From a bacterium (GTDB lineage Bacteria > Bacillota_I > Bacilli_A > RFN20 > CAG-826), in the NCBI GenBank assembly GCA_963605025.1, contig CAVCSZ010000003.1, forward strand, positions 9,201-73,200: DNA of 64,000 nt, in the 5' to 3' direction. The notes beneath the pieces are model-generated. The model saw only the letters and a program-made list of their open reading frames with translations, was not told the origin of the DNA and did not search any database. Of this stretch, positions 1-64,000 are shown piece after piece; the stretch's first letter is position 1; each line of letters begins with the position of its first letter. The position numbers and the translations under genes were made by a program.

Positions 1-464
1 AAAATTTCGATCACCCAAAAGCATTTGATTGGAAATTAATGTATTCACAATTAAATGAATTAAAAAATGATAAACCAATTCAAAAACCTATTTATGATTA
101 CGTAATTCATAATAGATCCAAAGAAACAAAGCTTGTAGAACCTAAAAAAATTATAATTGTAGAAGGTATTATGGGACTTGTTAATAAAAATATAAGAGAA
201 CTCGGAGACTTAAAAATTTTTATTAACGCTTCAAGAGAAAGAAGACTTGTAAGAAGACTTGATAGAGATGAAAAAGAAAGAGGTCGTGATAGAGAATCAA
301 TTTTAAATCAATATTTCTCTACTGTTCAACCAATGTATGAAGAAATAATAGGACCTAGTCAATATTACGCTGATTTAATCATCAATAATGATGGTTATGA
401 TAATAGATCAATTGAAGTTTTAGGAGCTGTTTTAAAAGCTTTTCTAAACGATGAAATTCATTAA
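1..464 (+). CDS. udk: Uridine kinase, C-terminal part; the 5' end lies outside the window
   Basis: Translation matches the Udk C-terminal region (IVEGIMGL, ERRLVRRLDRDEKERGR). The reading frame is open back to the window start. Confidence 0.75.
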   Translation, partial: NFDHPKAFDWKLMYSQLNELKNDKPIQKPIYDYVIHNRSKETKLVEPKKIIIVEGIMGLVNKNIRELGDLKIFINASRERRLVRRLDRDEKERGRDRESILNQYFSTVQPMYEEIIGPSQYYADLIINNDGYDNRSIEVLGAVLKAFLNDEIH

Positions 465-1087
465 TGAGTATGGAAAATATTTTTGATTTAAAAATTTCTG
501 ATTTTTTTAAAAATATTCTAGAAAATTTTGGAGGGCCTCAATCTCGATATTGTTCTATTTGGACTAATGTTTCATGTTTATTTTTATTATTCATAATATT
601 AGGTATTTTCTTTATTATGAAAAAAGAATATCGAACATTAGGAATAATTTTAATTGTTTCAGGATTATTAACCTTTTTAATAAATGAAACTGGAATAAAA
701 CAAATTTTTAAAAGAGTTAGACCATGGATTTATTTTTATAGTGATGAAGCAAATTTAAATTCTAACCCTTTAAATATGTATTGTCCTGGATTTTTAGTTA
801 CTAGTTATTCTTTTCCTTCAGGACACTCTTCATTAGCATCAACTGGTGCTAATACATTGTTATTTTATTATTTATTCATTGATAAAAAACAAGATAAGAC
901 ACTAAAACGATATACTATCTTAGGCTTTATAGTACTAGGATTAGTATTCTTATCTCGTTTAGCACTTTTACATCACTACTTTACAGATTGTCTAGCAGGT
1001 ATTTTTGAAGGTCTTCTAATTGCACTACTTGTAGTGTTTATTACTCACATTATTCTAAAGAAGAGAGAATCGAAAAAACTTGGTTAG
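464..1087 (+). CDS. PAP2-family membrane phosphatase (phosphatidic acid or undecaprenyl-diphosphate phosphatase-like)
   Basis: Carries the three PAP2 motifs: KRVRP, PSGHSS and SR..HH..D (SRLALLHHYFTD). Several hydrophobic helices. The ATGA start overlaps the udk stop. Confidence 0.7.
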   Translation: MSMENIFDLKISDFFKNILENFGGPQSRYCSIWTNVSCLFLLFIILGIFFIMKKEYRTLGIILIVSGLLTFLINETGIKQIFKRVRPWIYFYSDEANLNSNPLNMYCPGFLVTSYSFPSGHSSLASTGANTLLFYYLFIDKKQDKTLKRYTILGFIVLGLVFLSRLALLHHYFTDCLAGIFEGLLIALLVVFITHIILKKRESKKLG

Positions 1088-1847
1088 AAAAATCATCATA
1101 TAAGTGTGAAGAGCTCCTTTTAACAATTTCTAAAGATGAAGTTGGACAAAAGGAGTTTTTTGTTAACTTTAACATTGATATATCATTTCCTCCATCTCCG
1201 AAGACAAATAATTCTCTATCATTTAAATTGAAGGTATTTAGAATAAATTTAATCCCCTCACCTTTATTTCCGTTTCTTGGAGAAAAATCTATCCAATTGT
1301 TATTTGAATCAAATATTTCTATATCTTTATAATTTTTATTAAATTCATCATATAAAGAATAATATTTTTCATCAACTTCTTTTTTAAACATAGATATTTT
1401 AATAATATCTTCATTAATTAGATTTAAAAACTCATCAATATTAAAGTTCGACTTTAATTTTGTATTCGTTAAAATATAGTCAGAATAGACATCACCTTCT
1501 AAACTATAATAATAACTCTTTAAAGGTGTTGATATTAATATAAAGTCATAATATTTTAAACTATCAAGATATCTAATAAGTTCACGCGCAAACTTATTCT
1601 CAAATTTATTTACATAAAGAATTTTATCTTTATAAACAACAATATTTCCATTTTCTGCACAATAAAAAATATCATCATTATTTACAAATAATCTTCTTAA
1701 ATCACGATAATTTCTCCCACTAGCTATTATAAGAGTGTTATTTAATTCAAGAATCTTATCAAAAGCTTTTTTAACGTTTAAAGATAATTCTTTTTCACCT
1801 TTTTTAAGACATGTTCCATCAATATCACTAACAAAAATTTTATTCAT
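1050..1847 (-). CDS. Cof-type HAD-IIB family hydrolase (sugar-phosphate phosphatase-like)
   Basis: N-terminal DIDGT motif, ASGR, and C-terminal GDGGND, all typical of Cof/YidA HAD-IIB enzymes. Confidence 0.75.
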   Translation of the reverse strand: MNKIFVSDIDGTCLKKGEKELSLNVKKAFDKILELNNTLIIASGRNYRDLRRLFVNNDDIFYCAENGNIVVYKDKILYVNKFENKFARELIRYLDSLKYYDFILISTPLKSYYYSLEGDVYSDYILTNTKLKSNFNIDEFLNLINEDIIKISMFKKEVDEKYYSLYDEFNKNYKDIEIFDSNNNWIDFSPRNGNKGEGIKFILNTFNLNDRELFVFGDGGNDISMLKLTKNSFCPTSSLEIVKRSSSHLYDDFSNQVFSILSSLE

Positions 1848-1975
1848 GGATATATCATATCTTAAAATAAATTAAAAATAAATTTAAATCACCTCCTATA
1901 TAACAAGAAGGTGTTAAAATAAATTATTTACATTTTTTTATAAAATTTTTAAAAATATTTTTATATAATGTGTTT

Positions 1976-3181
1976 ATGAAAAATTTAAAAGGTAATATTC
2001 TTTATGGACAAAGTGGCGGTCCAACTTCTATTATTAATTCAAGTGCATATGGATTAATTAAAGCTGCAATTAATAATCCAAATATTAATGAAATTTATTG
2101 TATGCATAATGGACTAGAAGGATTATTAAAAGAAGAGTTAATTAAAATTAATAAATCTAAAGATTATTCTTCTTTAATTTTTACTCCTGGAGCATATTTT
2201 GGAAGTAATCGTCATAAAATTAAAGATTATACTGAAGATGAAAGTGAATATCTTAAAATATTAGAAATCATTAAAAAATATAATATTAGATATCTTTTTT
2301 ATAATGGTGGAAATGATTCAATGCACACTTTAAATAAAATAGGTGAATATATAAATTTAAAGGGTTATGAACTAAAAGTATTTGGTATTCCTAAAACTAT
2401 AGATAATGATTTATATAATAATTATTTTTCATTAGGTTTTATTACTGCTTCAAATTTTATTAAAAATTCTATTTTAGAAATAGCATTAGATGATAAAAGT
2501 TATAATAAAGGAAGAGTTAATATAATTGAAACAATGGGAAGAAATGCAGGATGGCTTGCAGCATCTTCTTTACTTATTGAAGATTATGGAATAGATATTG
2601 ATATATTAGAAATACCTGAAATATCTTTTGATATAGAAGAATTTTTAGATAAAGTTAAAAATATATATGAAAAAAAAGGACATTGTTTAGTAGTTATTTC
2701 AGAAGGTATTAAAAATAAAGATAATAAATTAGTATATAAAACAAATTTAAAAAAAGATGAATTTAATCATCATTCTTTAGGAGGAATATCTCATTATTTA
2801 GCGTCTTTAGTAGAATCTATTTTAGGTTATAAAGTAAGATCTTTTGAATTATCATTACTTCAAAGAGCCTCTTCATTAACTTTAAGTGAATTAGAAGTTA
2901 ATTTAGCAATATCTTTAAGTGAATATATCTTAAATCAAGCTTGTAATACTGATTCTAATTTTAAAGTAGGTTCTATAAATTATTCTAAAGATAAAGATTT
3001 TTATTTTGTTTTAGAAGATTTAGAAAATGTTGCTAATTTTGAAAGAAAAATTGATCAAAATTTCTTTAATCCTGATTCTTCAATTAATAAAGAAAAAGTT
3101 AAAGAATATTTTAATCCATTAAAATCTAATATATTAAATCCTTTTAATAATGAAGGAATGATAAATATTTTAAAAAAGTAA
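1976..3181 (+). CDS. pfk: 6-phosphofructokinase, PfkA family, probably pyrophosphate-dependent
   Basis: GGPTSIIN, GGNDS, PKTIDNDL and MGRNAGWLA motifs. The track start at 1970 is GTG. An ATG at 1976 gives MKNLKGNILYGQSGG. A TATAAT sits about 7 nt upstream with no SD sequence, so the mRNA may be leaderless. Confidence 0.75.
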   Translation: MKNLKGNILYGQSGGPTSIINSSAYGLIKAAINNPNINEIYCMHNGLEGLLKEELIKINKSKDYSSLIFTPGAYFGSNRHKIKDYTEDESEYLKILEIIKKYNIRYLFYNGGNDSMHTLNKIGEYINLKGYELKVFGIPKTIDNDLYNNYFSLGFITASNFIKNSILEIALDDKSYNKGRVNIIETMGRNAGWLAASSLLIEDYGIDIDILEIPEISFDIEEFLDKVKNIYEKKGHCLVVISEGIKNKDNKLVYKTNLKKDEFNHHSLGGISHYLASLVESILGYKVRSFELSLLQRASSLTLSELEVNLAISLSEYILNQACNTDSNFKVGSINYSKDKDFYFVLEDLENVANFERKIDQNFFNPDSSINKEKVKEYFNPLKSNILNPFNNEGMINILKK

Positions 3182-4444
3182 ATTTACTAAACTAGGATAA
3201 TCTACAAAAGGATTTCTATTACCTTGAAGATTATATACTAAATTATTTCTAGTTTTTTCAAATTCATCTACTGGATCTAATTCATTCCATTTTTTTAATA
3301 TACTTAAAACTCCAAATTCACTAGGTTTATCTTTAGTATCAATAGGTGATAAAGTAGATTTTTCTTTAGCAAGAGGATTTTCTACTATACTTAATGCAGG
3401 AGATTCTTTTCCATTTGAATCACTTTCAATATATTTATAATATCTACTAGCCATATAGAATATGCTTCTAGCAATATCTCCTTTTTCATTATCACAAGGT
3501 TCAAAATATCCTATTTTATTACCATTACTATCCGTAGAATCATAATAATAAGTTTTAGTAACTCCATCATTACTTATACAAGTACTATAATTAGAATTAG
3601 AATTTTTAACATCATTATAAAATCTATCATTATGACCTGTTTGATTGCCTCTATAATCACTACTTCTTAAATTATGTAAATCAGTACCTGCTAATAAATT
3701 TTTATATTCTTCATTCTCATAATTAAATCCATATGATTTAGGTAAAATATGTTCTCTATCTAATTTTTTATTAGTATTACCATCTTTAGGAAATAAATAA
3801 TCTTCTTCTTGATATAAAATATCCATATAAACATTTCTATTCCATACTCCTAAATTAACTTCTTCTATAGTTAAAGGGGAACTAACAAAATTTCTATCTA
3901 CTAAGCAATAATTAGCCCAGTTTTTATTAATATTAAACTCAGAATTATTACCTTCATATTTTACTTTTCTTTGATTAGATTTTAGTAAATTAAATAATTC
4001 ATCTTTAATAGAATCTATATTTTTAGAAAAATCTACACTAATATAATAATTCTTAATTTCTTCTTTATTATATTGATAAAATACACTATTATTAGTTAAA
4101 TTATATTTAGAATTATCAATTAAACTTGCAACATTAGGATTATTATAATCAAAATTAGAATAATCTATATTACTATCTGTGTTATCTTTGTCAGTATTGT
4201 CTTTATCAGTATTATCTTTATCAGTATTATCTTTATCAGTATTATCTTTATCAGTTATATAATAATTATTATAAAAATAATAACCTCCTACAACGCATCC
4301 TACTAATAAAAAAACTATAATTGAAATAATAATAGAAGATTTAGTTCTTTTATTTTTTTTAATATTTTTTGGTTTACTAGTTTTAGTTTTTTTAGTAGTT
4401 TTTTTATTACTACTAGTTTTATTTTGTGATTTATTATTTTCCAT
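3170..4444 (-). CDS. Membrane-anchored extracellular nuclease of the endonuclease I family with a tandem DKDNT repeat
   Basis: Lysine-rich N-terminus followed by one transmembrane helix, then six DKDNT repeats. The C-terminal domain has EHILP, TDLHNL..RGN and FEPCDNEKGDIARSIFYM motifs typical of the EndA/Vvn family (PF04231). The track start at 4483 is TTG; the first ATG is at 4444. Confidence 0.6.
   Translation of the reverse strand: MENNKSQNKTSSNKKTTKKTKTSKPKNIKKNKRTKSSIIISIIVFLLVGCVVGGYYFYNNYYITDKDNTDKDNTDKDNTDKDNTDKDNTDSNIDYSNFDYNNPNVASLIDNSKYNLTNNSVFYQYNKEEIKNYYISVDFSKNIDSIKDELFNLLKSNQRKVKYEGNNSEFNINKNWANYCLVDRNFVSSPLTIEEVNLGVWNRNVYMDILYQEEDYLFPKDGNTNKKLDREHILPKSYGFNYENEEYKNLLAGTDLHNLRSSDYRGNQTGHNDRFYNDVKNSNSNYSTCISNDGVTKTYYYDSTDSNGNKIGYFEPCDNEKGDIARSIFYMASRYYKYIESDSNGKESPALSIVENPLAKEKSTLSPIDTKDKPSEFGVLSILKKWNELDPVDEFEKTRNNLVYNLQGNRNPFVDYPSLVNLLF
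4183..4272. repeat. Tandem 15-bp repeat (tctttatcagtatta-like, about six copies) inside the nuclease gene
   Basis: Directly visible as repeated gtattatctttatca units. It encodes the DKDNT pentapeptide repeats. Confidence 0.8.
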
Positions 4445-4518
4445 AAATAATAATATAAAGAATTTAATTAAAAAAATAAACAATTTTAATTTACGAATTT
4501 AAATTTTTAATATAAATA

Positions 4519-4552
4519 AAAGAAAAAGAGATTAACAAATCGTTAATCTCTT
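4519..4552 (-). terminator. Rho-independent terminator downstream of tRNA-Ser(GCU)
   Basis: Stem gagattaac / gttaatctc with a 5-nt loop, followed by a T-run on the minus strand. Confidence 0.5.
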
Positions 4553-4566
4553 TTAGTATTAATTTA

Positions 4567-4656
4567 TGGCGGAGTAAGAGAGGATCGAACTCTCGCCCCG
4601 GTTACCCGAGCTACTTCCTTAGCAGGGAAGCCCCTTCACCACTTGGGTATTACTCC
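4567..4656 (-). tRNA. tRNA-Ser (anticodon GCU)
   Basis: Reverse complement folds as a cloverleaf: acceptor ggagtaa/ttactcc, anticodon loop cuGCUaa, long variable arm, T-loop ttcgatc, 3' CCA. Confidence 0.9.
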
Positions 4657-4711
4657 ACTACCTTATAATTAATGCTTAAATAATATATCATAAAAAATAA
4701 ATTAAATCTAT

Positions 4712-4751
4712 AACTTTTTTTAAAAATAATAGGAAGAATAATCTTCCTATT
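4712..4751 (-). terminator. Rho-independent terminator of proS
   Basis: Stem aataggaaga / tcttcctatt with loop ataa, followed by a T-rich run on the minus strand. Confidence 0.55.
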
Positions 4752-4761
4752 ATTTTAATTA

Positions 4762-6192
4762 TTAATAAGCTCTTCCAAAATAAATTACATATTTTGCTTT
4801 TTTACCACAAATTGGACAAGTTTCATCAAATCTAATTTGATCAAATGGCATACATCTTGATGTAGCTTGATATCTTTCTTTAATTGCAATTTCACAAGCT
4901 TCATCTCCACACCACATCATCTTAACAAATCCACCTTTATCTAAAGCTTCTTTTAATTCTTTTTCTGTATGAACTTCTCTTATATTTGCAAGTAAATTCT
5001 TTAAAGCAGCATTATACATTTCTTCATGTACTAATTTTAATAATCTATTAACTTCATTTAATATATCATTAATATTAACTACTTCTTTACTTCCATCATT
5101 TCTCTTACAAATTGTAACTACACCTTTTTCTAAATCTCTTGGACCAAGTTCAATTCTTAAAGGTACACCTTTCATTTCATATTCAGAGAATTTCCATCCT
5201 GGAGTTTTATCACTCTTATCAAATTTAACTCTAATTCCAGCATTATTTAATGTTTCATATATTTCTTCACATTTTTTATTAACGCCTTCTTTTTGCATTT
5301 GAATAGGAATAATAACTACTTGAATTGGTGCTACAAATGGAGGTAAAACAAGTCCATTATCATCTCCATGAACCATAATTAAAGATCCAATTAATCTAGT
5401 AGATGCTCCCCAACTTGTTTGATAAGGATTTTTTAATTTTCCATCTTTATCTAAAAATTGAACACCAAATGCTTTTGAAAAACCATCTCCAAAAAAATGA
5501 CTTGTTCCACTTTGTAAACATTTTCCATCATGCATTAAAGCTTCAATTGTATAAGTTTCTACAGCACCTGAAAATTTTTCTTTTTCAGTTTTCTTACCTT
5601 TTATAAAAGGGATAGCTAATAAATCTCTACCTGTTTTATCATAAATTTCTAACATTTTTAATGTTTCTTCTCTAGCTTCTTCTTCACTAGCGTGCATTGT
5701 ATGACCTTCTTGCCATAAAAATTCACTTCCTCTTAAAAATGGTCTTGTAGTTTTTTCCCATCTAACAACACTACACCATTGATTATACATCTTTGGTAAA
5801 TCACGATATGATGAAATAATATGAGCAAAATGATCTGTAAAAATACATTCACTTGTAGGTCTAATAATTAATGGATCTTGTAAAGATTGTCCTCCTCCTT
5901 GAGTAGCTACTAAACATTCAGGAGCAAAACCTTCAACATGATCTTTTTCTTTTTGAAATAATGAAGTAGGAATAACCATAGGCATATAAACATTTTCAGT
6001 ACCTACTTTTTTAAATTCATTATCCATATATTTTTGAATTTGTTCCCATATAGCGTATCCATAAGGTCTATAAATAATAAAACCTTTAGCTTCACTATAA
6101 TCCATTAATTCAGCTTTTTTACATACATCAGTGTACCATCTTGCAAAATCTTCATCTCTTGATGTAATTGCTTTATTTTTAATATCTCCCAT
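4762..6192 (-). CDS. proS: Proline--tRNA ligase (archaeal/eukaryote-like short form with C-terminal zinc ribbon)
   Basis: 476 aa with class II aminoacyl-tRNA synthetase motifs and a C-terminal CPICGKKA zinc ribbon. No INS editing domain. Confidence 0.9.
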   Translation of the reverse strand: MGDIKNKAITSRDEDFARWYTDVCKKAELMDYSEAKGFIIYRPYGYAIWEQIQKYMDNEFKKVGTENVYMPMVIPTSLFQKEKDHVEGFAPECLVATQGGGQSLQDPLIIRPTSECIFTDHFAHIISSYRDLPKMYNQWCSVVRWEKTTRPFLRGSEFLWQEGHTMHASEEEAREETLKMLEIYDKTGRDLLAIPFIKGKKTEKEKFSGAVETYTIEALMHDGKCLQSGTSHFFGDGFSKAFGVQFLDKDGKLKNPYQTSWGASTRLIGSLIMVHGDDNGLVLPPFVAPIQVVIIPIQMQKEGVNKKCEEIYETLNNAGIRVKFDKSDKTPGWKFSEYEMKGVPLRIELGPRDLEKGVVTICKRNDGSKEVVNINDILNEVNRLLKLVHEEMYNAALKNLLANIREVHTEKELKEALDKGGFVKMMWCGDEACEIAIKERYQATSRCMPFDQIRFDETCPICGKKAKYVIYFGRAY

Positions 6193-6200
6193 AACTTCTC

Positions 6201-7952
6201 CTAATTTTTACTAATATTTGATAATTTTTTAATTATTTTTCTTTCTATTGGATTAATTGAATTTGATTTTTGAGAAATAATTTCACTTCCAAAATAATTA
6301 ATACCAGATTTATTAAATAATTCAATTTCAATAAATGAATTACTTCCTAAAATAATTAAAGGTTTATTAAATCCTACTATTCTATCTAATAAAGAGTGTA
6401 TTTGCATAAATTCTTTAGAATCATTTTTAACATCTTTATTTAAATTAGTTTTAACAAAGAAACAATTTAATTTAGAACAAATATTTTTATTAATATAAAT
6501 ATCGTTATTCTCAATTAAACCTCCAATTTCTGCTCCAACATTAGTTAATTTTTCAATTAATTGTAAAGATTCTTCTTCATTATTTAATAATTCTCTTAAA
6601 TCTACAATAAACATTAAATGTGTATCATTAATATTTTCTATTTTAGTTAAAGAATTTAATAAATTCATTAAATTATTCTTTTTAATTTTAATTGCTAATT
6701 TAGAGAAATAACTTTCTCTTTGAGATAAATAAATAGGTAATATCTCCCTAATTCCTAATGTATAAATATCTTTATCTTTTTTAAATAATTCAGAATTTTC
6801 TACTAAATCTTCAAAATCATCATATTTATCATCATTAAATTTAAAATCTACTAAATAACCAAAATTAGATATAGGTCTTAAATTAGAATTAGTTATTTTA
6901 ACAATATTAGTAAATTCATATTTAATTGATTTATCTCTAATAATATTAATTAAATCATCTTTTTGATTTTCAATAATTTGATTCTCATTAGATTTAAATA
7001 TAGCAGCATTAGTTTCTTCATTAGTTAAACGTGTATAAATATCTTCTAATTGATTATACATAACATCATATTCATGATTAAGTTCACTTACTAAACCTGC
7101 TACTATATAAAAATTAAAATTAGAGATATAATTTCTCATTTCAAATGTTTTTAACAATCCTTTATTAATTTTATTAATCATTTTCTTTAAAGAATATCTT
7201 GTAATAGCTTTAGATTCAAATAAATCAATTTCAAAATTATTATGATCTTTAAAATAAAAATAAACAGAATTAGAAGGTAAAATTTCATATAAACTATCTA
7301 ATAAAATATATTTAATTTTATTTTCATTATAACTAATATAATTACTATCTTTTTTTTCAATTTTAATAATAATTGAACATCCTCTTAAGAATTTACCATT
7401 CTCATACATATTAGAAATATCTTTAAAATCATATAAAATAGGATTAAAAGTATTCTTATTCCTATTATAAACAGAAGGTAAATTTAATAAGAATTTACTA
7501 TCAAAATAAATAATTTTATCTTTTTTAATAACATTATAAGCATCTAATAAATTCTTATGATAAATCTTTTTATTTTCTAAAATCATTTTAGTATTAAAAA
7601 TATTACAATTAAATTCACTATTCTCTTTAAAATCATTACTTATTAATTCTTCACACCATAAAAGAAAATTATTTCTATCTTCTTCTGATATTAATTCTAA
7701 AAATTTATCTAAAGATAATTCTTTAGATATTTTATTGTTATTAGGATTAAAAATAGTTACTTCCTTATTTAATAAATCAACTTTTAAAAAATTATGATTT
7801 ATAGAATGTTTTTTATAAGAAACTTTAATTTCAGTATCTTTTCTCTTTAAAATAAAAATAACTATTAAAAAAGAAATAAGTAATATAGCAATAAATATAC
7901 TATAAACCCATGTAATAATAGGCCAGTTAAAAAAATTGTCTAAAATAAACAT
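6201..7952 (-). CDS. Membrane-anchored protein with a C-terminal degenerate EAL-like domain (catalytic residues not conserved)
   Basis: N-terminal transmembrane helix. The last ~200 aa fit the EAL fold pattern (LQLIEKLTNVGAEIGGLIENND in place of LGv.iAlDDFGTG; MQIHSLLDRIVGFNKPLIILGSNSFIEIELFNKSGINYFGSEI in place of the AEGVE..GcdyaQG segment), but the EAL, DDFGTG and EGVE motifs are lost. It is 8 nt upstream of proS in the same operon. Confidence 0.45.
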   Translation of the reverse strand: MFILDNFFNWPIITWVYSIFIAILLISFLIVIFILKRKDTEIKVSYKKHSINHNFLKVDLLNKEVTIFNPNNNKISKELSLDKFLELISEEDRNNFLLWCEELISNDFKENSEFNCNIFNTKMILENKKIYHKNLLDAYNVIKKDKIIYFDSKFLLNLPSVYNRNKNTFNPILYDFKDISNMYENGKFLRGCSIIIKIEKKDSNYISYNENKIKYILLDSLYEILPSNSVYFYFKDHNNFEIDLFESKAITRYSLKKMINKINKGLLKTFEMRNYISNFNFYIVAGLVSELNHEYDVMYNQLEDIYTRLTNEETNAAIFKSNENQIIENQKDDLINIIRDKSIKYEFTNIVKITNSNLRPISNFGYLVDFKFNDDKYDDFEDLVENSELFKKDKDIYTLGIREILPIYLSQRESYFSKLAIKIKKNNLMNLLNSLTKIENINDTHLMFIVDLRELLNNEEESLQLIEKLTNVGAEIGGLIENNDIYINKNICSKLNCFFVKTNLNKDVKNDSKEFMQIHSLLDRIVGFNKPLIILGSNSFIEIELFNKSGINYFGSEIISQKSNSINPIERKIIKKLSNISKN

Positions 7953-8075
7953 AACTTTATTATACTCTATTCTTAATTTAAAATTAATCTTTTTATTATA
8001 ATTTTATAAACAATTTGATATAATAAATTTGTTATTTATACACTGTATTTTTTAAATATAATTTAAGGAGAAAAT

Positions 8076-10379
8076 ATGCGTAAAGAATATATAAACTATA
8101 ATTGGTATTTTAAAGAAAATTTTAATGAAAATGATTTAAAATTAAATAATTTTAATGATTTTATTGAAGTTAATTTACCTCACACTAATAAAGAAACTCC
8201 ATTAAATAATTTTAATCAAAGAATATCTAATTTTGTTTCTATTTATAAAAAGAAAATTAATATAGAATCATTAGATATTGATAATATTATTGTATTTGAA
8301 GGTGTAGGTCATAAAAGTGATGTTTATTTAAATGAACATAAAATATATTCTAATTATTGTGGATATAATGAATTTAAAGTTAATTTAAATGAATACGCTC
8401 ATTTAGGAGAAAATGAATTATCAGTTGTAGTAGATTCTAATGAAATAGATCAACCTCCTTTTGGATTTGTTATTGATTATTTATGTTTTGGAGGTATATA
8501 TCGTGATGTTTATTTAGATAAATTAAATAAACTTCATTTAAATAATTATTATTTCCATCATGATAAAGATAATATTTATATTGATTATAATTTATCTTTA
8601 AATGAAGATTGTATTATTAAAGCAGAAATTAAAAATTATCATCAAGTAATTTCTTTAGAATGTAAAAATGGAGAAATTTTAACTACTCCAATTACAGAAG
8701 TTGATCTTTGGAGTCCTGAATATCCTAATTTATATGAATTAAATATTAAAATAATTAAAGATAATGAAATTGTTGATGAAATTAATGATAAAGTAGGATT
8801 TAGATTTATTGAATTTAAAGAAGATGGATTCTATTTAAATAGTCAAAAATTAAAAATAAGAGGTTTAGATAGACATCAATCTTATCCTTATGTAGGTTAC
8901 GCAATGCCTAAAAGTATGCAAGAAGATGATGCATATATTTTAAAAAATAAATTATTTTTAAATGCAGTAAGATTATCTCATTATCCTCAATCAATTGATT
9001 TTTTAAATAAATGTGATGAACTTGGTTTACTTGTTTTTGAAGAAATTCCAGGATGGCAACATGTTGGAGATGAAGCTTGGCAAGAAAAAGCAATCAATAA
9101 TGTTAAAGATATGATATTAAGAGATAGAAATCATCCTAGTATTTTTATTTGGGGAGTAAGAATTAATGAATCTGGAGATAATCATAATTTTTATACAAAA
9201 ACAAATGAAATGGCTCATTTTTTAGATCCTTATCGTCCTACTGGAGGAGTTAGATGTAATAAATTCTCTGAACTTTTAGAAGATGTTTATACATTTAATG
9301 ATTTTATATGTACAAATAAAGGTGTCTCTTTACATAAAAAAGAATGGGTTACTGATACTCATAAAGGATATTTAGTAACTGAATATGGTGGACATATGAT
9401 GCCTACTAAAATGTATGATAGAGAAACAAGAAGAACTGATGTTGCTTTATTACACGCTAATGTTTTAAAAGAAGCTAGTCAATATAATTTAGTAGCAGGT
9501 TCATTTGGATGGTGTTTTGCAGATTATAATACACATGAAGATTTTGGAAGTGGAGATTTAATTTGCTATCATGGAGTATTAGATATATTTAGAAATACAA
9601 AATATAGTGCATATCCTTATATGACTAAATCAAAAAATCCTTTCTTAGAAGTAACAAGTAATTTTAATATTGGAGAACATGATGGAGGATATATTAGATA
9701 TTTTGCTATTATGACTAATTGTGATAAGGTAGAAATGTATCATAATAATTTTAAAGTTGCTACTTATTCTAATTTAAATGGAGATTTTAATGGATGTTTT
9801 AAAGTAGATGATTTACTTGGAGATATTTTAATTAAATTAGAAAATAAAACTAAAGAAGAATCAGATCATATAAAAGAAATTTTAAAATTATTATTAGAAT
9901 ATGATATGATTCAAAGAGATTTTATTATTGAAAAATATGGTAAAAAAGATGTTGAAGAAACTTATCAATTATTTGGAAAATATGTTTCTAATTGGGGAAG
10001 TCATCCAACTCCTTATACATTTATAGGTTATATAGATGAAGAAAAAGTAATTCAAATTACTAAAGGTCCTCAATATATTGATCATATTGATATTTCTTTA
10101 ACTAGTAATGTTATGCACACTAAAAGAAGTTATGATGTAATTAAAGTTACTTTAGAAGCTATTGGTAATTTAAATAATAGATGTGAATTTGCATTTGATT
10201 CTTTCTATGTTAAAACTAGTGATAATATAAAAGTAATTGGAGATGATATTTTTAGTTTAAATTCAGGTATTAGATCTTTCTATATTAAATCATTAGAAAA
10301 AGTAGGAAAAGGAAAAATAGAAATTATTTCATCTAGATTTGGTACTATTAATTTAGAAGTTGAATTAAAAGAGGATTAA
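8076..10379 (+). CDS. Glycoside hydrolase family 2 (beta-galactosidase/beta-glucuronidase-like)
   Basis: GH2 sugar-binding and TIM-barrel motifs: VRLSHYPQS, NHPSIFIWGVRINES, WVTDTHKGYLVTEYGGH. Confidence 0.8.
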   Translation: MRKEYINYNWYFKENFNENDLKLNNFNDFIEVNLPHTNKETPLNNFNQRISNFVSIYKKKINIESLDIDNIIVFEGVGHKSDVYLNEHKIYSNYCGYNEFKVNLNEYAHLGENELSVVVDSNEIDQPPFGFVIDYLCFGGIYRDVYLDKLNKLHLNNYYFHHDKDNIYIDYNLSLNEDCIIKAEIKNYHQVISLECKNGEILTTPITEVDLWSPEYPNLYELNIKIIKDNEIVDEINDKVGFRFIEFKEDGFYLNSQKLKIRGLDRHQSYPYVGYAMPKSMQEDDAYILKNKLFLNAVRLSHYPQSIDFLNKCDELGLLVFEEIPGWQHVGDEAWQEKAINNVKDMILRDRNHPSIFIWGVRINESGDNHNFYTKTNEMAHFLDPYRPTGGVRCNKFSELLEDVYTFNDFICTNKGVSLHKKEWVTDTHKGYLVTEYGGHMMPTKMYDRETRRTDVALLHANVLKEASQYNLVAGSFGWCFADYNTHEDFGSGDLICYHGVLDIFRNTKYSAYPYMTKSKNPFLEVTSNFNIGEHDGGYIRYFAIMTNCDKVEMYHNNFKVATYSNLNGDFNGCFKVDDLLGDILIKLENKTKEESDHIKEILKLLLEYDMIQRDFIIEKYGKKDVEETYQLFGKYVSNWGSHPTPYTFIGYIDEEKVIQITKGPQYIDHIDISLTSNVMHTKRSYDVIKVTLEAIGNLNNRCEFAFDSFYVKTSDNIKVIGDDIFSLNSGIRSFYIKSLEKVGKGKIEIISSRFGTINLEVELKED

Positions 10380-10381
10380 TT

Positions 10382-11989
10382 ATGAATAAAAAAATAAGTA
10401 CACTTCTTCTTTCTTCTTTATTATTAATAAATATGACAAGTTGTAATAATTCTAATGATAATGAATATATAATTAATGATTCTAATTTAAAAATAAATAA
10501 TAAATTAGATAATAATCAAACATTTTATGAAATATTTGTAGGTTCATTTTCAGATTCTAATAATGATGGAATAGGAGATTTAAGAGGTTTAATTAATCGT
10601 TTAGATTATTTAAATGATGGAGATCCTAATAGTGGTAAATCATTAGGAGTAACAGGTATTTGGTTAATGCCTATATTTGAATCTTATTCTTATCATAAAT
10701 ATGATGTAGTAGATTATTATAAAATAGATCCAAGTTATGGAGATATTGAAGATTTAAAAGAATTAATTAATGAATGTGATAAAAGAGGGATTACTTTAAT
10801 TATAGATTTACCTATTAATCATACTTCTACTCATAATAAACGGTTTATTAATTTTAAAAATGCATTAAGTACGAATGATTTATCTTCTCAATATGCATTT
10901 TATTATACTTATTGTAAAAGTGATGAAAGTTTAAAAGGAAGAACAACTGCTCCTTTAGGAAACACTAATTATCGATATGAATGTAATTTTGATTCTTCAA
11001 TGCCTGAATTAGATTTTGATAATCCTTTAGTAAGAGAGGAAGTATTAAATATTGCTAAATATTATTTAGATTTAGGTATTGATGGATTTAGATTTGATGC
11101 CGCTAAATACATTTATTATGGAGAAAATACTAAATCAATAGAATTTTGGGATTATTATATGAAAGAATTAAGAAAAATAAATCCTGATGTTTATTGTGTA
11201 GGTGAAGTTTGGGATGGAGAAGGTACTATTTTAGATTATTATGATGCACTTGATTGCTTTGATTTTTCTTTTTCTCAACAAGCAGGATATATTGCGCAAG
11301 CTAGTTTAAATGGAAATGTTAATTCATATATTTCTAAATTAATTTCTTATTATAATAATACTAAAAAACATAATTCTAATAGTGTAATGGCACCTTTTAT
11401 TTCTAATCATGATATGGATAGAGCAGCAGGATATTTATCAGTTTCTAATGGAAGTGCGTATGTAGCTGCAAATTTATTACTTTTAACTAATTCTACTCCT
11501 TTTATATATTATGGAGAAGAAATTGGAATGAAAGGTTCTAGAGGTAGTTCTTCTACTGACGCTAATCGTAGATTAAAAATGTTATGGGGAGATGATGATA
11601 CTGTTTCTAATCCTACAGGTTCTACTTATAGTGATGATAAACAAGTTAATGGTAGTGTTAAATCTCAAAAAGAAGATTCTACAAGTTTATATAATCATTA
11701 TAAAAAATTAATTATGATGAGAAATGCTAATAAAGAAATTAGCGATGGTACTTATAAAATAGTTAATTTAAAAGTATCTTCTAGTAGTGTAGGTGGATTT
11801 ATTGCAACTTTAGATAATTCTTCTTGTTTAGTTATTCATAATACAAGTGATGAAGAATATGAAATTGATATATCTGAATATGGTTATAATAAAATCAATT
11901 CTTATGCAGGTGTTAATAAAGCAAGTCTTGAAAATAATATTTTAAAATTAGGTGGAAAGACTTCTGTTATATTAAGAAAAGGAGAATAA
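10382..11989 (+). CDS. GH13 alpha-amylase-family lipoprotein (alpha-glucosidase/oligo-1,6-glucosidase-like)
   Basis: Lipoprotein signal (LINMTSC). GH13 regions DLPINH, GIDGFRFDAAKYI, GEVWD, FISNHD. Confidence 0.8.
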   Translation: MNKKISTLLLSSLLLINMTSCNNSNDNEYIINDSNLKINNKLDNNQTFYEIFVGSFSDSNNDGIGDLRGLINRLDYLNDGDPNSGKSLGVTGIWLMPIFESYSYHKYDVVDYYKIDPSYGDIEDLKELINECDKRGITLIIDLPINHTSTHNKRFINFKNALSTNDLSSQYAFYYTYCKSDESLKGRTTAPLGNTNYRYECNFDSSMPELDFDNPLVREEVLNIAKYYLDLGIDGFRFDAAKYIYYGENTKSIEFWDYYMKELRKINPDVYCVGEVWDGEGTILDYYDALDCFDFSFSQQAGYIAQASLNGNVNSYISKLISYYNNTKKHNSNSVMAPFISNHDMDRAAGYLSVSNGSAYVAANLLLLTNSTPFIYYGEEIGMKGSRGSSSTDANRRLKMLWGDDDTVSNPTGSTYSDDKQVNGSVKSQKEDSTSLYNHYKKLIMMRNANKEISDGTYKIVNLKVSSSSVGGFIATLDNSSCLVIHNTSDEEYEIDISEYGYNKINSYAGVNKASLENNILKLGGKTSVILRKGE

Positions 11990-11993
11990 TAAT

Positions 11994-13943
11994 ATGAAAA
12001 AAAATCTTAAAAAAACTGTTATTGCTTTAGCTTCTCTTTTAGTTACTTCTTGTGGTTCTAAAAATAATTATAAACCATTAGAAAATGTTGAATCTTCTTT
12101 ATATATTAAAGAAGTTAGTAATTTAAAAGATGATTTTATTAAAGGAATGGATGTTTCTCAAGTTATTTCTTTAGAAAATAGTGGAGTTAAATATTATAAC
12201 TTTGATGGAGAGGAAGAAGATGTAATTAAAATCTTAGCAGATTATGGTTTTAATTATATTAGAGTTAGAGTATGGAACAATCCTTTTGATTCTAAAGGAA
12301 ATGGATATGGTGGAGGAAATTGTACCATTGATACTGCTTTAGAATTAGGTAAAAGAGCTACTAAATATAATATGAAATTATTAGTAGATTTCCATTATTC
12401 AGATTTTTGGGCAGATCCAGGTAAGCAATATGTACCTATTGCGTGGAATGATATGGATATTGATTCAAAAGCTCAAGCTTTATATGATTATACATTTGAT
12501 TCATTAACAAAACTTAAAAATGCTGGAGTTGATGTAGGAATGGTTCAAATTGGTAATGAAATTAATAATGGTATTGCAGGAGAAGATAGATGGTTTAATC
12601 GTGCTAGTTTATTAGAACAAGGCTCAAAAGCTACAAGAAAAGTATTTCCTAACGCTAAAATTGCATTACATTTTGCAAATCCTGAAAATTCAGATAATTA
12701 TAAATCAATTGCATCTAAATTAAATTATTATGAAATTGATTATGATGTTTTTGCATCTAGTTATTATCCTTATTGGCATGGAACATTAGAAAATTTAGAG
12801 TCTACTTTAAATTATATTTCTTCTACATATGATAAAGATGTTATGGTAGCAGAAACTTCTTATGCTTTTACTTTAGAAGATAGTGATTTTAGTAGCAATA
12901 CAATTGGAGAAGGATCTAGTGTAGAAAAACCTCAACCTTATACAATTCAAGGTCAATCAAATCAAATAGTTGATGTAATTCAAAGTGTTGCGAACATGGA
13001 TAGAGGAATTGGAGTATTTTATTGGGAAGGATGTTGGATTAGTGTAGGTACTGAATCTTGGGAGAAAAATCATGAATTATGGGAAAAATATGGTTCAGGA
13101 TGGGCTAGTAGTTATAGTGCTATTTATGATCCTCAAGATGCAGGAAAATGGTATGGAGGAAGTGCTGTAGATAATCAAGCATTCTTTGATGCAACAGGAC
13201 ATCCTTTAGAATCATTAAAAACATGGGCTTTATTAAAAAAAGGAAATAAAGTTGAATTAAAAGCTGACGCTATTGAAGATACAAATTTAGTATTTGATTT
13301 AAATAGTGAAATAACTCTTCCTAGTAAAGTTAACGCTGTTATGAATGATGGAAGTAAAAAAGAAGTTGATGTAGTTTGGGAAAATGTTGACTATGAAACA
13401 ATGAAAAATAATGGTGTTAATAAATATACTATTAAAGGTAAAGCTGCTGGAATGGACGCTACTTGTTATGTTTCAATGGTAGAATATAATTTTTTAACAA
13501 ATTATAGTTTTGAAGAAGGTGAAACAGGATGGGTATTTAATGATTTATCAGGTAAAAATGAAGAATTATATGTTAAAGAAAAAGCAACAGATTCATTAAC
13601 TGGTACAAAACATGCTCATTTCTGGAGTAGTGCTGCAAATGCAATTGAATTTAGCATAGAACAAAATGTTAAAGATTTAGCTACTGGTAAATATAAATTC
13701 GGAATTTCTACAATGGGTGGAGATTGTACTGATCAAGAAATTTATTTATATGTTAAAATAAATAATGAAATAGTTACTAAGAAATCTCTTAGCATCACTT
13801 CTTATGGTTCATGGGATTCTCAAATGTCTGATGAATTTAATTATGAAAGTGGAAATGATTTAGTAGTTGGAATTTATGTTAAAGTAGATAACGCTGGTGG
13901 ATGGGGATCAATTGATGATGCCTTATTAAATTCTTGTAAATAA
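11994..13943 (+). CDS. GH53 arabinogalactan endo-beta-1,4-galactanase lipoprotein with C-terminal beta-sandwich/CBM-like domains
   Basis: Lipobox LLVTSCGS. GH53 motifs YIRVRVWNNP, QIGNEI (acid/base) and VMVAETSYAF (nucleophile). About 300 aa of extra C-terminal domains. Confidence 0.8.
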   Translation: MKKNLKKTVIALASLLVTSCGSKNNYKPLENVESSLYIKEVSNLKDDFIKGMDVSQVISLENSGVKYYNFDGEEEDVIKILADYGFNYIRVRVWNNPFDSKGNGYGGGNCTIDTALELGKRATKYNMKLLVDFHYSDFWADPGKQYVPIAWNDMDIDSKAQALYDYTFDSLTKLKNAGVDVGMVQIGNEINNGIAGEDRWFNRASLLEQGSKATRKVFPNAKIALHFANPENSDNYKSIASKLNYYEIDYDVFASSYYPYWHGTLENLESTLNYISSTYDKDVMVAETSYAFTLEDSDFSSNTIGEGSSVEKPQPYTIQGQSNQIVDVIQSVANMDRGIGVFYWEGCWISVGTESWEKNHELWEKYGSGWASSYSAIYDPQDAGKWYGGSAVDNQAFFDATGHPLESLKTWALLKKGNKVELKADAIEDTNLVFDLNSEITLPSKVNAVMNDGSKKEVDVVWENVDYETMKNNGVNKYTIKGKAAGMDATCYVSMVEYNFLTNYSFEEGETGWVFNDLSGKNEELYVKEKATDSLTGTKHAHFWSSAANAIEFSIEQNVKDLATGKYKFGISTMGGDCTDQEIYLYVKINNEIVTKKSLSITSYGSWDSQMSDEFNYESGNDLVVGIYVKVDNAGGWGSIDDALLNSCK

Positions 13944-13961
13944 CTTAAATTCTAAAAAAAT

Positions 13962-13998
13962 AAATCTTGCAATTATTTAGTTGCAAGATTTTTTTAAT
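13962..13998 (+). terminator. Rho-independent terminator after the GH53 gene
   Basis: Stem aaatcttgcaa / ttgcaagattt followed by a T-run. Confidence 0.55.
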
Positions 13999-14038
13999 AA
14001 AAACTTTAATATTGTTTTATAAAAATTTTAATATAATA

Positions 14039-14067
14039 TTGATTTTTAAAATTAAGATAATTATAAT
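14039..14067 (+). promoter_or_regulatory. Sigma-70-like promoter (TTGATT-N17-TATAAT) for the sugar ABC transporter operon
   Basis: Read directly from the sequence. It lies about 95 nt upstream of the binding-protein start codon. Confidence 0.4.
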
Positions 14068-14079
14068 ATTTTTAATGAA

Positions 14080-14093
14080 TGTAAGGGGTTTCA
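14080..14093 (+). promoter_or_regulatory. Possible catabolite-responsive element (cre-like TGTAAGGGGTTTCA)
   Basis: 13 of 14 positions match the cre consensus TGWNANCGNTNWCA; the central C is a G. It sits just downstream of the predicted -10. Confidence 0.25.
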
Positions 14094-14164
14094 TAGATTT
14101 AATTTTATACGTTTTGTAATAATAATCTTTAAAACCTTTTTACATCTAAAAAGGAGATTAAATA

Positions 14165-15706
14165 ATGAAAAAATTTTTTGCAGGAATTAGTTTACTCGGT
14201 GTTGTAGCTTGTTTAGCATCATGTGGAGGTAATGATACTCCAAGTGGTGATCTTAAAGAATTCAATGCTACAATTTGGGTTTCTGAAACAGCAGGTGTTA
14301 AAGAATTAACACAAAAACAAGTTGACAAATGGAATGAAACAAATGGTCAATACAAAATCAATGCAACAATCGAAGGTATCACAGAAGCTGATAGTGCTTC
14401 TCAAATGTTAACTGATGTTGAATCAGGTGCTGATATTTATTGTTTTGCTCAAGACCAAATGAACAGACTTATTACTGGTGGTGCTTTAAATAAATTAGGT
14501 GTTAAAGCTAGTGAAAAAGTTCAAAGTGAAAACGTTTCAACAGCTGTTAATGCTGCTAAAGTAAACGGTGATATTTATGCTTATCCAATTACTGCTGATA
14601 ATGGATATTTCATGATGTATGATAAATCAGTTGTTAAAGCAGAACATTTAGATAGTTTAGAAGATATCGTTGCAGATTGTGCTGCTGCTGGTAAAAATTT
14701 CTCAATGGAAAACGAAACATCAGCTTGGTATATCGCTTCTTGGTTCTTTGGAGCAGGTTGTGAATCAACATGGACTACAAATAGTGATGGTAGTTTCGCT
14801 TCAATTACAGATACATTCAATAGTGAAGCAGGTATTACTGCTATGAGAGGTATGCAACATTTAGTTAAAGCAAGTAACTATGTTTCAAGTTCAAATGCTA
14901 GTGACTTCGCTGCTGCTACTCCTTCTGCTGTTGTTATTACAGGTACATGGTCAGTTAAAGCTGCAAAAGATATCTTAGGTGATAATTTTGCTTGTGCTAA
15001 ACTTCCTAAGTATACAGTTGATGGTAAGAGCTATCAAATGGGTTCATATTCAGGATATAAATTCATGGGTGTTAAACCTCAAAAAGATTCAGCAAAATCA
15101 GCTGCATTACATTCATTAACACAATATTTATCTGGTGAAGAATGTCAATTAGATAGATTTAATGAATTTGGATGGGGTCCATCAAATTTAGTAGATCAAC
15201 AAAATGAAGCAGTTAAATCAGATGTCGCTTTAAGTGCTTTAAATGAACAAACTCCATATTCAACACCTCAAGGTCAAATTCATGGTTCTTGGTGGGATAT
15301 TGCTAAAGTTTTAGGCGATAACGCAAAAGCTGCTGATTATGATGATAAAACTGCTTTACAAGCTGGATTAGATACATATAAAAATGCTATTGACGCTTTA
15401 TTTAGTATGTCAGATGAAGAAAAGAGAGCATTCACAGTTATTGGATCATTAAAAGGTTCATCTTGGGGTACAGACTTTGAAATGGTTGAAGAACCAACAA
15501 ATGTTTGGACAAGTGTTGATGCTTTCACAATTACTGATGATGATATTGCAAAAGGTTTAAATGAATTTAAATGTCGTCAAGGTAAATCATGGGATGTTTC
15601 CTATGGTAATGGTAGTGATAACTACAAAATTGAAAAAGCAGGTACTTACAAAATTAAATTAACTGTCACTGATGCTGGTGGAAGCATTGAATTAATTGAA
15701 TGCTAA
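14165..15706 (+). CDS. Carbohydrate ABC transporter substrate-binding lipoprotein (maltodextrin/galacto-oligosaccharide type) with an extra C-terminal domain
   Basis: Lipobox LASCGG. MalE/CycB-like family-1 binding-protein fold. The last ~100 aa have no counterpart in a standard binding protein. GC content is higher than the flanking genes. Confidence 0.8.
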   Translation: MKKFFAGISLLGVVACLASCGGNDTPSGDLKEFNATIWVSETAGVKELTQKQVDKWNETNGQYKINATIEGITEADSASQMLTDVESGADIYCFAQDQMNRLITGGALNKLGVKASEKVQSENVSTAVNAAKVNGDIYAYPITADNGYFMMYDKSVVKAEHLDSLEDIVADCAAAGKNFSMENETSAWYIASWFFGAGCESTWTTNSDGSFASITDTFNSEAGITAMRGMQHLVKASNYVSSSNASDFAAATPSAVVITGTWSVKAAKDILGDNFACAKLPKYTVDGKSYQMGSYSGYKFMGVKPQKDSAKSAALHSLTQYLSGEECQLDRFNEFGWGPSNLVDQQNEAVKSDVALSALNEQTPYSTPQGQIHGSWWDIAKVLGDNAKAADYDDKTALQAGLDTYKNAIDALFSMSDEEKRAFTVIGSLKGSSWGTDFEMVEEPTNVWTSVDAFTITDDDIAKGLNEFKCRQGKSWDVSYGNGSDNYKIEKAGTYKIKLTVTDAGGSIELIEC

Positions 15707-15775
15707 TATAATTTAATATTAATTAGGTTGTACGTATATTTACATACAACCTAATTTACTTTAAAGGAGTTTATT

Positions 15776-17296
15776 ATGAATTATTTAAATATCTCCGATT
15801 TACAATATCTAAAATTTAATGGATGGGAAAAATTTAAATATAATTTTGTAATGTTTTTTGTAAACATTGGACGATTCTTTAAACGTTTAGGTATCAAAAT
15901 TGGAAAAGGGACTGTTAAATTAGCTAAAAAAATATGGTTTGAAATTGTATTTTTAGTAAAAAGTATTATTAAAGGTTCTTGGAAAACTTGGGTTTCTACT
16001 ATCATAATGGGATTTGGCAATCTGATGAGAGGCCAATGGTTAAAATTTATTTTATTTGTTGGCTTCGAAATCGTTTTTATTCTCTATATGGCTTTATATG
16101 GAGGATATTGGCTAGGTAAATTTGGCACTTTAGGTACAATGGGTGCAGTTGAACAATATGATCCTACTTTAGATGCATATATCACAATTCACTATGATGA
16201 TTCATTTAAAATATTATTATATGGTTTATTAACTATTTTATTTATTGTTGCAATGTTTGTAACATGGGCAATAAATATTCATCAATGTGCATTATTAGAT
16301 CAAATTGAAAGAGAAGGTAAAAAAGTTAAATCAAATAAAGATGATTTAAGAAGTATGGTTGATGATCAATTCCATAAAACACTTCTTGCATTACCTGTAC
16401 TTGGTATTTTATTCTTTACAGTTATGCCTATTATTTTCATGGTTTTAGTTGCATTTACTAATTACGATGTAAACCATGATGGTTATAGTAATTTATTTAC
16501 ATGGGTTGGATTTAGTAATTTCAATTCATTACTCTCATTTGGAGGAAGTAACTTCTTAGTTACATTTGGAGAAGTTCTTGCTTGGACATTAATTTGGGCT
16601 TTCTTTGCAACATTTACAAACTATTTCTTAGGTATGTTTGTAGCTATGTTAATCAATAAAAAAGGCATTAAATTAAAAAAATTATGGAGAGGAATTTTAG
16701 TTTTAACTATTGCTGTTCCTCAATTTATTTCATTATTATACGTTTCTAAATTATTCTCAATAAATGGTATTGTTAATGGTTTAATTACATCTATGGGTGG
16801 ACACGCAATTGATTTCTGGGGTACAACTTGGATCGCTAGAGTCATGGTTATTGTCATTAATATTTGGATTGGTATTCCATATTTAATGTTAACTTGTACT
16901 GGTGTTTTAATGAATATTCCTAAAGATTTATATGAATCTGCAAAAATCGATGGTGCTAGTGGTTTCCAACAATATGCTAAAATCACTCTTCCATATATGT
17001 TATTCGTTACAGGTCCATTCTTATTAACTCAATTTATTGGTAATATTAATAACTTCAATGTTATTTATTTATTAACAGGTGGTGCTCCAAACAAATTAAA
17101 TGGTGTTATTAATGGAACTGCTACTGGTGATACTGACCTTTTAATTACTTGGTTATTTAATCTTGTTACTGGATCAAACCCAAGTTATTACACAGCTTCA
17201 ATTATCGGTATTTTAATCTTTATCGTTGTTTCAATTTTATCTTTAATTGTTTATAACGCAATGCCATCTACTAAAAACGAGGAGGATTTTGCATAA
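15776..17296 (+). CDS. Carbohydrate ABC transporter permease (MalF/GanP-like)
   Basis: Multiple transmembrane helices and the EAA-loop region (KIDGASGFQQYAKITLP). The extended N-terminus is typical of MalF. Confidence 0.8.
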   Translation: MNYLNISDLQYLKFNGWEKFKYNFVMFFVNIGRFFKRLGIKIGKGTVKLAKKIWFEIVFLVKSIIKGSWKTWVSTIIMGFGNLMRGQWLKFILFVGFEIVFILYMALYGGYWLGKFGTLGTMGAVEQYDPTLDAYITIHYDDSFKILLYGLLTILFIVAMFVTWAINIHQCALLDQIEREGKKVKSNKDDLRSMVDDQFHKTLLALPVLGILFFTVMPIIFMVLVAFTNYDVNHDGYSNLFTWVGFSNFNSLLSFGGSNFLVTFGEVLAWTLIWAFFATFTNYFLGMFVAMLINKKGIKLKKLWRGILVLTIAVPQFISLLYVSKLFSINGIVNGLITSMGGHAIDFWGTTWIARVMVIVINIWIGIPYLMLTCTGVLMNIPKDLYESAKIDGASGFQQYAKITLPYMLFVTGPFLLTQFIGNINNFNVIYLLTGGAPNKLNGVINGTATGDTDLLITWLFNLVTGSNPSYYTASIIGILIFIVVSILSLIVYNAMPSTKNEEDFA

Positions 17297-18270
17297 TGAA
17301 TACTCTTACACAAAGTTTAAAATTAAGAAAATTAGTTAAAACAGCAAAGAAAGAAAAAAATGAAAATATTCAATACGAAGATAATAATGTAACTACAAAT
17401 AATCATAAACCTAAAAAACATATGGGTTTATCTCATTCTAGAGCAATTTCAAATACAATTGCTTATATAGTTCTTATTATAATTTCAGTAATTTGGCTTA
17501 TTCCATTCTTTTGTATTTTCTGTGAATCATTTAGATGTGAATCTACTTACCAAGTTGGTTATGTTATTCCTAAAGAGTGGGGTTTTGATAATTATGTAAA
17601 TCTATTTACTAATACAAATTTCCCAAGATGGTTCTTAAATACATTTGTAATTGCTTTATTTGTTTCTGTATTCCAAACATTATTCGTTCTTATGATGAGT
17701 TATGGTTTATCTAGACTTAGATTTAAAGGACGTAAATTCTTAATGAATTCAATGTTAGTATTAGGAATGTTCCCAGGATTCTTAACTTTAATTCTTTTAT
17801 ACAAATTATTAAATTCTTGGGGATTAACAAATGAAAACGCAATGTGGGGTTTAATCATTGTTTATATTGCTTCAAGTGGTATGGGTTATTATGTTTCAAA
17901 AGGTTTCTTTGATACAATTTCTAAATCATTAGATGAAGCTGCAAGAATTGATGGTGCATCTAGATTACAAATTTTCTACAAAGTAATCATGCCACTTTCA
18001 AAACCAATTGTTATTTATACAATTTTAACTGCATTTATGGCTCCTTGGGGAGATTTCGTTTTTGCTAAATATCTTGCTCACGCAACAAGTGATGGTATGA
18101 ACGTTGCAGTTGGACTTCAAAATTTAATTTCAACACCAAACAGTCTTAATGCAAATTACACAACATTCTGTGCTGGTGGTATTGTTGTTGCTATTCCTGT
18201 CACTGTCTTATTTATGTTCTTACAAAAATATTATGTTGAAGGTGTTACAGGTGGTGCTGTAAAAGGTTAG
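17296..18270 (+). CDS. Carbohydrate ABC transporter permease (MalG/GanQ-like)
   Basis: EAA motif (EAARIDGASRLQIFYKVIMP) and six transmembrane helices. TAATG overlap with the upstream permease gene. Confidence 0.8.
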   Translation: MNTLTQSLKLRKLVKTAKKEKNENIQYEDNNVTTNNHKPKKHMGLSHSRAISNTIAYIVLIIISVIWLIPFFCIFCESFRCESTYQVGYVIPKEWGFDNYVNLFTNTNFPRWFLNTFVIALFVSVFQTLFVLMMSYGLSRLRFKGRKFLMNSMLVLGMFPGFLTLILLYKLLNSWGLTNENAMWGLIIVYIASSGMGYYVSKGFFDTISKSLDEAARIDGASRLQIFYKVIMPLSKPIVIYTILTAFMAPWGDFVFAKYLAHATSDGMNVAVGLQNLISTPNSLNANYTTFCAGGIVVAIPVTVLFMFLQKYYVEGVTGGAVKG

Positions 18271-18280
18271 GAGAAAAAAT

Positions 18281-19492
18281 ATGGCTAATGTAAAATTAAC
18301 AAATGTTAAAAAAGTCTATCAAGGTGGTGTTGTTGCTGTTGAAGACTTTAACTTAGATATTAAAGATAAAGAATTTATTGTTTTCGTTGGTCCTTCTGGT
18401 TGTGGTAAATCTACTACATTAAGAATGATTGCAGGACTTGAAGATATTAGTGGTGGTACTATTGAAATTGATGGTGAAGTCGTTAATGATTTACAACCAA
18501 AAGATAGAAATATTGCTATGGTTTTCCAAAACTATGCATTATATCCTCACTTAACAGTATTTGAAAATATGGCTTTCGCTTTAAGACTTAAAAGACCAAA
18601 GATTTCAAATGATGAAATTTATGAAAGAGTTACTAGTGCTGCTGAAACATTAGGTATCACAGATTTATTATTAAGAAAACCAAGAGCATTATCTGGTGGT
18701 CAAAGACAAAGAGTTGCTATTGGTAGAGCTATGGTTAGAGATTCTAAAGTCTTCTTAATGGACGAACCTTTAAGTAACTTAGATGCTAAATTACGTAATC
18801 AAATGCGTGCTGAAATTATTCTTTTACGTAAAAAAATTGATACAACATTTATTTATGTTACTCACGATCAAACTGAAGCTATGACTTTAGGTGATAGAAT
18901 CGTTATCATGAAATTAGGTAAAGTTCAACAAGTTGGTACTCCTACTGAATTATTTGATATGCCAAAGAATTTATTCGTTGCTGAATTCATTGGTGCTCCA
19001 AAAATGAATGTTTTCAAAACTAATTTAGTTTATGAAGATGGTCAATATTATGTCACTCCATTCGGTTCTAAAATCTTAGTAAGTGGAGAAAAAGCTCAAC
19101 TTTTAAGAGATAAAGGTATTGAATCAAGAGAAATTTTATTAGGTGTTAGACCTGAACATTTAGTATTATCAAAAGAAAAAGGTGCAAATACAATTTCTTC
19201 AAATTTAGAAGTCAATGAAATGATGGGTAGTGAAAATCACTTACACTTAAATGCATTTAATCCAAATTCAAGTGAAGCTGAAACTGGATCAAACAAAGTT
19301 ATTTTAAGAGTTCCTACATTAAATTTAACTCAAGAAGAAAAAGAATCACTTGTTCCTGGAAAAGAAATTTATTTCACATTCTCAGGAAAAGTCATGCATT
19401 TCTTTGATCCAGAAACTGAAAATAACCTTTTAGTTGATGATCCAAAGGTTGAAGAAACTTCTGAAGTTGAAGAAGAAATTAAAGGTGAATAA
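18281..19492 (+). CDS. Sugar ABC transporter ATP-binding protein (MalK/MsmK/MsmX-like)
   Basis: Walker A GPSGCGKST, signature LSGGQRQR, Walker B FLMDEPLSNLD, and a C-terminal regulatory (TOBE) domain. Confidence 0.85.
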   Translation: MANVKLTNVKKVYQGGVVAVEDFNLDIKDKEFIVFVGPSGCGKSTTLRMIAGLEDISGGTIEIDGEVVNDLQPKDRNIAMVFQNYALYPHLTVFENMAFALRLKRPKISNDEIYERVTSAAETLGITDLLLRKPRALSGGQRQRVAIGRAMVRDSKVFLMDEPLSNLDAKLRNQMRAEIILLRKKIDTTFIYVTHDQTEAMTLGDRIVIMKLGKVQQVGTPTELFDMPKNLFVAEFIGAPKMNVFKTNLVYEDGQYYVTPFGSKILVSGEKAQLLRDKGIESREILLGVRPEHLVLSKEKGANTISSNLEVNEMMGSENHLHLNAFNPNSSEAETGSNKVILRVPTLNLTQEEKESLVPGKEIYFTFSGKVMHFFDPETENNLLVDDPKVEETSEVEEEIKGE

Positions 19493-19610
19493 TATTTATA
19501 AAAACAATAATATTTAAAATTTATAATATAAACGTTTTTATTAAAATTCATTCTAATTCTAATAGACATTATAAGCATTAAAATAAATGCTTATCTTATA
19601 AAAATAATTT

Positions 19611-19641
19611 TAAAAGAGAGCATTAAAAGCTCTCTTTTTAC
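19611..19641 (+). terminator. Terminator-like hairpin (aagagagc / gctctctt) ending 17 nt before the pullulanase start
   Basis: An 8-bp GC-containing stem followed by TTTTTA. It is preceded by an inverted repeat ATAAGCAT-N8-ATGCTTAT at 19571-19594. Confidence 0.4.
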
Positions 19642-19657
19642 TTAAAAGGACTATATT

Positions 19658-22291
19658 ATGAAAAATAAGAAAAAATTAATATTATTATTCTCAGTTATTA
19701 GCATGCTTACATCTTGCTCACAATCTAATGATCAAAATCCTTCAAAAGAAGAATTTAAAGAAAGCATTGGTTTTTCTTTTCATTATAATAGAAGTGATTC
19801 TAATTATAATTCATATAATATGTGGATTTGGGAAACTGGAAAAGATGGTAAAGATTATAATTTTAATGGTGTAGATTCATATGGAGCTTACATGAATTTT
19901 TCATGGAGTGATTTTACAAGTGACATTAAAACTAATGGAATTAATTTTATTGTAAAAGAAGCTAAAACATGGGCAGAAGGTGCTCAAAAAGACGTTGATG
20001 AAGATAGAAAAGTAGACTTTTCGAAATTAGAATTTTCAAAAGAAGATGGTTTATACCATATTTATTTAAAAGAAGGCGATTCAAAAATTTATGGGGTAAA
20101 AGAAGATATAGATGAACAAATTACTTCTTCTTATATGTATCAAGACTACACTAGTAAAGATATAAGAATTAAACTTGAAACAAATAAAGAATATAGTAAT
20201 ATTGAAATTAAAAAAGATAATAAATTAATTTATTCATTAAGTGATAATATAAATGAAAATATAATTACAAATTCAGGTTTAAAATTTGAATATAATTTAA
20301 AAAATACATTACCTGAATTTGATTCATTATATTTAATTAATGTTACATTTAAAGATTCTAATAAAACTAAAACATCTTTATTAGATCTTACTAAATTATA
20401 TAAATCTACATTATTTAATGAAAAATATACTTATAATGGGGAATTAGGTGCTATTTATACTTCAAGTTCTACTACATTTAAAGTATGGTCACCTGTATCT
20501 AAAAACATTGAATTAAGAATTTATAATTCAGGTACTCCTAAATCTATTTCAAGTTCAGGAGATGATTCTTATTCTTCTTATAAAATGGAGAAAGAAGATA
20601 AAGGTGTATTTACATATAAAATTGATGGAGATTTAGAAGGAAAATACTATACTTATGTAGTTACTAATAATTATTATAAAGAAGTTGAATTAGTAGATCC
20701 ATACGCTAAAAGTACTGGAATTAATGGCTTAAGAGGCATGGTAGTAGATTTTTCTAAAACTAATCCTGAAGGATGGGAAAATTTAAAATTAAATGAAATT
20801 AATCCTTCTAATTTAACTGTATATGAAACTCATATCGCAGATTTAACTTCTTCTTCCACTTGGAATGGTACAAAATCTAATTCTAAAACTTTTAATGGAT
20901 TCTATGAAACTAATACTAAATATAAAGAAGATTCTATAGAAGTTAAAACTGGTTTTGATCATATTAAAGAATTAGGTGTTAATGCTGTTCAATTATTACC
21001 AATATTTGATCAAGCTAATGAAGAAGATATTAATTCAAGAAGTTTTAACTGGGGTTACAATCCATTAAATTACAATTCATTAGAGGGTTCTTATTCTTCA
21101 AATCCATATGATGGATACACTAAAATTATTGAATTTAAAAAATTAGTTAAAGCTTATAATGAAGCAGGAATTAATATTATTATGGATGTAGTTTATAATC
21201 ACGTAAATTCTCTTGATACATCTTCATTTAATTATTTAATGCCTTATTATTATTTTAGATACAATAATTCAAAAGTTTCAAATGGATCTGGATGTGGTAA
21301 TGAAACTGCAAGTGAAATGCCAATGTTTAAAAAATTTATTAAAGATTCTACATTATTTTGGGCTAAAGAATATAAATTAGGTGGATTTAGATTTGATTTA
21401 ATGGGTTTACATGATTTAGATACAATGAATGAAGTTTCTTCATCTTTACATGAATTAAATAAATATATTGTTATTTATGGAGAACCATGGACTGGAGGAA
21501 CAACAACTCTTCAATCTAATTATCAAGCAATACAATCTAATTTATCAAAGTTTAATGGTTTTGGATGTTTTAATGATAAAATAAGAGACGCTTTAATTAA
21601 AGGTGGATTAAGTGCTAAAACTGATAAAGGCTGGATTAGTGAAACAAATAAAAAATCTTCTACTATTGAAATTGAAAATGGTATTAAAGGATTTCAAAAT
21701 AGTTATTATAAATCTGATTCTTATAAAACAGTTAATTATGTAACTTGTCATGATAATTATACTCTCTATGATAGATTAAAAGCATGTGGAATTAATGATG
21801 ATGAAACAATTAAAAATATGTCGATACTTGCTAATTCAATTGTATTCTCATCACAAGGAATTTCATTCATGTTATCAGGAGAAGAATTATTAAGAACTAA
21901 AAATGGTAATTCTAATTCTTATAATGCAAGTTATGAAACTAATGAAATTAATTATTCTTTAAAAATAAAGAATCTTGACTTATTTAATAATTATAAAAAA
22001 TTAATAAATTTAAAACATAATGAAAGCTTATTTAATAAAGATTTAGAAGAATGTTCTAATATAAAATTAATTAAAAATTCTAATGAATCATTAATATATT
22101 TTGATTTATTAGATGAATTAAATAATAGAAATTATCGTTTTATTTTCTCTAATGGATTAAAGGGTGATAAAACTATTGATTTAAATGGTTATAATTTATA
22201 TTTTGATTCATTAAATAGAGATGATTTAATTTTATCATCCAATACTTTAATAAATGATTTAGAAGCAGTTATTGTATATAAAGATCTTTAA
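19658..22291 (+). CDS. pulA: Type I pullulanase (GH13_14) lipoprotein
   Basis: Lipobox LTSCSQ. N-terminal CBM41/CBM48-like region. GH13 motifs VVYNHV, GGFRFDLMG, YGEPW, VTCHDN. Confidence 0.85.
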   Translation: MKNKKKLILLFSVISMLTSCSQSNDQNPSKEEFKESIGFSFHYNRSDSNYNSYNMWIWETGKDGKDYNFNGVDSYGAYMNFSWSDFTSDIKTNGINFIVKEAKTWAEGAQKDVDEDRKVDFSKLEFSKEDGLYHIYLKEGDSKIYGVKEDIDEQITSSYMYQDYTSKDIRIKLETNKEYSNIEIKKDNKLIYSLSDNINENIITNSGLKFEYNLKNTLPEFDSLYLINVTFKDSNKTKTSLLDLTKLYKSTLFNEKYTYNGELGAIYTSSSTTFKVWSPVSKNIELRIYNSGTPKSISSSGDDSYSSYKMEKEDKGVFTYKIDGDLEGKYYTYVVTNNYYKEVELVDPYAKSTGINGLRGMVVDFSKTNPEGWENLKLNEINPSNLTVYETHIADLTSSSTWNGTKSNSKTFNGFYETNTKYKEDSIEVKTGFDHIKELGVNAVQLLPIFDQANEEDINSRSFNWGYNPLNYNSLEGSYSSNPYDGYTKIIEFKKLVKAYNEAGINIIMDVVYNHVNSLDTSSFNYLMPYYYFRYNNSKVSNGSGCGNETASEMPMFKKFIKDSTLFWAKEYKLGGFRFDLMGLHDLDTMNEVSSSLHELNKYIVIYGEPWTGGTTTLQSNYQAIQSNLSKFNGFGCFNDKIRDALIKGGLSAKTDKGWISETNKKSSTIEIENGIKGFQNSYYKSDSYKTVNYVTCHDNYTLYDRLKACGINDDETIKNMSILANSIVFSSQGISFMLSGEELLRTKNGNSNSYNASYETNEINYSLKIKNLDLFNNYKKLINLKHNESLFNKDLEECSNIKLIKNSNESLIYFDLLDELNNRNYRFIFSNGLKGDKTIDLNGYNLYFDSLNRDDLILSSNTLINDLEAVIVYKDL

Positions 22292-22297
22292 TAATAA

Positions 22298-22330
22298 ATC
22301 AGTGTATTTCAAAATACACTGATTTTTTTA
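22298..22330 (+). terminator. Rho-independent terminator after the pullulanase gene
   Basis: Stem atcagtgtattt / aaatacactgat followed by TTTTTTT. Confidence 0.6.
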
Positions 22331-22363
22331 TTAAATAATTAAAATATTTGATATAATTTAAAA

Positions 22364-22452
22364 GGAGAAATACCCAAGAGGCTTAAGGGGTTGGTTTCGA
22401 AAACCAATAGATCAGAAATGGTGCGAGGGTTCAAATCCCTTTTTCTCCGCCA
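22364..22452 (+). tRNA. tRNA-Ser (anticodon CGA)
   Basis: Acceptor ggagaaa/tttctcc, anticodon stem ttggt/accaa with loop uuCGAaa, long variable arm, T-loop ttcaaat, 3' CCA. Confidence 0.85.
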
Positions 22453-22492
22453 ATAAAAAAATAAAGCACTTTTATAATTATAAAAGTGCTTT

Positions 22493-23116
22493 TTATTTAC
22501 TTTTACATATAAATTCATATGCTTTCTTTTCTTTAGAATATCTATTTATATTTACTTTAAAATAATGAAATTCTTTAAAAGTAGAAAAATATTTATTCAT
22601 ATCTATATCATTAAAGAATCTTTTATTATAACCATTAACGTAATAAAAATTATCTTCTATTTTTATTCCATCATTTATTCCATAATTATAATCTTCAATT
22701 GAATTTACTCTTCCTAATAATAAACCATCATCTTTTAATATTCTTTTTATTTCATTAATAATTTTTTTAGTAGTTTCATCATTAAAATAATGTAAAGATA
22801 AATCCGCTACTACTAAATCAAATTCATTATTTTTAAAAGGTAAAGGATTTGTAATATCAAATAAAATATTATTAACATTTTTATATTTATTATTAATAAA
22901 ATCTATTGAAGTTTTACTATAATCTAACGCTACTATATTATGATAATTATTATTTAATAAATATTTAATATTATTTCCTAATCCACATCCTAAATCTAAT
23001 ATTTTAATATCTTTATTTTTAAATAAATTTAAATATTTATCTAACCAGTTATCACTAATTACTTCAGAATTAATATATTTTAAATGTTCTTTATTCCAAT
23101 AATCATCATAATTCAT
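22493..23116 (-). CDS. Class I SAM-dependent methyltransferase
   Basis: Motif I ILDLGCGLGNN, with motif II/III spacing. Confidence 0.7.
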   Translation of the reverse strand: MNYDDYWNKEHLKYINSEVISDNWLDKYLNLFKNKDIKILDLGCGLGNNIKYLLNNNYHNIVALDYSKTSIDFINNKYKNVNNILFDITNPLPFKNNEFDLVVADLSLHYFNDETTKKIINEIKRILKDDGLLLGRVNSIEDYNYGINDGIKIEDNFYYVNGYNKRFFNDIDMNKYFSTFKEFHYFKVNINRYSKEKKAYEFICKSK

Positions 23117-23174
23117 AAATATATTAAATAAAATTTTAATTCTTTTTTCTACTTAAATCATTATAATATTTTAT

Positions 23175-23771
23175 ATGAATATTAAAGAATGTTTAACTAG
23201 TGAAGAAAAAATAAAAAGAATAGAAACTAAAGAATTTAGATTATATCAAAGAAATGCTTCTAAATTATGTTATAAATATAATAAAACTAAACCAAATGAA
23301 TTAAGTAAAAGAAAGAAAATACTTAATAAATTATTAGGTACATCTTCTAATCAAGTAATTAAACCTTCTTTTAAATGTGATTATGGTTTTAATATACATT
23401 TTAAAGGATTTGCATTAATAAATTATAATTGTGTAATGTTAGATACTTCTCCAATTCATATAGGAAATGGAGTATTAATAGGACCTAATACTACTTTAGC
23501 GTGTGCAGGACATTCTTTAGATTCTATTCAAAGAATAAATGGTTATTCTACTAGTGCACCTATTATAATAGAAGATAATGTATGGATAGGCGCAAATGTA
23601 ACTATTTTACAAGGAGTAACTATTGGAAAAGGAAGTGTAATCGGAGCAGGAAGTGTAGTAAATAAATCAATTCCTGAAAATGTAGTAGCAGTAGGTAATC
23701 CTTGTAAAGTAATTAGAAATATTACTGAAAATGATAAAATTAAAGAAGAAGATTTATATAATTTAGATTAA
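23175..23771 (+). CDS. Sugar O-acetyltransferase (maltose/galactoside acetyltransferase-like, hexapeptide repeat)
   Basis: Mac-type N-terminal domain followed by left-handed beta-helix hexapeptide repeats (IGNGVLIGPNTTL, IGANVTILQGVTIGKGSVIGAGSVV). Confidence 0.75.
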   Translation: MNIKECLTSEEKIKRIETKEFRLYQRNASKLCYKYNKTKPNELSKRKKILNKLLGTSSNQVIKPSFKCDYGFNIHFKGFALINYNCVMLDTSPIHIGNGVLIGPNTTLACAGHSLDSIQRINGYSTSAPIIIEDNVWIGANVTILQGVTIGKGSVIGAGSVVNKSIPENVVAVGNPCKVIRNITENDKIKEEDLYNLD

Positions 23772-23795
23772 AAAAAGTTAGTTTTTAAACTAACT

Positions 23796-24353
23796 TTATT
23801 TTATTTTTAATCCTTCTTTAAAAGCATCACCTACTACTTCACCTAAAGAATAATATTTATGATTACTAGCGTCATACGTAATAGGATCTAATTTCTTAAC
23901 ATTAATTTTATTATTTTCTAAAATAGAATCATCTGCTAAAACATTAATAATTTTTAATAATAAAAAGCAATTTTCTTTATCATATGATTCTACTTTACAT
24001 TCTACACATAAAGGTAATTCTTTAAAATATGGAGCATCTACATGAGGAGCTTTTAAAGGAGTAAATCCTGATTTTTTAATCTTTTCTTCGTCTTTTAATC
24101 CTGTTTTAATGCCAACATAATCACTACTTATAACAGTGTTTTTAGTAGCAAAAGATACTGTTAATTCTTTCTTTAATAATAAGTTTTTAGTAGTTTTATG
24201 ATCATCACCCATACAAATAAATAATTTATCATCATATGCAATTCCACCCCATGCAGCATTCATAGCGTTAGGAATATTATTTTCATCATATGTTCCTACA
24301 ATAAATACTGGTTCTGGATAAATTAAAGGTTTAACACCTAAATCTTTCATCAT
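23796..24353 (-). CDS. Flavin reductase-like domain protein
   Basis: The N-terminal region matches the flavin reductase-like FMN-binding fold (PF01613-like). Confidence 0.55.
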   Translation of the reverse strand: MMKDLGVKPLIYPEPVFIVGTYDENNIPNAMNAAWGGIAYDDKLFICMGDDHKTTKNLLLKKELTVSFATKNTVISSDYVGIKTGLKDEEKIKKSGFTPLKAPHVDAPYFKELPLCVECKVESYDKENCFLLLKIINVLADDSILENNKINVKKLDPITYDASNHKYYSLGEVVGDAFKEGLKIK

Positions 24354-24369
24354 ATTTTATAGTCTCCTT

Positions 24370-25446
24370 TTATTTAATTGGTTTTCTAAAGAATTTACCA
24401 TATACTTGATTAGCTACTAAAACACTAATAAAACAATCTGGATCAGCTTTTTTAGCAACTTTTACTACTTTTTTACATTCATTTTTTCTAACTGTAACAT
24501 TTACTACATAAACATCATTACCTGTAAATCCTCCACTTCCTTTAATTAAAGTACATCCATGAGGAATATTTGCAATAATAACTTGTGATAAATTTTTACT
24601 TTTAGTAATAATTTGAACATTTAATTTCTTATTAAATACATTAATACTATCTACTACTAAAGTTGTAGTAATCATATATAAGAATGTATACATTAAAATA
24701 ATAATTGCAGTAGCAGGTTCAATACTAATAAAATCTTTTCCATTTACTAATCCACCTTCTAATGTTGATAAAATAGTAAATGTACCTACTACTATTAAAT
24801 TAATTACAGCACTCCATTTTCCTACTCCTACTGATTTCTTTTCACTGATATAATAAGCAATAATATCAGTACCTCCAGCAGTAGAATCTACTAAATAACT
24901 TGTAGCACTTGCAAATCCTGTACATAATCCTGCAAAAATAATTCTAGCAACAGGTTGAAGATAAACATATTCTGATATTTGAGTAATTAAATCTCCTTCA
25001 TTATTAGGAAGAATAATACCAAAAATAGTAACACATAAAACATTAAATAATGTAACAATACTAAATTTTTTACCTATTTTAATAAATCCAAATATTAATA
25101 AAGGTACATTAATTAAAAAATATGCTACGAAATTAGTAATATATTGATTATTAGGGTCTTTAATAAATTCTAAACCAGATAATTTTAATATTTGTAAAAT
25201 TGATTGGGAAATTCCACTAGCACCACAACTTGCTAAAGATCTAATTGCAGTTACATCATTAGCAATTTCTTGATTACTAAAAGCACTATAATTTGGTTGA
25301 ATAAATGTCTTAAAACCAAAACTAAAAACAAAAGCTCCAATAACTGTTACTAATATAATATAAATATCATTAGCAATATTTTTTTGTTGTGGATGATCAA
25401 AAAAATAATCTATAATTTTTTTCTTTAATCTTTTAAAATAATACAT
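24370..25446 (-). CDS. YitT-family membrane protein (DUF161 plus DUF2179)
   Basis: Repeated hydrophobic segments and a C-terminal soluble domain, as in Firmicute YitT/YqfU proteins. Confidence 0.6.
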   Translation of the reverse strand: MYYFKRLKKKIIDYFFDHPQQKNIANDIYIILVTVIGAFVFSFGFKTFIQPNYSAFSNQEIANDVTAIRSLASCGASGISQSILQILKLSGLEFIKDPNNQYITNFVAYFLINVPLLIFGFIKIGKKFSIVTLFNVLCVTIFGIILPNNEGDLITQISEYVYLQPVARIIFAGLCTGFASATSYLVDSTAGGTDIIAYYISEKKSVGVGKWSAVINLIVVGTFTILSTLEGGLVNGKDFISIEPATAIIILMYTFLYMITTTLVVDSINVFNKKLNVQIITKSKNLSQVIIANIPHGCTLIKGSGGFTGNDVYVVNVTVRKNECKKVVKVAKKADPDCFISVLVANQVYGKFFRKPIK

Positions 25447-25600
25447 AAAAAAAGTTTAGTTAAAAAAATTAATAAATACAAGAAAAATTTAAAAAAGTTT
25501 ATACCATTTTTTGTTGTTTTCTAGTATAATCTTTATTGACATTAAAAATGTCCTATTTTTTATGTCATTATTAATTCAAAAATGAGGTAAATCAAGATAT

Positions 25601-26485
25601 ATGAAAGTATTAAAAATTATAGCTAAACCATTTGTTGCTTTATGGAATTGGATAAAAGAAACAGCTTGGGTACAACCATTACTTATTGTTGGATGTATCT
25701 TCGGTATTATTTTATCAATCCCTTATATTTCATCTGGTATTCAAAATTTAATTAATCAAACAGAATCACATTTAAAATATTTTGAAAAATCATATCTTTC
25801 TTTAGAAGGTAGCAAACAAGGACAAGAAAATAGTGCTGCTAATAAATTCTTTGATTCATTCGTTGAAGCTCAAGAAGCTTGGACAAGTGGAGATAAAACA
25901 AAAGCTCAAGAAGCTTTAAAAAATTATAGCGGTGAAAATAAATTCTTCTTATTCTTTGTTCAAGAAGATTGCTCATCTTGTAAAAATTTAAAATTAGGTG
26001 CTGAATATTTAGAAAATAACTGGAATAACTATGTTGGTCTTGATGGAGAAAAATATGCAAGTTATAGATTCCAAGCTATTGAAGTTGATCAAACATTTGA
26101 TGATGATTATTACACAGAAGAAAATAGAAAACCAATTGATGATTTAGTAGCAAGTAACTCTTATTTAACTTTCTATAGAACAGCAATGTCTATGGTAGAT
26201 AAACAAAATTATTATATTAATTTAGCAGATTCAGATTCTACTAAAGCAACTACTTTAATTGATAATACAACAGGATTAAATGATTCTAGTAAAATTCAAA
26301 CTCCTACTTGTATGATTATTGATTTATCTAGTGATAATACAACTGAATATATTATTTCTACAATATTCTATTCAATTCCTTCTCCTGCAGATAGTGAAAA
26401 TGAAAAAATGAATATTGAATGTAGTAAACTCTTAGCAAATGCTTGGATGGGTAAAGAAGACTTCGAAAATAAATTAAATAAATAA
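25601..26485 (+). CDS. Membrane-anchored hypothetical protein with a single CxxC (CSSC) motif
   Basis: N-terminal transmembrane helix. FFLFFVQEDCSSCKNL resembles a thioredoxin-fold active site. No other recognisable motifs. Confidence 0.35.
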   Translation: MKVLKIIAKPFVALWNWIKETAWVQPLLIVGCIFGIILSIPYISSGIQNLINQTESHLKYFEKSYLSLEGSKQGQENSAANKFFDSFVEAQEAWTSGDKTKAQEALKNYSGENKFFLFFVQEDCSSCKNLKLGAEYLENNWNNYVGLDGEKYASYRFQAIEVDQTFDDDYYTEENRKPIDDLVASNSYLTFYRTAMSMVDKQNYYINLADSDSTKATTLIDNTTGLNDSSKIQTPTCMIIDLSSDNTTEYIISTIFYSIPSPADSENEKMNIECSKLLANAWMGKEDFENKLNK

Positions 26486-26522
26486 TTAAAAAATGTATCT
26501 CTAGTGAGATACATTTTTTTAT
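26486..26522. terminator. Bidirectional rho-independent terminator between convergent genes
   Basis: Stem aaatgtatctc / gagatacattt flanked by an A-run and a T-run. Confidence 0.55.
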
Positions 26523-27379
26523 TTCATATAAACTTTATAACTTAATACGTCTTCAATTACTTCTCCATCAATTTGTAATGCAGTAGGTGAATTGAAACTT
26601 ACTTCAAATAATCTTCCAGTATGAATACTTGCAATTTTACTTTTAGTGTGTTTGCCTTTAAATATTTTAGGGAAAGTTAATAATACTTTTAATCTTGATT
26701 TAGAATGTACACAAACATTAGTTAATAAATCACTATTTCTATTTTGAAGAGGTGCTACCATCATACCTCCTCCATAATATTTACCTTTCATAGTAGCACT
26801 TATTATTGTGTGATCAAATTCTCTTACTTCTACTCCATCTACTTTTAATGTAGAATAAGGAGCTTTATAACCTTTAAATAATAATCCTACAGTAATTTTT
26901 GAATAATCTATATCTTTACAACCTTGTTTTTTTAATTCTTCTGCCTTTTTACAACATTCTCCATCAATTCCATAACCTATTCCATTTATAAAACGATATG
27001 TAGAACCTTTTACTTCAATAATAGGAAGAGATTTTAAATAATTATTTAAAGAAATAAGTTTAGTGTTTTTATCTTGATATTCTTTAACATCATTATAAAA
27101 ATCATTACCACTTCCATAAGGATATAAATATAATTCACATGGTAATTCATTATCAATAGGAAGATGATTGATTTGATAATTAATAGTTCCATCTCCTCCT
27201 ATTATAATAGCTTTATCAGTATGTTCTAATTGAGGTATAAAATTAGATAAATCTCTTTGTGAAGAAGAAATTAAAGTTATTTTTTCTTTTAATGATTCTT
27301 CTAATTCATTTTTAATTGATTCAATTGAATCTACAATTTTACCAGAGTTTGCTTTTTCATTATAAAATAAATATATCAT
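26519..27379 (-). CDS. Diacylglycerol/lipid kinase family protein (DagK/YegS-like)
   Basis: IIGGDGTINYQ catalytic-domain motif and overall DAGK_cat architecture. Confidence 0.7.
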   Translation of the reverse strand: MIYLFYNEKANSGKIVDSIESIKNELEESLKEKITLISSSQRDLSNFIPQLEHTDKAIIIGGDGTINYQINHLPIDNELPCELYLYPYGSGNDFYNDVKEYQDKNTKLISLNNYLKSLPIIEVKGSTYRFINGIGYGIDGECCKKAEELKKQGCKDIDYSKITVGLLFKGYKAPYSTLKVDGVEVREFDHTIISATMKGKYYGGGMMVAPLQNRNSDLLTNVCVHSKSRLKVLLTFPKIFKGKHTKSKIASIHTGRLFEVSFNSPTALQIDGEVIEDVLSYKVYMK

Positions 27380-27380
27380 A

Positions 27381-28208
27381 TTAATTCTCCTTTAAATATT
27401 CATACAATTCGTTATATACATTAGATGATATAGTTTTAGCGTCGTCTTCTTTATTAAATTCTAATACATTTAATACTTTAATTTCTACTATTGTTTTCTT
27501 AAAAGGTGCATTTTTACTAATTTTTTTAGTATTTTTTAAACCTACTACTACAATTGGTACTCTACTTCTTTTAGCAATATCAAATACTACTGGATGAAAA
27601 TCTAATAATATTTTATCACTAGTTTTATTTCTAGTACCTTCAGGACATACCCCTATATTACATTCATTATTATTTAAATAATTAATTGCTTTTCTAAATG
27701 CTATTATTGATTCTAATGGATTTTCTCTATTAATAGGAATAAAACCTGTATGATGAATCATTGGACCTGCTATAGGGAAATTCATATTTTCTGGTTTAGA
27801 AATCCACGCCATTTCTTCATTTTTCTTTCTTAAACATTCTATTAAAACCATTTGATCAAAATTTGATACATGATTACATACTAATAAATATTTTTTATCC
27901 TTAGGTATTTTATCAAAATCAATCTTTTTACATTTAACTCTAATTAAATGTAAAAAGAAAATATTTGATTCTTTAACAATCCAATAATAATACTTATTAA
28001 AATGTTTAATATCTTTATTAGTTTTTAAAAATAAACCATGAATAAAAATAATAAATAACCATAATGCATAAATTAATACATAAAATAAAGGGATAAAAAT
28101 TATTCCTAAAAAGATAAAATAAATATTAGAATTATTACATATTAAATAATCTAAATATCCTGAAATTAATATTGATAATATTAAAATAACAATTTCTAAA
28201 ATACACAT
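27381..28208 (-). CDS. plsC: 1-acyl-sn-glycerol-3-phosphate acyltransferase (PlsC family)
   Basis: N-terminal transmembrane helices, HxxxxD box (NHVSNFDQ) and CPEGTR motif. Confidence 0.7.
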   Translation of the reverse strand: MCILEIVILILSILISGYLDYLICNNSNIYFIFLGIIFIPLFYVLIYALWLFIIFIHGLFLKTNKDIKHFNKYYYWIVKESNIFFLHLIRVKCKKIDFDKIPKDKKYLLVCNHVSNFDQMVLIECLRKKNEEMAWISKPENMNFPIAGPMIHHTGFIPINRENPLESIIAFRKAINYLNNNECNIGVCPEGTRNKTSDKILLDFHPVVFDIAKRSRVPIVVVGLKNTKKISKNAPFKKTIVEIKVLNVLEFNKEDDAKTISSNVYNELYEYLKEN

Positions 28209-28211
28209 ATT

Positions 28212-28691
28212 TTACTTCTTTAATTTTTTAATCTCTTCATTAACACTAGGTGGTACAAGAGAAGATACATCTACATTATTCTCTACAAAATCCATAATTA
28301 CAGTAGATGAAATCATAGAAATCTCAGGCTTTGCTAATAAATATACTATATCAATAGATTCATCAATATATCTATTATTAGTATAATATCTCCATTCATA
28401 TTCATAATCACCTGCTACTCTTAATCCTCTAATTAAAAATTTAGCGTTTACTTTTTTAGCGTATTTAATTACTAATCCTTCATAATAATCTACTTTTACA
28501 TTGTCAAATTCTTTAATAGAATCTTTAATCATATTAATTCTATTATTTAAAGTAAATCTTGCTTTTTTATTTGGATTAACTGCAATTAATATAATTACTT
28601 CATCAAAAATAAGTGAACTTCTTTTAATAATATCTAAATGTCCATTTGTTAATGGATCAAAACTACCTGGATAAATTGCTATTTTCTTCAT
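28212..28691 (-). CDS. coaD: Phosphopantetheine adenylyltransferase
   Basis: MKKIAIYPGSFDPLTNGHLDII with the HxGH nucleotidyltransferase motif; 159 aa. Confidence 0.9.
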   Translation of the reverse strand: MKKIAIYPGSFDPLTNGHLDIIKRSSLIFDEVIILIAVNPNKKARFTLNNRINMIKDSIKEFDNVKVDYYEGLVIKYAKKVNAKFLIRGLRVAGDYEYEWRYYTNNRYIDESIDIVYLLAKPEISMISSTVIMDFVENNVDVSSLVPPSVNEEIKKLKK

Positions 28692-29227
28692 ATTTTCTTA
28701 TAAACAAAAAGTTTACTCCTTCCATATTTGTATTCTTTGAAATTAATATTATTATTAATTTCTTCATTAAAATAATCTTCTCTTTCAAAAATAATTATTC
28801 CATTATCATTTAAATAATTATTAATTAAATTATTAATAAATTCTAAATCTATAATCATTTTATAAGGAGGATCAATAAAAATAATATCAAATTTTAAAAT
28901 ATTTTTAATAGATATTAAATATTTTTCATAATCAGAATTAATTAATTCATAATTACTTTTATCACAAAAAGATAAATTAGAATTTAAAATTTTTAAGACT
29001 TCTTTATCTCTTTCTACAAAATAAACTTTTTTAGCGTCTCTAGATAAAGCTTCAATTCCTATTTGACCTGAACCAGCGAATAAGTCTAAAAAATAAGAAT
29101 CTTTAATTTCATTTCTAATAATATTAAATAATCCTACTTTTACTATATCTTTAGTAGGTCTAGTTACATTACTATCAGGTTCCAATATCTTTCTACCTTT
29201 ATATTTTCCTGCATTTACTCTAATCAT
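28688..29227 (-). CDS. rsmD: 16S rRNA (guanine966-N2)-methyltransferase RsmD
   Basis: DLFAGSGQIGIEALSR and DPPY motifs. Sits in the conserved rsmD-coaD arrangement. Confidence 0.85.
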   Translation of the reverse strand: MIRVNAGKYKGRKILEPDSNVTRPTKDIVKVGLFNIIRNEIKDSYFLDLFAGSGQIGIEALSRDAKKVYFVERDKEVLKILNSNLSFCDKSNYELINSDYEKYLISIKNILKFDIIFIDPPYKMIIDLEFINNLINNYLNDNGIIIFEREDYFNEEINNNINFKEYKYGRSKLFVYKKI

Positions 29228-29556
29228 ATATCAAATATTTCTTTATTTATTAAATCAATAATTTCATTAATAGCTTTTTCTTTTTCTTTATAATTTTTAG
29301 AAACTTCTAAATCATTTAATTCATCTATACATTTTTTAATTTCTTTTTGTAATAATAAAATAGAAGGATCATTTTTATCTAAATATTTTAAATTATCTTC
29401 ATATTTCATAATTAAATTATCTTTTTTTAATGATAATTTAATAGCAGTTTCATTATTTTCTAGTTCATTTTTAGAATTAATAAAATCTACATATTCTTTT
29501 GTAGATTTAATATCATCATTAAGTTTATTAATTTTTTCTAACAAAATTAAATTCAT
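29224..29556 (-). CDS. Small coiled-coil protein, possibly YlbF/YmcA-like
   Basis: 110 aa, strongly helical with charged residues. It lies upstream of rsmD-coaD, as ylbF-family genes do in Bacilli. No diagnostic motif. Confidence 0.35.
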   Translation of the reverse strand: MNLILLEKINKLNDDIKSTKEYVDFINSKNELENNETAIKLSLKKDNLIMKYEDNLKYLDKNDPSILLLQKEIKKCIDELNDLEVSKNYKEKEKAINEIIDLINKEIFDI

Positions 29557-29647
29557 ATTAAAATTATAACAAATAATTTAAAAATTATCATTATTTTAAA
29601 TCATTATAGTTGAATTATTATAATAAAAATTCATATAATATTTAAGT

Positions 29648-30196
29648 ATGAATTTTAAAATAGTTAAAGATAATAAAAAAAGTATTAGAGAAAGATCAAT
29701 AGATATAAATTTTCCTTTATCAGAAGATATTAAAGAATTAGGTTTAAATATGCTTAATTATTTAAAATTATCTCAAGATGAAGAATATTTAAATCTTCAT
29801 AAAGAAGTAAGAAGTGGAGTAGGTCTTGCAGCTCCTCAAATTGGTAAAAACATTAAAATGGTTGCAATTTATTGTCAAGACGAAAATGGAAAACAACATG
29901 AATATGTTTTAATTAATCCTGTTATTATCTCAGAAAGTACTAAAGAATGTTATCTTTCAGGTGGAGAAGGATGTTTAAGTGTAGATGAAAAACATCCTGG
30001 ATTAATTTATAGAAGTTATAAAATTAAAGTTAAATGTTTTGATTTATTAAAAAATGAAAATAAAGAATATACTTTTATTGGTTATTTAGCAATTGTTGCT
30101 CAACATGAAATTGATCATTTAAAAGGAATATTATTCTATGATCATATTAATAAAGAAAATCCTTTTGAAATTAAAAAAGGTGCAATTGAAATTTAA
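29648..30196 (+). CDS. def: Peptide deformylase
   Basis: GVGLAAPQIG, EGCLSV and QHEIDHL motifs. Confidence 0.9.
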   Translation: MNFKIVKDNKKSIRERSIDINFPLSEDIKELGLNMLNYLKLSQDEEYLNLHKEVRSGVGLAAPQIGKNIKMVAIYCQDENGKQHEYVLINPVIISESTKECYLSGGEGCLSVDEKHPGLIYRSYKIKVKCFDLLKNENKEYTFIGYLAIVAQHEIDHLKGILFYDHINKENPFEIKKGAIEI

Positions 30197-30273
30197 TTAA
30201 TAATAAATTACAATATTAATAACATAAATGATTAAGTTCATATTTTTTTAAATATAAAATAATAGGAGAATGC

Positions 30274-31959
30274 ATGGAAAAGAAAAGAAAAAATCCTGTA
30301 AAAATTTATGCTTTAGGTGGATTAGGTGAAGTTGGTAAAAACACTTATTGCTTAGAAAATGATGATGATTTAATAATTATAGATGCTGGTGTTAAATTCC
30401 CAGAAGATGATTTTGTAGGTGTAGATTATGTAATACCTAATTATAATCATTTAAAAAATAACCAAACTAAAATAAGAGGACTTTTTATTACTCATGGTCA
30501 TGAAGATCATATTGGTGGTATTCCTTTTCTTTTAAAAACTGTTAATATTCCTGTTATTTATGCTCCAAAATTAGCAGCTGCTTTAATTAGACAAAAACTT
30601 GAAGATCATAAAATTAAATTTAATGTTAAAATTGTAGAATATAAAGAAACTGATAAAATTACTGCTGGAACATTTAAAGTATCATGTTTTAGAGTTACTC
30701 ACTCTATTCCTGATTCATTTGGTTTCTGTATTGATACTAGTGAAGGTAGAATTGTTACTACTGGTGATTTTAAAATTGATTTAACTCCAGTTGGTCCTGA
30801 TATGGAAATTCATAAAATAGCACATATTGGTGAAGAAGGTGTTGATTTACTTTTAGCAGATAGCACTAACGCTATGAAAGATGGATGGACTCCAAGTGAA
30901 AAAAATGTTTTAAATTCTATTAATGATGTTTTTGATAAATCTGCTGGAAGAATAATTATGTCAACTTTCTCAAGCAACGTATCAAGAATTCAACAAATCT
31001 TAGATTGTGCTGTTAAACATAATCGTAAATGTATAATTGTTGGAAAATCAATGGTAAATGCAGTTGATTGTGCAATTAAATTTGGTTATATTAAAATACC
31101 TTCAGGTTATATTAAACAAGTTGATGACTTAAATAGTTTAAAAGATAATGAAACATTAATTCTTTGTACTGGTTCACAAGGTGAAGCAATGGCAGCTCTT
31201 AATAGAATTGCTAATGGAACATTTAAAGGTATTAAAATTATTCCTGGAGATACAGTTGTATTCTCATCTTCTCCTATTCCTGGAAATGGAGCAAGTATTG
31301 CTAAAGTTGTTAATAGATTGACTCGTTTAGGTTGTGATGTTATTACAAATTCTATTATTAAAGATATTCACTCTTCAGGTCACCCTTCAAGACAAGAATT
31401 AAAAATGAATTTAAAATTATTCAATCCTAAATATTTTATGCCTGCACATGGTGAATATCATATGTTAAAATTACATGGAGATATTGCTCAAGAATTAGGT
31501 ATGCCTAAAGAAAATATCTTTTTATTAGCAAATGGTGATGTATTAATTTTACAAAATCATAAAATAGTTGAAAGTGATGAAAGAATAATTGCAGATGATA
31601 TTTATATTGATGGATATGATATTAATGGTGTTTCTACTGCAGTTATTGGAGATAGAAAAATCTTACAAGATGATGGAATGGTTAGTGTTTTAATTTGTTT
31701 AGATAGTAAAAATTCTAAATTAATTGCGCATCCAAAAGTTATAACTGTAGGATTTGTAAGTTATGGAAAATACGAAGAACATTTAACTAGACACGCTTCA
31801 ATGAAAGTTGAAGAAAGTCTAACTAAATTATTTGAAGGTAAAAGAGTAACTTTTAATGATATTAAAAATACAATCAGAAGCGTTGTTAGTAAATATTATT
31901 TTAGAAAAACTCAACGTAATCCAATGATTATTCCATTAATTTTAGATAAGAAACAATAA
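30274..31959 (+). CDS. rnj: Ribonuclease J
   Basis: Metallo-beta-lactamase HGHEDHIGG motif plus beta-CASP and a C-terminal domain; 561 aa. Confidence 0.9.
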   Translation: MEKKRKNPVKIYALGGLGEVGKNTYCLENDDDLIIIDAGVKFPEDDFVGVDYVIPNYNHLKNNQTKIRGLFITHGHEDHIGGIPFLLKTVNIPVIYAPKLAAALIRQKLEDHKIKFNVKIVEYKETDKITAGTFKVSCFRVTHSIPDSFGFCIDTSEGRIVTTGDFKIDLTPVGPDMEIHKIAHIGEEGVDLLLADSTNAMKDGWTPSEKNVLNSINDVFDKSAGRIIMSTFSSNVSRIQQILDCAVKHNRKCIIVGKSMVNAVDCAIKFGYIKIPSGYIKQVDDLNSLKDNETLILCTGSQGEAMAALNRIANGTFKGIKIIPGDTVVFSSSPIPGNGASIAKVVNRLTRLGCDVITNSIIKDIHSSGHPSRQELKMNLKLFNPKYFMPAHGEYHMLKLHGDIAQELGMPKENIFLLANGDVLILQNHKIVESDERIIADDIYIDGYDINGVSTAVIGDRKILQDDGMVSVLICLDSKNSKLIAHPKVITVGFVSYGKYEEHLTRHASMKVEESLTKLFEGKRVTFNDIKNTIRSVVSKYYFRKTQRNPMIIPLILDKKQ

Positions 31960-31960
31960 T

Positions 31961-32545
31961 ATGATTATTTTAGGATCTTCTTCTCCTAGAAGAATAGAAT
32001 ATTTAACTAAATTAAATTATAAATTTAAAATTATTAAACCTATTTTTAATGAAAGAAGTTTTAATTCAAATTCAAAAGAGGATTATTCCTCTTTTTTAGC
32101 GTTTAAAAAACTAGAATCTATCCTTTTAAATAATAAAGATTTAAATTTAAATGATGATTTAATAATAACTTTTGATACTTCAATTTTTAAAGATGGTGTT
32201 ATTTTTAATAAACCATTAGATTTAATAGATGCTTATAACACTTTAAAATATTTCTCTAATTCAAATCATGAAGTAATCACTGGATTTGCAATTTATTATA
32301 AAAATCAAATTATAATTGATTATGATATTACTAAAGTATATTTTAATGAATTAAGTGATAATTTAATAAATAAATACATAAATGATAAAAAAGTAAATGT
32401 TTTAGATAAAGCAGGTAGTTATGCGATTCAATACGATAATGATTATCATTTAATTAAAAAAATAGAAGGAAATCTTGATAATGTAATTGGATTTCCTTCA
32501 TTAAAAATAAAATATTATTTTGATAAATTAAATTATAAAGAATAA
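31961..32545 (+). CDS. maf: Maf-like nucleoside triphosphate pyrophosphatase
   Basis: N-terminal ILGSSSPRR signature. Confidence 0.8.
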   Translation: MIILGSSSPRRIEYLTKLNYKFKIIKPIFNERSFNSNSKEDYSSFLAFKKLESILLNNKDLNLNDDLIITFDTSIFKDGVIFNKPLDLIDAYNTLKYFSNSNHEVITGFAIYYKNQIIIDYDITKVYFNELSDNLINKYINDKKVNVLDKAGSYAIQYDNDYHLIKKIEGNLDNVIGFPSLKIKYYFDKLNYKE

Positions 32546-33313
32546 TTATCTAGTAAATAATTTTGATGTTTTTTCAATATAATTAGTAAGAGGATTTTTT
32601 AAAATTCTTATTTTTTTAGATGATAATTTAATATCTAAGAATACATTAGTGTCATTACACATTCTATCACTACTATCATAAAAAATATGAAATGGATATG
32701 TAAAATTCTTTAATGTAATATGTTTATCTTTATTTAATACAAATGATGAATGTAATGAACCATATTTAAAATTTAAAATAGGTGCTTCTTCTACTATTTG
32801 AAGCATTTCAATTTCATTATCTATTAAAGCTCCTCCTAAAGATCTTGAAACTCCACTAGAACCAATTGAAGAAGAAACAATAACTCCATCTCCTCTTAAA
32901 CTTTCAAGAAAATTATCATTAATAAATAAATCTAATGAAATAGTTCTACCATGTCTTGAATGTATTCTAAATTCATTTACAGCATATAATTTTTCTTCAT
33001 TATTTAAATTTAATTCTAATAAAGAAAATTCTTTATATTCATATTTTTCAATATTATTAATAAGTTCATCAATTTGATCAACTTCAAATTCACATAAATA
33101 TCCAAAACTACCTGTATTAATATTTATAAATATTATTCCATTTTTTAAATATTTATTAACTGCTTTAATGAAAGTTCCATCTCCTCCAATAGAAAATACA
33201 TATTGAGGATCACTATTATCTAAAATATGTCCTTTATCAGTTAATTTTTTAATAATTTCTTCTTCAATTTTTAAAGAATATTCATCTGTTCTATTTACAC
33301 AACCAAATTTCAT
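32546..33313 (-). CDS. nadK: NAD+ kinase
   Basis: GGDGT and NEF.I motifs; 255 aa. Confidence 0.85.
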   Translation of the reverse strand: MKFGCVNRTDEYSLKIEEEIIKKLTDKGHILDNSDPQYVFSIGGDGTFIKAVNKYLKNGIIFININTGSFGYLCEFEVDQIDELINNIEKYEYKEFSLLELNLNNEEKLYAVNEFRIHSRHGRTISLDLFINDNFLESLRGDGVIVSSSIGSSGVSRSLGGALIDNEIEMLQIVEEAPILNFKYGSLHSSFVLNKDKHITLKNFTYPFHIFYDSSDRMCNDTNVFLDIKLSSKKIRILKNPLTNYIEKTSKLFTR

Positions 33314-33378
33314 ACAAACCTCTATATTTTTATTTAAAAATATTGTATCATATTTAAGTAAATTTGAGGTGATAAATT

Positions 33379-33960
33379 ATGGCAACAAATATTGAAATTG
33401 AAGCAAAAGTCTTAATTAGTGAAGAACAATATAAAAATATTGTTAAAACATATGAAGGCAAAGTTATTAATGAATACGATCAAGATAACTACTATATTGA
33501 TAGTGATGATTTTGATTTAAAGAGTATTGGATGTGGATTAAGAGTTAGATTAAAAGATGGAATTTATAAATTAACTATGAAAGCTCCAATGTCAGAAGGA
33601 TTATTAGAAAAAAATAACACTATTACAAAAGCACAATTTGATGCATTATTAAAAGGTACAATGCCAGAATGTGATATTAAAGAATTTGTTAAGATGTTAG
33701 GAAAAGATCCTAGTAAATTAAAAATTCAAACTGAATTAATTACTCATCGTAAAGAAATTATGGTAGATGATGAAAGTATTCATTTCTCAATTGATAAAAA
33801 TGTTTACAATGGATTAACTGATTATGAACTTGAATGTTCAGGTAACTCTTTAAGTAGAGCTAAAGATTATTTAAAGAGATTATGTTCAGTAAGCAATATC
33901 TTATATAAAGATAATCCAAAGAGCAAAGAAACAAGAGCTTTAGAAACACTTAAGAAATAA
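33379..33960 (+). CDS. CYTH-domain protein (triphosphate tunnel metalloenzyme, CyaB-like)
   Basis: N-terminal EIEAK (ExExK) motif and overall CYTH pattern. Confidence 0.7.
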   Translation: MATNIEIEAKVLISEEQYKNIVKTYEGKVINEYDQDNYYIDSDDFDLKSIGCGLRVRLKDGIYKLTMKAPMSEGLLEKNNTITKAQFDALLKGTMPECDIKEFVKMLGKDPSKLKIQTELITHRKEIMVDDESIHFSIDKNVYNGLTDYELECSGNSLSRAKDYLKRLCSVSNILYKDNPKSKETRALETLKK

Positions 33961-33963
33961 TAA

Positions 33964-33996
33964 TAAAAAACACGCTTAATTAAGCGTGTTTTTTAT
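33964..33996. terminator. Bidirectional rho-independent terminator between the CYTH gene and spx
   Basis: Perfect palindrome acacgcttaa/ttaagcgtgt flanked by an A-run and a T-run. Confidence 0.65.
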
Positions 33997-34412
33997 TCAT
34001 CTTTGCAAGAACAACTTCCACATTCCATATTACATGCACATTCAGTTTTAGCGTATTTTCTAGCACGTGGTAAGAATATTTCTATTTCTTCCTTATTATA
34101 ACCAATTTGCAAATTATTATCACTTATAATAATTGGTCTTTTTAAAATAGAAGGATTTTTCTTAATAAATTCTAATAATTCATTAAGACTCATTGAATCA
34201 ATATCAATATTTCCTTCTTTAATAATTTTACTTCTAGTAGAAATAATATCTTCTGTTCCATTTTCAGTTTTTTCTAATATATCTTTTAATTCACTTTCTT
34301 TTAATATACTAGTAAAAATATTTTTTTCTTTATATGGAATTTTTTGATCATCAAACCATTTTTTAACTTTTCTACATGATGAACAAGATGGGGATGTATA
34401 AATAATAATCAT
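33993..34412 (-). CDS. spx: Spx-family (ArsC-fold) transcriptional regulator with a Cys-rich C-terminal extension
   Basis: N-terminal IIIYTSPSCSSCRKVKKWF..IPY.E.NI closely matches Spx. The C-terminal extension TECACNMECGSCSCKDE is absent from canonical Spx. Confidence 0.7.
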   Translation of the reverse strand: MIIIYTSPSCSSCRKVKKWFDDQKIPYKEKNIFTSILKESELKDILEKTENGTEDIISTRSKIIKEGNIDIDSMSLNELLEFIKKNPSILKRPIIISDNNLQIGYNKEEIEIFLPRARKYAKTECACNMECGSCSCKDE

Positions 34413-34442
34413 AATATAAATATTATAATTAATTTTTAATCA

Positions 34443-35015
34443 TTATAAAATACCTTCTAAAAGAATTTTTATTCCAATACCTATAAAAATAACAGCACTA
34501 ATAAAAGGTGCAAATTTTTGAAGTTTTTTACCAATTATTTTACCAAATAATCCAGTTAAAAAAGAAAGAATAAGTGTAGTAACACCTATAATTCCAAAGA
34601 TTAACATAGCGTTTCCTATGCTTTCTTCCATGAATACAAATCCAATACAAAAAGCATCAATAGAAGTTGCAATCGCTTCTACAATTAAAGAAAAGAATGA
34701 TAATTTCTTAACTTCTACTTCTTCATCTTTCTTTTTTAAATCTTTTATACCATCAATTAATGATTTAATACCTAATAAAAAAAGTAATGTAAAAGCAATC
34801 CATGGAATCCATTTTTCTACATAATCTTTAAAAGAATATCCTATAAAATATCCTAATGTAGGCATTAAAAATTGAAATAAACCAAATAATAAAGCTGCTA
34901 AAAAAAGTTTTCTTTTTTTAATTGTATTATCACTAACTGCATTAGCAGCATTAACGCACATAGCGTCTACAGACATAGATAAAGATACTAAAATAACATT
35001 AACCCAATCAAACAT
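34443..35015 (-). CDS. mntP: Manganese efflux pump MntP
   Basis: Two DUF204 repeats with SVDAM motifs; transmembrane protein. Confidence 0.8.
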   Translation of the reverse strand: MFDWVNVILVSLSMSVDAMCVNAANAVSDNTIKKRKLFLAALLFGLFQFLMPTLGYFIGYSFKDYVEKWIPWIAFTLLFLLGIKSLIDGIKDLKKKDEEVEVKKLSFFSLIVEAIATSIDAFCIGFVFMEESIGNAMLIFGIIGVTTLILSFLTGLFGKIIGKKLQKFAPFISAVIFIGIGIKILLEGIL

Positions 35016-35019
35016 AAAA

Positions 35020-35135
35020 TTATACCTCTTATTTAAATTGAGTCTCGATTATTAAGATAAGCCAGGTTTTAACCAGTATGTTGACTTATCACTTTAAAAA
35101 GTTATCTACTCCCTCTAAATTTATTTTATCAAAAT
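35020..35135 (-). promoter_or_regulatory. yybP-ykoY (Mn2+) riboswitch in the mntP leader
   Basis: The minus-strand leader contains AGAGGGAGUAGAUAAC and AAGUCAACAUACUGG, matching the conserved GGGGAGUAG and UUGUCAACAUAC blocks of the yybP-ykoY motif. It sits immediately upstream of the mntP RBS. Confidence 0.55.
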
Positions 35136-35157
35136 AAATTATGTTAGCAGTAGGTAA

Positions 35158-35481
35158 TTATTTATTCAATATCTTTAATACAATTGGAAAAGCTTCTTTA
35201 AATAAATTATAAACCTCAGTTAAATTACAATTATCTTCTTCAAAACATTGATTATAAACTTCTTTTAATTCATTAAAATCTAGTTCTTCATATTTAGAAG
35301 TTATTTCATCTATATTCGATATTTCTTGAGCAATTGAAGCAATTTCTATAAGACAATAACTAGTAGCGTCTAATCTCATTTCGTCTTTGCAAAAATCTAT
35401 CAATGAAAGATCATTAATATAATTTATCCCTTTTAGAATCCACATTTTTAATCCATAAATTAATTCTTCGTTTTTATTCAT
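35158..35481 (-). CDS. Hypothetical small acidic protein
   Basis: 107-aa ORF whose start overlaps the upstream HAD gene stop by 4 nt (coupled). No recognisable motif. Confidence 0.35.
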   Translation of the reverse strand: MNKNEELIYGLKMWILKGINYINDLSLIDFCKDEMRLDATSYCLIEIASIAQEISNIDEITSKYEELDFNELKEVYNQCFEEDNCNLTEVYNLFKEAFPIVLKILNK

Positions 35482-36110
35482 AATATTTCCTTTATCATTT
35501 CAAAATCATTAATCATGTAATCAGGTTTCATTTCTTTTATTATTTCATAATTTCCATATCCATAAGTAACTATAATAGATTTTAATTTAGAATTAATTGA
35601 AGTTAATAAATCATATTCACTATCTCCTACATAAAATCCTTCATTAGGATTTAAATTAAATTTTTTAAATAAATAATTTAAAAATTCTGGATCTGGTTTA
35701 TTTTTAAATTTAAAATCATCACCTTGAACATATTCAAATTGAACATTATTAAGTTTTAATTTTACTAATTTTTGAAGTAATTCATTAGGTTTATTAGAAT
35801 ATATAAATAGTTTTATATTTTTGTTAGATAAATAATCTAAAACAGTTAAAACATTATCATAAGGATTACTTAAATATTGATATTTTTCATAATTTTTAAG
35901 CATTAAATTAATTTCATCTTCAGAAAAATCTCTATTTAATGCTGATTTAAATAATTTTTTAACTCCTCCTCCAATAAAATTTCTAACTTCTTGAATATTA
36001 TAACTCTTAGTAATATTTAATTCCTTTAGTGTTTCGTTTAAAGCTTTTGTTATTCCAGGAAGCGTATCTATTAACGTTCCATCTAAATCGAATATAATGA
36101 AATTATTCAT
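35478..36110 (-). CDS. HAD-IA family hydrolase (phosphoglycolate phosphatase-like)
   Basis: MNNFIIFDLDGTLIDT N-terminal motif and C-terminal GDSEYD. The start is placed at the internal ATG (36110) because the longer ORF would begin inside the L17 terminator hairpin. Confidence 0.65.
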   Translation of the reverse strand: MNNFIIFDLDGTLIDTLPGITKALNETLKELNITKSYNIQEVRNFIGGGVKKLFKSALNRDFSEDEINLMLKNYEKYQYLSNPYDNVLTVLDYLSNKNIKLFIYSNKPNELLQKLVKLKLNNVQFEYVQGDDFKFKNKPDPEFLNYLFKKFNLNPNEGFYVGDSEYDLLTSINSKLKSIIVTYGYGNYEIIKEMKPDYMINDFEMIKEIL

Positions 36111-36130
36111 ACTTATATTATATTTTAAAA

Positions 36131-36162
36131 TATAAAAAAGTACTACATACACTGTAGTACTT
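36131..36162 (-). terminator. Rho-independent terminator after rplQ
   Basis: Stem agtactaca / tgtagtact followed by a T-run on the minus strand. Confidence 0.55.
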
Positions 36163-36188
36163 TTATTTATTATTTCTAGTAAATATTA

Positions 36189-36590
36189 TTAGTCTGCTAA
36201 AGTTAATAATCTAACAGGAGCATTATCTCCTTTACGATTTTCTAATTTATAAACTTTTAAATATCCACCATTACGGTTTGCAAATCTCTTACTTAATTCG
36301 TTAAATAATTTGTCTAAAGCATCATTTTTGCCTTCAACATCATATTTTCTTAAGATTGCAATAGCTTGTCTTCTAGAATGTAAATCACCTTTTTTACTTA
36401 AAGTAATTAAGTGATCAAATTCTTTAATGACATCTTTAACCATACTATTAGTAACTGTAACTTTTTCAAATAAAACTAATTCTGTAACGAGGTTACGAAC
36501 TTGTCCTTTCTTCTTAGAAGAAGTATAAGGAGTTTTAAATCTTACGCCACCTTTACCATGAACATTTTTTCTTCCAATTTGCATCGTCAA
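36189..36590 (-). CDS. rplQ: 50S ribosomal protein L17
   Basis: Sequence matches L17; follows rpoA as usual. Confidence 0.9.
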   Translation of the reverse strand: MTMQIGRKNVHGKGGVRFKTPYTSSKKKGQVRNLVTELVLFEKVTVTNSMVKDVIKEFDHLITLSKKGDLHSRRQAIAILRKYDVEGKNDALDKLFNELSKRFANRNGGYLKVYKLENRKGDNAPVRLLTLAD

Positions 36591-36595
36591 TCTCC

Positions 36596-37588
36596 TTAGT
36601 CATCGAGTTTACCATCTTTAAATGATAATCCCATTTCTGCTAATTTATCTTTGACTTCTTTTAATGATTTTTTACCTAAGTTTCTAACTTTCATCATTTC
36701 AGCTTCTGTTTTTTGAGTTAAGTCTGAAACTGTAGCAATTGAAGCTCTCTTTAAGCAGTTATAACTTCTAACACTTAAATCTAATTCTTCAATAATTTTA
36801 TCGACACCAGTATCTTCACCTTGGTTTTCGACTTTTTCACTAGTTAAGCCAATATCTTTAAATTTATTTGTTAAATCAATAAATTTTTCAAAATGATCTT
36901 TTAAAATTATACTTGCTAAAGATACAGCATCTTTAGGTGTAGTTGAACCGTTTGTCCAAACTTCAAGTACTAACTTATCAAATCTAGGGTCGTGTCCTAC
37001 ACGAGTTGATTCAACTTTATAGTTAACACGAACGATTGGGGAATAGTTACTATCTGTAGCGATTACTCCTTTTGAAGAAACGAATTGTTTATTTTCTTCA
37101 CTTGTAGCAAAACCTCTTCCGTTTTTGATGTGTAAAACCATATGTAAATGTCCACCATCAGCAATATTAGCGATTTCTAAATCACCGTTAACAGCACTAA
37201 CACCGGTAGGAAGTGGTATATCTTTTGCTGTTAATTTTGCTGGACCATGAACATCTATAGTAGCTTCATATTCTTCATCTTCAACAGTGTCTGATTTTAA
37301 TACTAAATCTTTTAAATTTAATATAATTTGTGTTAAATCTTCTTCAATTCCTTCTAAAGCAGTGAATTCATGTACTGCTCCATCAACTTCGATAGCATAA
37401 ACTGCTGTACCTGGAAGAGTAGATAATAAAACTCTTCTTAAAGCGTTTCCAATAGTTAATCCGAAACCTCTTTCTAAAGGTTCACAAACAATTTTTGCAT
37501 AATTCTCAGTCTCATCTTCAAAAACAATTGATGTTTTTAATTCTTCGAAAGGGTGTGCGATTTTAAATCCATTTTCTAATTCAGCCAT
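36596..37588 (-). CDS. rpoA: DNA-directed RNA polymerase subunit alpha
   Basis: Alpha N-terminal and C-terminal domains recognisable. The start is placed at MAELENGF, which has an AAGGGGGAA RBS 8 nt upstream. The longer track ORF overlaps rpsK. Confidence 0.9.
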   Translation of the reverse strand: MAELENGFKIAHPFEELKTSIVFEDETENYAKIVCEPLERGFGLTIGNALRRVLLSTLPGTAVYAIEVDGAVHEFTALEGIEEDLTQIILNLKDLVLKSDTVEDEEYEATIDVHGPAKLTAKDIPLPTGVSAVNGDLEIANIADGGHLHMVLHIKNGRGFATSEENKQFVSSKGVIATDSNYSPIVRVNYKVESTRVGHDPRFDKLVLEVWTNGSTTPKDAVSLASIILKDHFEKFIDLTNKFKDIGLTSEKVENQGEDTGVDKIIEELDLSVRSYNCLKRASIATVSDLTQKTEAEMMKVRNLGKKSLKEVKDKLAEMGLSFKDGKLDD

Positions 37589-37605
37589 AAATTCCCCCTT
37601 TAAAA

Positions 37606-37998
37606 TTATCCACGTCTTCTTTTTGGTGGACGGCATCCATTATGTGGAATAGGTGTAGTATCAACAATTGATGTGATAATTAATCCAGCTTGAGATAAAG
37701 CTCTAATTGCGCTTTCTCTACCAGCACCAGGACCTTTAACATCTACATCGACAGTTTTAATACCTTGATCGAAAGCAGCTTTACCAGCAGCTTCAGCAGC
37801 ACTTTGAGCAGCGAATGGAGTGCTCTTTTTTGCTCCTTTAAATCCTAATACACCACTTGAACTCCAAGCAATTGCATTTCCTTGTTCATCTGTAATAGTA
37901 ACAATTGTGTTATTAAAAGTTGAATGGATATGTGCAACGCCTTTAGTATAAGTTCTTTTTACCTTCTTTTTACGGGTAGCTTGTTTCTTTGTTGCCAT
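37606..37998 (-). CDS. rpsK: 30S ribosomal protein S11
   Basis: Sequence matches S11. Confidence 0.9.
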
Positions 37999-38015
37999 TT
38001 TGTTCTACCTCCTAA

Positions 38016-38390
38016 CTATCTAGTTGCTTCTTTTTTATTCGCAATAGTCTTTGCTGGACCTTTACGAGTACGAGCATTAGTTTTTGTTCTTTGTCCTCTT
38101 ACTGGAAGACCTCTTCTGTGACGAATTCCTCTGTAACAGCCGATTTCTTGAAGACGTTTGATATTTAAACCAACTTCTCTTCTTAAATCACCTTCAACTT
38201 TGTAATGAGCGATTTCAGATCTGATTTTTGTTAATTCTTCTTCTGATAAATCTTTTACTCTAGTTTGAGGATTAATTCCACATTTTTCTAAGATCTTCTT
38301 TGATGTAGAAAGACCGATTCCATAAATGTAAGTTAATGAGATAACAACATTCTTATCATTTGGAATATCAACACCGACAATACGTGCCAT
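38016..38390 (-). CDS. rpsM: 30S ribosomal protein S13
   Basis: [10 protein letters not shown] start; matches S13. Confidence 0.9.
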
Positions 38391-38410
38391 TTTTAAATTT
38401 CCTCCAAAAA

Positions 38411-38524
38411 TTAACCTTGTCTTTGTTTATGCTTTGGGTTTGAACAGATGACCATAACTTTTCCGTGTCTTCTGATAACCTTGCATTTGTCACAAATAGG
38501 TTTTACTGAGGGTCTTACTTTCAT
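38411..38524 (-). CDS. rpmJ: 50S ribosomal protein L36
   Basis: 37-aa ORF not in the track ([23 protein letters not shown]..) between infA and rpsM, with an RBS AGGAGGAAA upstream. Confidence 0.85.
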
Positions 38525-38546
38525 AATTTTTCCTCCTAATTTTAGA

Positions 38547-38765
38547 CTATTTTTGTCTAAATACAATTCTGCCATTGTTTAAATCATAAGGCGATAATTC
38601 AATGATTACTTTATCACCTGGTAAAATGCGAATGTAATGCATACGGATTTTACCAGAAACAGTGGCATGTATTACGCAATCATTTTCAAGCTTAACTTTA
38701 AAATTACAATTTGGTAAAGCTTCTACTACAACCGCCTCGACGGTTATTACATCTTGTTTTGCCAT
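38547..38765 (-). CDS. infA: Translation initiation factor IF-1
   Basis: 72 aa with an S1-like fold; sequence matches IF-1. Confidence 0.9.
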
Positions 38766-39532
38766 TAATTCTCTCCTTCTTTTTCTAAAGTGATGATTTC
38801 ATAGCCATCTTTAGTAACTACGACCGTATTCTCGTAGTGACTACATATTTTACCATCTTTTGTCTTTGCTGTCCAACCATCTTCCATAATTTCAACATAT
38901 TTTGTGCCGAGATTAACCATTGGTTCAATAGCAAGTGTCATGCCTTCTTGTAAAATAATTCCTGTTCCTCTTCTTCCTTGATTAGGAATATAAGGATCTT
39001 CATGAACTTCTCTTCCAACTCCATGACCTGTAAACATATCAGTTAAAGAATAACCTTCATGTTCTGCAACATATTGAATAGTTGCGCTTACATCTCCAAG
39101 ATGGATGCCTGGTTTGATAAGTTTTACTGCTTCGAAAAAAGCTTTTTCTGTAGTTTGAATTAACTTCATCGCTTCGTCAGTTACTTTACCAACCGGCCAA
39201 GTTCTTGCAGCATCTGTTGTATAGCCATTTAATGTAACAAGACAATCATATGTAACTATATCACCTTCTTTTAAGACGATTTTTTTAGAAGGGATGCCAT
39301 GAACTAAAGTATCATTAACACTGATACAAATGTTTCCAGGATATCCTTCATAATTTTTACTAGAAGGTATTGCGCCATGTTCAGCACAATACTTTCCAGC
39401 AATTTTATCAAGTTCAGCAGTTGAGATACCTGGGCGAGTTGCATCATGAAGAACTTTGTGAAGTCCAATCATAATTTCACCGCTTTTTTTCATTAAATCA
39501 ATTTCTCTTTTAGATTTAATTATTACTGCCAT
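38765..39532 (-). CDS. map: Methionine aminopeptidase type I
   Basis: Pita-bread fold with metal ligands (D..D..H..E..E pattern). Confidence 0.9.
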
Positions 39533-39534
39533 AA

Positions 39535-40182
39535 TTATTCCTTTACTAAATTTTCAATATCTTTAAAGATTTCATCAAGAGGTTTAACTCCATCGACATC
39601 ATGTAAGACATTTTCATTTGTATAAAATTTAATGAGTGGTTCTGTTTGTTTGTGATATTCATTTAAACGAGTTTTTAAAGCTTCTTCGTTATCGTCTTTT
39701 CTTTGAATAAGCTCTCCTCCACATAAATCACATTTTCCTTCAACTTTTGGTTTAAGATTTGAAATATGATATGGAGCACCACAACTCTTACAAACTCTTC
39801 TTCCACAAATTCTATCTTTTAAAACAGATTCAGGAACAAAGAGATTTATAACTAAATTAATGGAACGATCAATTTCGTTACCAATTTCTTTTAAAGCTTC
39901 TGCTTGTACAATAGTACGTGGGAAACCATCAAGAATAAATCCATTTTTACAATCTTCATTACTTAAACGTTCTTTAACTAATTTAATTGTAACTTCATCT
40001 GGAACAAGTAAGCCTTGATCTATATAAGATTTAGCTAATAATCCAGTTGGAGTTTCATTTTTAATTGCTTCTCTGAACATATCACCAGTTGAGATATGTG
40101 GTATTTTAAATTCACTAGCAACTTTTTTTGCATTAGTTCCTTTTCCAGCTCCAGGAGCTCCAAGAAAAATAATATTTTTCAT
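39535..40182 (-). CDS. adk: Adenylate kinase (zinc-lid type)
   Basis: GAPGAGKGT P-loop and a C..C..C..C lid. Confidence 0.9.
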   Translation of the reverse strand: MKNIIFLGAPGAGKGTNAKKVASEFKIPHISTGDMFREAIKNETPTGLLAKSYIDQGLLVPDEVTIKLVKERLSNEDCKNGFILDGFPRTIVQAEALKEIGNEIDRSINLVINLFVPESVLKDRICGRRVCKSCGAPYHISNLKPKVEGKCDLCGGELIQRKDDNEEALKTRLNEYHKQTEPLIKFYTNENVLHDVDGVKPLDEIFKDIENLVKE

Positions 40183-40184
40183 TA

Positions 40185-41528
40185 TTAAATTCCTCCAATA
40201 ACCTCATCATAACTCTTACCAGCAACTAATCCGCTAATTTGAGCATTTAATTCAAGTGCAACACCAACAACAATAATTAAACCAGTTCCACCAAGTGATA
40301 AAGAAGAATCGTTTCCAAATACACCTGTTAAAGTTAATACAACTGGTAAAGCAGCAATAAAGCAAAGTGCTAAAGCACCAATTAAGGTAACTCTATTTAA
40401 AACTTTTCTTACATACTTTTCAGTTTCAATACCTGGTCTAATACCTGGAATATAGCTACCATTCTTTTGGAAATTTTCAGCTAAATTTTCAGGATTGATT
40501 TGTAAGTTTGCATAAAAGAATGTAAACAAGAATATAAGTATAATATAAATGATTAATCCCCAAGGAATATAAACTCCACCAGTATTAACAAGTTGATTGT
40601 ATGAGAATACTTTTAACCATTCAGCATTTGCAGCATCAGATGATATAAATGAAGCAATAATTGAAGGAACCATTAATATTGAACTAGCAAAGATAACTGG
40701 GATAACACCAGCACTATTTACTTTAATTGGAAGGAATGAAGCCTTTGCTAATTTTTCATTTCCTCCACTTCTTGTTGATTGTTGTACAGGAATTTTTCTT
40801 CTAGATAATTCAATAAATACAACAAACGCAATAATTAAAATAAACGATAATATATAAAGTATGAATTGGAAAACACCTTTTGTAGTTTCGCTACTTCCTA
40901 AATTCCAATTAGTAACAACCCATTTATTGAAAGCTGTACCAATTTGATTTGGAAGTTGTGCAACGATACCAGCAAAAATAATTACTGAAATACCATTACC
41001 AATACCTTTAGATGTAATTTGATCACCAAGCCATAAAACAAGCATAGAACCACCAATCATAATTGAAATTACATATGCATATGTTAAGAAGTTATCTTCC
41101 ATTGTAAATGTAATCCAATCAGTGTTTTTAGCAGTTTGAATAATACCATATGCTTGAACTGCACTAATCATTAAAGATAAGTATCTAGTAGCCATTTCAG
41201 CTTTTTTACGACCATATTGCCCTTGACGGTTTAACTCAGTTAAAGCAGGTAATACATCCATAGATAACATTTGAATGATAATTTGTGCAGTAATATAAGG
41301 AGAAACACCTAAAGCAAATACTGAGAAATTACTTAAAGCACCACCACCTAATAAATTCATTAAGCTTAACATGTTGCTTGATTGAGAAATTTGATCAGTT
41401 AATGTAGAAGCGTCTACCCCTGGGACAGTGATTGCACTGCCTATTCTAAATACAAAAAGGATCATTATCGTAAAGAATATACGATTAACGACCTCTTTAT
41501 TTTTGAATATATCAATGAATTTCTTCAT
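40185..41528 (-). CDS. secY: Preprotein translocase subunit SecY
   Basis: Ten-transmembrane SecY pattern in the conserved position between rplO and adk. Confidence 0.9.
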   Translation of the reverse strand: MKKFIDIFKNKEVVNRIFFTIMILFVFRIGSAITVPGVDASTLTDQISQSSNMLSLMNLLGGGALSNFSVFALGVSPYITAQIIIQMLSMDVLPALTELNRQGQYGRKKAEMATRYLSLMISAVQAYGIIQTAKNTDWITFTMEDNFLTYAYVISIMIGGSMLVLWLGDQITSKGIGNGISVIIFAGIVAQLPNQIGTAFNKWVVTNWNLGSSETTKGVFQFILYILSFILIIAFVVFIELSRRKIPVQQSTRSGGNEKLAKASFLPIKVNSAGVIPVIFASSILMVPSIIASFISSDAANAEWLKVFSYNQLVNTGGVYIPWGLIIYIILIFLFTFFYANLQINPENLAENFQKNGSYIPGIRPGIETEKYVRKVLNRVTLIGALALCFIAALPVVLTLTGVFGNDSSLSLGGTGLIIVVGVALELNAQISGLVAGKSYDEVIGGI

Positions 41529-41550
41529 CTTTATATTTCCTTTTAGAAGA

Positions 41551-41991
41551 CTATTCGATTACCTCAGCCTTTCCACCGACTTTTTCGATACTAGCTAAAG
41601 CAGATTTAGAAAATTTATTAGCTTTAATAGTTAATTTAACTTTTAATTCACCATTTCCTAAAATTTTTAAACCGTCAAAATCTTTCTTAACTAATCCAGC
41701 TTCATGTAATGCTGTTAAATCAACAACACTACCAGCTTTAAAGTTATTTAAGTCTCCTACATTAACAGTAGCATATGTAATATGACCACCATTATGGAAT
41801 CCTCTTTTTGGTAAACGTCTGAATAATGGATTTTGTCCACCTTCAAAACCTAATCTAACGCCACCTCCACTTCTGGAGTTTTGACCTTTGCTTCCGCTAC
41901 CACCGTTTTTTCCTAAGCCAGAACCGATACCTCTGCATCTTCTGACTTTATCTTTTCTACTACCTGGAGTAGGTTTTAAGTTATTTAACAT
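41551..41991 (-). CDS. rplO: 50S ribosomal protein L15
   Basis: Matches L15. The track start at 41997 is GTG; an ATG at 41991 has a GGAGG RBS 8 nt upstream. Confidence 0.88.
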
Positions 41992-42598
41992 CTTCACTAC
42001 CTCCTTTTCTTAAGGACATAACACCTTTATAGTTCTTTACTGAACTTAAAGCATTATTTGTAGCTCTGATAACATTAATTTTAGTTCTACTTCCATAAAC
42101 TTTACTGTAAACGTTTTTAACGCCAGCTAATTCTAAAATAGATCTAACAGCACCACCAGCAATAATTCCAGTACCTTCATTAGCAGGTTTTAAGAATACT
42201 GAAGTAGCACCGAATTTACCAGTAACTTCATGAGCGATTGTTCCGTTTTTAACTAAATCAATCTTGAATAAGTTTCTTTTTGCTTTATCAACAGCTTTTT
42301 TGATTGCATCTGGGACTTCGCTTGATTTTCCAGTTCCAAATCCATATCTTCCTTTTCCATCACCAATAACTACTAAAGCAGCAAATTTCATTCTTTTACC
42401 ACCTTTAACAACTTTAGTGACTCTGTTAATACTAACAACTCTTTCTTCAAATTCTTTTGGTTCGCTAGCTTTACGTGGTTTACGATCAAATTTCTTACCA
42501 CCTTTATTAGCGCCGCCTTTTACAGGAGCTTTTGTAGCTTTATTGTCATTAGAAGCAACAGCTTCTTTAACTTCATTTGTTTTTAATTCTTCTGCCAT
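41981..42598 (-). CDS. rpsE: 30S ribosomal protein S5 with a lysine-rich N-terminal extension
   Basis: The S5 core ([27 protein letters not shown]) is preceded by about 35 extra residues. It overlaps rplO, with no rpmD (L30) gene between them. Confidence 0.9.
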
Positions 42599-42607
42599 AA
42601 TAACTCC

Positions 42608-42964
42608 TTAGAATTTAAGACCACCTTCACGAGCGCCTTCAGCAACTGCTTTAACACGTCCGTGATAGACATAACCGCCTCTATCGAAAACAACTTTTTC
42701 AATTCCACTTGCTAAAGCTTTTTTAGCAATGTCGTTTCCAACTTTTGTAGCAGCTTCAATATTATTTCCTCTTTCGAGTTTTAATTGTTCACTGCTTGAT
42801 GAGCAAAGTGTAACACCTTTTGTATCATCGATAACTTGAACTTCAATGTTCTTGTTTGATCTAAATACACATAAACGTGGGCAATCAGAAGTACCACTGA
42901 TTTTTTCTCTGACTCTTTGATGTTTTCTTAATCTAACTTCATTTTTATCAATAGATTTAATCAT
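42608..42964 (-). CDS. rplR: 50S ribosomal protein L18
   Basis: Sequence matches L18. Confidence 0.9.
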
Positions 42965-42978
42965 ATTTTTCCTCCTAA

Positions 42979-43539
42979 TTATTTACCAGCACGTTTACCT
43001 TCTTTACGAAGAATGTGCTCACCTTGATATTTAACACCTTTACCTTTATATGGTTCAGGTCTTCTCTTTTCTCTAATTAAAGCTGCTGTTTGACCAACTT
43101 TAAATTTATCTTGTCCAGAAACTTCAATAATTCCGTTAACATCTTTATTTTTAGATTCAATGACTTTAATTGTAACACCAGGAAGTGGTGAAACTGTAAT
43201 AGTATGTGAATAACCTAATGATAAGACAACGTCATTACCTTTCATTTCAGCGTGGTAACCAATACCAACGATTTCTAAAACTTTTTTATAACCTTCTGTA
43301 CAACCAACAATAGCGTTATTAATTAAAGCTCTTGTTGTACCATGTAATTGTTTAGTGTGTTTTTCTTCATTGTTTCTAGTAACTTTAACGTTTCCATCTT
43401 CAATTTCAACATTAATTAAATTTTTATCAAAACTGATTTTGTCTTCGCCGTTTTTACCTTTAATTAAAACAACACCATCTTCAACTTTTACTTCAACTCC
43501 ATTAACAATAGGAATTAATTTATTACCAATACGTGACAT
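42979..43539 (-). CDS. rplF: 50S ribosomal protein L6
   Basis: Sequence matches L6. Confidence 0.9.
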
Positions 43540-43557
43540 AAATTGTAATTCTCCTTA

Positions 43558-43956
43558 TTAATAGACAAAGCAAATAACTTCACCACCGACATTAGCTTTT
43601 CTAGCTTGTTTGTCTGTTAATAAGCCTTTGCTTGTTGATAAAATAGCAATACCCATTCCTTTTAAAACATATGGAATATGATTACTATCACAGTTAACAC
43701 GTAAACCTGGTTTTGAAATTCTTCTTAATCCAGTAATAACTTTTTCTCCGTGTTCACCATATTTTAAGACGATAACTAATTCTTTTTTAACATCGTCAAT
43801 TTTCTTTTCTTCATAAGAAGAAATGAATCCTTCTTCTAAAAGAATTTTAGAAATACCAACTTTTAATTTACTAGAAGGCATTGAGACGCTTTCATGTTTT
43901 AAAGCGTTAGCATTTCTAATTCTTGTAAGCATATCTGCAATTGGATCTTGATGCAT
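43558..43956 (-). CDS. rpsH: 30S ribosomal protein S8
   Basis: Sequence matches S8. Confidence 0.9.
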
Positions 43957-43975
43957 TATTTTTACCTCCTAATAA

Positions 43976-44161
43976 TTACCATGAAGCCTTTTTCATGCCT
44001 GGGATTTCGCCTTTATAAGCGAGTTCTCTTAAGCAAATTCTACAAAGGCCAAATTTTGAATAAACAGCATGAGGTCTACCACATCTTTTACAACGTGTAT
44101 ATTCTCTTACTTTAAATTTTTGAGGTCTAGATTGTTTGACTTTTAAACTTGTTTTTGCCAT
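43976..44161 (-). CDS. rpsZ: 30S ribosomal protein S14, type Z (zinc-binding, 61 aa)
   Basis: CKRCGR..C..C zinc ribbon; short form of S14. Confidence 0.9.
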
Positions 44162-44172
44162 ACTTCTATCTC

Positions 44173-44772
44173 CTATCTATTGAAAGGCATGCCTAATTCT
44201 TTTAACAATGCATATGCTTCTTCATCAGTAGCAGCAGTTGTTACAATAATTATATCCATACCTCTTACTTTTCCAACTTTATCATAATCGATTTCTGGGA
44301 AAATAAGTTGTTCTTTAATACCTAAAGTGTAGTTTCCTCTACCATCAAAGGAATTTTTATTAACACCTCTGAAATCTCTAACACGTGGAAGAGAAATAGA
44401 AACAAGTTTATCGAAGAATTCATACATTCTTGTTCCTCTTAAAGTAACTTTACAACCAATAGGTTCGCCTTCTCTTAATTTGAATGTAGCAATTGATTTT
44501 TTAGCTTTTGTAACAACTGGTTTTTGACCAGAGATTAAGCCTAATTCTTCAACAGCTTCATCAATTCTTTTTTTATCACTTGTAGCATCTCCAACACCAA
44601 TATTGATAACAATTTTATCTAAGTGTGGAACTTGCATAATGTTTTTATATTCGAATTTTTTCATTAAATTAGAAACTATTTCTTCTTTATATTTAATTTC
44701 TAATCTTGTTTTGTTATTAGAAGCCATAGGAGCTTCTGTTTTAACAGTTTTCTTTGTTTTTGTTTCTGCCAT
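44173..44772 (-). CDS. rplE: 50S ribosomal protein L5 (possible ~15-20 aa N-terminal extension)
   Basis: L5 core from RLEIKYKEE onward. An alternative start lies at the internal M16. Confidence 0.88.
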
Positions 44773-44783
44773 AACTGATCCTC

Positions 44784-45095
44784 CTAGTCAACTACTTTAT
44801 TGCTTTTTTTAGCAATTCTTACTTTTTCGCCATCTTTATTAACAGAATAGCCAAGTCTTGTTCCTTTTTTAGATTTTTCATCATAGAACATAACTTTACT
44901 AGCATCAAGTGGAGCATAAATTTCAACAATGCTACCTTCTGGATTTGCTTGTGAAGGTTTAACATGTTTTTTCTTAACATTAATTCCTTCAACAACAACT
45001 TTATTTAAAGAAGGATAAGCTTTTTGGATAACTCCAGTTTTTCCTTTATCTTTACCTGAGATAACGATAACTTTATCACCTTTTTTAAGTTTCAT
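44784..45095 (-). CDS. rplX: 50S ribosomal protein L24
   Basis: KKGDKV KOW motif. Confidence 0.9.
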
Positions 45096-45107
45096 ATCTA
45101 TCTCCTC

Positions 45108-45482
45108 TTATAAGACTTCTGGTGCTAAAGAGACTATTTTCATATAAGCTTCATCTCTATCACGAAGTTCACGAGCAACAGGGCCAAATACACGAGTACC
45201 AACTGGTGTTTTATCTTCATTAATAATAACACAAGCGTTGTCATCAAATTTAATAACAGAACCATCTTTTCTTTCGATTGGATAGCTTTGTCTAACGATA
45301 ACAGCTTTGACTACATCACTCTTTTTAACTTTACCGTTTGGGATAGCATCTTTGACTGCACAAAGAACGATATCACCAACACCTGCTGATTTTTTATGGC
45401 TTCCACCATAAATTCTAAATACACGAACGACTCTAGCGCCGGAGTTATCAGCAACTTTTAAATTTGTTTCTGTTTGTACCAT
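45108..45482 (-). CDS. rplN: 50S ribosomal protein L14
   Basis: [11 protein letters not shown] motif. Confidence 0.92.
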
Positions 45483-45484
45483 AA

Positions 45485-45802
45485 CTATTCTCCTTTTGCT
45501 TCATCATCATGTAAGGCTTTTTCAACCTCTTTTTCTTCTAATACTTTAATTGATTCAACAGCTTTTTTATCAACTGAGACTAATGTAAATCTCTTTAAAG
45601 CACTTAAAGGTCTACATTCAGAAATTGTAACTGTATCACCTACATGAGCAATTTCATTTTCATCATGTGCATAATATTTAGCACGATATTGAACTCTCTT
45701 TTGATATTTAGAATGTTTTTTATAACCTGTTAATTCAACAACAATTGTTTTAGGAGCTTTATCTGAAACGACAACACCTTGAATTTTTCTTCTGTGATCC
45801 AT
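45485..45802 (-). CDS. rpsQ: 30S ribosomal protein S17 with an acidic C-terminal extension
   Basis: S17 core plus about 18 extra C-terminal residues. Confidence 0.9.
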
Positions 45803-45803
45803 A

Positions 45804-46007
45804 TTACTTCTCCTTAACTCCTAATTCTCTTTCTTTTAAAACTGTATAGATACGAGCAATGTCTTTTCTAACTCTTTTAATTTCAGACATATTTTCGAGT
45901 TGTCCAACAGCTTTTTTTCTACGAAGATTAAATAATTCTTCTTTTAATGAATAAATTTTATCATTTAATTGTTCGCTAGAAAGTTCTCTAACTTCACTAA
46001 TTTTCAT
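45804..46007 (-). CDS. rpmC: 50S ribosomal protein L29
   Basis: Sequence matches L29. Confidence 0.9.
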   Translation of the reverse strand: MKISEVRELSSEQLNDKIYSLKEELFNLRRKKAVGQLENMSEIKRVRKDIARIYTVLKERELGVKEK

Positions 46008-46009
46008 TA

Positions 46010-46423
46010 CTATTTAACCTCCTTTTTAACTATACGAGTTTTAATTGGTAATTTATAAGCAGCCATTTCTAATGCATGAATAGCATCAGCTTCTGGAACT
46101 CCACCAATTTCAAATAAAACTCTATTCTTTTTAACTACTGCGACCCAGTATTCTGGATTACCTTTACCACTACCCATACGGACTTCAGCAGGTTTTTTAG
46201 TTTTTGCTAAATGTGGGAAGATTCTAATCCAAACTTGTCCTTGTCTTTTTGTATAACGAGATAAGACAACACGGCAAGCTTCAATTTGTCTATCACTGAC
46301 ATAATTACCAGTAACAGCTTGTAAGCCATATTCACCAAAGCTTACTTCATTTCCAGCTTTTGATAAACCTTCGTATTTAATAATATGAGGTCTTCTATAT
46401 TTAACTCTCTTTGGTTGTAACAT
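46010..46423 (-). CDS. rplP: 50S ribosomal protein L16
   Basis: [11 protein letters not shown] start. Confidence 0.92.
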
Positions 46424-46425
46424 AG

Positions 46426-47136
46426 TTATTCTCCTTTATTATCATTAGAAGCTTTTACATTACGAGGTTTAATTTCTTTATCACCACGGCAAATCCAAAC
46501 TTTAACGCCTAATTTACCATATGTAGTCATAGCTTCTCTATGAGCATAATCAATATCACTCTTTAAAGTGTTGATTGCCATAGTACCATCTTTGTAACCT
46601 TCTGTTCTAGCGATATCAGCTCCAGCAAGTCTTCCGCTAACTGCAGTTTTAATACCTTTAGCACCTGCTTTTCTAACATCTTGAATAGCTCTTTTTTGAA
46701 CAATTCTGAAGCTAGCACGATCTTCTAATTGTCTACAAATTTTATTTGCAACAATTGTAGCATCTAATGAAGGTTGTTTAACATCTACTAAATCAATTCT
46801 GATTTCTGTTTTTTTATCAGATAATAATTTTAAGATATTTTTTCTTAATTCTTCGATAGATTTTTTGCCATCTTTTCCTAAGACAACACCAGCTCTACCA
46901 ACGAAGATAAATAATCTTAATAAATGTGTAATTTCTTTATCATTACCTTTTTTCTTTCTTTCGATTTCAACGTGAGAAAGTAATGCATCTTTAGCGATAG
47001 CTTTTTCTAAATAATTACGAATTTTATTATCTTCTAATAAGAAAGTAGAAAATTCTTTATCATTAGCAAACCATCTTGAGTTCCAGTTTTTATTAAGACC
47101 AATTCTCATTCCTACTGGATTAACTTTTTGACCCAT
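46426..47136 (-). CDS. rpsC: 30S ribosomal protein S3
   Basis: [13 protein letters not shown] start with KH domain. Confidence 0.92.
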
Positions 47137-47153
47137 GTATTTCCTCCTCCTTA

Positions 47154-47687
47154 TTATTTAGATTCTTTTAATGTTACATAAACATTTGAGAATCTTTTTA
47201 CTAATCCTGAAGCACTTCCTTTAGCTCTTGGAAGATATCTTCTCATTTTGAATGAATCACTTGCTTGGATTGAAGCAATATATAATTTATCAGCATTCAT
47301 ATTGAAGTTGTTAACTGCGTTTGCAGCTGCTGATTTAATTAATTTAGCAACACCACTAGCAGCATCTTTGTGAGTAACTGATAATAAAGCTAATGCTTCA
47401 TTAACAGATTTTCCTCTAACTAAATCTAAGACTAATCTAACTTTTCTTGGAGTTGCTTTTAATCCTAAAACTTTAGCTGTAGCTTCTGTTCTAACATTTT
47501 TATTTTCAATAACTTCAACTTTCTTTTCGACTTTCTTTTCGACTTTCTTTTCACTAGAAGCTTTTTTAGCTTTTGGGCTAGCTGCTTTTTTTGCAGGAGC
47601 TTTTGTAGCTTTTGTGCTTGCTGCTTTTTTTGCAGGAGCTTTTTTAGTTTCTTTTGCTTCTGTAACTTCTTTTTTTACATTTGCCAT
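47154..47687 (-). CDS. rplV: 50S ribosomal protein L22 with a ~60-aa Lys/Ala-rich repetitive N-terminal extension
   Basis: L22 core from EATAKVLGLKATPRKVRLVLDLVRGK. It is preceded by KKAASTKATKAPAKKAASPKAKKAS and KKVEKKVEKKVE repeats. Confidence 0.9.
   Translation of the reverse strand: MANVKKEVTEAKETKKAPAKKAASTKATKAPAKKAASPKAKKASSEKKVEKKVEKKVEVIENKNVRTEATAKVLGLKATPRKVRLVLDLVRGKSVNEALALLSVTHKDAASGVAKLIKSAAANAVNNFNMNADKLYIASIQASDSFKMRRYLPRAKGSASGLVKRFSNVYVTLKESK
47500..47660. repeat. Short tandem DNA repeats (12-bp ttcttttcgact x3 and a ~40-bp duplicated unit) encoding the L22 N-terminal KA-rich tail
   Basis: Repeats are directly visible in the sequence. Confidence 0.7.
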
Positions 47688-47708
47688 ATTCTATTAACCT
47701 CTGACGAA

Positions 47709-48014
47709 CTATTTAACACCAGCAGCAGCTTTTGCAGCAGCTTTGTCTTCAGCGTTATTTCCAAAGTGACCTTTGAAAGTTCTTGTTGGAGCAAATTCAC
47801 CTAATTTATGACCGACCATATCTTCAGTAACATAAACAGTGATAAATGCGTGACCATTGTAAACAGCGAAGGTGTGACCAACGAAATCTGGGAAAATTGT
47901 ACTTCTTCTTGACCATGTTTTAATAACAGTCTTTTTATTTGATTCGTTTAATTTTTGAACTTTATTCATTAAGCTTTCATCAACGAATGGACCTTTCTTT
48001 AAACTACGTGACAT
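47709..48014 (-). CDS. rpsS: 30S ribosomal protein S19
   Basis: [10 protein letters not shown] start. The ATG at 48014 has a GGAGGGA RBS with correct spacing; the first ATG of the track ORF (48020) is too close to the SD. Confidence 0.9.
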
Positions 48015-48029
48015 GAACATTCCCTCCTA

Positions 48030-48863
48030 CTATTTACCATTTCTTCTTCTTACAATTAATTTAGAAGAAGCTTTTTTATTATCTCTTGTCTTAACACCAA
48101 GTGCTCTTTTACCCCATGGAGTACGTGGAGCATCTCTACCGACAGGACATTTACCTTCACCACCACCGTGAGGGTGATCTGTTGGGTTCATAGCGCTACC
48201 TCTAACAGTAGGACGAATACCCATACCTCTAGTTTTACCAGCTTTACCTAAATTGACAAGGTTGTAATCTTCATTACCAACAATACCAATTGTAGCTTTA
48301 CATTCACCTAAGAATTTACGTGTTTCACCACTTTGTAATCTTAAGATAACGTATTTACCTTCTTTACCTAAGATTTGAGCTGAACAACCAGCACTACGGC
48401 AAACTTGGCCACCTTTTCCAGGTTTTAATTCAACGTTATGAACGAATGTACCTTCTGGGATATTTTTTAATAAACAAGCATTACCATTTAAGATATCGAC
48501 TGTTTCTCCAGAAACAATTTTATCACCAACTTTTAATCCAGTAGGTTGTAAAATGTATCTTTTTTCACCATCTAAATAGTGAACTAATGCAATATGAGCA
48601 TTTCTATTTGGATCATACTCAATAGCTGCAATTTTTCCAACGACTCCGTCTTTATCTCTTTTAAAATCGATAATTCTGTATTTAACTTTGTTTCCTCCAC
48701 CAATGTGACGGCAAGTAATAACACCTTGATTATTTCTACCACCAGATTTTTTAAGAGTAACAACTAAACTTTTTTCAGGAGCCTTTTTTGTTAATCCTTC
48801 ATTACTTAAGACAACCATTTGTCTTCTTGAAGGAGTGTATGGCTTATATGTTTTAACTGACAT
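48030..48863 (-). CDS. rplB: 50S ribosomal protein L2
   Basis: Sequence matches L2. Confidence 0.92.
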
Positions 48864-48892
48864 ATTCTTTTTTTCTCCTATATATAAGTTAG

Positions 48893-49237
48893 CTATTCAG
48901 CAAATAAATTAATAGTTTGGTCTTTCTTTAAAGTAACAATAGCTTTTTTATATCCACTTAATGTTCCTTTAAAACGACTTCCTCTACTTACCTTTTTAGC
49001 TATAACATTAGAAACTCTAATGCTTTCAACTTTAACGTTGTAAATTCTTTCGATAGCATTTCTAATTTGAACTTTATTGCTATCTTTTTTAACTTTGAAT
49101 GCAAATTTATTTGATTCTTGTGATTGAGTCATTGTTTTTTCTGTAATAATTGGTTCAATGATGCAATCGAAATCACTAATTGTAGTTTTTGCTGAAACGT
49201 TTGTAACGACTTCAGTTTTTGCTTCTTTCTTTGCCAT
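48893..49237 (-). CDS. rplW: 50S ribosomal protein L23
   Basis: Sequence matches L23. Confidence 0.88.
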
Positions 49238-49860
49238 TATTTGAGTGCCTCCTCAATTTTCTTAACGTCGCTTTCTAACATAATAACTTTTTCAGCGTTC
49301 ATTAAATCATAAACTGAAATGTTATCATATCCTCTATAGTTAATATTTTCTAAGTTATTGCTTGCTTGCATAACTTTTGTATCATCAGTAATTAATAATA
49401 CTTTTGAATCATTAACTTTTAAAGCATTTAAAACGCTAACAACTTCTTTTGTTTTACCTTCAACTGATAAGCTATTTAAGACAACTAAATCTTTTTTAGC
49501 TTTTAAGGATAAAGCACCTTTTAAAGCTAATTGATGTTCTTTCTTATTTTGCTTAATTTTGAAGTTTTGAACTCCTGTAGGACCAAAGACTGTTCCTCCA
49601 CCAACCCAAATAGGTGATCTTGTTGAACCAGCTCTTGCTCTACCTGTACCTTTTTGTCTCCAAGGTTTTCTTCCACCACCTGAAACTTCAAATCTCTTTT
49701 TAGTTTTAGCAGTTGCTTGTCTTCTATTTGCTAAATATGTTAATACTGCATCAAAGATAACTTGTTCATTAACTTCAACACCAAATACATCTTTAGAAAC
49801 TTCTAATGTAGAAACTTCTTCACCAGTTTGTGAATAAACTTTTAATTTTAAATTACTCAT
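49237..49860 (-). CDS. rplD: 50S ribosomal protein L4
   Basis: Sequence matches L4. Confidence 0.9.
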   Translation of the reverse strand: MSNLKLKVYSQTGEEVSTLEVSKDVFGVEVNEQVIFDAVLTYLANRRQATAKTKKRFEVSGGGRKPWRQKGTGRARAGSTRSPIWVGGGTVFGPTGVQNFKIKQNKKEHQLALKGALSLKAKKDLVVLNSLSVEGKTKEVVSVLNALKVNDSKVLLITDDTKVMQASNNLENINYRGYDNISVYDLMNAEKVIMLESDVKKIEEALK

Positions 49861-49877
49861 AACTAATCTCCTTTCTA

Positions 49878-50552
49878 CTATTTAGCTTCTCTTGAAACTA
49901 ATGGTTTAACTTCTAATTTTGAACCGTTTGTTTTAATAGCACTTCTAATTTTAATTAAACCTTTTTTAGGTCCTGGAACGCCACCTTTAATTAAGATGTA
50001 GTTCTTTTCTGCATCAACTTTAACAATATTTAAATTTAATACTGTTGCAGATTGATTTCCCATGTGTCCTGACATTTTTTTGCCTGGGATAACACGGTTG
50101 TTACATCTACCATTGTTAGCAAATGAACCTTGTTGTCTATGATAGCCACTACCATGTCCTTTAGGACCGATTTTGTGACCCCATCTTTTAATGACACCAG
50201 CGTAACCTCTTCCTTTGCTTGTACCAATTACGTCAATAACTTCACCAGCTTGGAATAAATCAGCTTTAATTTCATTTCCGACTTCGAATTTTAACATTTC
50301 ATCACCTTTTAATTCGAATAAATCTTTTTTAGGTGTAACTTTTGCTTTTTCGAAGATTCCTTTTTCACATTTGTTGACATTTTTTAATTTGTCTTCATAA
50401 CCGATTTGAATTGCTTCATATCCGTCTTTTTCTAAAGTCTTCTTTAATGTGACAACGTTTGGTAAGACTTCAATAACTGTGACAGCATACATTGTGCCAT
50501 CTTCAGCGTAAACTTGGGTCATTCCCATTTTACGGCCAATGATTTGTTTCAT
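49878..50552 (-). CDS. rplC: 50S ribosomal protein L3
   Basis: Sequence matches L3. Confidence 0.9.
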   Translation of the reverse strand: MKQIIGRKMGMTQVYAEDGTMYAVTVIEVLPNVVTLKKTLEKDGYEAIQIGYEDKLKNVNKCEKGIFEKAKVTPKKDLFELKGDEMLKFEVGNEIKADLFQAGEVIDVIGTSKGRGYAGVIKRWGHKIGPKGHGSGYHRQQGSFANNGRCNNRVIPGKKMSGHMGNQSATVLNLNIVKVDAEKNYILIKGGVPGPKKGLIKIRSAIKTNGSKLEVKPLVSREAK

Positions 50553-50569
50553 TTTGTCTTGCCTCCTAA

Positions 50570-50881
50570 TTACATTTTAATATCGACTTCAACACCACTA
50601 GGAAGATCTAACTTTCTTAATGAAGCAACTGTATCATTGCTTGGGTTTACGATATCGATAATTCTCTTATGTGTTCTAATTTCGAATTGTTCACGAGAAT
50701 CTTTATATTTATGAACAGCTCTTAAGATTGTGTAGACTTGTTTTTCCGTTGGAAGTGGGACAGGTCCTACTACACGTGCACCTGATTTAGAAGCAGCTTG
50801 ACATAACTTTGAACATGCTAAGTCTAATAACTTGTGATCATAAGCTTGTAAGCGAACTCTAATAGTTTTTGCTTTTGCCAT
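50570..50881 (-). CDS. rpsJ: 30S ribosomal protein S10
   Basis: [20 protein letters not shown] start with an AAGGAG RBS. The longer track ORF is an upstream in-frame extension through the leader. Confidence 0.9.
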
Positions 50882-50994
50882 GAATTTCTCCTTTACAAAT
50901 TTCCACGCGATGTTTATTGCGAATTCCCTGATACATTTCATGACAACTCTTGTGGGTGTACCAGCAACCTCGCAACTCATTACATGCGATAAAC

Positions 50995-51030
50995 AATACA
51001 ATTTTAAACTATTCAAAATTGAAAGTCAAA
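50995..51030 (-). promoter_or_regulatory. Strong sigma-70-like promoter of the S10 operon (TTGACT-N17-TAAAAT), followed by a ~110-nt relatively GC-rich leader
   Basis: Read directly from the minus strand. The leader (50882-50990) has noticeably higher GC than the surrounding intergenic DNA. Confidence 0.45.
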
Positions 51031-51032
51031 TA

Positions 51033-51059
51033 AAAAATGCGATTTTCATCGCAATTTTT
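51033..51059. terminator. Short bidirectional terminator hairpin (tgcgat/atcgca) after the queuosine operon
   Basis: A-run, 6-bp stem with loop tttc, then T-run. The stem is short. Confidence 0.4.
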
Positions 51060-52652
51060 TTATTCTATTAAATAGATGTTATCTTTAATCATTTCATTAT
51101 ATAAAAATAAAGCTTTTTCCCAATCTTCACCTTCATAAATATAATGATCTGAAGATAATTTATTAAATAATTTGTTAATATTAGAAAGATAATAATTAAA
51201 ATTTGAATCAATATTTTTATGATAGATTAAAGCTTTAAAATTAAACTCTAATCTTCTAAAAATAAATTGAGTGTCTACACTATCTTTTAAATCATTTTTA
51301 AATGCTATAAATTTACAAATAAAATAAGAATTAAGTAAACCTAATTGATTATTAATAATGTTATTTGGATTTAATTCATTAGAATAATCATGAGAAATTA
51401 ATCTTTTATTTATAAATAAGTATTTTGAAGAAAATAATGTTGTATTAAATATAAATAAAAAATCAGAATTAAATTTATTGTAAGGTAAAAAGAATATATT
51501 TTGATTAACAATAAATTCTTTTTTAAACATTTTATTAGATAAAATATTTTTTAAATCTCTTCCTATAAAGAAATTTCTACAAAGATTAATGTTATTTAAA
51601 TTTTTAACTTTAAGAATGTAATTTAAAGATTTATGATATTTATTTTTCTTTTTATAATAATATAAACATTCTACGATATCAGCATTTTTAGAATTAATTA
51701 ATTCATATAAATTAGATAAATAATCTTCTTTTAAAATATCATTAGAATTAATAAAAGAAATATATTTAGAAGGTATTTCTTTAATAATATTATTTAATCC
51801 TTCTTCTTTTAAAGAAGAAGATATTTTTAAAATAAATTTATCATTATATTCTTTTAAATAATTATTAATTAATTCAATATCTTCTTTAAGTTCATTATTA
51901 ATTAATAAATAAGTAATAAAAGGTACTTTAATATTTTGAGTAATAATAGAATCTAATAATTCTTTTAAATGATTATTTTTATTATAAATAGTAACTATTA
52001 ATCCTATTTGATATTTATTAATAAATTCTTTTGGTAAAGAAAATTCACATCCACAATAATTCTGACGATATATATTATATTTTTTAGCAATTTCAATACC
52101 TATTTCTTGTCCATTATTCTTTTTAAAATCACTATAAATATATTTAATAGAAGGATATTTTAAATTTATCTTTTCATTAATTAAATTAATATAATCAGAA
52201 TCTTTATTACGTGATACACTCATTACAGTAGCAACATATTTAAAACCTTTTAAAGTTGCTACTTCATATAATCTTTCCATTCTTTTAAGAATACATATTT
52301 TACATCTATTCATTCCTTCTTTTTGATCTTTAAAAGGTAATAAATCTATTTTAAAAGATTCATAATCATAATCATCTTCTATTAAATCTATTCTTATTTT
52401 ATTATCTATAAAAAAATCATTTAAATATTTTCTTAAAGATTCTAATCTTTTATCATATTCGCTTTTAGGATAAATATTACTATTAGAATATAAAATAGTA
52501 ATATCAAATAAATCACTTAAGTACATTAAAGGATATGCACTACAAGCACCACAACAAACATGTAATAATAATTTAGGTTTATCATTCTCTATCTTTCTAA
52601 TTTCTCGATATTCTTTAACAAATTCTAAATAATAATTCTTTTTATTATCCAT
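51060..52652 (-). CDS. queH: Fusion protein: epoxyqueuosine reductase QueH (DUF208) N-terminal domain plus a C-terminal GT2-like glycosyltransferase domain
   Basis: N-terminal ~210 aa have LLLHVCCGACSAYP, YSNSNIYP, RCKIC and YRQNYCGCEFS (QueH Cys motifs). C-terminal ~320 aa have a GT-A pattern (IGLIVTIYNKNNHLKELLDSIITQ; DxD positions read LLINNE and FINSND). It is the last gene of the queT-tgt-queA operon. Confidence 0.6.
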   Translation of the reverse strand: MDNKKNYYLEFVKEYREIRKIENDKPKLLLHVCCGACSAYPLMYLSDLFDITILYSNSNIYPKSEYDKRLESLRKYLNDFFIDNKIRIDLIEDDYDYESFKIDLLPFKDQKEGMNRCKICILKRMERLYEVATLKGFKYVATVMSVSRNKDSDYINLINEKINLKYPSIKYIYSDFKKNNGQEIGIEIAKKYNIYRQNYCGCEFSLPKEFINKYQIGLIVTIYNKNNHLKELLDSIITQNIKVPFITYLLINNELKEDIELINNYLKEYNDKFILKISSSLKEEGLNNIIKEIPSKYISFINSNDILKEDYLSNLYELINSKNADIVECLYYYKKKNKYHKSLNYILKVKNLNNINLCRNFFIGRDLKNILSNKMFKKEFIVNQNIFFLPYNKFNSDFLFIFNTTLFSSKYLFINKRLISHDYSNELNPNNIINNQLGLLNSYFICKFIAFKNDLKDSVDTQFIFRRLEFNFKALIYHKNIDSNFNYYLSNINKLFNKLSSDHYIYEGEDWEKALFLYNEMIKDNIYLIE

Positions 52653-52733
52653 ATAATTATTTTATATTATTTAAAATTAATTATAAAGAAAATAAAAAAT
52701 TACTCCTAATTAATAGAAGTAATTTTTTAATAA

Positions 52734-53756
52734 TTATTCAATAAACATTGAATCTCCAAAACTAAAGAATCTATATTTATTATCTACTGCATGTTTATAA
52801 CATTCTAAAGTAAATTCTCTTCCCATAAATGCACTTACAAGCATTACTAAAGTAGATTTAGGTAAATGGAAATTAGTAATAACTGCATCTACTACTTTAA
52901 ATTTATATCCAGGTTCTATAAATATTTTAGTGTCATCTCTATCTTCTTTAAAACAATTATTCTTAGTATATGAAGCTTCTAAAGTTCTTATAACTGTAGT
53001 ACCTACTGCTATTATTCTTCTATTTTCTTTTTTAGCAAGACTTAATCTACTAGCAACATATTCATCTATTTCATAATGTTCACTATGCATTACATGATCT
53101 TTAGTATCATTAACTTTTACAGGTCTAAAAGTACCTAATCCAATATTTAAAGTAACATCTAATATTTCTACACCTTTTTCTTTAATTTTTTCTAATAATT
53201 CATTAGTAAAATGAAATCCTGCAGTAGGTGCTGCACTACTTCCATTTATTTTAGCGTATACAGTTTGATATTCACTTTTATCTTTCATTTTCTCATGAAT
53301 ATAAGGAGGTAAAGGCATTATTCCTACTTTATCTAATACTTCTAAAAAGATTCCTTCATAATAGAATTTAATAATTCTAATACCTTCATCTCTAACTTCA
53401 ATACATTCTCCTTTTAAAATATCTTTAAAATCAATAAATGTACCTACCTTAATTGTTTTAGCGTTTCCACATAAACATTCATAAGTATCTTTAGATATTT
53501 CTTTTAATAATAATACTTCTACTTTAGCACCTGTCCCTTCTTTTATTCCATATAATCTAGAAGGATTAACTTTAGTGTTATTTCTTACTAAAACATCTCC
53601 AGGTTTTAAATAATCAATAATATCATAAAAATGTTTATCTTCATATGTTTTAGAATCTTTAAAGACATGTAATAATTTACATTCATCTCTTATTTTAGAA
53701 GGAGATTGTGCAATTAATTCTTCTGGTAAATAATAATCAAATAAATTTATATCCAT
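52734..53756 (-). CDS. queA: S-adenosylmethionine:tRNA ribosyltransferase-isomerase
   Basis: MDINLFDYYLPEELIAQSP N-terminus and overall QueA pattern; 340 aa. Confidence 0.9.
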   Translation of the reverse strand: MDINLFDYYLPEELIAQSPSKIRDECKLLHVFKDSKTYEDKHFYDIIDYLKPGDVLVRNNTKVNPSRLYGIKEGTGAKVEVLLLKEISKDTYECLCGNAKTIKVGTFIDFKDILKGECIEVRDEGIRIIKFYYEGIFLEVLDKVGIMPLPPYIHEKMKDKSEYQTVYAKINGSSAAPTAGFHFTNELLEKIKEKGVEILDVTLNIGLGTFRPVKVNDTKDHVMHSEHYEIDEYVASRLSLAKKENRRIIAVGTTVIRTLEASYTKNNCFKEDRDDTKIFIEPGYKFKVVDAVITNFHLPKSTLVMLVSAFMGREFTLECYKHAVDNKYRFFSFGDSMFIE

Positions 53757-53758
53757 AT

Positions 53759-54892
<1,134 letters not shown>

Positions 54893-54923
54893 TCAAATGA
54901 ATTATACTAATTATTAAATTAAA

Positions 54924-55508
54924 TTACCATTTAAAATCAATATTTCTAGTAGCATTTATTATTTTTCCATATCCATGATATGCTTTTAAAAGCATAAAAA
55001 TAATATAACCAAATACATTAATAGATAATAATTCTCCAAGTAATACCCATCCCCACATAACAAAATATAACATTGGAGTAAAATTAAATGCATCTTGAGT
55101 ATTTAAACATGCTAAATAAATAATTAAAGGCACCATAAATGCATTTACAAAACATGGAATTAATCCAGTTAAAAATAATGATTTAACTTTCTTAGAAAAT
55201 ATAATCATTAATATACAAGAAATAAATGTTGCTAATGTACCTAAAGTAATATCATAAATTCCACTACTACTAGCAAAATTAGCAAGTAAACATCCAATAG
55301 TTAATCCTAAAGTATAATGAGGATTAAAAAATACTAATAATACTAAGAATTCACTAAATCTAAATTGCATATAAGAATAAGATAATCCTAAAAAATTACC
55401 TAAATAAGTTAAAACAGCATATAAAGCCGCAATTAAAGCATTAATGCATAATGTTTTAACATTAAAAGCATCCTTCCAAAAAGAAGACTTCTTTTCATTT
55501 TGTTCCAT
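54924..55508 (-). CDS. queT: Queuosine-precursor transporter QueT (ECF-type S component, COG4708)
   Basis: About 190-aa polytopic membrane protein that is the first gene of the tgt-queA-queH operon, as is typical for QueT. Confidence 0.55.
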   Translation of the reverse strand: MEQNEKKSSFWKDAFNVKTLCINALIAALYAVLTYLGNFLGLSYSYMQFRFSEFLVLLVFFNPHYTLGLTIGCLLANFASSSGIYDITLGTLATFISCILMIIFSKKVKSLFLTGLIPCFVNAFMVPLIIYLACLNTQDAFNFTPMLYFVMWGWVLLGELLSINVFGYIIFMLLKAYHGYGKIINATRNIDFKW

Positions 55509-55598
55509 ATTAATTTCCCCCTGTTTTATTTTAAGAGTGGTTAGTCATGGGAATAAGTTATTTAATTAACTTACAAGACACTCTAGTAGAACATATCT

Positions 55599-55627
55599 AT
55601 TATATATATCTAAAGAATAAATATCAA
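55599..55627 (-). promoter_or_regulatory. Sigma-70-like promoter (TTGATA-N17-TATAAT) for the queT-tgt-queA-queH operon
   Basis: Read from the minus strand, about 90 nt upstream of the queT ATG. Confidence 0.4.
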
Positions 55628-55635
55628 AAAGAAAA

Positions 55636-55686
55636 TAAAAAAAGTTATTAATTGAAGGTAGGATTTCAATTTAATAACTTTTTTAA
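55636..55686. terminator. Bidirectional rho-independent terminator after the amino-acid ABC operon
   Basis: 15-bp stem (agttattaattgaa / ttcaatttaataact) flanked by an A-run and a T-run. Confidence 0.6.
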
Positions 55687-55693
55687 ACAATAA

Positions 55694-56578
55694 TTAATTT
55701 ATTTCTACTCTATTTTCAACTTCTTCCATAATAGAATTAAAGTCTTCATTAGAATATGTTTTTAATATATCATTTACTTCATCTTTTAATGTAGTATTTG
55801 ATTTATTAACACCAATATAAGAATTACATTTTCCTTGATCTTCAGGATCTAAGAAACTTTGATCTAAATATAATACACTTAAATCTTTATATTTTTTTAC
55901 TAATTGTTCTGCTACTGGAACTTCTGTTAAAGAAACAAAACTTCCTCCATTACTAACATCTAAAGCACATAATCCATAACTATTTAAAGGATTATCATGT
56001 TTAATAGATTTATCAAAGAATGTAAAATATTTATCAATAAATTCATCTTGCATAGTACCTGCTTGAGCAACCATCGATTTATCTTTTAAAAATTCTAAGA
56101 AATCAGTATATTTAAAAGGATTTTCTTTAGTGCCATAACTAGTATGCATATTTTCAGTTTTAATAATACATGCATATTGAGAAGAATAATAAGGACTTGT
56201 AAAATCTACTACTTTTAATCTTTCTTCTGTTGCAATTAATCCTCCAAATGCTAAATCAATATTACCTTGTTGTAATTCAATTAATAATGAATCAAATACA
56301 ATTCTTTTAACTACTAATTCTTTATTTAACTTTTTAGCAATTTCTTTAGCAATTTGAATATCATATCCATCTGCAAATTCCATTGTACCATCAATTTTAT
56401 AAGTATATTCTGATTCTTTTGATGCATTCCAACTAAAGGGAACATAATCACAATCAGTACCTATAATTAAATATTTTGCTTGATCATTTGTGGAATTTCC
56501 ACATGAAGCACAAAGTGCTAATGTTGATGATAAAGCAATGAAACTCATCAACTTCTTTTCTTTGAAATTAAATTTCAT
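55694..56578 (-). CDS. Polar amino-acid ABC transporter substrate-binding lipoprotein (paralogue 2)
   Basis: Lipobox LALCASCGNS and family-3 binding-protein fold. It is a paralogue of the 58518-59399 product. Confidence 0.75.
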   Translation of the reverse strand: MKFNFKEKKLMSFIALSSTLALCASCGNSTNDQAKYLIIGTDCDYVPFSWNASKESEYTYKIDGTMEFADGYDIQIAKEIAKKLNKELVVKRIVFDSLLIELQQGNIDLAFGGLIATEERLKVVDFTSPYYSSQYACIIKTENMHTSYGTKENPFKYTDFLEFLKDKSMVAQAGTMQDEFIDKYFTFFDKSIKHDNPLNSYGLCALDVSNGGSFVSLTEVPVAEQLVKKYKDLSVLYLDQSFLDPEDQGKCNSYIGVNKSNTTLKDEVNDILKTYSNEDFNSIMEEVENRVEIN

Positions 56579-56707
56579 AATCTTGAATAATACTCCTTGT
56601 CTTTTATTAGACTTTAAAATATTAATACAAATTTAAAAAAATACAATAAAATTTTTATAAAAATATAAAAAAATATTCAAGCATTAAACTTGAATATTTT
56701 TTCTTAA

Positions 56708-57724
56708 TTAATCTTTATCATCTAAATGTAAGAACTCTCTAGTTCTAATTTCTTTAGGATTAGTAAATATTTCTTTAGTGTCTCCATATTCTACAATATG
56801 TCCATGTTCCATAAATAATGTTTTATTAGATACATTCTTAACAAATTTCATTTCATGAGAAACTACTATCATAGTCATTCCTGATTCTGCTAAAGCCTTC
56901 ATTACTTCTAAAACTTCATTAACCATTTCAGGATCTAATGCACTAGTAGGTTCATCAAATAAAATAATATCTGGATCCATACATAATGCTCTTGCAATAG
57001 CAACTCTTTGTTTTTGACCACCTGATAATTCATCAATTCTATAATTCATTCTATCTTGCATATTAACACTAGTTAAATGTTTAATTGCAATTTCTTTAGC
57101 TTCATTTCTAGAACGATGTAATACTTTTACTTGTGCTAAAATACAATTTTCTAATACATTATAATTATTAAATAAATTAAATGATTGGAAAACCATAACT
57201 ATTTTAGTACGCATTTTATTAATTTCTTTAGAATTAATTTTAGTATTAGGACTTTCCTTAATAGCAGCTTTATAAGCTTCATTATCAAAATAATTAATCT
57301 TTAAAGGAGCATTTTTTCTTACTTCTTTAAATTCTTTATTAGCTATTTTTAATTTAGCTTTTATTTCTTTTTTCTCTTCTTTAGAAATATTTTCTAATAA
57401 TTTATTTTTATAAATAGCAACATTATCTTCTGTTCTTACTAATTCTTCTTCATAGAATTTATAAGCTTCTTTATATTTAACATAATCTACGAAATCATCT
57501 TTACATTTATTAATAGAAAAATAAACATTATTTTCATAACTCATTATTCCTCTAGTAGGTGTTTCAAGTAAATTTAAACATCTTAAGAAAGTAGATTTTC
57601 CACTTCCAGAAGGACCAATAATTGCTATAACATCACCTTTAGAAACATCTAAAGATATATCTTTTAAAACTTTATTAGTACCAAAGAATTTAGCAAGATT
57701 CTCTACATGTAATAAATTATCCAT
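56708..57724 (-). CDS. Polar amino-acid ABC transporter ATP-binding protein with a ~95-aa lysine-rich insertion
   Basis: Walker [10 protein letters not shown], signature LSGGQKQR, Walker [12 protein letters not shown]. An insertion lies between Walker A and the Q-loop. Confidence 0.8.
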
Positions 57725-58518
57725 TATATTAAATCTCCTTTTCTAAAATATCTTCCGAATGGATTTAAAGAAATCTTCTTTCCATTTAATTTCTTTTCTA
57801 TTAATTTTAAAATACCAGTAAAAATTAAAGTAAGTGCTAAATAAATAATTGCTAAAATTAAATAACATTCCATAAATGAATAAGTTCTTCCTGCAATTAA
57901 GAATATTCTATAATAAAGTTCAGTAACTGTAATAACATTTAAAACAGAAGAATCTTTAATATTAACAATTAATTCATTTCCAATAGTAGGAATAGCATTT
58001 TTTAAAGCTTGAGGTAATACAATTAAAAGTGAAGTTTTAGAAGCACTGAAACCTAAACTTCTAGCGCCTTCTACTTGACCTTTATCAATACCATTCAATC
58101 CACTTCTTACTATTTCTCCCATATATGCACTAGTATTTAATGTAATAACAATTAAACCTGCAAATAACCATCCATTTAAAACGTAAGAAATTTCTCCACT
58201 AAATTGAATAGCACCCCAGTTAACTCCTAATGCTTGAGATCCATATTTAAATAATAATGCTTGAACCATCATAGGAGTACCTCTAATAACACTAGAATAG
58301 ATATTACATATTCCTTTTAATAAAGCTTTAAAGAAATATGCTATTTTATTATCATTAAATCTATCTAATTTAATATTTTTACCATATGCTAAAAATATTC
58401 CTAAGATTAATCCAACTATTGTACCAAATAAAGCAAGTATTAATGTTGATAAAATTCCATAAGAGATAATTGTAATATTTTGTCCAAATATCTCCCACAT
58501 TTTATCAAAATTAACCAT
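57724..58518 (-). CDS. Polar amino-acid ABC transporter permease
   Basis: HisM/GlnP-like permease with an EAA-like loop. Confidence 0.8.
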
Positions 58519-59399
58519 TAAGCATTTTCAGCTGATCTTTGAGCAGCTGCTCCCATCATTTCACCTCTTTCACTATCTGATAATTTAGCAAGTGAACTAT
58601 TTAATAATTCTTCTAATTCAGTATTACCTTTTTTAATACCAATACTAACAGTTAAACCATTTTTATCATCATCACTTAAGAAAGAATAATCACAATAAAG
58701 TGCACTTAATCCACCTAAATTACACATAGCTTCTACTACAGGTGCTTCAGCAGGCATTGCAAAACTATTACCAGATTTAACATCTTGAGCTGCTAAAGGA
58801 TAAGTAGCTAATGGAGAATTATGAATAATTGTAGAATCTATTGCACTAAAATAAGTATCAATAAAATCATCACCTACTACACTAGCTTGACAAATTAAAG
58901 AATGATTTTTAAATAATTCTAATAATTGTTCATATGTTGCAGGATTTTCTTTTGTACCATATCCTGAAGGCATATTTTCAGTTTTAATTAAGAATGCTAA
59001 ATCACTTGATAAATAAGGAACTGTAAAATCAATAGATTTTCTTCTTTCAGTAGTATCTGTCATACCTGCTAAAATCATATTAATATCATCACCTTGTAAA
59101 GAAGGAACAAGTGAATCCCAAGTCATTCTTTTAATATATACTTCTTTATTTAAATCTTTTGATAAATATTTAGCAATTTGAATATCATATCCATCTGCGT
59201 ATTCATTTGTACCATATAATGGTAAAGTATACTCACTTTCACTAGAAGCAGTCCAGTTAAAAGGTTGATAATTAGCTTCCATTCCAATTACTAAAACATC
59301 ATTACTTACTGTTAATGAATTACATGATGTTAAACTTCCTGAAATTGAAGCAACACTTACTAATGATAAAATCATTTTTCTAATACTATTTCTTTTCAT
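58518..59399 (-). CDS. Polar amino-acid (likely lysine) ABC transporter substrate-binding lipoprotein (paralogue 1)
   Basis: Lipobox LTSCNS and family-3 binding-protein fold. It is the first gene after the lysine riboswitch. Confidence 0.75.
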   Translation of the reverse strand: MKRNSIRKMILSLVSVASISGSLTSCNSLTVSNDVLVIGMEANYQPFNWTASSESEYTLPLYGTNEYADGYDIQIAKYLSKDLNKEVYIKRMTWDSLVPSLQGDDINMILAGMTDTTERRKSIDFTVPYLSSDLAFLIKTENMPSGYGTKENPATYEQLLELFKNHSLICQASVVGDDFIDTYFSAIDSTIIHNSPLATYPLAAQDVKSGNSFAMPAEAPVVEAMCNLGGLSALYCDYSFLSDDDKNGLTVSIGIKKGNTELEELLNSSLAKLSDSERGEMMGAAAQRSAENA

Positions 59400-59426
59400 A
59401 TTTAATTAAATCCCCCTATAATGAAT

Positions 59427-59645
59427 AAGAAAAAGGTTGCATCAATCGATGCAACCTAATTAAATATTTAATTAAATAGTAACATCGATAGCTCCTCTAC
59501 AATTGTAGGAGTCTATAAGATGTTATCTTATAGCCCAATCATTATTTATACCTAAATAATGTTTCGGCGATTATTCCTTTCCTTAATTTCACTTGATGTC
59601 TCATCCATTAAGTACTAATTTTAATCGCGCCTCTATCAATTACGT
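59427..59645 (-). promoter_or_regulatory. Lysine riboswitch (L-box) with an intrinsic terminator expression platform
   Basis: The minus-strand leader contains GAUAGAGGCGCG, GUGAAAUUAAGGAAAGGAAUAAUCGCCGAAAC and UGUAGAGGAGCUAUCG, matching the conserved L-box blocks (B. subtilis lysC: GAUAGAGGUGCG, GGCUGAAAGGGGAGCGUCGCCGAAG, UGGAGGGCUAUCUCG). The terminator is ggttgcatc/gatgcaacc plus UUUUUCUU (59427-59456), with an alternative antiterminator pairing through the AUCGAUG element. Confidence 0.85.
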
Positions 59646-59649
59646 AATA

Positions 59650-59677
59650 AGTATATACTAAAATTAAAATAAATCAA
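59650..59677 (-). promoter_or_regulatory. Promoter (TTGATT-N16-TATACT) driving the L-box leader
   Basis: Read from the minus strand; the riboswitch begins about 8 nt downstream. Confidence 0.4.
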
Positions 59678-59742
59678 TAAGAATTTTTATTTTTTTAAAT
59701 ATTAAGATAAAATTAAATTTTATTTAAAATGATAAATTAAAA

Positions 59743-59771
59743 TTGAATATTAATTTCTAAATAAATAAAAT
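59743..59771 (+). promoter_or_regulatory. Promoter (TTGAAT-N17-TAAAAT) for hpt
   Basis: Read from the plus strand, 20 nt upstream of the hpt ATG. Confidence 0.4.
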
Positions 59772-59790
59772 AATTTATAGGTAAAAATAT

Positions 59791-60360
59791 ATGAGAGAAA
59801 TAGTTATTAATGAAAAAGAAATAGATTTAATTACATCTAAATGCGCTAAAGAATTAAAAGAAAAATTTAAAGATAATAAAAAAGCTCCTATTTTAATTGG
59901 AGTATTAAAAGGTGCTTTACCATTTATGATGGATTTAGTAAAGAAATGTGATTTTGAATTAGAAGAAGATTTTATTCAAGTATCTTCTTATAATGGAACT
60001 GCTTCTACTGGAGTAGTACATTTAAAAAAAGATGTTAGTAAAGATATTAAAGATCGTGATATTGTTTTAATTGAAGATATTATTGATACTGGATTAACAT
60101 TATCTTATTTAAAACAATATTTAAAAATGAAATATAATCCTAATAGTATTACTATTTGTACTTTTATTGATAAAAAACCATTAAGAAAAGTAGAATTAGA
60201 AGCTGATGTAGTAGGTACTACTATTAATGATAATAAGTTTTTAGTAGGTTATGGATTAGATTATAATGAACTTGCTAGAAATATTAATTATGTATTTATT
60301 CCTTCTAAAGAAGATTTAAATAAATGGGATAAATTATTAAAAGAACAAGAAAATAACTAA
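59791..60360 (+). CDS. hpt: Hypoxanthine-guanine phosphoribosyltransferase
   Basis: PRPP-binding motif VLIEDIIDTGLTL; 189 aa. Confidence 0.85.
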   Translation: MREIVINEKEIDLITSKCAKELKEKFKDNKKAPILIGVLKGALPFMMDLVKKCDFELEEDFIQVSSYNGTASTGVVHLKKDVSKDIKDRDIVLIEDIIDTGLTLSYLKQYLKMKYNPNSITICTFIDKKPLRKVELEADVVGTTINDNKFLVGYGLDYNELARNINYVFIPSKEDLNKWDKLLKEQENN

Positions 60361-60395
60361 AAATAAAGGAGAATCGTTAGATTCTCCTTTTAATT
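60360..60395. terminator. Bidirectional terminator between hpt and the HesB-like gene
   Basis: Stem aaggagaatc / gattctcctt flanked by an A-run and a T-run. Confidence 0.55.
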
Positions 60396-60402
60396 TAATT
60401 AA

Positions 60403-60783
60403 TTATTTATCTTCATGATGGCAAGAACATTCATCATCGTGGCAGCAACATTCATGTTCTTCATTTTCTTCATGATGACAGCATTCATGTTCACCTTCAT
60501 TATGATCATGATGACAACAATGATGTTCACTACTTCTTAAAATAAGTCCTTCTTCATCTGCATCTAAAATTAATTTATCAATAGCTTTTAATGATTCTTC
60601 ACTTGCGTCTACTAAAACACCATTAACTTCAAACGGATCACTAGCGTCTTTTTTTGATATTAAATCTAATGATGGATGGAAATGATCTCCATGTTTAATC
60701 ATTTCTACTTTTAATACTTCTAAATTATTTTCTTTTAATGCATTTTCTACTATTACTTTAGCGTTATCTGTTATTTTAAACAT
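60403..60783 (-). CDS. HesB/IscA-like domain protein lacking the canonical Cys ligands but carrying a His/Cys-rich C-terminal tail
   Basis: The N-terminal ~85 aa follow the IscA/HesB fold pattern (MFKITDNAKVIVENAL...EVNGVLVDASEESLKAIDKLILDADEEG). The C-terminus is EHHCCHHDHNEGEHECCHHEENEEHECCCHDDECSCHHEDK. It lies 12 nt downstream of galK with its own AAGGAG RBS. Confidence 0.45.
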   Translation of the reverse strand: MFKITDNAKVIVENALKENNLEVLKVEMIKHGDHFHPSLDLISKKDASDPFEVNGVLVDASEESLKAIDKLILDADEEGLILRSSEHHCCHHDHNEGEHECCHHEENEEHECCCHDDECSCHHEDK

Positions 60784-60794
60784 ATTTTTCTCCT

Positions 60795-61958
60795 TTATAA
60801 AACTTTATAATTACATGCTTTAGAAGATATAGATACTTCAAAATAATTACCTTTATAATTATCTTCTAAAAATTTAACAAATTCTTCTTTAAAATCTTTT
60901 TTAATAAAACATAATACAGTACCTTTAAATCCACCTCCATGAATTCTAATAGCACCTTTATCTTTAATAAAATCACTTACTTTATCAATAATTGATTGAG
61001 GAGATCCTTCATATTCTCCTTTAACAAAAGTATTTTCTATATTATTTTTACTAGAATCTTGTGATTTTCTTACTGTTTCTAAGAATAATTCTACATTATT
61101 TTCTTCAATTGCTTTTTTAGCTACTAAAACATTTTCATTTTCAATAAAGAAATGTTTAGCTTTTCTTTTAACACTATCATCTATTTTTAAATTATCAATT
61201 TTAGAAAATATATTACTTGTTTCTTCTAAATCTCTTAAATACTTACTATCTTTTTCAAGTAAAGATGCTACTTTATACATTCCATCAGGAATAGCAGCAT
61301 ATAAAGGAGTTAAAGCACTATGATTTCCTTCACTTTTAATTAAAAATACATCTAAAGGTAAATTAAATGGTAAAGTTTTAATTTCAGGTGAATTAATATT
61401 TTTAAAATCAATAAAATTACTAGAATCAAAACTAGTACCAATTTGATCTAATAATCCACATGGTTTATTAAAATAAACATTCTCTGCAAATTGACCAGTT
61501 TTAGCAATTTCTACACTAGGAATCTTTCCATCATTAAATAAATAAGAAATAGTGTATCCAAATAATGCTTCAATTGCAGCACTTGAAGATACTCCTGAAC
61601 CATTAGGTACTTCACTAACAATATACATAGAGAATCCACCTATATTATAACCTTTATCTTTTAAAGATTTCATTACACCTTTTAAAAGTCCTATAGGTCT
61701 ATATTCATCTTCTTTTCTTTTTTCTAAATCACATACATCAAAAGAAAATTCTTTATATCCTTCTGATAATACTCTAACTTTATTATCATTATTAATCTTT
61801 AAAGCAGCATACATTCTTAAAGAACAATTAGCTACTAAACAAAGTCCATGATTATGATCTGTATGATTACCTACAATTTCTAATCTTCCACCTGTATCAA
61901 TAGTAAATCTAGGATCAACTTTATAATATTCTTTAAATAATTTAACTACATCTTTCAT
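60795..61958 (-). CDS. galK: Galactokinase (GHMP kinase)
   Basis: GRLEIVGNHTDHNHG galactokinase signature and GHMP motif PNGSGVSSSAA. Confidence 0.8.
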   Translation of the reverse strand: MKDVVKLFKEYYKVDPRFTIDTGGRLEIVGNHTDHNHGLCLVANCSLRMYAALKINNDNKVRVLSEGYKEFSFDVCDLEKRKEDEYRPIGLLKGVMKSLKDKGYNIGGFSMYIVSEVPNGSGVSSSAAIEALFGYTISYLFNDGKIPSVEIAKTGQFAENVYFNKPCGLLDQIGTSFDSSNFIDFKNINSPEIKTLPFNLPLDVFLIKSEGNHSALTPLYAAIPDGMYKVASLLEKDSKYLRDLEETSNIFSKIDNLKIDDSVKRKAKHFFIENENVLVAKKAIEENNVELFLETVRKSQDSSKNNIENTFVKGEYEGSPQSIIDKVSDFIKDKGAIRIHGGGFKGTVLCFIKKDFKEEFVKFLEDNYKGNYFEVSISSKACNYKVL

Positions 61959-61961
61959 AAA

Positions 61962-63485
61962 TTAGAATTTAATACCTCCAATAAAATTATCAATACCTAC
62001 TCTTCCTTTTAAATCATCTTTAAATACACTAGTATTAATTAATATATTCTTACATACATCATTAATATATTCTTTAATATCTTCATCAATACTATCTTTA
62101 GAATAATTTTTCTTTAAAGTTTCTATCATTTTAATAAATCCTTCATTATTCATATCAGGATATTTATTTTCTATTTCATTTTTAGATAATTTATTCTCTA
62201 AGATATCTTTAATTTCATTCATTTGACGTTTAAGTCTAGCAGGTAAAATAAATAAACCCATTGCTTCAATAATTCCAATACCTTCTTGTTTAATATGATG
62301 ATATTCTTTATGAGCATGGAATATTCCATCAGGATATTCTTCATTTACTCTATTATTTCTTAAAATTAAATATAATTTATAAGTATCATTTTCTTTTCTA
62401 GCACTAGGAGTAATAGTGTTATGTAATTTATTATCACTAAAAGAAATAATATCATTAACTAAATCATCATATTTTCTCCACGCATCTAAAATAGAACTTG
62501 CTACATTAATTACATCTTCTTTATCTTTACCTTCTACTAATAAACAAGTATTATACCAATCAAGTAAATATAAATGTGATGAATGATTAATTAATGTATA
62601 TTCTTTTTTAGGTTTAGATTTCATAACAGGTAAAATATGTCTTCCACCTTGATAATGTTCATGATTTAAAATAGAACCACCTACTATAGGAAGATCAGCG
62701 TTACTTCCTAAAAAGAAAGAAGGATATAAATCTACAAATGATAATAAATCACTAAATGTTTTTCTATTTATCTGCATATTAGAATGACTATCTTTAAATA
62801 AAATAGAATGCATATAGAAATAACCATAAGGAGAATATTGTAAATACCATTTCTCATTATTTAAATTAACATTAATAAATCTTAAATTACTTCTAGATGG
62901 ATGAGATTCATTACCATAATAACCTAAATTCTCTTTACATAATTGACAAGCAGGATATTTTAAAGATGTTTTAGGAGCACTTAAAAGTTTAGCGATATCT
63001 TTATTATTTTTCTCAGGTTTAGATAAATTAATACTAATTTCAATATTTTTATCTTTATAATTACTTTCCCATAATAAATTCTTTTCAATAGCACTTTTTT
63101 TAACATAATCATTTTTAATTGATAAATCATAAAGATAATCAAGTGCTAAAGAATCTCCATTAGTGTTTTTAATAACATTAAATTTTTGATCTATTAAACT
63201 TGGAAGAGGAGTTAAAATACCATAAATCTTAGATATTTTTTCATCTATTAAATAAGCTTCTTCTATTCCTAATTCATTTTTAATATAGATTTCTAATTCT
63301 TTAGTAAAATAATCAGGTGTTTCTAATTCATCTATCTTTTTATAATCAATATTTTCTTTTTCAAAATATTTTAAATTTAATTCATGTAAAACACTATTTC
63401 TTAAATAAATTAAATCTAAATCATCAGAAATTGCAAAATTCTTTTTGAAATAATAGATAAGTTCATTAACTAAAGTATTAATCAT
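61962..63485 (-). CDS. galT: Galactose-1-phosphate uridylyltransferase (long Firmicute type)
   Basis: About 500 aa with an N-terminus typical of Gram-positive GalT. It lies between galK and galM. Confidence 0.7.
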   Translation of the reverse strand: MINTLVNELIYYFKKNFAISDDLDLIYLRNSVLHELNLKYFEKENIDYKKIDELETPDYFTKELEIYIKNELGIEEAYLIDEKISKIYGILTPLPSLIDQKFNVIKNTNGDSLALDYLYDLSIKNDYVKKSAIEKNLLWESNYKDKNIEISINLSKPEKNNKDIAKLLSAPKTSLKYPACQLCKENLGYYGNESHPSRSNLRFINVNLNNEKWYLQYSPYGYFYMHSILFKDSHSNMQINRKTFSDLLSFVDLYPSFFLGSNADLPIVGGSILNHEHYQGGRHILPVMKSKPKKEYTLINHSSHLYLLDWYNTCLLVEGKDKEDVINVASSILDAWRKYDDLVNDIISFSDNKLHNTITPSARKENDTYKLYLILRNNRVNEEYPDGIFHAHKEYHHIKQEGIGIIEAMGLFILPARLKRQMNEIKDILENKLSKNEIENKYPDMNNEGFIKMIETLKKNYSKDSIDEDIKEYINDVCKNILINTSVFKDDLKGRVGIDNFIGGIKF

Positions 63486-64000
63486 TATTTATTTCTCCTT
63501 TTAATTTTATATTCAATAAAATATTTATATTTATCATTCTTTTTATAAAGAATATTAGATAATGGAATAACACTTTTTTGAGGTTCTAACGCTATTCCTC
63601 TTCTTTCTTTTAAATCTTTATTATTATTAAATTTAACATTAGTTAAACTAGAATCACAATAAATATTCATTGCGTCATAATTAGTTTTCATTAATACTTC
63701 ATAATCTTCATTTCTTAATGATAATTTATGTATTTTATCTAATTCATTAAATATAAATGTATTATCAATAGTACCTATTTCTTTTTTAGATACTATATCT
63801 AAACTATTTTTAAGTTTCTTACTTCTATTAAATAATAAATAATTAGGTGTTAATTCTATATCAATAGGTAATAAAGTATTATCTATTTTTAACATTTTAG
63901 GAGCATCAAATTTTAAATAATAATCATTAATATTTAAAGATCTATTTAAATTCCAATAAATATGATTACTTAAATTAATTAATGCATCTTCTTTAACATT
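63485..64000 (-). CDS. galM: Aldose 1-epimerase (galactose mutarotase), C-terminal part; the 5' end lies outside the window
   Basis: C-terminal RRGIALEPQ motif. The reading frame remains open to the window edge (..APKMLKIDN). Confidence 0.6.
   Translation of the reverse strand, partial: NVKEDALINLSNHIYWNLNRSLNINDYYLKFDAPKMLKIDNTLLPIDIELTPNYLLFNRSKKLKNSLDIVSKKEIGTIDNTFIFNELDKIHKLSLRNEDYEVLMKTNYDAMNIYCDSSLTNVKFNNNKDLKERRGIALEPQKSVIPLSNILYKKNDKYKYFIEYKIKRRNK

Follow-up and report, generated by a model that had tools for sequence, protein, structure and literature searches.

Organization of the locus

The window (the whole stretch of DNA that was analysed, 64 kb in length) carries on its minus strand a leader with a lysine riboswitch (L-box), followed by genes for a polar amino-acid ABC importer. 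The first regulated gene (58518..59399, -) encodes SBP1, a lipoprotein-type substrate-binding protein of 293 aa (PF00497, SBP_bac_3, 3.3e-22), and has the Shine-Dalgarno sequence AGGGGGA at 59417-59411 (-). It is followed by a gene for a permease of 264 aa (57724..58518, -; PF00528, BPD_transp_1, 2.7e-20), whose start overlaps the SBP1 stop, and by a gene for an ATPase of 338 aa (56708..57724, -; PF00005), which is the last gene of the conserved regulated unit. After a gap of 129 nt comes SBP2 (55694..56578, -), a second, diverged binding-protein paralogue of the SBP_bac_3 type with 294 aa, which is 43% identical to SBP1 (E 2e-82, far beyond chance). An earlier reading, made from the sequence alone, had named the same four genes in this order (binding protein, permease, ATPase, second binding protein), and the domain matches agree with it. 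The next unit downstream of SBP2 is queT-tgt-queA, with queT at 55508-54924 (-).

A scan with SBP1, taking one genome per species, gave 16 related loci (designated below by L numbers), all from uncultured genomes labelled Bacilli, Acholeplasmatales, Mollicutes or Anaeroplasmataceae, whose binding proteins range from 89% down to 31% identity to SBP1. Each of the 16 loci has a match to the Rfam lysine riboswitch model RF00168 (50-97 bits) that ends 60-170 nt ahead of the binding-protein gene, and the order binding protein, permease and ATPase after the L-box is the same in all of them. The conserved regulated unit is three genes: SBP1, permease and ATPase.

Among solved structures, the ATPase matches 4YMS best (E 1.3e-69), in an alignment that leaves out query residues 62-161. 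Relative to 4YMS, these residues (57541-57242, -) form a Lys/Glu-rich insertion of about 100 residues between Walker A and the Q-loop. Judging from tblastn matches about 330 residues long, the insertion seems to be kept in 15 of the 16 loci, i.e., all except the distant L016. An NCBIfam model for a mycoplasma-type cobalt/ECF ATPase spans the insertion region in one stretch, and this match hints that such ATPase inserts recur in Mollicutes-like lineages.

Identification of the lysine riboswitch

The sequence-only reading had proposed an L-box on the basis of three sequence blocks, GAUAGAGGCGCG, GGAAAGGAAUAAUCGCCGAAAC and GUAGAGGAGCUAUCG, all of which are indeed found on the minus strand within 59677-59427. 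The Rfam covariance-model scan that it suggested gave a significant match to RF00168 (Lysine) at 59643..59481 (-), with 82.6 bits against a gathering score of 30 bits and an E value of 4.5e-20. The match spans model positions 1-182 of 182, and it is the sole riboswitch match of the Rfam scan in the 64 kb window. According to the RF00168 match and the consensus fold, the aptamer with helices P1-P5 occupies 59481..59643 (-), and its P1 is formed by UGAUAG (59638-59633) paired with CUAUCG (59491-59486). The conserved AGUA...GAAAGG blocks are present. This L-box is very AT-rich (33% G+C), and its P5 is short, with 4-5 pairs and a tetraloop.

Sixteen orthologous aptamers (that of the window and those of 15 loci with a complete aptamer) were aligned and folded independently of Rfam. 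RNAalifold recovered P1, a three-segment P2, P3, P4 and P5 around a five-way junction, with compensatory changes in 32 of the 45 aptamer pairs. Standard pairs occupy 94.7% of cells, compared with 72.3% in column shuffles (none of 500 shuffles was as high), and when the pairing partners are slid by 1-3 columns, the paired cells drop to 34-46%. The contact between loops L2 and L3, a defining tertiary feature of the lysine riboswitch class (PMC3082890), can be assigned for just two pairs: one (columns 46:97) is A-U in nine and G-C in seven of the 16 sequences with zero mismatches, and its neighbour (columns 47:96) is C-G in all 16. The RF00168 score and the covarying five-helix fold together exclude both a leader without an RF00168 match and one without the five-helix junction. 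Judged by these features, the element at 59643-59481 is a genuine lysine riboswitch, from which we infer lysine binding itself.

Expression platform and switch logic

A consensus scan placed a putative promoter at 59650..59677 (-), consisting of TTGATT (59677-59672), a 16-nt spacer and TATACT (59655-59650), with 9/12 matches to the consensus; sites of this kind abound in such AT-rich DNA (77 found, 95 expected from shuffles). This site would place the transcript start near 59643, in agreement with the first position of the RF00168 match, and would yield a leader of about 217 nt, close to the length of about 220 nt that had been claimed. The leader contains the hairpin GGUUGCAUC-GAUU-GAUGCAACC followed by UUUUUCUU on the minus strand. 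A terminator scan identified here a predicted intrinsic terminator (59427..59457, -) of 10 pairs, in which the stem AGGUUGCAUC / GAUGCAACCU with the loop GAUU (59457-59434) precedes the U-run UUUUCUU. The energy of the complete hairpin is -15.0 kcal/mol, and that of the core stem is -13.4 kcal/mol (z -5.5).

The competing structure (59445..59489, -) pairs AUCGAUGU (59489-59482) with GCAUCGAU (59452-59445) around a small AU hairpin. This predicted antiterminator has 59489-59486 in common with the 3' strand of P1, and its GCAUCGAU segment (59452-59445) consists of the 5' arm and loop of the terminator. When only the RNA preceding the terminator 3' arm is considered, it folds as the antiterminator (-13.6 kcal/mol). 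An alternative pairing of the palindromic AUCGAU had been suggested from the sequence alone, and the fold bears it out, AUCGAU(G) overlapping the P1 3' strand and pairing with CAUCGAU of the terminator 5' arm. Since lysine-stabilised P1 would cost the antiterminator four pairs, ligand binding would favour termination, i.e., OFF logic.

The terminator is kept in 15 of the 16 leaders, and an equivalent antiterminator helix (-13.1 to -21.2 kcal/mol) was found in all 14 other loci with a detected terminator. The arrangement is thus reproduced in 15 of 16 leaders, in two unrelated sequence designs. Platform type A (the window and nine loci) sets CUAUCGAUG against GAUUGCAUCGA (AUCGAUG/CAUCGA) and has the terminator GAUUGCAUCGAGCGAUGCAAUC; platform type B (six loci) sets GAGGCGCUUAA against UUAAGCGUCUAC (GGCGCUUAA/UUAAGCGUC) and has the terminator GCGUCUAC...GUGGACGC followed by a U-run. 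The orthologous L-boxes of L001-L016, which lie 60-170 nt upstream of position 6001, exemplify turnover of the platform under an aptamer that stays conserved. Because the sequences differ and yet the OFF logic is kept, these platforms provide good comparative evidence for platform function. The identity and structure of the aptamer, its conserved linkage to the importer genes and the mutually exclusive terminator and antiterminator helices are shown in silico; the functions of the promoter and terminator are predicted. The design of an OFF transcription attenuator, as originally proposed, is supported by these P1-coupled helices in 15 of 16 leaders.

In the proposed mechanism, transcription would start near 59643. 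At low lysine, the antiterminator (59489-59482 with 59452-59445) would form from the 3' half of P1 and the terminator 5' arm, and RNA polymerase would continue into the importer genes. With abundant lysine, the ligand would occupy the five-way junction and lock P1, leaving the terminator 5' arm free to build the hairpin at 59457-59434, and transcription would end at the U-run.

Transcriptional context and origin of SBP2

A terminator-like hairpin (56656..56703, -) lies directly after the ATPase stop. Its core, AUAUUCAAG / CUUGAAUAU, is flanked by an A-run and a U-run (56703-56667) and followed by a U-rich tail. The hairpin has 16 AT-rich pairs and an energy of -15.9 kcal/mol (z -4.3), the core contributing -9.1 kcal/mol (z -8.1); with such a composition and core energy, some read-through into SBP2 is plausible. 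A hairpin of other sequence is found at the same post-ATPase spot in L001 (z -5.2), and in loci without SBP2 (L007, L009, L011 and L013) the three-gene unit likewise ends in a hairpin and a U-tract. Downstream of the hairpin is a putative SBP2 promoter (56619..56646, -) with TTGTAT (56646-56641), a 16-nt spacer and TAATAT (56624-56619), followed by the Shine-Dalgarno sequence AAGGAG (56598-56593, -), which is common to the window and L001. The hexamers and spacing of this TTGTA(T/A)-16-TAATAT footprint recur in L001/L017/L018, three loci of a single species, and the spacer sequence has diverged from that of the window. As promoter-like hexamers are common in AT-rich DNA, it is only this conservation between two closely related species that argues for an SBP2 promoter. 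A further terminator-like hairpin (55638..55684, -; -13.8 kcal/mol, z -5.6), followed by a U-run, lies after SBP2.

The presence of another RNA element before SBP2 was also considered. A sensitive Rfam scan (E <= 10) of 55450-56760 detected none: its sole match is a chance SAM-II hit within the SBP2 coding region (20.8 bits, gathering score 44), and a second riboswitch before SBP2 was therefore rejected. Moreover, the leader of about 35 nt after the promoter-like site would be too short for an aptamer.

Among the sampled loci, SBP2 occurs only in the window species and the L001 species and is absent from 14 of the 16 genome loci; a large protein collection contains just a single further cluster of it at 90% identity. 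Its identity to the SBP1 orthologues is 37-45% throughout, and it branches outside all of them in 200 of 200 bootstraps, which rules out a recent tandem duplication of SBP1. The post-ATPase hairpin, the conserved -35/-10 footprint, the absence from 14 of 16 loci and the terminator of its own together indicate that SBP2 is probably a separate transcription unit. The sequence-only reading had placed both binding proteins under one riboswitch and regarded this as unusual. Neither part holds up well: the hairpin with its U-tract and the promoter-like footprint separate SBP2 from the riboswitch-controlled genes, and two binding proteins per translocator are classical, as HisJ and ArgT (LAO) share the HisQMP translocator in Salmonella and E. 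coli. Lysine would most likely have no influence on SBP2 expression, and the protein may dock onto the permease that serves SBP1.

A third lineage (L107:588-3319, and also L108) has the order permease, ATPase, small hairpin with U-tract, binding protein, terminator and queT. The L107 contig ends inside the permease gene, so that a first binding-protein gene and an L-box upstream, or a permuted gene order, are both possible. The L107 binding protein was ruled out as an SBP2 orthologue, being closer to SBP1 (59% identity) than to SBP2 (41%) and grouping with SBP2 in only 1 of 200 bootstraps.

Substrate of the importer

Both binding proteins score highest in NCBIfam with TIGR01096, the Lys/Arg/Orn subfamily, at 73-78 bits (SBP1 78) against a cut-off of 256; no NCBIfam equivalog cut-off is reached by either protein, and all scores are far below. 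The nearest solved relatives of SBP1 are cationic amino-acid binders (AncCDT-1, AncQR, 4YMX and 3TQL), which are distant and align mostly in the N-lobe. The best solved match of the ATPase, 4YMS, likewise belongs to a cationic amino-acid system. Ligand specificity could not be read from sequence, which marks SBP1 and SBP2 as generic binders of polar or cationic amino acids. The residues of the general amino-acid-binding signature, Y44, P46, F47, T116 and R119 (SBP1 numbering), are retained in both paralogues. At 13 positions where the 16 SBP1 sequences show no variation, SBP2 has another residue, and the changes include GMEANYQPF to GTDCDYVPF and AGMT to GGLI, near the canonical ligand site. 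These changes are compatible with a different ligand and prove nothing.

Lysine uptake had been assigned to the system from its leader. The linkage to an L-box in all 16 loci supports a lysine-related role; in the proteins themselves, generic in sequence, lysine specificity is putative. With the riboswitch and its precedents as guides, the importer most likely takes up lysine, possibly together with other cationic amino acids.

Other features of the window

The leader of queT was also analyzed. RF00522 (preQ1-I) has no match in it even at E <= 10, nor in the L018 leader, and Rfam scans upstream of the window queT found none of the known preQ1 classes at any threshold. Distant queT genes have canonical preQ1-I motifs in their leaders, with 23-31 bits, below the gathering score of 39. 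The window leader (55586-55506, -) has a core resembling an H-type pseudoknot, AGAGUG-UCU-[hairpin]-CCCAUGACUAAC-CACUCU-UAAAAUAAAACA-GGGGG, in which GGGGG is the Shine-Dalgarno sequence (SD). The core ends with CUAAC-CACUCU-UAAAAUAAAACA-GGGGG, i.e., with 'AC' before the P1 3' strand and an A-rich tail running into the SD; 'AC' at this place is the rule for preQ1 class I type II (2024 review, PMC11625349).

A common core is present in eight queT leaders, namely that of the window, L001:9790-9878 and, immediately before position 701, L099-L103 and L105; the QueT proteins of the other loci share 50-90% identity with that of the window. The core reads (A/C)GAGUG-UCU-[optional hairpin]-CCCAUGACUAAC-CACUC(U/G)-UAAAA..AACA-GGGGG, with the start codon 6-15 nt further on. 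P1 shows one compensatory change (A-U to C-G in L105), and the embedded hairpin, which is absent in L105, varies in sequence with its pairing kept, i.e., it covaries. A CCC...GGGGG pairing would bury the queT Shine-Dalgarno sequence. The leader is probably an expanded-loop, SD-sequestering preQ1-I variant that is overlooked by RF00522.

Some additional features were noted. Between hpt and galK lies an ORF of 126 aa (60403-60783, -) whose tail is very rich in Cys, His and Glu (…HHCCHHDHNEGEHECCHHEENEEHECCCHDDECSCHHEDK), and the protein may therefore bind metal. Between this ORF and hpt, at 60365-60390, lies a terminator-like hairpin that is perfect and bidirectional. Two class II tRNA genes, whose variable arms are long, are located at 4570-4656 (-) and 22364-22449 (+); their anticodon loops, read by eye from Rfam alignments, suggest tRNA-Ser (GCU and CGA).

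Discussion

The locus belongs to an uncultured, AT-rich bacterium of the Bacilli/Acholeplasmatales type. Taken together, we estimate a probability of about 85% that a standard lysine riboswitch switches off transcription of a polar amino-acid ABC importer with three genes, SBP2 being most likely separate. It is highly improbable that the element is instead an ON switch or controls translation rather than transcription. Lysine riboswitches with ON logic do exist (PMC2258182), but in this leader the terminator 5' arm competes with the P1 3' strand, so that a ligand-stabilised P1 favours the terminator; the SBP1 Shine-Dalgarno sequence lies downstream of the terminator, outside the switching helices; and repression by the imported substrate is what one expects of an uptake gene. 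Another possibility, which we regard as rather unlikely, is that the riboswitch senses lysine and the importer is broadly cationic (Lys/Arg/Orn/His) or serves mainly another substrate, with SBP1 and SBP2 bringing different substrates in the manner of HisJ and ArgT with HisQMP. The sub-cut-off scores led by a Lys/Arg/Orn subfamily, the arginine- or cationic amino-acid-binding nature of the nearest solved structures, and the altered GMEANYQPF and AGMT motifs among the 13 changed positions of SBP2 are all consistent with it. However, the L-box linkage is strict down to 31% identity, which argues that lysine is at least a principal substrate, a transporter under riboswitch control normally carries the ligand that the riboswitch senses, and lysXY acts genetically as a lysine importer in S. 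pneumoniae.

As for the extent of the regulated unit, all four genes including SBP2 might form one L-box operon, the post-ATPase hairpin being a weak attenuator or an mRNA-stabilising element. The four genes share a strand, no more than 129 nt lie between the ATPase gene and SBP2, the hairpin core is weak, SBP2 adjoins the only nearby permease and ATPase genes, and the L107 lineage also has a binding-protein gene after the ATPase (63-nt gap). This arrangement has, in our view, only a modest chance of being right: both SBP2-bearing species retain the hairpin and U-tract in different sequences, loci lacking SBP2 close the unit at the same place with terminator-like hairpins, the -35/-10-like hexamers are fixed in spacing while the spacer diverges, and SBP2 is missing from most of these L-box operons. 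If SBP2 is a separate unit, as we prefer, it could be an independently transcribed 'orphan' that brings a different substrate to the same permease and ATPase, whose synthesis is lysine-gated. This proposal is speculative, and we consider it doubtful. If it is true, lysine abundance would also shut off the uptake of a second amino acid, which would represent riboswitch-mediated cross-regulation between nutrients in a reduced-genome gut bacterium.

Several known systems resemble the locus in part. Like the leader of Bacillus subtilis lysC, an example of RF00168, the element has a full-length model match and the five-way junction P1-P5; unlike that leader, it controls an ABC importer, is AT-rich and has a short P5. 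It shares with the lysine riboswitch class the junction blocks AGAGGCGC, GAAAGG, GCCGAA, UGGG, ACUCC and AGAGGNGCU, as well as the L2-L3 contact, a terminator/antiterminator platform and OFF logic (PMC3082890, PMC2258182). Transporters regulated by L-boxes include lysX-lysY (COG0834, ABC-type amino-acid transporter), first proposed in 2003 (Rodionov et al., as summarised in PMC5584792), and L-box lysX-lysY genes are scattered in Firmicutes, Actinobacteria and Fusobacteria, with onion yellows phytoplasma representing Tenericutes (2017 survey, PMC5584792). In S. pneumoniae, lysXY shows strong negative genetic interactions with lysine biosynthesis genes (2024 preprint, bioRxiv 10.1101/2024.09.24.614635). 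Compared by description, LysXY (S. pneumoniae spd_0411-0412) is similar in that an L-box lies directly upstream of an ABC importer with an SBP_bac_3-type component. In contrast to LysXY, the binding protein, permease and ATPase are encoded here by three separate genes, the ATPase has the insertion of about 100 residues, and a second, independently placed binding-protein paralogue follows.

The three-component architecture is that of Caldanaerobacter subterraneus Art(QN)2 / ArtI (PDB 4YMS-4YMW, 4YMX), which provides the best solved match of the ATPase; the Art(QN)2 ATPase lacks the 100-residue insertion. ArtI (4YMX) is among the best solved SBP1 matches (E 6e-15), a distant relationship in which only the N-terminal lobe aligns well. 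The HisJ/ArgT-HisQMP system also has two paralogous SBP_bac_3 proteins beside a single permease/ATPase set, the second with its own promoter (here predicted), but that system is protein-regulated without a riboswitch, and sharing of the translocator by SBP1 and SBP2 is a prediction.

The locus is therefore another L-box ABC importer, in a lineage sampled only by metagenomics, and it involves no new principle; any Rfam-based annotation pipeline would flag this L-box. The separate binding-protein and permease genes, the ATPase insertion and the adjacent extra binding protein are minor specifics of the locus. It also offers a caution for annotation: counting every same-strand downstream gene as riboswitch-regulated over-calls the regulon, as here an internal terminator and promoter probably exclude SBP2. 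What was a generic "polar amino-acid ABC transporter" gains a confident label as lysine-repressed and probably lysine-importing. Members of this importer family are found widely among uncultured gut Bacilli/Acholeplasmatales with reduced genomes, bacteria that probably rely on amino-acid import.
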